This document shows, one piece after another, positions 1 to 32,000 of a stretch of DNA of 32,000 bases. The notes beneath the pieces are model-generated. The model ran no database searches, was not told the DNA's origin, and was given only the letters and a program-made list of their open reading frames with translations. Source of the DNA: Candidatus Calditenuis fumarioli (GTDB lineage: Archaea; Thermoproteota; Nitrososphaeria_A; Caldarchaeales; Calditenuaceae); contig JANVYR010000001.1 of the NCBI GenBank assembly GCA_030059665.1, positions 544,191 to 576,190 on the forward strand, given 5' to 3'. The stretch's first letter is position 1; every line of letters begins with the position of its first letter. Both the position numbers and the translations under genes were made by a program.

Positions 1-1001
1 CTCACCGTCGAGTCCGAGAGGTCCCTCTGGAGCCTGGAGGTCTGGAGGCGGTTCGCGACGAAAGCGAGCAGGTCCGCTGCCAGCTCGAGGTTCCCCTCCG
101 CGTTCTCCGCCTCGACTGGGTTCTGCTTCTGGGGCATCGTGGAGGACCCCACCCTGGTCGGCTCGAGCGAGACGTACCCCAGCATCGAGAGAAGCCAGAG
201 GTCCCTGGCGAGGTCCGTCAGGGCCATCGAGAGGGAGGAGAGGTGGTGGAGGTAGATCGAGTGTCTGTCAGCTGGGATGACCTGCTTCGTCACCAGGACC
301 GGCTCGAGTCCCAGCGAGCTCAGGAACCGCCCGACGAACTCGAGGGTCCTCTCCCCCAGGACCTCCATCAGCCCGGCGTAGCTTCCGATGGCACCGCTAA
401 CCTTGCCTGGCATCCTGAAGCCCCTCAGCCTCTCGATCCACTCCAGCGCCCTCATCGCGTGGTACGCGAGCTCCCTACCGAGCGTCGTGGGAACAGCGGG
501 TTTACCGTGGGTCCTGGCGAGCATCGGCGTCGCTTTCTCCCTCAGCGCGAGCTCCGCAAGCTCCTCGCAGAGCCTCGAGAGCTCCGGCACCAGGACGCCC
601 TCGTTGACCTCCCTCAGCGCCAACGAGAACGCGTTGGAGTTGACGTCCTCCGAGGTCAGACCGGCGTGGACCCAGACGGCGGCCCTCGCGTATCCCTGGG
701 ACCTGAGCCTCGCCTTCAGGAAGCGGACCACGGCCTCGACGTCGTGGCCAACATCCGCCTCGATCGCCTTGACCTCCTCGGCCTCCTCCGGACCGAACCG
801 CTCGGGAAGCGACTTCAGGTACTGCAGGGCACCCGGCTCGAGCTCGGCGACGCCCCACTCCGAGAGGGCCCTCAGGTACTCCGCCTCGACCAGAAGTCGG
901 TAGCGTATGTAGCCGAACTCGGAGAGGTGGGGCCTGAGGTCATCGACCAGGTCGGCGTACCTTCCGTCGACGGGGGAGAGGGCGAGGAGCCTGTGCCTCA
1001 C
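1..1001 (-). CDS. purB: adenylosuccinate lyase, 5' part (about 333 codons; C-terminus lies left of the window)
   Basis: Not in the ORF track because it runs off the window edge. Manual minus-strand translation from GTG 1001-999 gives MRHRLLALSPVDGRYADLV...VWVHAGLTSEDVNSNA...ARTHGKPAVPTTLG...GKVSGAIGSY...GSSTMPQKQNPVEAEN. This contains the fumarate-lyase/PurB signature GSSxMPxKxNP (coded near 120-160). The start GTG overlaps the purA stop (GTGA at 998-1001). Confidence 0.85.
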   Translation of the reverse strand, partial: MRHRLLALSPVDGRYADLVDDLRPHLSEFGYIRYRLLVEAEYLRALSEWGVAELEPGALQYLKSLPERFGPEEAEEVKAIEADVGHDVEAVVRFLKARLRSQGYARAAVWVHAGLTSEDVNSNAFSLALREVNEGVLVPELSRLCEELAELALREKATPMLARTHGKPAVPTTLGRELAYHAMRALEWIERLRGFRMPGKVSGAIGSYAGLMEVLGERTLEFVGRFLSSLGLEPVLVTKQVIPADRHSIYLHHLSSLSMALTDLARDLWLLSMLGYVSLEPTRVGSSTMPQKQNPVEAENAEGNLELAADLLAFVANRLQTSRLQRDLSDSTV

Positions 1002-2245
1002 CGCTCGAGCACCTCCTCGATCCCCGGTCCTATCCCGATGTGAGATACGGGAACCCCGAGCTCGGACTCGACGAACTCGACGTAACGCCTCGCGTTGGGG
1101 TGTAGCGCTCCGTACCCCTCCCTCATCAGCCTCGAACGCTCCGCGCCGTCGATCGGAGGCCACCCTTCCAGCTCGACGTACTGGGGCCTGACGCGCTCCA
1201 GGCCGCTGAGGCTTTCGGGGAAGGAGACGGCTCCCTCGTAGGAGACGCAGACCCTCACCCGCTCGAGGCCGGAGAGCGTGTCGAGCCTCGTCAGGAAGAC
1301 CGAGTCGACGCCGTTCAGCTCCACCGCGAATTTCAGCTGCGGGAGGTCGAGCCACCCGATCCTCCTGGGCCTGCCAGTGGTGGCGCCGTACTCTCCGCCG
1401 GCAGACCTGATGCGCTCCGCCAGCTCCCCCTGGATCTCGGTCGGGAAGGGGCCAGAGCCGACCCTGGTCGTGTAGGCCTTCGCAACGCCTACCACCCTTC
1501 CCAAGCTCCTGAACGGAACACCGCATCCCACAGCGGCGCTCGCGGACGTGGTGAGGCTGGAGGTCACGTAGGGGAAGGTGCCGAAGAGGAGGTCGAGCAT
1601 CGTCCCCTGAGCTCCCTCGAAGACCACGGTCCCCCCTCCACTAAGCGCGCCTGAGATGACGGGACCCGTCTCGACCACCTTCACCTCAAGCCCCTCGAAC
1701 GCCCCCAGCAGCTCCCTCGCCTCCTGCTTTGGGTCCGGGCCTCCGAGGCGCCAGAAGTCCCTGAGCTCCCTGAGCCTCGCGACCAGCGAGTCGGGCTCCA
1801 GAAGGTCAGCCACCCTGACCGAGAGCCGGGCAGACCTCTCCACCGACGTAGGACCTATCCCCCTCCTGGTGGTCCCGATCGGCCTGGGACCCTTGAGGCC
1901 CTCCAGGAACTCCTCGGCGATCGACGCGGACGGCCTGATCACGGACGCCCTCGGGCTCAGGTAGACCTCGATCTCACCCCTCACCCTCCTGACCTCCTCC
2001 AACTCCTCCTTGAGGACCCTGAGGTCGACCAGGACGCCGGCGCAGATCGCGGCCGACCCGCAGACGACGCCACCTGCGGGTATCAGGTGTAGCCTCAAGA
2101 CCCTTCCGTCGTACAGGATTGTGTGGCCGGCGTTGGGGCCTCCGTTGAACCTGACCGCGAGGCGCGCCGACCGGGAGAAATATGCTGCTACCTTGCCCTT
2201 CCCCTCATCGCCCCACTGGAGGCCGATGACGGTGATCGAGGGCAG
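998..2245 (-). CDS. purA: adenylosuccinate synthetase
   Basis: The ORF-track protein 998..2098 carries GTTRRGIGPT, GPFPTE and EYGATTGRPRRIGWLD. The same frame stays open upstream to 2251 and encodes the P-loop segment ITVIGLQWGDEGKGK (2192-2236) without any ATG/GTG/TTG. The 5' end is therefore placed at CTG 2243-2245 as a best guess (see finding). Stop TGA 998-1000. Confidence 0.85.
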   Translation of the reverse strand: MPSITVIGLQWGDEGKGKVAAYFSRSARLAVRFNGGPNAGHTILYDGRVLRLHLIPAGGVVCGSAAICAGVLVDLRVLKEELEEVRRVRGEIEVYLSPRASVIRPSASIAEEFLEGLKGPRPIGTTRRGIGPTSVERSARLSVRVADLLEPDSLVARLRELRDFWRLGGPDPKQEARELLGAFEGLEVKVVETGPVISGALSGGGTVVFEGAQGTMLDLLFGTFPYVTSSLTTSASAAVGCGVPFRSLGRVVGVAKAYTTRVGSGPFPTEIQGELAERIRSAGGEYGATTGRPRRIGWLDLPQLKFAVELNGVDSVFLTRLDTLSGLERVRVCVSYEGAVSFPESLSGLERVRPQYVELEGWPPIDGAERSRLMREGYGALHPNARRYVEFVESELGVPVSHIGIGPGIEEVLER

Positions 2246-2246
2246 C

Positions 2247-3698
2247 TCACGTCACCCGTTCCACGTCGTGCGGCAGCCCCTCCCTGTACCCAGCCTCCGT
2301 GATCCTGACGAAGACCGCCCGCTCCCTCAGCTCCCTTATGGTGCGTGCTCCGAGGTAGCTCATGCCGGACCTGAGGCCGGCGACGAGCTGTGCGAGGACC
2401 TCGGCGACCGAGCCGCGGTAATCGACGTACGCCTCGATCCCCTCGGCCATGAACGAGTAGTCCGCGACCTCGTCGAGGTCCAGATCGCCCTTCTCCCTCG
2501 CCTCCCTCCCGAGCATCGCGTAGAACGATGCCATCCCCCGGTAGACCTTGCTCTTCTTCCCGTTGCGAACCACTACGGCTCCCGGGCTCTCGTCGGTACC
2601 TGCTAGCAGCATCCCGATCATGACGGTCGATGCGCCCGCGGCCAGCGCCTTGACGAGGTCCGCGGAGCTCCTGATCCCACCGTCGGCGATCATCGGGACC
2701 CCCGTCCTCTCGGAGACCTCGGCGCAGTTCATGATGGCGGTCAGCTGCGGAACCCCCACACCGGCGACGACCCGCGTGGTGCAGACGGCTCCCGGGCCGA
2801 TGCCGACCTTGACGGCGTCCGCGTAGGCCGCCAGGTCCTCGAAGCCCTCGGGTGTCGCGACGTTTCCGGCGACCAGCTGCACGTCGTCGCCGAACTCCCT
2901 CCTCAGACGCTTCAGCGCGCTGAGCACCATCTCCATGTGACCGTGGGCCACGTCGATCACCAGTGCGTCGACCTCAGCCTCCAGCAGCGCCTTGGCCCTC
3001 TCGAGGTAGTCGGGCTTCACGCCGATCGCGGCAGCGACTCTCATCCTGCCCTTCGAGTCCCTGGTGGAGTGGGGATAGAGCCCCCTCGACTGGATGTCCT
3101 TCGCGGTGATCAGGCCCCTCAGCCTCCAGTCGTCGTCCACGATGGGGATCTTCTCGACGCGGTGGGTCCGTATCAGCTCGATCGCCTGCTCCTGCGTGAC
3201 GCCGGGCCTCGCGGTGATCAGCTCGTGCCTCGGTGTCATCACCTCCCTGACCGGCCTCTCGTCGGGCTCGAAGAGCAGGTCCCTCCTCGTCACGATGCCC
3301 CAGACCCTCCTGTCCCTGTCGACCACGACGAGCCCCGATACGCCGTGCCTCGCCATCTCCCTCCTGGCGTCGCCCACCGTCGCCTCTAGCGGTATCGTGT
3401 AGGGGTCCTCGATCAGAACGCCCTCGGCGCGCTTCACCTTCTGGACCTCCTTGACCTGCTGCTCTATCGGCATGAACCTGTGTATCACACCGATCCCTCC
3501 CTCCCTTGCCATCGCTATCGCCATCCTGCTCTCCGTGACCGTGTCCATGGCTGCCGAGACGATCGGTATGTGCAGCTCTATCTTCCTGGTGAAGAGCGTC
3601 CTCGTCGAGACCTCCCGCCTGGACCTTATGTCCGAATATCGGGGCACCAGGAGCACGTCGTCGAAGGTGAGGGCCAGCTCCTCCACGAACCGACCCAA
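2247..3698 (-). CDS. guaB: IMP dehydrogenase with CBS-pair insert
   Basis: 483-aa ORF with [10 protein letters not shown] near the N-terminus, two CBS-like segments (GLVVVD...[15 protein letters not shown]...GLITAKDI) and the catalytic loop [11 protein letters not shown]. The start may instead be GTG 3686-3684, which fits a TATA-like ATTTTAC at about 3709-3715. Confidence 0.9.
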
Positions 3699-3811
3699 CC
3701 GATCCCACCAGTAAAATCAGGGACTTGGTGAAAAACCTGAGTCCGGAGGAGGGCTAAACAGGATATCAAACGATGACATGAACCAGGAAAAAAGAGGCGT
3801 GTGGTTGGACC

Positions 3812-4321
3812 TCAGAGGATCCGGAGCAGCGCGTCGACGGAGTAGGCACCTGGTCCGAGGAGGAAGAGCAGCAGCGCGACGCCCAAGATGAGCAGGTCGA
3901 ACTCCCAGCCGCCGACACCGGCCACAAAGCCCCTCATGAACCGCCTCGAGTTGGTCACCATCTGATGGAGCATCTCAGGGGGCGGCACCATCGTTCCCAG
4001 CTTGCCGAGGTAGAGGGCTATAGTCCCGATCATCTCGAGCAGGAAGAGCAGCGCCACGACCCTCGTCAGGAAGCCGATGATCAGCGTTATCCCTCCGAGG
4101 AACTCCAGGAGGCCCACGAGGTCGAAGAGGGCACCAGGGATCCCGAGCTGCGACATCCCTCCCCTCATCATGGGCCTCGCGGGTCCGAAGAGCTTCGGCG
4201 CTCCGTGGACGATCATGATGAACCCCAAAATCAGCCTCGTCACCAGTAGCCCGGCGTCGCCGTAGGTTCCCAGGAAGTCCAGCTGGATCAAGCAGTTTTC
4301 ACCTCGCAACCCAGTTGCCAA
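3812..4321 (-). CDS. DoxX-family membrane protein
   Basis: 169 aa with 4 hydrophobic helices and a DoxX-like N-terminal pattern (LLVTRLILGFIMIVHGAPKLFG). Start uncertain: TTG 4321 or TTG 4291. Confidence 0.7.
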   Translation of the reverse strand: MATGLRGENCLIQLDFLGTYGDAGLLVTRLILGFIMIVHGAPKLFGPARPMMRGGMSQLGIPGALFDLVGLLEFLGGITLIIGFLTRVVALLFLLEMIGTIALYLGKLGTMVPPPEMLHQMVTNSRRFMRGFVAGVGGWEFDLLILGVALLLFLLGPGAYSVDALLRIL

Positions 4322-4339
4322 ACGCCATTTTATTAATCG

Positions 4340-4352
4340 GTCAGTGACTGAC
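4340..4352. promoter_or_regulatory. perfect 13-bp palindrome GTCAGT-G-ACTGAC between a TATA-like box (ATTTTATTAAT, 4327-4337) and the HxlR start; candidate operator
   Basis: Read directly from the sequence. It lies in the 41-bp divergent DoxX/HxlR intergenic region, over the expected transcription start of the HxlR gene. Confidence 0.35.
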
Positions 4353-4362
4353 TTGATACCGG

Positions 4363-4836
4363 ATGACGACGGCGCCGGTGGAGGAACAGGAGCGTTGGTG
4401 TCCGGTGGCTGCAGCGACCAGGATGCTCGCCAGCGTCTGGGCGATCGTCGTGATCTACTACCTGATGGACGGGCCGAAGGGCTTCAACGAGCTCCTCAGG
4501 GCTATTCCCGGCGTCAACTCCAAGACCCTTTCCAGGACGCTTAAGCACCTCCAGGCGAAGGGCATCGTCGTGAGGGAGGTGGTCAGCCTCCAGCCCTTCT
4601 CGGTCAGGTACAGGCTCACCGAGATGGGTCAGGACCTAATGCCGGTCCTCGAGGCGCTGCGGGAGTGGGGGATGAGGTGGATGGGGCCTGACGCGGCACC
4701 AGACGGGACGGTACCGTCCAGGGCCGGGGCTAAGTCGTGCGAGGGAACGCCAATTACCGGGAAGGACGAGGGAGCCGAGCGAGGAGGGAGCGCTTGGGGA
4801 TCCGGAACGAAGCGGTCGTCACGGAGGAGCTCGTGA
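4363..4836 (+). CDS. HxlR-family winged-helix transcriptional regulator with a low-complexity C-terminal tail
   Basis: CPVAAATRMLASVWAIVVIYYLMDGPKGFNELLRAIPGVNSKTLSRTLKHLQAKGIVVREV...YRLTEMGQDLMPVLEALREWG is the typical HxlR/MarR-like core (about 107 aa). The last 50 or so aa are Gly/Ser/Arg-rich and overlap the next gene. Confidence 0.8.
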   Translation: MTTAPVEEQERWCPVAAATRMLASVWAIVVIYYLMDGPKGFNELLRAIPGVNSKTLSRTLKHLQAKGIVVREVVSLQPFSVRYRLTEMGQDLMPVLEALREWGMRWMGPDAAPDGTVPSRAGAKSCEGTPITGKDEGAERGGSAWGSGTKRSSRRSS

Positions 4837-5735
4837 AGGTTTACGAGGGAGGCGTCAGGGCGCTCGACGGCGTCTCGCTCCGGGTCGGAAGGGGCGAGGT
4901 ATTTGCGCTGCTCGGGCCTAACGGCGCCGGCAAGACCACGCTCGTCGAGATCCTCCTCACCCTCAGGCGTCCCACGTCGGGAAGGGCCTACGTGCTCGGC
5001 GAGGACGTCTCGGATCCGAGGAGCAGGTCGACCGTCAGGAGCAGGGTTGGTGCGGTCCTTCAGGAGTCCGATTCGTTCGAGCTGCTCACGGTCCGGGAGA
5101 CCCTCGAGCTCTACGCTAGCCTTTACGGCGCCGATCGCCGGAGGGTTGACGAGCTGCTGGAGCTCTTCGGGCTGAGCGGTTACGCGAAGAGGCTCTACGG
5201 CAAGCTCTCCGGAGGCCTGAAGCGAAGGGTCCTGGTGGCAACGGCCCTGATCAACTCACCTGAGCTGGTCTTCCTCGACGAGCCCACGACGGGCCTCGAC
5301 CCCGCGATGAGGAGGGAGGTCTGGGAGGTCCTGAGGCGAATGAGGGAGGAGGGCGTTACGGTCTTCCTCACGACCCACTACATGGAGGAGGCCGAGGAGC
5401 TCGCCGACAGGGTGGGTTTCATCGTGGGAGGGAGGCTCGTGGCGGTCGGCTCTCCGAGGGAGCTCGCGGAGAGGTACGGCGGCTCTAAGGTCGTTAGGGT
5501 CTCCGGGCTCGACCGGAGAGCTGCTGAGGAGGTGGCGAGGGCCCTCGGCGACGTCAGATCGGAGGGCGACGGGCTGGTTTACACCGCTTCCGATCAGAGG
5601 GACGCGAACAGGGCCGTCCAGACAGTCCTCTCGATCGCGCCGGATGCGGTCATCACCGTCAGCAACCCAGGTCTCGAGGAGGTGTTCCTCAAACTCACCG
5701 GTTATAGAATAACAGAGGAGGGAGAGGTCGCTTGA
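4794..5735 (+). CDS. ABC transporter ATP-binding protein (ABC-2/DrrA-type exporter)
   Basis: Walker A GPNGAGKTT, signature LSGGLKRR, Walker B LVFLDEPTTGLD. The ORF track starts at 4737. TTG 4794 gives the usual short N-terminus (MGIRNEAVVTEELVKVYEGG). The stop overlaps the permease start (TTGA 5732-5735). Confidence 0.85.
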   Translation: MGIRNEAVVTEELVKVYEGGVRALDGVSLRVGRGEVFALLGPNGAGKTTLVEILLTLRRPTSGRAYVLGEDVSDPRSRSTVRSRVGAVLQESDSFELLTVRETLELYASLYGADRRRVDELLELFGLSGYAKRLYGKLSGGLKRRVLVATALINSPELVFLDEPTTGLDPAMRREVWEVLRRMREEGVTVFLTTHYMEEAEELADRVGFIVGGRLVAVGSPRELAERYGGSKVVRVSGLDRRAAEEVARALGDVRSEGDGLVYTASDQRDANRAVQTVLSIAPDAVITVSNPGLEEVFLKLTGYRITEEGEVA

Positions 5736-6982
5736 GGAGGCCGATCGCGTTCGCCACGGTCGTCGTTCGCGATTGGGTGCGGAGCAGGTCGACCGTCTTC
5801 TGGACGCTCGCCTTCCCGCTGATCCTGCTGCTGGTCTTCGGCTCCGTCTTCGGCGACGTGAGGGTCACGAGCGTCAGGGTCCTGGTGGTGAACGAGGACC
5901 TCGATCCATCCGGAAGGCCGACCCAGCTCTCGGAGGCCTTCGTCTCAGCCCTCAACTCGACCGGGCTCCTCGAGCTCAGGCCCGTCGAGCCAAGTAAGGA
6001 CCTCGGCGAGGCGATGAGGGACCTCGGCGTCTACAGGGCGCTGGTGATACACCGCGGGTTCCAAGAAGGTCTGATCGAGGCCTCTGTGGCCGCGCGGATC
6101 GACGTCATCACCTCCACCCTCGAGTACGTGCTCGCCAACTTCGGTCAGTCCGTTCCTCCCGAGAACAGGTCGATGATCGAGGAGGGCATCTCGGCCCTGA
6201 GGCAGATGAGGTCTAACCTGCGCGCAGGACCTGTTTCGATCACCTTCGTCCGGGACGACGCGGACCCCTCAGCCGGTGCGGTGGAGGGCGTGATAAGGTC
6301 AGTGGCCCAGGCCTTCAACCTGAGGCTGATCGGCGCCAACGATTCCGTCGTTCTGGACAGTTCAGGACTGGGCTTCAGGAGGACCAGGTGGATCGACCTG
6401 TACGTTCCTGGGGTGCTGATGGCCTTCGTTATGGTCAACGGAGTCCTCGGCTCGTCACAGATGCTGGCCGACATGAGGCGGAGGAGGCTTCTTCGGAGGC
6501 TTACGATAACGCCGCTGAGGAGGTCCGAGCTGCTCGCGGGGCTGATGTTTGCCCACCTGCTGATGGCGCTGGTGCTGACGGTCCTGACGCTCTCTGTCGG
6601 CTGGGGCCTCTTCGGTTCCTCGTTCTCGCTCAACGCCCTCTCCGCTGCGCTCATCGTGGCCGGCAGCCTCCTCTTCACCTCGCTGGGCCTCGTGGTGGGA
6701 ACGGCCTTCAAGGAGGTCGAGGCGGTAAGCGCCGCGGCCAGCGCGATAACCTTCCCGATGATGTTCCTCTCGGGGGCAGTATTCCCCCTCGAGCTCGCCC
6801 CACCGGCGATGCAGGCGGTTGCCAAGTTCCTCCCGCTGTACTACCTCGTGGAGGGACTCAGGGCCTCGGGGGTTTACGGCAGCACGGTCTCCTTCATCGA
6901 GGGCCTCGCGGTGAGTCTGGCGGCCTTCCCGGTCCTGCTCCTGTTGGGTTCGGTCCTGCTCGATCGGGAGCTGACCACCTGA
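5732..6982 (+). CDS. ABC-2 type transporter permease with a large extracytoplasmic loop
   Basis: 416 aa: N-terminal TM, a soluble loop of about 170 aa, then 5 or so C-terminal TM helices. Translationally coupled to the preceding ATPase. Confidence 0.8.
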   Translation: MRRPIAFATVVVRDWVRSRSTVFWTLAFPLILLLVFGSVFGDVRVTSVRVLVVNEDLDPSGRPTQLSEAFVSALNSTGLLELRPVEPSKDLGEAMRDLGVYRALVIHRGFQEGLIEASVAARIDVITSTLEYVLANFGQSVPPENRSMIEEGISALRQMRSNLRAGPVSITFVRDDADPSAGAVEGVIRSVAQAFNLRLIGANDSVVLDSSGLGFRRTRWIDLYVPGVLMAFVMVNGVLGSSQMLADMRRRRLLRRLTITPLRRSELLAGLMFAHLLMALVLTVLTLSVGWGLFGSSFSLNALSAALIVAGSLLFTSLGLVVGTAFKEVEAVSAAASAITFPMMFLSGAVFPLELAPPAMQAVAKFLPLYYLVEGLRASGVYGSTVSFIEGLAVSLAAFPVLLLLGSVLLDRELTT

Positions 6983-7363
6983 ACTAGTATCGGTTTGATC
7001 ATCCGGATGTTGATCTTTATGCGAAAGAAGTAAATGTGGTTGGTGCTTCGCCATTCTAATTTACTGGGAGCATATCAGCTTCTTTCGGGTTTTGCTTGCA
7101 TTGTTGAATGGTTTGTATGGCCGTTGCCCTCCACTGCATATCGTGTCTGAACATCAGCCAAGTAGCGAGAGTAGCCTTTTACGTAGTTCCTCAAACTCTT
7201 CATCGGCAAACTTTGTAGATCTATTGCTATATTATGTGTCGATGTCATTGATAAGCTAGATTGGGTGACTCGGGCTGAAGCAGCCGTGCAGCCTGTCTCT
7301 TAAGAAATGGGAATTTTTTCCACGAAGTACTCCTTCAATGGACCACATGTTTAAAGTCGTGCC

Positions 7364-8128
7364 TCATTCTATGATGCGCCTAAAACTTATTGATGCTAAA
7401 ATGAATGATATTGCATCGAAGATCGTTATCGAAGCCAAATCCATTAGGAGATTAGAAAGGTCTCCAGTGATCAATAGTCCTCTGACAGCGTCAACGACGT
7501 AACTCAAAGGGTTAAACGTTGAAATCTCCCTAAGGAGAGGTGGCATTATTTGGGTAGGATACAAGGCATTGCTGGCAAAGAAAAGTGGCATAATTATCGC
7601 CTGTCCCAATCCCAAAAACCTCTCGCGGGTTTTCATAAAGGAGGCTATGAGTATGGATATGGCTGCAAACCCTCCTGAGGCCAGGAATATAATGGTGAAG
7701 GCTAGGACGAAATAAACCGGGTTGTGGATAAAATGTACTCCTATTATGAGAGCTACAGGAAGTATTATGAGGGCCTGAAACAGAGCCCTAACACCTGAAG
7801 CCATAGAGCGTCCTATAACCACCGAATACCTCGAAGCTGGAGTGACGAGCAGCTTCTTCAGAATTCCAGAGTCGCGTTCCCAAACCATCATCAAACCATA
7901 GAATATGCTGACGAATGTTGTTGTCTGTATCATAATGCCCGGGGTTATGAAATCGGTATATGGGACTTCTCCTGTAGGTATAGCCCTAACACTACTCATT
8001 ACGGGGCCGTAAATCACTATCCAAAGTATTGGTTGGACGGCCCTGAAGTACAATTCCGTCCTATCGTGACGTAATCTTCTCAATTCAAGCTCAACCATGA
8101 CCAACATGATTTTCAGACCTTTTATCAT
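7364..8128 (-). CDS. ABC-2 type transporter permease (low-GC copy)
   Basis: 254 aa, 6 hydrophobic helices, typical ABC-2 length. Lys/Ile/Phe-rich composition unlike the rest of the window. Lies 4 nt downstream of its ATPase. Confidence 0.85.
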   Translation of the reverse strand: MIKGLKIMLVMVELELRRLRHDRTELYFRAVQPILWIVIYGPVMSSVRAIPTGEVPYTDFITPGIMIQTTTFVSIFYGLMMVWERDSGILKKLLVTPASRYSVVIGRSMASGVRALFQALIILPVALIIGVHFIHNPVYFVLAFTIIFLASGGFAAISILIASFMKTRERFLGLGQAIIMPLFFASNALYPTQIMPPLLREISTFNPLSYVVDAVRGLLITGDLSNLLMDLASITIFDAISFILASISFRRIIE

Positions 8129-8132
8129 GTTT

Positions 8133-9140
8133 TCACCCCTTTCTAATCATATCTCGCATATGCTTAACATCGCTTATTCTTCCCTTCTCTACAATTCTTG
8201 TTCCAACAAACTTAAGAAAAACGTCGTCCAGAGTAGGCCTGGTAATAGAAACTCGGCCTATAGGTACGCCATTCTCTCTTAAGATATTTATTAAATATGG
8301 TAATGTTGATTCGGCATCGCTGACAATTACATTTAAGCCTTCCTCTTCAACAATAACATCTTTAACATAAGATGATTTGCGGAATTCTTGAGCTATATCA
8401 GGTTTGAAGATGCCCTTCTCGAATGTAATAGTAATAATCTCCCCGCCTAAGGAATGCTTCAACTCTTCGGCAGTCCCTCTCGCAACAATCTTTCCCTGAT
8501 TTATTATGGCTATGTTATCAGCATATTGGTCGGCCTCATCCATATAATGCGTGTTGAAGAAAATGGTTACGCCATACTCCCTTTTAAAAACCTGTAAACT
8601 TTCCCAAACCACCTTCCGGGCAGCAGGGTCCAAGCCAATGGTTGGTTCGTCCAAAAAGATTATTTTGGGCTTTATGAGCATGGCGCATGCTATTTCCAGT
8701 CTCCTGATCATTCCTCCTGAATACGTGCTAACGGGCTCGTTCTGCACACCGGTCAGACCCATATTTTCCAAGACCTCATCGATTACCTTCCTTCTTTCAT
8801 GACGCGGTATTCCAAAAATTTTCGCGTATATCAGGAGGTTCTCGTAGCCACTGATGTCTGTCCAGACGCTCATCTCTTGGGGGACATAGCTTATCAGCCT
8901 CCTAACTTTACTGCCTTGTCGAACGACGTCCAATCCGAAAACGCGCGCTTCGCCTGCCGTAGGTCTAATCTGTGTTGTCAAAATACGCATAAGCGTCGTT
9001 TTTCCAGCACCGTTAGGACCTAAAAGAGCAAATGACGTCCCGGCATCAACAGTCAAATCCACCTTATCCAATGCCCTTACCTTTCCACCATAAACTTTTA
9101 CAAGGCCTTTGGTCTGTACAGCAAGCTCCATATCGCTCAT
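8133..9140 (-). CDS. ABC transporter ATP-binding protein (DrrA/daunorubicin-resistance-like, low-GC copy)
   Basis: Walker A GPNGAGKTT, signature YSGGMIRR, Walker B IIFLDEPTIGLD, H-loop NTHYMDEA. 335 aa with the C-terminal regulatory-like domain common in this subfamily. Confidence 0.9.
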   Translation of the reverse strand: MSDMELAVQTKGLVKVYGGKVRALDKVDLTVDAGTSFALLGPNGAGKTTLMRILTTQIRPTAGEARVFGLDVVRQGSKVRRLISYVPQEMSVWTDISGYENLLIYAKIFGIPRHERRKVIDEVLENMGLTGVQNEPVSTYSGGMIRRLEIACAMLIKPKIIFLDEPTIGLDPAARKVVWESLQVFKREYGVTIFFNTHYMDEADQYADNIAIINQGKIVARGTAEELKHSLGGEIITITFEKGIFKPDIAQEFRKSSYVKDVIVEEEGLNVIVSDAESTLPYLINILRENGVPIGRVSITRPTLDDVFLKFVGTRIVEKGRISDVKHMRDMIRKG

Positions 9141-9529
9141 CCAGCGATCATAGGGACAGAGGTCTATAGAACTATTTGTTCGGCACGTCGTTCAAAAACA
9201 TTAGAGTCTCGATGGATGTATGCGATGTTACTTCTTATATACTCATCTACCGGAACTCGGTCAAGGAACAGCTGAGGGATGAACACGGTACGTTGATGCT
9301 TAGTCGGACCAATTCCTGTTCCTCCCGTCCTATCTCGAGCACCTTAGAGTCTCATTAGACCTAACCCTCCCTTGGTTGTTGAGACGCTCCCGCTATCTGG
9401 AAGGAATGCCGACCTGACTACATCTGAATCCACGATGCACGCAATGCTCCTGCGTATCGAACACTTACTATGACGAACAAAACATCTAGTAAAGTCAAAT
9501 AGGGATAGCTGAAGGGAGGTGTTAATTAA

Positions 9530-10729
9530 TTGCTGCAATCTGTCCTCTCGGAGCGGATGGTCCGGCTGATCAGGTTCTTCGCGCCGAGGGGAATCAGAGT
9601 ATCGAGGGCGATGGGCCAGTACGTCTGGGACACGGATGGCAGGAGGTACCTGGACTTCCACACCGGCAACGGTGCGGCCTTCCTCGGTCACCTCAACCCC
9701 CACGTGGTGAGGAGGTTGAGGGAGCAGTTGGACCGCGTCACGGTCCTGCCGCCGCTCTACGACAGCGACGCCCTCGACGAGGCCCTCTCCGCGCTCGGAA
9801 GGGTGCTCCCTCCGCACCTGGGGAACGTCTTCTTCCAGAACTCCGGGAGCGAGGCGGTTGAGCTGGCCCTGAAGCTGGCGAGGAAGAGGACGAGGAGGAG
9901 GAGGAAGGCGGTAGCCTTCACCGGCTCCTTCCACGGAAGGACGTTCGGTGCGCTCTCGGTCACCTTCAACAGGTCCTACAGGGAAGGTTACGAGCCGTTC
10001 CCCTTCGAGGTCGATTTCCTGCCCTTCAACTCGATCGATGACCTGCGGAGGATCGGGGAGGACGTGGCCGCCGCGATCGTCGAGCCAGTTCAGGGAGAGG
10101 GAGGCCTCACGCCGGCGACCGAGGAGTTCCTGAGGGAGCTGGAGAGGAGGTGCAGGGAGGTGGGAGCGTACCTGATCGTCGACGAGGTCCAGTCAGGCTT
10201 CGGTAGGACCGGTCTCGTCTGGGACCACATGAGGGCGAACTTGAGGCCCGACGTCCTCGTGGCGGGGAAGTCGATCGGCGGAGGATTCCCCGTGAGCCTG
10301 GTGGCGGTGACCGACGAGATAGCGTCGAGGGTGGAGGACGGAGAGCACGGCTCCACTCACGGAGGCAACCCGCTTGCGCTGGCTGCGGTGACCGGCGGCG
10401 TCGAGGCCCTCATCTCTGACGACGTGCCCTCGAAGGCGAGGGCCGCGGCGGAGCTGCTCATGTCCGGACTGAGGGAGATCGCTTCGGAGAACGGCCAGGT
10501 CGTCAGGTCGGTGAAGGGGAGGGGGCTGATGTTGGGCCTGGAGCTCCGGTTCAACCCCGCACAAGCGATCAGGGACCTGCAGACTCGTGGACTACTGGCG
10601 CTGAGGGCCGGCACGACCGTCCTGAGGTTCCTCCCGCCCTACCTGATCACGCCTGAGGACGTCGAGTGGGCAACGGCGCAGATCTCCGGGTCCCTGACCT
10701 CCCTCGGGTCCTCGAAGCCGTCCGGTTAG
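9530..10729 (+). CDS. class-III PLP aminotransferase, acetylornithine / LysW-lysine (ArgD/LysJ) type
   Basis: Motifs GNGAAFLGH, GSEAVELALKLAR, FHGRTFGALSVT, IVEPVQGEGG, DEVQSGFGRTG, AGKSIGGGFP (PLP lysine), HGSTHGGNPLA. A strong SD GGAGGTG lies 8 nt upstream of TTG 9530. Confidence 0.85.
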   Translation: MLQSVLSERMVRLIRFFAPRGIRVSRAMGQYVWDTDGRRYLDFHTGNGAAFLGHLNPHVVRRLREQLDRVTVLPPLYDSDALDEALSALGRVLPPHLGNVFFQNSGSEAVELALKLARKRTRRRRKAVAFTGSFHGRTFGALSVTFNRSYREGYEPFPFEVDFLPFNSIDDLRRIGEDVAAAIVEPVQGEGGLTPATEEFLRELERRCREVGAYLIVDEVQSGFGRTGLVWDHMRANLRPDVLVAGKSIGGGFPVSLVAVTDEIASRVEDGEHGSTHGGNPLALAAVTGGVEALISDDVPSKARAAAELLMSGLREIASENGQVVRSVKGRGLMLGLELRFNPAQAIRDLQTRGLLALRAGTTVLRFLPPYLITPEDVEWATAQISGSLTSLGSSKPSG

Positions 10730-10865
10730 AGGCGCGCTCCGCAGCGGGAGGCAGATGAGTCCTCCGCTCGTATCGGAGGGCCCTTCCTGGGTCGTTTCTC
10801 CGGCAAACCGCGGAGGTTCGAGCCCAAAAGAGCTTCAAGGAGGGGCGCGAGGATCTGCTCAGCGG

Positions 10866-11405
10866 ATGAAGAGCATCAAGGTCGTGATCGTCGGCCCGTT
10901 CAACGCAGGCAAGACCACACTGGTCAAAACACTCTCCGAGATCAGCATGACCCACGACGTCGAGGTCACCTCCCCCCAGGAGCGGGCCAAGAAGAGGACG
11001 ACGACCGTCGGCATGGACTTCGGAATCGTCAACATCGGCGAGGGCTACGTCGTCAGGCTCTTCGGCTCGCCGGGACAGCCCAGGTTCTCATTCATGTGGA
11101 GGGTCTTCATGCCCGGGACCGACGGCGTGATCTTCATGGTCGACTCTTCGGACAGGGAGGCGCTTCCGGAGGCGGCGAGGGAGTTCGCGAGGGCCAGGTC
11201 CACCTTCAGCGGCCTTCCGATGGTGGTGGCTGCGAACAAGCAGGACGTGCCCGATGCGATGCCCCCCGAAGTCGTGAGGTTCGTGCTCGACGTCCCCTCC
11301 ACGGTGCCCGTGATACCGTGCGTAGCAACCGACAGGGGTATGGCCTGGAGGGTTTTGGGGACGCTTCTGGAGGAGGTCTTCCGGGTCAACAGGATTCAGG
11401 TCTGA
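10866..11405 (+). CDS. small Ras-like GTPase (MglA / SR-beta / COG2229-type)
   Basis: G1 GPFNAGKTT, G3-like FGSPGQPRF, G4 NKQD. About 179 aa from ATG 10866. The ORF-track N-terminal extension from 10755 is Gly/Ser/Pro-rich and unlikely to be real. Confidence 0.75.
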   Translation: MKSIKVVIVGPFNAGKTTLVKTLSEISMTHDVEVTSPQERAKKRTTTVGMDFGIVNIGEGYVVRLFGSPGQPRFSFMWRVFMPGTDGVIFMVDSSDREALPEAAREFARARSTFSGLPMVVAANKQDVPDAMPPEVVRFVLDVPSTVPVIPCVATDRGMAWRVLGTLLEEVFRVNRIQV

Positions 11406-11412
11406 CGGACCC

Positions 11413-13335
11413 TCAGCTCCCAGAATCTCCCTGCTCCTGACCCGTCGCCTTTCGGGAGACCTTCAACTCGACGACCTCTCCGACGCCGTACGGAACCAGC
11501 GCGACCAGCTGGGATGCGACATCCTCGTCTGGCCTCGTGCCCCACGCCCTCTCCACCTCCCTAAGGAGCTCCGCCACCAGCTCCCTCGCTGGCTTCCGGC
11601 CGGGACGGAGAACGAGGTAGGCGTCCGCGACGGACCTCACGTAGTCCGGGTGGCCTGAGACTACACGACCGTCACCGGTCAGACCTATCGCGAGTTTGAG
11701 CTCCGCGATCAGGTAGTTCTTCGGAGGCTTGACGACGAAGGAGCCCTTCTCGAGGTAGGTCCCGGGAGGAGGGGTGAAGGAGACCTGTTCTGGCCTCACG
11801 TAGTAGACCGATACGCTCCCGAGGCCCTCCCGCCAGGCCCTGCTGTAGGAGGCGCAGAAGGTCGCGGCCTGGACGACGTCCGACTCTTCGGATGCCCCTC
11901 CCTTCAGGAGCACGGCCGGTGATCCCCGGACCTCCGCGTGGAAGACCAGGTCCCCGGGCTCCATGTGTTTCTTCAGGAGCCTGACGTTGGATGAGGCGTC
12001 CCTCCCGGCGACGACGAGCTTCCCCGATGTGGTGAAGGTCCACCGGTAGGACTCGTACCACTGCTTGGGCCTGGAAGGTCTGAACGCCACTGGCTTCGGT
12101 GCCTCGGCCCTCGTCGCCTCGCGCCTGACCCTCTCGATCTCCCTCCTCAGCGCCTCGGCCTCCGAGAGGACGTTCCTCCTCGCCTCCTCCAGCCCCTTCG
12201 CTTTGTCGAAGATCGATGAGACCTGCCGCGTCACGGGCTCGGAGAGGCCCATCAGGAGCTTGCGGCCGCAGACGTCCACCTCCAACGCGTTCCCCTTCAC
12301 CTCGGCCCTCAGCGTTCCGAGATCGATCGATCCGGACCTGCTCAGCCTGAGCCTCTCCAGCTCAGCTGCATTTGTGAAGATAGCCTGAGCGGCCCTTCTC
12401 AGCTCCTCCGCCTCCCGACCCAGCGAGGCCGCTAGCGCGAGCTTCTCCTCCAGCTCCCTCTCCATCCTCCTCGCCTTCTCCTCGGCCTCCCTCGCCTTCG
12501 CGGACCTGCTCAGGTGCTCCACCGCGAGCCTCAGGTACTCAAGAACGGCCTCGTTCACCCCCTCGAACTCCCTCACCTCCACCGCCTCGAACTCGAGGTG
12601 CGTCAGCCTGACCAGCGATAGCTCGACCCTTCCGGTGAGCAGGTAGATCCTAGGCCTCCCGGACCTGGCCTCCTCCAGGAGCCTCCCCAGCGTGGCCCTC
12701 AGTCCCTCGAGCTGCTCCTCCGTCAGGTCGCCGATCCTCACGTCGCCTCTCAGCCCGGACCTGTGGAGGGCCTCGTTGGCGTACTTCGGCGCGATGCCCA
12801 GCTCCCTCACCAGCACCGAACCCAACTTCTTCGACGGCCCGGCGGACCTGACCTCCCCCAGCGACGGCATGCCCTTGACCTCCTTGGAAACGCATGGGCC
12901 CGTCAGACCCTCTCCGGACTTCAGGGGCGGGTGCGCCGCGAGCACCTGTCCCTCAGTACCTCCGAGAAGCAGTAGCCTGCCGCCGGGGTAGAGCTCGCAG
13001 CAGAGCCTCAGGCCTCCCTCGAATCCCATCGAGATCGCCCTCTCGCCCCTGAAGGGTTCGAGGCTCGTCAGGGTCCTTCCCCTGAGGTGCTCCCTGAGGG
13101 CCCTGCAGAAGCCGTCCGGTTCGGCCCTCTCCTCGAACGTCCCCTTGACCAGCACCAACAACGATTCGGGCACGAGCTGGAGCTCCCAGCTGATCCCCTC
13201 CCCCCTCAGCCTGATCGTGTAGGACCCGTCGGGAAGGAGGTAGGCGTTCTGGACCCTCGAGCCGACGACCTGGGGAGCGATCTCCGCTGAGAGCCGTTCG
13301 ATCTCGATGCTGGAGAGCTGGACCCGCACGACCAC
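11413..13335 (-). CDS. NFACT-family protein (FbpA / RqcH-Rqc2 homologue; ribosome quality control)
   Basis: 640 aa: N-terminal NFACT-N-like region, long Glu/Arg/Leu coiled-coil middle, and a DUF814/NFACT-R core (VVAGRDASSNVRLLKKHMEPGDLVFHAEVRGSPAVLLKGG). Confidence 0.8.
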   Translation of the reverse strand: MVVRVQLSSIEIERLSAEIAPQVVGSRVQNAYLLPDGSYTIRLRGEGISWELQLVPESLLVLVKGTFEERAEPDGFCRALREHLRGRTLTSLEPFRGERAISMGFEGGLRLCCELYPGGRLLLLGGTEGQVLAAHPPLKSGEGLTGPCVSKEVKGMPSLGEVRSAGPSKKLGSVLVRELGIAPKYANEALHRSGLRGDVRIGDLTEEQLEGLRATLGRLLEEARSGRPRIYLLTGRVELSLVRLTHLEFEAVEVREFEGVNEAVLEYLRLAVEHLSRSAKAREAEEKARRMERELEEKLALAASLGREAEELRRAAQAIFTNAAELERLRLSRSGSIDLGTLRAEVKGNALEVDVCGRKLLMGLSEPVTRQVSSIFDKAKGLEEARRNVLSEAEALRREIERVRREATRAEAPKPVAFRPSRPKQWYESYRWTFTTSGKLVVAGRDASSNVRLLKKHMEPGDLVFHAEVRGSPAVLLKGGASEESDVVQAATFCASYSRAWREGLGSVSVYYVRPEQVSFTPPPGTYLEKGSFVVKPPKNYLIAELKLAIGLTGDGRVVSGHPDYVRSVADAYLVLRPGRKPARELVAELLREVERAWGTRPDEDVASQLVALVPYGVGEVVELKVSRKATGQEQGDSGS

Positions 13336-13350
13336 GTCCGCGGCCTTGCT

Positions 13351-14571
13351 CTACCTGTCCCACTCCACAGGCCAGAAGTTGTGGCTCCAGTAGATCACCG
13401 GTATGTCCGCCAACCTCTTACCGCGTGCGAGGTTAGGAAGCAGGATCAGGTTCCTGAAGGAAGGCGTCAGGATCCTCACGCGGTAGGGCCTGTCCGCTGC
13501 ATCGGACCTGATGTAGTAGGCGCACTCGCCGTGGGCCGCCTCCACCCTCGCGAAGGCCTCGCCGGCGGGGACCCTCAGGTTGATCGGGTGCTGCTTGTTC
13601 TTGACCGGGCCCTCCGGCATCATCTCGATGGCCTGCCGGATGATGTTGACGCTCTGGAGCATCTCCTCGTACGCGATCCACGCCCTGGCGTAGGCGTCCC
13701 CCTCGGTCCTCACGGGTACCTCGAACCTGAACCTGTCGTAGGCGTCGTAGGGCTCGTCGATCCTGACGTCCCGCTTGAAGCCGGAGGCCCTCAGGCTGAC
13801 CCCGACCGCTCCGAGCTCAGCTGCCATCTCCCTGGTCAGCACGCCCACGCCCCTGGTCCTGTCGATGAAGATCGAGTTCTCCAGTATCAGGTCCCTGTAG
13901 TGCTGGAGGCGGGCCTCGAGGAAGTCCATCACCCTCAGCACGTACTTCGGGAAGTCGTCCGTCAGCTCTCCCTCGGCCGGTGACCTGCCGGTAGCGTCCC
14001 TGTACCAGGCCCTGAACCGCTTCACCAGCTCGCCCGGTACCTTCTTCGGGACGTCGTTCCTCACACCTCCGGGGACGAAGTAGGAATGTGTGATCCGCTG
14101 ACCTCCGATGAACTGGACGAGGTCCACCACGAACTCCCGGTCGCCGAAGCACCAGAGGAAGGGCGTTGTCAGGCCTAGGAAGACGCCGTACAGCGCGAAG
14201 TAGTAGAAGTGGCTGCCGATCCTGTTCAGCTCCGCGACGAGCGGCCTGATGAACTTGGCCCTCTCCGGGATCTCGACGCCAATCAGCCTCTCCACCGCCA
14301 GGCAATATGGGTAGATCAGGCCGGCCGAGTCCAGGATCGCGGGGCGCTCGAGGTGGGGTATGTTGGTGATCCAGGTCTTCTGCTCGCACATCTTCTCCTC
14401 TCCCCTGTGGACGTACCCGGGATCAGGGTCGAGGTCGATCACGGTATCGCCTAGGACGCGGACGATCATCCTGAAGTGCCCGGTGCCTGGGTGCTGGGGA
14501 CCGTAGGAGAACGCCAGGCCCTCGCCGGCCTCCCAGATCGAGATCTCCTTGACCTCGGCATCCTCAGCCAT
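13351..14571 (-). CDS. NuoD-like (complex I 49-kDa / [NiFe]-hydrogenase large-subunit-fold) protein without Ni-Fe cysteines
   Basis: GPQHPGTGHFRMIV, GYVHRGEEK and the C-terminal ...VEWDR match the NuoD pattern. The positions of the hydrogenase CxxC pairs read ERPAILDSAG and SHNFWPVEWDR, with no cysteines. Start placed at ATG 14571, since the TATA AATATATAA at 14594-14602 predicts a leaderless mRNA. The ORF track starts at GTG 14580. Confidence 0.8.
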   Translation of the reverse strand: MAEDAEVKEISIWEAGEGLAFSYGPQHPGTGHFRMIVRVLGDTVIDLDPDPGYVHRGEEKMCEQKTWITNIPHLERPAILDSAGLIYPYCLAVERLIGVEIPERAKFIRPLVAELNRIGSHFYYFALYGVFLGLTTPFLWCFGDREFVVDLVQFIGGQRITHSYFVPGGVRNDVPKKVPGELVKRFRAWYRDATGRSPAEGELTDDFPKYVLRVMDFLEARLQHYRDLILENSIFIDRTRGVGVLTREMAAELGAVGVSLRASGFKRDVRIDEPYDAYDRFRFEVPVRTEGDAYARAWIAYEEMLQSVNIIRQAIEMMPEGPVKNKQHPINLRVPAGEAFARVEAAHGECAYYIRSDAADRPYRVRILTPSFRNLILLPNLARGKRLADIPVIYWSHNFWPVEWDR

Positions 14572-14593
14572 CGGCCCCACTTCCCTCTCGCCG

Positions 14594-14602
14594 AATATAT
14601 AA
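14594..14602 (-). promoter_or_regulatory. TATA box for the NuoD-like gene
   Basis: TTATATATT on the minus strand, centred about 27 nt upstream of ATG 14571. Confidence 0.4.
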
Positions 14603-14794
14603 CCGCCTTTTCACGAGGCGGTGTTGCGTGCTGCGGTGGCTCCCAGCGGCAACGGAACCGAGACCTTACCCGTCTCCTTCACCGGCGAGCTCGCCCTCGC
14701 AGCGAAGGGGGACCGCTCGCGATCCGCGCGTCCCAACCTCCTCGAGACGAGTTGGAGGTTCCGTAGAACTGTTCTGCTTCAGGGCCGCATCAGA

Positions 14795-14806
14795 TTTTTT
14801 AGTAAT
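14795..14806 (+). promoter_or_regulatory. TATA box for rps15
   Basis: TTTTTTAGTAAT, centred about 30 nt upstream of ATG 14833. Confidence 0.4.
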
Positions 14807-14832
14807 GGCTCGAGAGCTCGGAGGGAGAGAAG

Positions 14833-15279
14833 ATGGCGAGGATGCACGCGAGGAAGCGGGGTAAGTCCGGATCCAAGAGGCCCCTGGCGAAGACTCCGCC
14901 GAGCTGGCTGACGGTCACACCTCAGGAGGTGGAGGAGCTCGTGGTCAGCTACGCGAAGGCCGGGATGACGCCCAGCATGATAGGCGTTGTCCTCAGGGAC
15001 CAGCACGGCATACCCCTGGTCAAGGCGGTGACGGGCAAGTCGATCACGCAGATCCTCGCGGAGAGGGGGCTCCTTCCTGAGATACCGGAGGACCTGATGC
15101 ACCTCATCGAGCGGGCGAGGAGGATGCACGTCCACCTCCAGCGACACAGATCTGACCGCTACAACAGGCACAGGCTCCAGCTCCTCGAGGCCAAGATCCA
15201 CAGGCTGGTGAAGTACTACAAGCGCGTCGGCAAGGTCCCGAAGGACTTCCAGTTCAGGACGCTGTACACCTACGCCTGA
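14833..15279 (+). CDS. rps15: 30S ribosomal protein S15 (uS15, archaeal S15P/S13e type)
   Basis: MARMHARKRGKSGSKRP N-terminus, IGVVLRDQHGIP, and C-terminal HLQRHRSDRYNRHRLQLLEAKIHRLVKYYK, typical of archaeal S15. Confidence 0.9.
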   Translation: MARMHARKRGKSGSKRPLAKTPPSWLTVTPQEVEELVVSYAKAGMTPSMIGVVLRDQHGIPLVKAVTGKSITQILAERGLLPEIPEDLMHLIERARRMHVHLQRHRSDRYNRHRLQLLEAKIHRLVKYYKRVGKVPKDFQFRTLYTYA

Positions 15280-15290
15280 TCCGATGAACT

Positions 15291-15467
15291 ATGTCCTCCC
15301 GTACGACCGAGAGGGGCATCGCGTACGCCCTGCTCGGTGCGGTGCTGCTGCTGGTGGGCATCGCGGTGAGCTGGCGCCTCCTCGTGGAGCTCATCGGCCT
15401 GCTGGTGGCAGCGCTCGGCCTCTTCCTGCTGCTGAAGGGCATCGGTGACCTCCTGGGGAGATGGTAG
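15291..15467 (+). CDS. small two-TM membrane protein (58 aa, below the ORF-track cut-off)
   Basis: Manual translation: MSSRTTERGIAYALLGAVLLLVGIAVSWRLLVELIGLLVAALGLFLLLKGIGDLLGRW. The stop overlaps the next start (ATGGTAG, 15461-15467), suggesting translational coupling. Confidence 0.45.
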   Translation: MSSRTTERGIAYALLGAVLLLVGIAVSWRLLVELIGLLVAALGLFLLLKGIGDLLGRW

Positions 15468-15979
15468 CAAGCTTGCTGACCGTTCAACTGGATCAGCTCC
15501 TCCCCCTTGCGCAGCTTTTGGCGGGCCTTCTCCTGATTTTGGTCGGGAGGGGTCTGGTCAGGTTCGGCGCCTTCGTCGCGGCCGGCTCGATAGGGGCCTA
15601 TCTGATCTGGTTTCTCATAGGCAGATCGCTCGGTGAGGTCGCATCGCTGGTCCTCTTGGTCCTAGGCTTCGTCGGGTTCGGGCTGCTGGGGCTCCTTCTG
15701 CTCCGGGTGGGCGTCGGCGTCGCATCGGGTGTCCTCGCGTACCTGATCGCTTCGGGCCTGGGGCTGCAGTGGTTCTACGCCCTCGCGGCCTCGCTGGTGG
15801 CGCTCGCGGTCGCACTGCTGTGGCACGAGCACGCCCTCGCGGTCCTTTCGGTCTCTGTGGGTGCTCTTCTAGTTCAGAGGGGACTCTCCTGGCATCAGAT
15901 GGATCCCGGGATCGTTGTCATGATCGTCGCAGCTCTGGTCGCCCTGGGGCTGACGGTCCAGCTGAGGCCGAGGAGGTGA
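15461..15979 (+). CDS. polytopic membrane protein, unknown function
   Basis: 172 aa, 5-6 Gly/Leu/Ala-rich hydrophobic helices. I recognise no motif. Confidence 0.55.
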   Translation: MVASLLTVQLDQLLPLAQLLAGLLLILVGRGLVRFGAFVAAGSIGAYLIWFLIGRSLGEVASLVLLVLGFVGFGLLGLLLLRVGVGVASGVLAYLIASGLGLQWFYALAASLVALAVALLWHEHALAVLSVSVGALLVQRGLSWHQMDPGIVVMIVAALVALGLTVQLRPRR

Positions 15980-16028
15980 ATCGCGTCCGACGACAAAGTT
16001 CATTGAGGCCTGTTGCTGTGAAAGGACG

Positions 16029-16913
16029 TTGATCGTGGTCAACCTCACCGGATACGACGTGGAGGTCTCGCAGGAAGGTGATCGTGCTTTCACGGTAACC
16101 GTCAGGTCCAAGAGAGAGGTCAGGGTCCGCGGCATCGAGACGGGAGTCGGACGGTGGAGCTTCGGCTACACGAGCAGCCGGCACGGCAAACGGTGGAACG
16201 TGGGCTTCGAGATGATCAGCGTCCACGGACGTGTGGGGGACCAAAGTAAAACAAGGGAGGTCGAGGTGAGGCTGATCGGTGATCGTCCCTCATCGGGCTT
16301 CGTGGTGAAGGATGACCTGCGCGGGTTCCTTTACTGTACCGCCGCTAGGGCGGACATCGCCGGAGCCTTCGACGTCCACGTGTGCCTCTTCGCTCCAGCG
16401 CCGTCGCCACCTCAGGTGCAGGCGGAGAAGTCGATGCTGACCGCCAGCTCTGACGGCTCCTTCGCGATCGCGTACCTCCAACCATCCGGGTCTGGACTCG
16501 AGGTCTCGGTCACGTGCAGCGGTGAGGGCGTAAGGTCTGCCCGACTGGAGCTCGAGAGGTCAGGTTCCTTCAAGCTCGGATTCTTGAACGAGCTGAAATC
16601 GGTCGAGAGGTTGGTGACGGTGCTTCCAGGTCAGAGCTCCAAGGTCACCTGGTCTCCCGCGAACGGGCCAGCGGATCCCGTGTTGCTCGTCACAACGATC
16701 AACGACGCCTTAGACCAGAGGAAGTTCCAGAAGTTCCTGAGCGCCATCGGGTGCAGGGTGCGCGCCGGCCTCTTCGGAGGCATGATCCCTGAGTTCGGGG
16801 ACGTCTTCGTGATGGGCGACCATGAGCCCGTGAGGCACGTGATGCGATTGGTGCTGGATTTGCCTTGGAAGGTCGACGTGAAGGAAAGCGCGGAGCTGCA
16901 GGTCATCGGATGA
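16029..16913 (+). CDS. hypothetical soluble beta-rich protein, unknown family
   Basis: 294-aa ORF with balanced, protein-like composition and no signal peptide. No recognisable motif. TTG start. Confidence 0.5.
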   Translation: MIVVNLTGYDVEVSQEGDRAFTVTVRSKREVRVRGIETGVGRWSFGYTSSRHGKRWNVGFEMISVHGRVGDQSKTREVEVRLIGDRPSSGFVVKDDLRGFLYCTAARADIAGAFDVHVCLFAPAPSPPQVQAEKSMLTASSDGSFAIAYLQPSGSGLEVSVTCSGEGVRSARLELERSGSFKLGFLNELKSVERLVTVLPGQSSKVTWSPANGPADPVLLVTTINDALDQRKFQKFLSAIGCRVRAGLFGGMIPEFGDVFVMGDHEPVRHVMRLVLDLPWKVDVKESAELQVIG

Positions 16914-17056
16914 GGAGTTCGAGCGGCCCATGGCTTCGGGCTACCGCCCGTTCCGCTCGATGCACCAACGGTCAGGACCCGCCTCATCCGTCGGTCGGTT
17001 CTGATGTGCCGCGGATCATGGTTAAATGTCGCACCGTTGTGCAATTAGTGGCAGTC

Positions 17057-17128
17057 GGGCCGGTAGATCAGTGGTAGATCGCCCGCTTGGCGTGCGGGAG
17101 GTCGGGGGTTCAAATCCCCCCCGGTCCA
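17057..17128 (+). tRNA. tRNA-Ala (anticodon GGC)
   Basis: Cloverleaf folded by hand: acceptor GGGCCGG/CCGGTCC with the G3:U70 alanine identity pair, D arm GATC-AGTGGTA-GATC, anticodon arm CCCGC-TTGGCGT-GCGGG, T arm GGGGG-TTCAAAT-CCCCC, discriminator A. CCA is not encoded. Confidence 0.9.
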
Positions 17129-17217
17129 GAAATTAATCGTGTAATCGCAGTAGCCTCCTATGTGTCGCTTACAATTTCTACTGTGGTTAATGCTAAGAGA
17201 TTTGGTGATAGCGCTGG

Positions 17218-18135
17218 TCAGCTCCTCATTTCTAAGCCGTCGGTGGTTTTGATCTGCACGAGGACCTCCTCGATGCCCTTCTTCAGACGATCCAGCTCGT
17301 CCCCCGTAAGCTGCCTGACGGGTTCCGGAGGCGGCCCGAGGTCAATGCCCCTGATCCTGAGCGCGGACCGCTGGGTCTCGAACTCAACGCCCAATCCCTC
17401 CAATAGCGATGAGGCCCTGTTCACGAGCCGTTGGTACCTGAACCCCTCCTCGATCCTCCCCTCCCTGATCGACCGGTACACTCCCACCACGACCTCCGGG
17501 AAGACGCCCGCGACGCCGCTGACGGTGGCGTTGGCGCCGATCAGGAATCCGTAAGCGATGAGTTCGTCGCTGCCGATCGCGATGAAACGCTTGTCCCTGA
17601 ACTCGGAAACGAGCTCAAGCGCGAGAGCAGGATCTCCGCTGCTGTCCTTGATGCCCTTCACGTTACCCAGCTCTCCCAGAACCCTCGAGATGATCCTGAA
17701 GCTGAGGCTGTAACCCTGCCTCGACGGGATGTTGTACAGGACCACCGGGATCGATGACGTCTCCGAGAGCTCGGCGTAGAACCTGAAGAGCGTCTCCTCG
17801 TCGGGCCTGTAGTAAAACGGGGCCACCGCGGCAGCCGCGGTAGCGCCTATGTCGTTCGCGTGCCTGAGAAGCTCCTTCACCGTCTCCATATCCGATGCGC
17901 CGACGTGAACGATCGCCACCTCGCCCGTCTCCAGGTTGCCGACGAACTTCTCGGCGACGCGCTTCCTGTGCTCGACCCCGTGCCTCGGCCCCTCTCCCCA
18001 GGTACCCAGGACGTAGTAGCCCCTGACTCCTCTACCTCTCAAGAACTCCATGTACGACGGTATCGCGTTCTCGTGGCCTCTGGAAGGCGTGATCGTCGAC
18101 GCGATTACCCCCTCGAACCTGATCAGGTCTGCCAT
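17218..18135 (-). CDS. DapA-family class-I aldolase (dihydrodipicolinate synthase / KDG-aldolase-like)
   Basis: 305 aa with GTWGEG (GTTGE-like), PFYYRP, VVLYNIP and the Schiff-base lysine context VKGIKDSSGD. Confidence 0.8.
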   Translation of the reverse strand: MADLIRFEGVIASTITPSRGHENAIPSYMEFLRGRGVRGYYVLGTWGEGPRHGVEHRKRVAEKFVGNLETGEVAIVHVGASDMETVKELLRHANDIGATAAAAVAPFYYRPDEETLFRFYAELSETSSIPVVLYNIPSRQGYSLSFRIISRVLGELGNVKGIKDSSGDPALALELVSEFRDKRFIAIGSDELIAYGFLIGANATVSGVAGVFPEVVVGVYRSIREGRIEEGFRYQRLVNRASSLLEGLGVEFETQRSALRIRGIDLGPPPEPVRQLTGDELDRLKKGIEEVLVQIKTTDGLEMRS

Positions 18136-18332
18136 CGGAGCTGCAGCAGTTCACCTTAGGTTATCCTTTTCCCTCTTCGTGCAGAACTTCGGCGTGAGCC
18201 GAACGCTAAGGGCGTCGGAAGGCCCTTTCTAAGGGACCGGAGTTCCAGGTGGCACGGCCAGTACGGCATCGACATATCCGATATATACAACGTCGTTCTC
18301 CCGAGGAGGAGGACTGTGCGGAGCGAGGGAAG

Positions 18333-18848
18333 GTGGGCCGGTTGGCGACGCAGAGGGAGCGGTTAGAGCTGATGAGGCAGGGCATCATCAGGGGTGCGAT
18401 AATCCCCAAGCTCGAGGCGGACGGCTTCATGGTCTCCAGCTGGAAGCGGCCCGTATCGTTGGAGGACATGGAGCTCCGGGAGGACGGGTGGGTTCCTTAC
18501 TACACCCAATACACGACGTGGGAGACGTACAAGAGGGAGGAGCCTTTACACCTCTTCTTCAACACCTTCTACGGCGACGTCTACGAGAGAGCGTACAGGC
18601 ACTGCTTCGTGGAGTACCTCCTCCCCATCAAGTCTTCCAGGATACCGATGGCGCTCGTGGGGACCTTCAGCCGCCTCAACCTCAAAGACGGTGGCCACAT
18701 CTGGAAGCACAGGATCATGGTGGACATCTCAGACCCTGACGTCGCGATCACCGAGATCGAGAAGGTCTACGACGAGCTCCTTCTGGCGCTGATCGAGGCC
18801 GGCCTGGTCAAGGTCGTCGAGGACAAGGAGAGGAAAGGCGGTAGGTGA
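18333..18848 (+). CDS. hypothetical protein, unknown family
   Basis: ORF 18249..18848. A TATA-like GATATATACAA at 18283-18293 argues for a start at GTG 18333 or ATG 18372. Aromatic-rich, protein-like sequence (WVPYYTQYTTWETYKREEPLHLFFNTFYGDVYERAYRHCF). Confidence 0.45.
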   Translation: MGRLATQRERLELMRQGIIRGAIIPKLEADGFMVSSWKRPVSLEDMELREDGWVPYYTQYTTWETYKREEPLHLFFNTFYGDVYERAYRHCFVEYLLPIKSSRIPMALVGTFSRLNLKDGGHIWKHRIMVDISDPDVAITEIEKVYDELLLALIEAGLVKVVEDKERKGGR

Positions 18849-18922
18849 TCGGGAAGCGTCGGTCTTCGATGCACCAGCGATTGGAGGGATAAAACGAAGA
18901 AGGTTTTTGGTGATACGCCAGC

Positions 18923-19105
18923 TCAGACTCTGCGTATCGCCGCCTCTATCTTCGACCTGATCTCGGATGGGATCTCGGTGAGATTGTGGGCACGCCTTGC
19001 GTGGACCGCGATCATCTCAAGGGCCTCCTCCTTGCTTCCGGCGCCCCTGATCTCGAATCCGCAGTCCATCCCGACGTCCTTGCACCTGAACTCGTAGCGA
19101 GGCAT
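18923..19105 (-). CDS. DUF1059-family small protein
   Basis: 60 aa, MPRYEFRCKDVGMDCGFEIRG...HARRAHN. Matches my recollection of the DUF1059 pattern. Confidence 0.7.
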   Translation of the reverse strand: MPRYEFRCKDVGMDCGFEIRGAGSKEEALEMIAVHARRAHNLTEIPSEIRSKIEAAIRRV

Positions 19106-19386
19106 CTCGCATCGAGTTGTGCGTCCCTCACCGACAAGCTTTCCGGGATGACCTGATGTGGAGTGTGGTGGCCCGACGGTTCGCGGTCGAGCACCGCTCG
19201 CAAACCGAGCTTCAGGCGGTCAAGAGGGCCCTCATGAGTCCCAGCCGGACCACGTTAGATGCGGCTACTTCTACATGGTGTGATGCGTTCGTGGGATGGT
19301 CTCTCTGAGGTCTCGCGTTCCAGCCGATGGTTCTCCGCAAAACTAAACGATATGTGTTGGATGGGTGGAGCAAAATCCGGTCAGCC

Positions 19387-20103
19387 ATGTCAGCGAGGCG
19401 CGCGACGGCCTACGAGACGGTGACGGCCGCGGTGGACGTGATCAGGTACCTCAAGGAGCGGTACAACTACAGGAAGCTCTCGTCGCTGTTGAAGATACCG
19501 CAATCAACGCTCACGCGCTACGTCAGGGGCGAGACGGTTCCGAGGCTGAGCCACGCGCGTAGGATACTGGAGTGGGGACAGAGGTACCTGAGACCAGAAG
19601 ACCTAGTTAGGGAGTTCGTGAACGGAGAGGACCTCGACGGTTTCGCGAGGATCGTGACGGAGCCATCTGTGGTCAGGATGCTGGCGGGGAGCGCGATCGA
19701 GGCCTTCACCGGCAGGAGGATTCTAGGGGTGCTGAGCATCGACCACCTGGCGCTGCCCATAGCGACGGCCTTCGCGCTGCTCACCGGCACCAAGCTGTTC
19801 CAGCTCTCGGAGGGGCCACAGTGGGGCCGTGAAAGGTCGTTCCCCATATTTTACCGGCATGAGGGTGAACCGTCGCCGAAATGCCTCTGGTGCCCCACAT
19901 CGGTCAGCGAGGCCGGTGATGGGATGCTTCTGATGACGCTCGCCGTCACCCACCACGCCCCACTCTCGGAGGTCATTAAGGCGTTAGAGGAGAGGAAGGT
20001 CCGCGTATCGGGGATATACACGCTGGTGGCCAAGAGGAGGGTCTGGAACGAACTGAGGGTCCCTGTGGCGTGCAAGAAGCACGCGGTCCTTCTCCTCTCG
20101 TGA
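19387..20103 (+). CDS. HTH-domain protein fused to a degenerate phosphoribosyltransferase-like domain (predicted regulator)
   Basis: The N-terminal segment LSSLLKIPQSTLTRYVRGETVP looks like a helix-turn-helix. The C-terminal half has PRTase-like alternating beta/alpha hydrophobic blocks but lacks the acidic PRPP loop (GMLLMTLAVTHHAPLSE). ATG 19387 fits a TATA-like CTAAACGATAT at 19344-19354. The ORF track starts at 19327. Confidence 0.45.
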   Translation: MSARRATAYETVTAAVDVIRYLKERYNYRKLSSLLKIPQSTLTRYVRGETVPRLSHARRILEWGQRYLRPEDLVREFVNGEDLDGFARIVTEPSVVRMLAGSAIEAFTGRRILGVLSIDHLALPIATAFALLTGTKLFQLSEGPQWGRERSFPIFYRHEGEPSPKCLWCPTSVSEAGDGMLLMTLAVTHHAPLSEVIKALEERKVRVSGIYTLVAKRRVWNELRVPVACKKHAVLLLS

Positions 20104-20106
20104 GCT

Positions 20107-20436
20107 TCACGTGTACTCGCGCCATGTGTGACCGCACTTGGTGCACCTGAAGAACTGCGTCATCGGTTCGTCTGCGGACCTCGTCTGGACAGTCCACCAG
20201 TAGGCTTCCCGGTTGCCGCACTGTGGGCAGACCACGTCGGTCGTCTTCGGATGGATCGAGGCCTCGTCGCTCTCGTCCACCACGATGGCCTTCCTCCTCT
20301 GGGCCCTGACCCTTCCGAGGTTGACTGTGACCGATCCCGAAGCCTTCTTGTAACCGCACTTCCTGCAGACCAGCACGACGCCCGATGAGGTCCGTGTCGA
20401 GGTCATGAAGCCGCCGCACTTCGGACAGAACTCCAT
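20107..20436 (-). CDS. tfs: transcription factor S (TFS / RpoM-like cleavage factor)
   Basis: 109 aa with two zinc ribbons (CPKCGG...CRKCG and CPQCGN...CTKCGH) and the TFIIS acidic-hairpin context QTRSADEPMTQFFRC. Alternative start ATG 20454. The remaining upstream part of the 334-aa ORF-track entry is antisense to the next gene. Confidence 0.85.
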   Translation of the reverse strand: MEFCPKCGGFMTSTRTSSGVVLVCRKCGYKKASGSVTVNLGRVRAQRRKAIVVDESDEASIHPKTTDVVCPQCGNREAYWWTVQTRSADEPMTQFFRCTKCGHTWREYT

Positions 20437-20502
20437 CCTCTCCCGGCACGACATCGCAGCTATGTATATGTTAGCTGTTCGTATGGGTCCGGGGGTGATC
20501 GA

Positions 20503-21492
20503 TTGGAGAGGGTGAGGGTCGCCGTTATCGGCGCAGGGTTCTGGGGGAGGAACCACGTCAGGGTGCTGACCGAGCTCGATGGGTGTGAGGTGGTTGCGGT
20601 CTGCGACATCGACCTCGACAGGGCCAAAAGGGTCGCACAGGCTTTCGGTGTTCCGAGGTACACCGCAGACTACAGGGAGCTCTGCGAGGACGACTCCGTG
20701 GACGCGGTCACCGTCTGCACCCCATCCACCACCCACGCCAGGATGGCCGTCGACTTCGTCTCGTCGGGGAAGGACGTGCTGGTGGAGAAGCCGATGGCCT
20801 CGAACCTGGAGGAGGCGCTGTGGATGGCCGACGAGATCAGGTCGTCCGGAAGGTCCGTGATGGTCGGGTTCATCGAGCGCTTCAACCCGGCGGTGCAGAA
20901 GGCGGTCGAGATGCTGCGCCAGCGGAGGATCGGTGACCCCATCCTGATCTACGGCAGGAGGATAGGGCCGTGGCCCGAACGGATAGGAGACGTCGGGGTG
21001 ATCCACGACACCGCCATCCACGACATCGACCTCTCGGTGCACCTGTTCGGCGGCCTTCCGAGGTCGGTCTTCGCCGTCGGAGGCTCGGTCATACACACGA
21101 AGGAGGATCACGTCCAGTCGACGCTCGACTTCGGAGGGGGAAGGTCTGCGATGATCGAGGCCAACTGGCTCACCCCCAGGAAGAAAAGGGAGATGTTCGT
21201 GACGGGGACCGAGGGGGTGCTGAGCATCGAGTTCCTCAGGAGGGAGGTGGTGCTCGAGAAGGCCGATGGCTCCTACTCTCCCGTGGTGGAGCAGCGTGAA
21301 CCCCTGAAAGTGGAGCTCGAGAACTTCGTCAGGTCGATAGCTACCGGGAGCCCTCCCTCACCGGATTACCGGGACGGCCTGATCTCGACGGCGATCGCCG
21401 AGGCAATCCTCCTCTCGATCAGAAGAGGGAGGACCGTTCACCTCGACGAGCTGGTCAGCCTCCGGGAGCTGGGGGTCGATGTAAGGGATTAG
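20503..21492 (+). CDS. Gfo/Idh/MocA-family NAD(P)-dependent oxidoreductase
   Basis: N-terminal Rossmann motif RVAVIGAGFWGRNH, EKPMA motif (VLVEKPMASN), 329 aa. Confidence 0.8.
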   Translation: MERVRVAVIGAGFWGRNHVRVLTELDGCEVVAVCDIDLDRAKRVAQAFGVPRYTADYRELCEDDSVDAVTVCTPSTTHARMAVDFVSSGKDVLVEKPMASNLEEALWMADEIRSSGRSVMVGFIERFNPAVQKAVEMLRQRRIGDPILIYGRRIGPWPERIGDVGVIHDTAIHDIDLSVHLFGGLPRSVFAVGGSVIHTKEDHVQSTLDFGGGRSAMIEANWLTPRKKREMFVTGTEGVLSIEFLRREVVLEKADGSYSPVVEQREPLKVELENFVRSIATGSPPSPDYRDGLISTAIAEAILLSIRRGRTVHLDELVSLRELGVDVRD

Positions 21493-21553
21493 ACGGGTCG
21501 CTGCCTGGGTCGTCGCGAACAACCCTATGTTTCGGTTTTGGGGCTGATGGCCG

Positions 21554-22168
21554 ATGGACCTCGACGTCAGGACGGTGACTGTCGGTCCGCTCATGACCAA
21601 CTGCTACGTGCTCGTCTCCGCGGGGGAGGCGCTCGTCGTCGATCCTGGATGGGAGGTGGAGAAGATCCTGGCCGAGCTGTCGGGGCTGAGGGTCGTCGGG
21701 ATAGTGGCGACGCACGCCCACTTCGACCACGTAGGAGCTGTGGAGGAGCTCAAGGAGAGGTTAGGCGTTGAGTTCCTCATGCACAGGGCTGACGTTCCGC
21801 TGCTGGATTACGTGGAGGAGTTCGCTTCTCGTTTCGGACTGAGGGTCAGGAGGCCCAAGCCGGACAGGTTCGTCGAGGACGGTGATGAGCTGCGGGTGGG
21901 TGATGTGAAGCTCAGGGTGCTGCACACTCCGGGTCACTCGCCGGGGAGCATCTGTCTCCACCACGATCTTGTGCTGCTCTCCGGTGACACGCTCTTCAAC
22001 GGATCGGTGGGCAGGACCGACTTCGTTGGAGGCAGCTTCGAGCAGCTGGAGCTTTCGATCAAAACCAAGATCTACACGCTCGACGACGCCACGATAGTGT
22101 ACCCAGGTCACGGACCGATAACGACCGTCGGGACGGAGAAGGCGTTCAACCCGTTTGTCAGGCCATGA
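21554..22168 (+). CDS. MBL-fold metallo-hydrolase (glyoxalase II-like)
   Basis: THAHFDHVG metal motif, HTPGHSPGS, later GHG. 204 aa. The stop overlaps the next start (ATGA 22165-22168). Confidence 0.8.
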   Translation: MDLDVRTVTVGPLMTNCYVLVSAGEALVVDPGWEVEKILAELSGLRVVGIVATHAHFDHVGAVEELKERLGVEFLMHRADVPLLDYVEEFASRFGLRVRRPKPDRFVEDGDELRVGDVKLRVLHTPGHSPGSICLHHDLVLLSGDTLFNGSVGRTDFVGGSFEQLELSIKTKIYTLDDATIVYPGHGPITTVGTEKAFNPFVRP

Positions 22169-22869
22169 CCCCGGATGCCTGGGCCGATCTCGTGGAGCGG
22201 ATCGTTTCCTGTGAGAGGTGTCCGAGGCTCGTAGAGCACAGGAGGAGGGTTGCCGAGAACCCGCCGAAGAGGTACAGGGGCCAGCAGTACTGGGCCAGAC
22301 CACTTCCGGGCTTCGGGGATAGGAACGCGAGGATCCTCGTGGTGGGACTTGCGCCGGCGGCCCACGGAGGCAACAGGACCGGCAGGATGTTCACAGGCGA
22401 CTCGTCGGCCGACTTCCTGATGAGGACGCTCCACTCCCTGGGGTTGGCCAGCATGCCGAGGTCGGTGAGCAGGGACGACGGCCTTCAGCTCTGGGACGTC
22501 TTCCTAACCGCGCCGGTGAGATGCGTACCTCCCGAGAACAGGCCGACGCGCGAGGAACTCGAGAACTGCTACCCGTTTCTGAGGGAGGAGTTTGCGCTGC
22601 TGGGGAACGTGAGGGTGATAGTGGCGCTCGGAGCGATAGGGTTCTCGGCTGTGAGGCGTCTGCTGGCAGACGAAGGTTTCTCGCCGGTGGGAAAGAGGAC
22701 TCCCAAGTTCTCTCACGGGGCCCACTACGAGTTCAGGAACCGGGAGGGCAGGAGAATTCACCTCCTGGCGTCCTATCACCCGTCGAGGCAGAACACCAAC
22801 ACCGGGAGGCTCACCGAGGCGATGTTCAGGAGGGTCTTCCGCAGGGCGATTGAGCTGGCCAGGTCCTGA
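22165..22869 (+). CDS. uracil-DNA glycosylase, family 5 (UDGb-type, Fe-S)
   Basis: Motif A VVGLAPAAHGGNRTGRMFTGD (Ala in place of the family-4 acidic residue), motif B SYHPSRQNTNTG, N-terminal CERCPRL cysteines. Confidence 0.8.
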   Translation: MTPDAWADLVERIVSCERCPRLVEHRRRVAENPPKRYRGQQYWARPLPGFGDRNARILVVGLAPAAHGGNRTGRMFTGDSSADFLMRTLHSLGLASMPRSVSRDDGLQLWDVFLTAPVRCVPPENRPTREELENCYPFLREEFALLGNVRVIVALGAIGFSAVRRLLADEGFSPVGKRTPKFSHGAHYEFRNREGRRIHLLASYHPSRQNTNTGRLTEAMFRRVFRRAIELARS

Positions 22870-22883
22870 TGCCCCCGTAACAG

Positions 22884-23924
22884 TCACCCCTGCTCTATCC
22901 TGATGAGGTCCGAACTCTCCCGGACGAACCTGTTGATCCCCGTCTGGGCGATCAGCCTGCAGTTGTCCAAAATCTCCACGAGGTTCGTCAGCATCAGCCG
23001 GTACGAGAGCGACTTCTGGACGTCCCTCACCGACTCCAGCACGGTTGACTCTAGCGCGTTTATGCGGTCCAGCAGCTCCGGCACCTTATCGAGGGCCTGA
23101 TTCAGCAGCTTGATGTCCGAGACGAGGTAGCCGTTGAGGGACATCCCGAAGACGTTCGAGACCTCCGAGGCCAGCTCCTTCAGATGCTCTACCAGCTGCC
23201 TCCCCTCCCTTCCCCTCGACTGGCCCAGCTTCACCACCTCCCTCGAGACCTGAAGCGCGTGGTCAGCCGTCTCCTCGACCGCGGCAAGCACGACCCTGAG
23301 ACCCGTGAGCGCCAACGGCGAGTCGAGCCCGACCTCCTTCAGCAGCGACCTCTCGCGTGCTGTGGTGAGGAGCTGCCTCAAAGCCAAGAAGTAGTAGGAG
23401 TCGATCTTCTGCTCAGCCCTAGAGACCTCTGCTGCCTTCTCGGACATGTTGTGGATCAGCGCGTCGACGGAGGACTCGATCATCCATGCTATGAGCTCCT
23501 GCATCCTCCTCAGCAACTCGACCACCGTGTACCTCCTCGAGTCGATGAGGACCTTCATCACCACCTCGTAGTCGTCCTGCCTCACGACCTCCAGACCCGG
23601 CAGCCTCTCGATGGTCCCGAGTATCCAGTCCAGCTTCTGAGCCGCGAGCCCCGTCTTCGACTCGATGACGATCTCGTCATAGCCCTGGAGGTAGCACGCC
23701 GTGACGATCCTCTCGAGGACCTCTCCCCTCTCGATGGCGTCCCCGTTCACGACGGCCCTTAGCGTCCTCGTCTCCCTCGGGGCCAACCGTATGAAGAGGC
23801 CCTCGTCCAGCTGCTCGACGTACACCGAGTCGCCCGGCTTGAGGCCCCTCTCCAGCGCCCACTTCCTCGGCAGCGACACCACCAGCGTCGTCGTACCCAA
23901 TTTCTGGAGCCTCCTGATCTCCAA
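22884..23924 (-). CDS. AbrB/SpoVT-domain + PhoU-domain regulator (archaeal phosphate-uptake-regulator-like)
   Basis: N-terminal LQKLGTTTLVVSLPRKWALERGLKPGDSVYV (SpoVT-AbrB swapped hairpin), followed by two helical PhoU-like repeats. TTG start. Confidence 0.8.
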   Translation of the reverse strand: MEIRRLQKLGTTTLVVSLPRKWALERGLKPGDSVYVEQLDEGLFIRLAPRETRTLRAVVNGDAIERGEVLERIVTACYLQGYDEIVIESKTGLAAQKLDWILGTIERLPGLEVVRQDDYEVVMKVLIDSRRYTVVELLRRMQELIAWMIESSVDALIHNMSEKAAEVSRAEQKIDSYYFLALRQLLTTARERSLLKEVGLDSPLALTGLRVVLAAVEETADHALQVSREVVKLGQSRGREGRQLVEHLKELASEVSNVFGMSLNGYLVSDIKLLNQALDKVPELLDRINALESTVLESVRDVQKSLSYRLMLTNLVEILDNCRLIAQTGINRFVRESSDLIRIEQG

Positions 23925-23934
23925 CCCCGTCCCA

Positions 23935-23952
23935 GTATATGCGTGAATATAC
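23935..23952. promoter_or_regulatory. inverted repeat GTATAT-N6-ATATAC overlapping the A/T-rich promoter region of the AbrB-PhoU gene
   Basis: Read directly. It sits 11-28 nt upstream of TTG 23924 on the minus strand. It could be just the TATA box or an autoregulatory site. Confidence 0.25.
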
Positions 23953-24149
23953 CATATTTGACTGTTGCGCGAACACGGTCCATGCCAATTCGTTGGCTAT
24001 TAAGGACCTCATGAGGACGACGTGAAGGCACCCCACTTCTCAGCTTGCGGGGCTGAGCGCTGAACGGGCTGCTGCAACTCGCTGCGGAGGGCTCGACCGT
24101 CAAGCCCGGAGCACGCACATTTTTTATTTCTACTGAAGTTGGGTGGAGC

Positions 24150-25052
24150 GTGAGCCCGCAGGAGGGGAGGGAGCCCCTGGTTTACATCAACGGCGAGCTG
24201 TATCCCAAATCTGAGGCGAAGGTCTCGGTCTTCGACCACGGCCTCCTCTACGGAGACGGTGTCTTCGAGGGCATAAGGGTCTACAACGGCGTGATCTTCA
24301 AGCTCCGGGAGCACGTGGACCGGCTGTACAGGTCCGCGAAGGTCCTGAGGCTGAGCATCCCGATGGACAGGGAGCAGATGGTGCAGGAGGTCGTGCGGAC
24401 GGTGAGGGCCAACGGCTTCAGGGACGCCTACATCAGGCTGATCGTCACGAGGGGTGTCGGTGACCTGGGACTGGACCCGAGGAAGTGCGGAAGGCCGAAC
24501 GTCATCATCATCGTGGAGCACCTCGAGCCGATCCTCGGTTCTGGTGTCAGGGAGAAGGGGATCACGGTCATCTTCAGCTCGACGAGGAGGGACCCGGTCC
24601 AGTCGACGAGCCACGAGGTCAAGTCCCTCAACTACCTGAACTCGATACTCGCGAAGATAGAGGCGATCGAGGCGGGTGCGGACGACGCGATAATGCTCGA
24701 CAGCAGGGGCTTCGTTGCGGAGGCCACGGGCGCCAACGTCTTCATCGTCAGGAACGGGACGCTGATCACACCACCGGTCACCACTGGAATACTGCCGGGG
24801 ATAACGAGGGCGGTCGTGATCGAGATCGCAGGGAAGCTGGGCATACCGGTTCAGGAGCGGGACATCACGCCAGTCGAGTTCATGACCGCGGACGAGGCCT
24901 TCGTGACCGGGACGGGTGCGGAGCTCGTGCCGATAGGATACGTTGGCAAGGTCCCGATAGGAGACGGTAGGCCGGGGCCGATCTTCAGGCGCATCCTCGA
25001 GGAGTTCAATAGGTACAAGGTCGATCCGAGGAACGGCGTGCCAGCCTTCTGA
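24150..25052 (+). CDS. ilvE: branched-chain amino acid aminotransferase (class IV)
   Basis: VFDHGLLYGDGVFEGIRVYNG, the YIRLIVTRG block, and the C-terminal EAFVTGTGAELVPI block. 300 aa. Confidence 0.85.
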   Translation: MSPQEGREPLVYINGELYPKSEAKVSVFDHGLLYGDGVFEGIRVYNGVIFKLREHVDRLYRSAKVLRLSIPMDREQMVQEVVRTVRANGFRDAYIRLIVTRGVGDLGLDPRKCGRPNVIIIVEHLEPILGSGVREKGITVIFSSTRRDPVQSTSHEVKSLNYLNSILAKIEAIEAGADDAIMLDSRGFVAEATGANVFIVRNGTLITPPVTTGILPGITRAVVIEIAGKLGIPVQERDITPVEFMTADEAFVTGTGAELVPIGYVGKVPIGDGRPGPIFRRILEEFNRYKVDPRNGVPAF

Positions 25053-25161
25053 CGCGCGGAACCCGGAACCGCACGGTCATTGCGATTTTCGCGATGTGAG
25101 GGTGACGCGACGCGATTCGGGAGTCGGATTCAGATCTCACCGAAACGAGGGGCCCTTGGCG

Positions 25162-26613
25162 TCACTTCAGAAAGCCCCAGGCGACCAGCACGTTCTGGAC
25201 TGCACCGACGTAGATCCCGAAGGTGACGAGGAGCGCCAACAGCACAACCATCGGAGCCATCATCGAGATGGGAGCGTCGTGAGCGTGCCTGTGCTCCCCC
25301 ACCTGGAAGACGTACATGAAGGTCCTGGTGTAGTAGCCGAGCGTGATGGCGGTGGTTAGGATCGCTATCGAGGTGAGCAGCCAGAGCCCGGCCTGGAAGC
25401 CTCCGAGGAAGATCACCAGCTCGCTGAAGAAGCCCGCGAGGGGAGGAGTACCGGCGATGGAGAGACCTCCGGCGAGGAAGGCAACGGCGGTGAAGGGCAT
25501 GCTCGACATGAGACCGCCGAGCTTCCGGATGTCACGCTCCCCGACGGAGTGGATGATCACGCCTGCGGTCATGAAGAGCAGGGACTTCGCGAGTCCGTGC
25601 GTCACCACCTGGAGGAGCCCTCCCATGACGCCGACGGGTGCGAGGAGCGAGAGGCCGAAGGAGATGTACCCGATCTGGCTCACGGAGCTGTAGGCGAGGA
25701 CCCTCTTGATGTCCGTCTGGACGAGTGCCATGGCTCCTCCCCAGATCATGGTGACGACGGAGAGCAGGGCGATGGCGCTGGCGAAGGGCTTGAAGTGCGG
25801 TCCCAGCATCTCGATCACTATCCTGGCGAAGGCGTAGACGCCGGTCTTGATCATCACGCCGCTCAGGAGGACGCTGATCGGTGTCGGAGCCTCGGCGTGG
25901 GCGTCGGGTAGCCAGGTGTGGACCGGGAAGAGGGCCATCTTCACCGCTGCGCCTGCGAAGATCAGGAGCGAGACGATCTGGAGCTCGGGCCTCGTGTCCA
26001 ACGGTGCCCTGCTGAGGAGCGTGGAGAACTCGACGTTACCGTAGAGCACGTTGAGCCATACGATGCCGGTCAGGAGCGCGAGGGCGCCGGCGTGGGTCAT
26101 GGCGAAGTACTTGAAGCCGATAACGCGGGCGTTCCCTGTCCCCCAGTAGGCGATCAGGAAGTAGCTCGGGATCAGCATCAGCTCCCAGAAGATGTAGAAC
26201 AGGAAGAGGTTGGTGACGAGGACGACGCCGAGCATCCCTCCCACGAAGAGCAGCAGAAGGGCGTAGTAGGCTTCAAGGCCCCGCTCGCCCTCCATGTACC
26301 TCGAGGAGTAGACGCTGGCGAGGAAGCCGACCAGTGCTATCAGCGTCAGGAAGAGGAGGCTCAGGCCGTCGAGCCTGAAGCCGAGGGAGAGGCCGAGCTG
26401 CGGCAGCCAAGGATATCTCTCCTCGATGACGCGTCCGGAGGCGACCTGGAGGGCGTTCAGCGCGGTGAGCGCCAGGACCACTCCCAGCACCGCGTGGGAG
26501 ATCAGCTCCGAGGCCCTGTGGCCAGCGATCCGGCCGAACAGGAACGCGAGCGGCGCGAATCCCACGGGGAGGGCGACCGTCAGCAGCAGAGAGGGCACTT
26601 CCAGCTCGATCAT
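25162..26613 (-). CDS. antiporter-like proton-translocating membrane subunit (NuoN/NuoM/MrpD family)
   Basis: 483 aa, about 14 TM helices, hallmark HTWLPDAHAEAPTPISVLLSGVMIKTGVY segment of the NuoL/M/N-MrpA/D family. Confidence 0.8.
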   Translation of the reverse strand: MIELEVPSLLLTVALPVGFAPLAFLFGRIAGHRASELISHAVLGVVLALTALNALQVASGRVIEERYPWLPQLGLSLGFRLDGLSLLFLTLIALVGFLASVYSSRYMEGERGLEAYYALLLLFVGGMLGVVLVTNLFLFYIFWELMLIPSYFLIAYWGTGNARVIGFKYFAMTHAGALALLTGIVWLNVLYGNVEFSTLLSRAPLDTRPELQIVSLLIFAGAAVKMALFPVHTWLPDAHAEAPTPISVLLSGVMIKTGVYAFARIVIEMLGPHFKPFASAIALLSVVTMIWGGAMALVQTDIKRVLAYSSVSQIGYISFGLSLLAPVGVMGGLLQVVTHGLAKSLLFMTAGVIIHSVGERDIRKLGGLMSSMPFTAVAFLAGGLSIAGTPPLAGFFSELVIFLGGFQAGLWLLTSIAILTTAITLGYYTRTFMYVFQVGEHRHAHDAPISMMAPMVVLLALLVTFGIYVGAVQNVLVAWGFLK

Positions 26614-26838
26614 TCAACGATCGGCCCGACTCCGTTTATTTAAATGCGACACGCGACGGATCCGGTCCGCCGGACGACCCGTGAGGACGACTATGGCCAG
26701 AGATGCGCGTCTCTTGGTGTACCGGCAACGCCTTCGCATCAGCATTTGAAATTACTGCAAAAGATGCCAAGTCCGGTCGAGCGAATTATGGTATTCCAGA
26801 AATACCAAAAAACCGTCCCGATCTACGCCAAGCTACGC

Positions 26839-26847
26839 TTATATTTT
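26839..26847 (+). promoter_or_regulatory. TATA box for the secreted-protein / signal-peptidase cassette
   Basis: TTATATTTT, centred about 26 nt upstream of ATG 26869, predicting a leaderless or near-leaderless mRNA. It lies in an A/T-rich 255-bp intergenic region. Confidence 0.45.
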
Positions 26848-26868
26848 GGACGTCTTAGGGGTTGGAGC

Positions 26869-27303
26869 ATGAGAGCGGAAGACAGGAGTCGGATGTTCGC
26901 GTTACTGCTGCTGGCGCTGGCGGCGGTCGTTACGGTGGCATCGGCAGCATTGGCGGTGCAGATATCCCTCGGCAGCTCGGACGTCAACCAGCTGGGCGGT
27001 ACCGGCCTCGTAGACGTCACCTGCCCTGCCAACCCCTGCCAGGTGACGAAGGTCAGCTGGGTCCTGACGTCTTCAGCACCATACAAGGTCGATAAGGTGA
27101 GCGTCCAGTGGACGACCGCCAAGTCGTCGGGCGCAAACTACATGGTCTACGTGGTCCTCTACGACAGCTCCAACAACGTCAAATCCAGCGGTTCCGCGAC
27201 CCAGGCAGCCGCATCAGGCGCGGTTACGACCCAGGTCGACGTGGCTCCGGACGTGGACCCCAAGGACGTCTACAGGGTCGAGGTAGTGATAGTTGAGCAG
27301 TAA
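26869..27303 (+). CDS. small secreted beta-rich protein, paralogue A (144 aa; predicted mature about 115 aa)
   Basis: MRAEDRSRMFALLLLALAAVVTVASAALA|VQISLGSSDVN...: basic n-region, hydrophobic core, A-L-A cleavage site. The mature part is Ser/Thr/Val-rich with alternating beta pattern and ends YRVEVVIVEQ. It has two Cys. Start chosen at the ATG downstream of the TATA box. The ORF-track start 26644 would cross the promoter. Confidence 0.6.
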   Translation: MRAEDRSRMFALLLLALAAVVTVASAALAVQISLGSSDVNQLGGTGLVDVTCPANPCQVTKVSWVLTSSAPYKVDKVSVQWTTAKSSGANYMVYVVLYDSSNNVKSSGSATQAAASGAVTTQVDVAPDVDPKDVYRVEVVIVEQ

Positions 27304-27333
27304 GCCGCTGCCACCTATGTTGTCGGTCGCGAC

Positions 27334-27750
27334 TTGAACCGAAGGTATATCGCTGTTTTTTCCATCGCGCTATTCCTCATAACGCTCACAGCCTTCTCCG
27401 TCTCGATATCCATCACGACCGTAGACCCTTTGGCCAGCAGGGCCTACGTCGAGTACGTGCTCGGAAAGGCGTCGGGTACAAATCCTCCTGAGATCAGGAG
27501 CGTATTGCTGAACGGTAATCCAGTCAGCAGCGTTAGCATCTCGTTTTACATGAGAGCATTACTTCAATTCATTAGGGTGACTGTTACGTTGTACGACGAC
27601 AACGGTATTGTCATAGGTTCGGGCAGCGACTGCGGATTTTACATATTTCCAGGTATCCAAAGTATGACTGTTCCGGTCTCTCCAAATCCACTGCCATCAC
27701 AGGTGGCCCGGGTCGAAACCTCGATACAGGTGGTGCTTCTATGCAATTGA
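27334..27750 (+). CDS. small secreted beta-rich protein, paralogue B (138 aa; mature about 116 aa)
   Basis: MNRRYIAVFSIALFLITLTAFS|VSISITTVDP.... Shares with A/C the junction motif, a V-x-V-x-LYD-x-x-N-x-V-x-x-SGS-like block (IRVTVTLYDDNGIVIGSGS) and a C-terminal RVE strand (ARVETSIQVVLLCN). Lower GC than its neighbours (about 40% on line 27541-27600). Overlaps gene C by 10 nt. Confidence 0.55.
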   Translation: MNRRYIAVFSIALFLITLTAFSVSISITTVDPLASRAYVEYVLGKASGTNPPEIRSVLLNGNPVSSVSISFYMRALLQFIRVTVTLYDDNGIVIGSGSDCGFYIFPGIQSMTVPVSPNPLPSQVARVETSIQVVLLCN

Positions 27751-28139
27751 GGGCCGTATCGCTTTCAATGTTGTTGCTTTTGATGGCATCGGTATCGGTT
27801 ACAGCTCTCAGCATTGCGGTCTCGCTCACTTCCTCAAACGTCGACAGACTGGGAGCCGGAGGGTCCAATGTGCCGAAATACAATTTCTGGGTGACGTCCC
27901 TCTCCGTAACGGTCAACAACGATAACGTGAACAACAGGATCAGGGGAGTAACAGCGTACATCGGGATCAACGTTCCCGGAACTTATGTGGTGACCGTGTC
28001 GGTGAACGACAATCCCTCGTGTAGCGCCAGCACGACCGCCAGCCTTCCGGGTACCGTGACCGTAACACTGCCCAACGTCGCCGCGTGTAACTACGTTAGT
28101 GCAGGCGCGCCCGTCAGGATAGAGGTCAGGCCTCCATGA
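27741..28139 (+). CDS. small secreted beta-rich protein, paralogue C (132 aa; mature about 106 aa)
   Basis: MQLRAVSLSMLLLLMASVSVTALSIA|VSLTSSNVDRLGAGG.... The N-terminal mature motif is nearly identical to A (VQISLGSSDVNQLGGTG). C-terminal VRIEVRPP. Two Cys. The stop overlaps the signal-peptidase start (ATGA 28136-28139). Confidence 0.6.
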   Translation: MQLRAVSLSMLLLLMASVSVTALSIAVSLTSSNVDRLGAGGSNVPKYNFWVTSLSVTVNNDNVNNRIRGVTAYIGINVPGTYVVTVSVNDNPSCSASTTASLPGTVTVTLPNVAACNYVSAGAPVRIEVRPP

Positions 28140-28834
28140 CGCGAGCCGTTGCCAGGAATCTGGTCCTGATCCTTGTAATTGCGTCTGCGGTCCTCCTAAC
28201 GGCCCAATCCCTTCCAGGGCTGATGCTCCTCCACGTCGTCAGCGGATCGATGGAGCCCAACGTCCCTATCGGCAGCATGGTGTTGCTGGCGAGAGGGGAC
28301 AAGCCCTCGGTGGGCGACGTGGCAGCGTACCTGCTGGAGGTCCAGGGCAGGCGGTACGTGATACTCCACCGGGTGACCGGGGTGACCGAGGACGGAAGGT
28401 ACGTGTTCTCGGCCGATGCGGGCGATCCTTACGGTACCGACCTGGTGGAGCCCGAGAGGGTGCTCGGCCGGATGCTGATCGCCATACCCTACCTCGGGTA
28501 CGTCGTGCCCTACGCTCCGGTACTGGTGGGCCTTGCTCTGCTCCTCTCCCTCGTGCCCAAGAGGACGAGGCTCCACGTTCATGGTCCGGTCGATCCGGGC
28601 TTCCTGAGGTACCTCCCGGCGGTTCTCGTGCCGCTCACGCTGCTGCTCCCGGTGAAGGGCCTCCCCATGATGCTCGGTCCCGCGTACGCCGTCCTGACGC
28701 TCGCGATCTACGCGATCACGCTCCGCTTCGAGCGAGAGATCAGACACGCGGACCTCGTTTACGCGCTCCTCTCGATCTCGGTACTGGTCTCGATAGACTA
28801 CGCAAGGCTCGCTGCTCTCCTATGGGGACTGTGA
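28136..28834 (+). CDS. signal peptidase I, Sec11/SipW (Ser-His) type, with extra C-terminal membrane domain
   Basis: N-terminal TM, catalytic-serine box VVSGSMEPNVPIGS, His box YVILHRVTGV, GD...D box SADAGDPYGTDLVEPERVLGRM. This is followed by about 4 hydrophobic segments (aa ~113-229) instead of the single C-terminal TM usual for SipW/Sec11. Confidence 0.75.
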   Translation: MTRAVARNLVLILVIASAVLLTAQSLPGLMLLHVVSGSMEPNVPIGSMVLLARGDKPSVGDVAAYLLEVQGRRYVILHRVTGVTEDGRYVFSADAGDPYGTDLVEPERVLGRMLIAIPYLGYVVPYAPVLVGLALLLSLVPKRTRLHVHGPVDPGFLRYLPAVLVPLTLLLPVKGLPMMLGPAYAVLTLAIYAITLRFEREIRHADLVYALLSISVLVSIDYARLAALLWGL

Positions 28835-30280
28835 AACAGCGGGGGAGAGGATCTCACCGCACTCCGGGCAGACGTTGGCGTCGGCGGGGACCTCGTGCCC
28901 CTTGGAGCATAGCCTGATCCTCAACACCTGATCCTCCTCTTGCTTCTCCATGGAGCCTGTTCGAGGCTTCGACCTCCCCTTCCTGCTGGGCCTGTACAGC
29001 AGCAGGAATCCAGATCCTGCGATGACCGCCGCCAGCAGCCCTATGTTCACGAGGTCTGGCTCCGTTACGTAAACCGCCTCGACCCTGATCGGCCTGTCGA
29101 CTACGACCCTGATCGCGCCGTTCCGGTGCTCGAGCGTCCCTATGTTGCCCACGAAGCCCGTCAGCCTCGGCCTGAAGAACGCGTTGCCGGGCGGGTTGGG
29201 GACGGCCATCAGCGTCGCCTCAGATCCCTCGTCGTACCACCCCGTACCACCGGCGCCGTACCTGCCCCTGACCTCGACGTAGTACTGCCTCACGTAGACC
29301 GCCTCCGCCCTGACAGGGCCTTTCACTTCGAGCTCTAACCTCTCCTGTGGCGGCAGCAGGGACGAGTTCCAACCGACGAACCGCAGCCTGACCTCGTTCT
29401 CGCGCAGCACTACCTGGGATTCGACCGAGACCGCGACCTTCTCACCAGCGGTGACCCAGCCGTCGTAGACGACGCCCTTCGGCCCCGTCAGAACAACCCT
29501 GTACTGGCGCTCGTAGACCGGCCTGACCACGTGGGGGCCTCTCACCTCGAGCACGGCCACGTTCGAGACCACCCTGTTGACGATCGCGGGCACCGAGCCG
29601 ACCGATTCCCAGCCGGTCAGCACCAGCCTCTCCCCCTCTGAGAGCTGTATCACCGATGGCGCGCTCAGCAGCACCGTCTGGCCCAGCCTGTACCAGCCCG
29701 ATCCGTTGACCACAGCGTAAGGTGAGACGCCCTGAACGTAGTACTCCCGGACGTAGACCGCCTCGATCCTGAGAGGTCTGGAGACGTAGACGCGGTTCGA
29801 CGAGTTGAACGGGTACTCGCCGAGGCTCCAGCGGACGAACCTCAGCCTGACCCCATCGGACTCGTAGTGAACCGACGGCGCCACAAGCTCCACAACGGTA
29901 CCCTCCTCGACCCAGAAGGACCTCCTGAGGTTCTCCAGCTCCGAGTCGATCACGACCAAGTACTCGGCCTTGTAGACCGCGACGAGGGCCTTGACGTTCC
30001 TGAGCGTCACGCACGGGTCCCTTATGGTCCAGTTCCAGCCGACGAACCTGAGACGTGCGTCCACGTCGACGTACTGTACCGGAGGCGCGCAGACCGTTGT
30101 GCCCTCGGAGGCCCTGAAGGGAACCCTCGCGGGCGCCCCCTCATGGAGGACCGTGACCGGGTAGTTCGAGGTTATTTGGACCTGTCCCTCCTCCGCCGTG
30201 GCCGTGGGGGCCAGCGTAGCCAGAGCCGCGAGCGCTAGGACCGCAAGCGAGATCAGCCAGCACCAGCCGGTCGCTTTCAA
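28820..30280 (-). CDS. surface protein with five tandem ~75-aa beta repeats (divergent InlB-B-repeat-like), C-terminal TM anchor and cytoplasmic zinc-ribbon-like tail
   Basis: Start placed at TTG 30280 (MKATGWCWLISLAVLALAALATLAPTATA|EEGQ, a good signal peptide), 22 nt downstream of the end of a TATA box. The ORF-track start 30595 would read through the tRNA-Pro gene. Each repeat ends (A/P)VY-x-(A/R)-(E/Q)-Y and contains RLRFVGW/RLVLTGW/RLTGFVG. The tail is LVNIGLLAAVIAGSGFLLLY, then a basic stretch, then C-x3-H-x10-CPEC. Confidence 0.7.
   Translation of the reverse strand: MKATGWCWLISLAVLALAALATLAPTATAEEGQVQITSNYPVTVLHEGAPARVPFRASEGTTVCAPPVQYVDVDARLRFVGWNWTIRDPCVTLRNVKALVAVYKAEYLVVIDSELENLRRSFWVEEGTVVELVAPSVHYESDGVRLRFVRWSLGEYPFNSSNRVYVSRPLRIEAVYVREYYVQGVSPYAVVNGSGWYRLGQTVLLSAPSVIQLSEGERLVLTGWESVGSVPAIVNRVVSNVAVLEVRGPHVVRPVYERQYRVVLTGPKGVVYDGWVTAGEKVAVSVESQVVLRENEVRLRFVGWNSSLLPPQERLELEVKGPVRAEAVYVRQYYVEVRGRYGAGGTGWYDEGSEATLMAVPNPPGNAFFRPRLTGFVGNIGTLEHRNGAIRVVVDRPIRVEAVYVTEPDLVNIGLLAAVIAGSGFLLLYRPSRKGRSKPRTGSMEKQEEDQVLRIRLCSKGHEVPADANVCPECGEILSPAVSQSP
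29060..30184 (-). repeat. five tandem coding repeats (75, 73, 80, 73 and 74 codons) inside the surface-protein gene
   Basis: Protein-level periodicity counted by hand (residues 33-407). The repeats are diverged at DNA level and conserved in the pattern Y-x-V...G-x-GWY...L-x-A-x-P...RLRF-x-GW...V-x-A-x-Y. Confidence 0.65.
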
Positions 30281-30306
30281 ACCTAATTCATCGAACCGGG
30301 ATGCCG

Positions 30307-30318
30307 TAAAATAATTTT
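30307..30318 (-). promoter_or_regulatory. TATA box for the repeat surface-protein gene
   Basis: AAAATTATTTTA on the minus strand, centred about 30 nt upstream of TTG 30280. Confidence 0.4.
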
Positions 30319-30424
30319 GTGCAGCATAGTCAGGCAGGCGGTTGGCCGGCATACTACAGGGGTGTTTCCGATCGGTTTCTTGCGGTGACCTCGAACCCCT
30401 CGAACGACCTCTTTCTGGCCTCCG

Positions 30425-30516
30425 TGGGGCCGGTGGGATTTGAACCCACGACCTCCCGGGTTCGCGTCCCTCACGATCCCGAGCCGGGCGTCCACTCCAT
30501 GCTAGACTACGGCCCC
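30425..30516 (-). tRNA. tRNA-Pro (anticodon CGG) with a 17-nt intron after position 37
   Basis: Hand fold of the reverse complement: acceptor GGGGCCG/CGGCCCC, D arm GTCT-AGCATGGAGT-GGAC, anticodon stem CCCGG/CCGGG, loop CU-CGG-G, intron ATCGTGAGGGACGCGAA (about 30461-30477), T arm GTGGG-TTCAAAT-CCCAC, discriminator A. 75 nt mature plus 17 nt intron = 92 nt. Confidence 0.85.
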
Positions 30517-30622
30517 CTCGATCCACCTGCGCTCCCACCATTTGATCTTGACTCCGCTCTATTCGGAGCTCCACCGGCGCTTCTCCTTGCCACAACTCAC
30601 CCTGACCGCTCTGCGGAAAAAC

Positions 30623-30629
30623 CTATAAT
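30623..30629 (+). promoter_or_regulatory. TATA box for the radical SAM gene
   Basis: CTATAAT within AAAAACCTATAATC, centred about 30 nt upstream of ATG 30658. Confidence 0.4.
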
Positions 30630-30657
30630 CGTCCCCTCTCGATCACCTATCACTGGA

Positions 30658-32000
30658 ATGACAAACATAGTTCTGACGTTCGACCCGTCCCTGGGGCACC
30701 TCTTCCACAACTTCCCGCTGCTCTCGTTCCTGCCCTGCGCGCCGGTCAGGTTCGTTCCGCCGCCGATCTACCGATACCTGGCACAGCCGACGGTACCCGC
30801 GGACGAGCACGGGAGGGCCGTGTTGGCCCCCTACGGGATCAGGAAGCTGGAGGCTGCCCTCAAGGGGAGGACGAGGTACACCGTGGAGGTCGCCCACCCG
30901 GATCACCTGGAGAAGCACATCAGGGAGGACACGAAGGTCATCGGGGTGAACACGATGGACCCGCTCGGGATAGGACCATTGACGCTGATGTTCAACAACG
31001 CAGGCCGCGAGAGGTCCTGGGTCACGGAGGAGTTCGTCGGTCTGCTCCGGAGGATTCACGCGCTGAGGAGGGAGAGGTGTCCTAAGGCGAAGGTGATAGT
31101 CGGTGGCGCCGGAGTCTGGGAGTTCCAGATGATCCCCGAGGCGATGGACAAACTCGGGATAGACCACGCCGTTGAGGGGGAGATCGATGACGTCGCTCCT
31201 CTGTTGTTTGAGGGAATAATAGAGGACTCGCTGGACACGAGCGTCTTCATGTTCGGTTACAAGTCGACCACGTTCGACATCAACGGCAGGCCCAGGATAG
31301 CGTACGTCAAGGACCCAAACGGCCGTTTCATAACCAGGAACCCCTTCTCCAGGTTCAAGCTGCCTAAGGTCGACGAGATACCGACGATCGTGAACCCGGC
31401 CATCTCCGGTCAGGCCGAGATCATGAGGGGGTGTGGGCTCGACTGCGACTTCTGCGAGGTGACCACGAGGCCACTGCGGTACTACACGCCGACGAAGGTG
31501 CTGGAGGAGGTGAAGGTGAACCTGAGGGGAGGGGTTACCCACGCGTGGTTCGTGACGGACAACCAGTGGGCGTACATGCTCCGGGACAAGGACTACTGGC
31601 CCAACAAGGAGGCGATCTTCGAGCTCTACCGGACCGTCATGTCCTATCCAGGCGTAACAGGGGCCAACCCGATGCATGCCACGCTCGCACCTGTGGCCGC
31701 GGACCCTGAGCTGGCCTTCGGCGTCGCGAAGATAGTCCGGGCGGGTCCCAACAAGCACATCGGCGTCCAGATAGGGCTCGAGACGGGGAGCGACAAGCTG
31801 ATCAAGATGCACGCCAGCAGGAAGGCTCTGCCGCTGAGGGTCGGTGTGGACGCCACCTGGGCGGAGATCGTGGTCGAGGCGCAGAAGGTCTACAACGCAG
31901 CCTACTGGATACCGGCCTACACGATCATACTGGGGATGGCCGGCGAGACGGACGACGACATTTGGGACACGATTGGGCTGATCAACTACATGGCCTCCCT
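30658..32000 (+). CDS. radical SAM protein with N-terminal B12-binding-like domain (5' 447 codons; continues right of the window)
   Basis: Not in the ORF track because there is no stop inside the window. Manual translation from ATG 30658 is open to 32000: MTNIVLTFDPSLGHLFHNF...KVIGVNTMDPLG...KVIVGGAGVWEF...AEIMRGCGLDCDFCEVTT (CxxxCxxC at 31432-31455)...IGVQIGLETGSDKLIKMH...YTIILGMAGETDDD. The 389-aa minus-strand ORF here is its antisense shadow. Confidence 0.8.
   Translation, partial: MTNIVLTFDPSLGHLFHNFPLLSFLPCAPVRFVPPPIYRYLAQPTVPADEHGRAVLAPYGIRKLEAALKGRTRYTVEVAHPDHLEKHIREDTKVIGVNTMDPLGIGPLTLMFNNAGRERSWVTEEFVGLLRRIHALRRERCPKAKVIVGGAGVWEFQMIPEAMDKLGIDHAVEGEIDDVAPLLFEGIIEDSLDTSVFMFGYKSTTFDINGRPRIAYVKDPNGRFITRNPFSRFKLPKVDEIPTIVNPAISGQAEIMRGCGLDCDFCEVTTRPLRYYTPTKVLEEVKVNLRGGVTHAWFVTDNQWAYMLRDKDYWPNKEAIFELYRTVMSYPGVTGANPMHATLAPVAADPELAFGVAKIVRAGPNKHIGVQIGLETGSDKLIKMHASRKALPLRVGVDATWAEIVVEAQKVYNAAYWIPAYTIILGMAGETDDDIWDTIGLINYMAS

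Follow-up and report, generated by a model that had tools for sequence, protein, structure and literature searches.

A five-gene cassette (genes A to E) was identified in the window, i.e., the whole 32,000-nt stretch of Candidatus Calditenuis fumarioli DNA that was analysed, and it was read, at a rough probability of 0.55, as encoding a Sec- and signal peptidase I (SPase I)-dependent strand-donation fibre comparable in kind to TasA, Tafi, and AbpX, whose subunits and accessory would come from new families. A sequence-only reading of the same DNA had proposed an undescribed kind of system, but Tafi and AbpX already define fibres with major and minor paralogues that come with a membrane accessory and a dedicated SPase I; the novelty of the cassette lies in its protein families, not in the kind of system.

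Gene content and distribution of the cassette

The four same-strand genes A to D of the sequence-only reading were recovered at the same coordinates (Table 1), together with the TATA-like element in front of A and the overlapping stop/start codons that joined B to C (10 nt) and C to D (ATGA). The limit of four genes did not stand: a conserved fifth gene, E, which lay on the opposite strand, was convergent with D, and overlapped it by 15 nt, had been overlooked, and since E was conserved beside A to D, the unit comprised five genes. The relatives displayed A/T-rich elements comparable to TTATATTTT at 20 to 35 nt upstream of A; the position of TTATATTTT suggests a leaderless or short-leader transcript for A, and AAAATTATTTTA would be a putative separate promoter of the inverted gene E.

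Table 1. Features of the cassette and its borders, given as positions in the window
Feature	Position	Strand	Description
TATA-like element TTATATTTT	26839-26847	+	A/T-rich; read from sequence; ~26 nt upstream of A start
Gene A	26869-27303	+	ORF, 144 aa; putative major subunit
Gene B	27334-27750	+	ORF, 138 aa, TTG start; putative minor subunit
Gene C	27741-28139	+	ORF, 132 aa; putative minor, tip or adaptor subunit
Gene D	28136-28834	+	ORF, 232 aa; Sec11/SipW-type (S26B) signal peptidase I
Gene E	28820-30280	-	486-aa predicted type-I membrane protein
A/T-rich element AAAATTATTTTA	30307-30318	-	Read from sequence; ~30 nt upstream of the TTG start of E
tRNA-Pro	30424-30516		Bounds the start of E

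Genes A to D were not chance ORFs, because A had 79 homologue clusters and the gene order was kept in dozens of loci. The cassette was conserved in Caldarchaeales (Aigarchaeota): three A/B/C-type ORFs were found in 31 of 33 loci, D was present in all 24 loci eligible for this count (those with 1600 nt or more of sequence following A), and E was present in all loci with enough sequence (15/15). An exhaustive profile search gave ~90 representative clusters among 1.84 billion representatives, and the family was entirely unannotated; a word-indexed homologue search gave only four matches each for B and C, and the orthologues of these two genes were therefore drawn from the fetched loci. The whole cassette was also found in a divergent lineage (L064), and the same cassette occurred in a Chloroflexota MAG (L066), so the system was not archaeal only, contrary to the earlier proposal. 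A bacterial-type locus (L062) contained distant small-protein relatives beside an S24/S26 peptidase, with DUF5305 in the place of E. The claimed absence of type IV pilus machinery held among the ten other window ORFs scanned, which encoded transporters, aminotransferases, respiratory subunits, and similar proteins but no type IV pilus component, and A, B, and C displayed no class III signal, their small-x-small site coming after the hydrophobic core.

Secreted paralogues A, B, and C

A, B, and C shared the secreted architecture previously ascribed to them, each with a basic n-region, a hydrophobic core, and a small-x-small site; the predicted signal peptides covered residues 1-29 (cleavage between ALA and VQ), 1-22 (between AFS and V), and 1-24 (between ALS and I), leaving predicted mature proteins of 115, 116, and 108 aa, respectively. 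Each mature protein had exactly two Cys, as also stated before, and the Cys pair was invariant across homologues in A only (CPxxxC, in the N-terminal segment); Ser, Thr, Val, and Asn accounted for 38-51% of A/B/C. Tat export, considered for the RRRK n-region of some orthologues, was rejected on two grounds: twin arginines were missing from the window protein and from many orthologues, and the h-region was strongly hydrophobic.

A conserved post-cleavage N-terminal motif with alternating hydrophobic residues was common to all three paralogues. Mature A began with the conserved segment VxIxLxSxDVxQLGGTGxVDVxCPxNPC, behind which came an Ig-like beta-sandwich, and C had the N-terminal motif xxVSLTSSxVxxLGxG in common with A; mature B contained a V.V.LYDxxGxxI.SGS block common to the paralogues. 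The A N-terminus followed the alternating hydrophobic pattern V-x-I-x-L expected of a donated strand and was the best-conserved segment of A, conservation of at least 90% being reached at 12 of 28 N-terminal positions versus 21 of 87 positions in the core.

Pairwise BLASTP (A/B: E=1e-3 over 47 aa; A/C: E=4e-4, confined to the signal peptide and N-terminus; B/C: no significant match) was too weak a test of paralogy and was replaced by jackhmmer plus hhalign on the locus-derived families. With the signal peptides removed, hhalign gave 98% for A-B (E 1e-12, and E 3e-13 in the core) and 93% for both A-C and B-C (E 3e-7 each); the A-C value went down to 13% when the N-terminal strand was removed as well. 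These profile comparisons firmly support the paralogy of A and B and moderately support C as a more distant paralogue of both, but paralogy held at the profile level only, and the earlier wording "clear paralogues" was overstated. A was the slowest-evolving gene of the cassette (55-65% identity to orthologues) and was more conserved than peptidase D in distant comparisons, while B (29-42% identity; GC 0.50) and C diverged fast, which fits a homopolymer subunit A accompanied by minor subunits B and C.

The proposal that A, B, and C belonged to no described fibre family was borne out. Besides FxLYD_dom, searches of A to C and 63 superfamily members against Pfam and NCBIfam gave only sub-threshold generic Ig-like matches (fn3, PKD, and Kre9); FxLYD_dom matched 6 of the 63 members and, weakly, B (E 0.005), and a literature search on FxLYD found no papers. 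Peptidase_M73/TasA had no match at E<=1 to A, B, C, or any of the 63 members, DUF1102 matched 0/63, and none of the 79 homologue clusters of A had a Pfam domain. An exact-sequence look-up of A gave no record, and a sequence-profile search of the PDB at E<=10 gave nothing relevant, with no TasA, AbpA, or TafE chain. The JGI annotation of one homologue was "type 1 fimbria pilin".

The AF2 models of A and C were roughly 90-residue Ig-like sandwiches: (i) A had a confident seven-strand core (pLDDT ~90), with N-terminal residues 25-50 at 48-58, and (ii) C had a six-strand core (pLDDT 81-96) and a disordered N-terminus. Neither model displayed the jelly-roll fold of ~170-230 residues typical of the TasA superfamily. 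Foldseek gave no PDB match at E<=1e-3 for either model; the best matches were generic Ig-like domains (E>=0.015), the neighbours of C were the same generic GH2-type Ig domains as those of A, and RhoGDI and NPC2 were among the weak neighbours of A (ranks 14-50, E 0.08-0.35). The low-confidence N-termini of the two monomer models are what would be expected of a segment folding only against a partner; the seven-strand core of A, as modelled in the monomer, may be self-sufficient and need no donated strand.

Peptidase D and membrane protein E

Judged by its sequence, D is a signal peptidase I of the Sec11/SipW type with its catalytic motifs intact, in agreement with the S26 assignment made previously. 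It scored 54.9 bits against TIGR02228 (archaeal signal peptidase I; curated cut-off 51.85) and aligned with SEC11A/C at the Ser box (SGSMEP, containing catalytic Ser36) and the His box (LHRV, with catalytic His78 in HRV). The SipW model matched D at E 2.8e-14 but with 53 bits versus an equivalog cut-off of 190, and the Pfam S24 and S26 matches were sub-threshold only. Hydropathy indicated an N-terminal hydrophobic segment/TM (residues 1-32) plus a multi-TM extension at the C-terminus, of which LWGL are the last residues; D and the peptidase of the Chloroflexota cassette shared 39% identity. Whether homologues of A, B, and C always sat beside an S26 peptidase had been posed as a question, and the census answered it positively (24/24). 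By this synteny, D is putatively dedicated to A/B/C, and their link is as strong as the census allows.

E was predicted to be composed of a signal peptide (cleavage between ATA and EE), ~5 divergent InlB-B-repeat-like modules (RLxFxGW ... AxYxxxYxV), a TM helix, and a cytoplasmic zinc ribbon, the last being found in 10 of 13 E homologues. It shared 34-42% identity with the gene that followed D on the same strand in relatives, and it was homologous to the E-like genes of the Chloroflexota cassette (E 6e-53) and the divergent lineage (E 7e-34). Flg_new_2 (PF18998) matched 5 of the 13 E homologues (best E 2e-4), and the window E itself had no match to PF18998 at E<=1. The Chloroflexota E homologue displayed a "faint" Flg_new_2 (PF18998) match. 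The candidate identity of E as a diverged DUF5305 was rejected (hhalign probability 0.5%); homology to TapA, AbpB, or TafF was not found as far as testable, and comparison with the PDB gave zinc-ribbon noise only. Candidate roles of E are those of an anchor, a platform for assembly, or an accessory to the peptidase.

Candidate fibre assembly and alternative functions

For the fibre, we infer a three-step assembly: Sec would export A, B, and C; D would cut after the small-x-small site and bare an N-terminal beta-strand (V-x-I-x-L...V..LGGTG); and strand donation or edge augmentation would then join the bared strand to the Ig-like sandwich of the following subunit, so that the subunits would polymerise into a thin filament. 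A would be the major subunit, given its leading place in the operon and its conservation, the highest in the cassette, and B and C would be fast-evolving minor subunits (tip, adaptor, or terminator). E would hold the membrane-proximal end or aid peptidase D, a role proposed because a single TM helix carries its large beta-rich ectodomain and because DUF5305 occupies its position in the distant relatives. A three-gene "pilus system" of a related Calditenuis was very highly transcribed (PMC4681859), and the cassette may correspond to this transcribed system (_01412-_01414, streamer communities).

The cassette was compared with four groups of known systems. (i) Tafi and taf-like clusters include TafA-G of Haloarcula hispanica, TafE of Natrinema, and the DUF1102 clusters of Thermococcales and Archaeoglobus (PMC11821415, PMC12337348); they resembled the cassette in having more than one secreted beta-sandwich paralogue as major and minor subunits, a dedicated SPase I in the cluster, and a membrane accessory or anchor, and in having thermophilic versions with Sec-type signals and subunit genes that diverge faster than enzyme genes; distant relatives of A/B/C also lay beside a peptidase plus DUF5305, like the taf loci. 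The cassette differed from Tafi in its subunits (~110 aa when mature versus 150-200 aa), in the window having no DUF5305, no detectable TafG homologue, and no TafB-like regulator next to the cassette, and in the peptidase, TafD having an Ig-like C-terminal ectodomain and D having extra TM helices instead. (ii) The Bacillus subtilis TasA fibre assembles by N-terminal donor-strand exchange with an accessory/nucleator protein (PMC9674648, PMC10151520), and tapA-sipW-tasA likewise encodes a SipW-type peptidase together with the fibre substrates, but TasA is a roughly 230-aa jelly-roll (Peptidase_M73) whereas A/B/C were modelled as small Ig-like sandwiches. (iii) In the AbpX loci, found in Pyrodictium abyssi with homologues in Thermoproteota, Bacillota, and Chloroflexota, archaeal members are mixed with bacterial ones, Chloroflexota among them, which suggests horizontal transfer (bioRxiv 10.64898/2026.01.04.697558); these loci place a dedicated TIGR02228 SPase I next to the fibril subunit, with minor subunits, tip proteins, and an SPase accessory in many loci, but their TasA superfamily subunit, ~10-TM peptidase, and DUF5305 accessory were not seen in the cassette. 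(iv) The Sulfolobus thread (Saci_0406/0405) and Pyrobaculum ABP (AbpA/AbpB) are SPase-I-processed non-type-IV strand-donation filaments with a second paralogous/accessory protein (PMC9715654, PMC9245690), but their loci have no dedicated peptidase and their subunits are larger than A/B/C; no relation of A/B/C to these subunits was detectable by sequence or among Foldseek top matches.

The fibre reading is favoured by the strict co-occurrence of D and E with A/B/C in the eligible loci, by the DUF5305 plus peptidase pair at L062, which is a mark of Tafi and AbpX loci, by the recurrence of the cassette in L064 and the Chloroflexota MAG, and by the precedent of the dedicated Tafi peptidase TafD, for which knockout and complementation demonstrated TafA processing and the need for it in fibre formation (PMC11821415). 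A more far-reaching version, which we put forward tentatively as the less probable of the two, would make A/B/C the founders of a strand-donation pilus class that is new in structure, with the smallest known subunit, the accessory E, and Caldarchaeales-Chloroflexota exchange in hot springs. Each subunit would then combine an Ig-like core of roughly 90 residues with a donor arm of roughly 20 and would bear no relation to the jelly-roll of TasA or to the DUF1102 and thread folds, and E would take the place of DUF5305, to which it has no homology, a point that counts against the fibre reading itself.

The confident seven-strand core of A, modelled as a complete sandwich, and the lack of any profile or Foldseek link of A/C to a known pilin or matrix protein also count against a fibre, and both would suit a non-filamentous envelope complex, in which the small Ig-like proteins reside in the pseudo-periplasm or S-layer space and form, with the repeat ectodomain of E that they bind, a hetero-oligomer acting as an adhesin, receptor, or envelope scaffold. 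Such a complex would accord with the constant presence of E, whose large repeat ectodomain suits partner binding. Dedicated SipW-type peptidases favour cognate signal classes, and the SipW model matched D; the conserved N-terminus could be a recognition element for D instead of a donated strand, and in the envelope complex it would serve for recognition and cleavage by D only. We nevertheless regard this complex as rather unlikely: if the motif served recognition, most of it should precede the cleavage site, but conservation runs ~28 residues into mature A; A is more conserved than would be expected of a ligand only; and every characterised locus of such a layout (small secreted beta paralogues, their own SPase I, and a membrane accessory) encodes a strand-donation fibre, as in TasA, Tafi, and AbpX (PMC9674648, PMC12337348, bioRxiv 10.64898/2026.01.04.697558).

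The invariant CPxxxC pair in the N-terminal segment of A and the Ser/Thr/Val/Asn-rich composition could also be accounted for if A/B/C were matrix or biofilm proteins, self-associating by beta-sheet stacking, disulfides, or metal bridges into a mesh rather than pili, and the related AbpX systems can indeed form lattices and hydrogels (bioRxiv 10.64898/2026.01.04.697558); this is improbable, since the AbpX lattices are still made of strand-donation fibrils, no calcium-site or amyloid signature was noted, and the membrane-anchored E at every locus points to cell attachment. That A/B/C are ligand- or lipid-binding beta-sandwiches (RhoGDI/NPC2-like) for transport or sensing, with D and E serving export and docking only, is hardly credible, because the RhoGDI and NPC2 matches that would favour it were not significant and ranked below generic Ig domains, and because it would leave unexplained both the conserved N-terminal strand common to three paralogues and the link to DUF5305-type loci.

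Non-type-IV archaeal filaments (threads, ABP, Tafi, cannulae, and AbpX) have been recognised only since 2022, and to our knowledge those associated with a dedicated signal peptidase all fall within TasA/DUF1102 sequence space. If the fibre reading is true, the assembly logic based on a private SPase I, major and minor paralogues as subunits, and a membrane accessory would also work with an unrelated and much smaller Ig-like subunit, the DUF5305 accessory would be replaceable by a different membrane protein, and the cassette would offer a compact 115-residue thermostable self-assembling module. The A/B/C family would escape homology searches that start from known fibres. Caldarchaeales, which are widespread in hot springs and barely cultivated, would thereby gain a candidate adhesion or biofilm structure.

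Gene organization of the cassette

The cassette was composed of genes A, B, and C (small secreted beta-rich proteins), D (Sec11/SipW-type signal peptidase), and E, a fifth gene on the minus strand. The sequence-only reading had proposed a four-gene unit A to D as a candidate surface-fibre system: ORF calls matched its coordinates exactly, and the overlaps were borne out (10 nt for B/C and ATGA for C/D). The window derives from a Caldarchaeales (Aigarchaeota) MAG; NCBI proteins of an "Aigarchaeota archaeon", encoded on an 857-kb contig, matched B and C with 100% identity. The A/T-rich element TTATATTTT was located at 26839–47, ~26 nt 5′ of the A start, in a window with 61–67% G+C, and similar elements were also found upstream of A in relatives. 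The G+C content was 0.50 in B, 0.55 in C, and 0.62–0.65 in A, D, and E.

Features of the cassette and of the remaining window
Feature	Position	Strand	Remark
ABC-2 permease	7364–8128	−	in low-GC block
ABC ATPase with DrrA C-terminal domain	8133–9140	−	in low-GC block
NFACT-family protein	11413–13335	−	
tRNA-Ala(GGC)	17057–17128	+	
ORF with C-terminal RPB9 and TFIIS zinc ribbons	20107–21111	−	probably over-extended at 5′ end
A	26869–27303	+	ORF, mature 115 aa
B	27334–27750	+	ORF, TTG start, mature 116 aa
C	27741–28139	+	ORF, mature 108 aa
D	28136–28834	+	ORF, signal peptidase
E	28820–30280	−	486 aa from TTG at 30280
tRNA-Pro(CGG)	30424–30516	−	93 nt, immediately upstream of E, within 591-aa ORF

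A, B, and C each displayed the basic n-region, hydrophobic core, and small-x-small site previously ascribed to them (predicted cleavage: ALA↓V, AFS↓V, and ALS↓I, respectively), together with the expected two Cys and no N-x-S/T sequon in the mature part. In the source MAG, C is publicly annotated as P0080 (118 aa), with a start 14 codons later and most of the signal peptide lost; the longer ORF was backed by homologues such as P0082 (132 aa).

The assignment of D as an S26-type signal peptidase was upheld by TIGR02228 (archaeal signal peptidase I; 54.9 bits, curated cut-off 51.85) and by the SipW model (E 2.8e-14); its alignment with human SEC11A/C spanned the boxes that hold the Ser (SGSMEP) and the His (HRV). 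D had an N-terminal anchor and several hydrophobic segments in a C-terminal extension.

D and E were convergent, with 15 nt shared by their 3′ ends (28820–28834). A mechanical minus-strand ORF at 28820–30595 (591 aa) displayed 34–42% identity over about 400–470 residues to the same-strand gene after D in relatives. Since tRNA-Pro, which is probably intron-bearing, lies inside this ORF, the first ~100 codons of the latter are non-coding, and the true E start must lie downstream of the tRNA; AAAATTATTTTA was found ~30 nt upstream of the E TTG. E contained, in order, a signal peptide (ATA↓EE), ~5 repeats (RLxFxGW ... AxYxxxYxV), a TM helix, and a cytoplasmic zinc ribbon. Pfam Flg_new_2 (divergent InlB B-repeat) was matched by 5/13 E homologues (best E 2e-4), and zinc-ribbon models by 10/13.

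Elsewhere in the window, a low-GC block at 7001–9140 (43–44% versus 61–67% around it) may represent an island gained recently.

Paralogy and distribution of the genes

A, B, and C had been called clear paralogues, which held for A and B by profile comparison; pairwise BLASTP was weak (A/B: E=1e-3 across 47 residues; A/C: E=4e-4, confined to the signal peptide and N-terminus; B/C: no significant match). jackhmmer seeded with A, B, or C retrieved all three positional classes each time. The hhalign probabilities were as follows: (i) without signal peptides, 98% for A-B (E 1e-12) and 93% for both A-C and B-C (E 3e-7 each); and (ii) without signal peptides and N-terminal strand, 98% for A-B (E 3e-13), 88% for B-C, and down to 13% for A-C. 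Because of these values, A and B are, at the profile level, firm paralogues, and C is a more distant one, tied to A largely via a common N-terminal motif. The blocks YMVYVVLYD.../IRVTVTLYD.../TYVVTVSVND..., quoted earlier as shared, were indeed placed opposite one another by hhalign and MAFFT.

Loci were gathered with an A profile (5 genome and 52 metagenome loci), more being added by exact look-ups. In a census of 56 distinct A loci, with counts limited by the downstream sequence present, the following were found: (i) D in 24/24 loci with at least 1600 nt downstream, as the proposed linkage to a signal peptidase had it; (ii) three A/B/C-type ORFs in 31/33 loci with at least 900 nt, the remaining two probably being ORF-overlap filter artefacts; and (iii) E in 15/15 loci with at least 3300 nt. 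E shared the orientation of the other genes in 10 loci and had the opposite one in 11, the latter always with a long D form (226–233 aa). The flanking genes differed between lineages (NurA/HerA in L001, ThiI in L004, and aminotransferase plus Mrp in the window), and therefore A to E travel as an autonomous module. A displayed 55–65% identity to its orthologues, and B and C 29–42%, changing ~2 times faster than A.

When the complete set of 1.84 billion representatives was searched with a profile built from mature A, B, and C (alignment A3), 90 proteins reached E≤1e-3; some 70 of them were 115–175 aa long and consisted of a signal peptide and a single domain. Three distant loci were as follows: (i) L064, where three small paralogues were accompanied by a peptidase of 164 aa and a protein resembling E (hhalign 7e-34); (ii) L066 (Chloroflexota MAG GCA_030693085.1, 1–6442), with the whole cassette, containing at least five small paralogues, a peptidase that has 39% identity to D and, like D, a C-terminal ...LWGL tail, and a homologue of E whose ectodomain is doubled (hhalign 6e-53 across 400 columns), which implies transfer of the cassette between domains; and (iii) L062 (3000–6588), in a bacterial-type context (HisKA_3/GerE), where three small paralogues were found together with an S24/S26 peptidase and a DUF5305 protein of 531 aa. 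E and this DUF5305 protein had no detectable relation by hhalign (0.5%), and they shared position and topology (N-terminal hydrophobic segment, ectodomain, TM helix, and cytoplasmic tail).

Predicted structures and comparison with known fibres

The A model (87-sequence alignment, mean pLDDT 79.5) contained a signal-peptide helix (3–24), a low-confidence stretch (25–50, pLDDT 48–58), and a seven-strand sandwich (47–143, pLDDT ~90), while the C model (mean pLDDT 73.4) had a disordered N-terminus and a six-strand core (pLDDT 81–96). The system had been put forward as undescribed, and for the subunit families the searches agreed: Foldseek against PDB with either model gave no known-fibre placement and no hit at E≤1e-3, the best neighbours being generic Ig-like (Cj0090, DUF1425, GH2 Ig domains, and ester-bond adhesin repeats); none of 63 small A/B/C-type members matched Peptidase_M73/TasA, DUF1102, or any pilin model, FxLYD_dom being matched by six (best 2.8e-5) and otherwise only generic Ig-like families; and PDB profile searches at E≤10 gave no fibre protein. 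Mature A opened with alternating hydrophobics (V-x-I-x-L) and was most conserved in its N-terminal 28 residues (12/28 positions at ≥90% versus 21/87 in the core), which were the poorly modelled part.

TasA/TapA/SipW fibres are assembled via donor-strand exchange (PMC9674648, PMC10151520). The haloarchaeal Tafi loci encode subunits TafA, TafC, and TafE, a dedicated signal peptidase TafD (TafA processing shown by knockout and complementation), TM anchor TafF, and DUF5305 protein TafG, with Sec-type versions containing two or three DUF1102 subunits in Thermococcales and Archaeoglobus (PMC11821415); strand donation was confirmed by the Natrinema TafE pilus structure (PMC12337348). AbpX loci, with archaeal and Chloroflexota members intermixed, encode DUF5305 and a peptidase of the TIGR02228 family together with tip proteins and minor subunits (bioRxiv 10.64898/2026.01.04.697558). 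Threads and ABP are assembled through strand donation and have no dedicated peptidase (PMC9715654, PMC9245690). The cassette matched Tafi/AbpX/TasA-type systems in layout but differed in subunit and accessory families; the DUF5305 protein in the E slot of L062 ties the A/B/C family to Tafi/AbpX-type loci. The cited TasA, Tafi, AbpX, thread, and ABP papers made no mention of this family; for Caldarchaeales, the ABP paper recorded recognizable TasA homologues and nothing further, and A, B, and C are not these. A three-gene "pilus system" (_01412–_01414) of Calditenuis aerorheumensis with RPKM >150,000 (Beam et al., PMC4681859) is a candidate counterpart only. The A homologue P0009 carried the JGI label "type 1 fimbria pilin".

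The most likely reading (probability about 0.55) was a strand-donation or strand-augmentation surface fibre, in which A would be the major subunit, B and C minor subunits, D the processing enzyme, and E an anchor or accessory. As the fold of A was not obviously incomplete in the monomer model, polymerization is an inference drawn by analogy and from the synteny and the pattern of conservation. The main rival, a non-filamentous envelope complex organized on E, was judged rather improbable. For the proposed fibre, the kind of system is already known, and the protein families are new.
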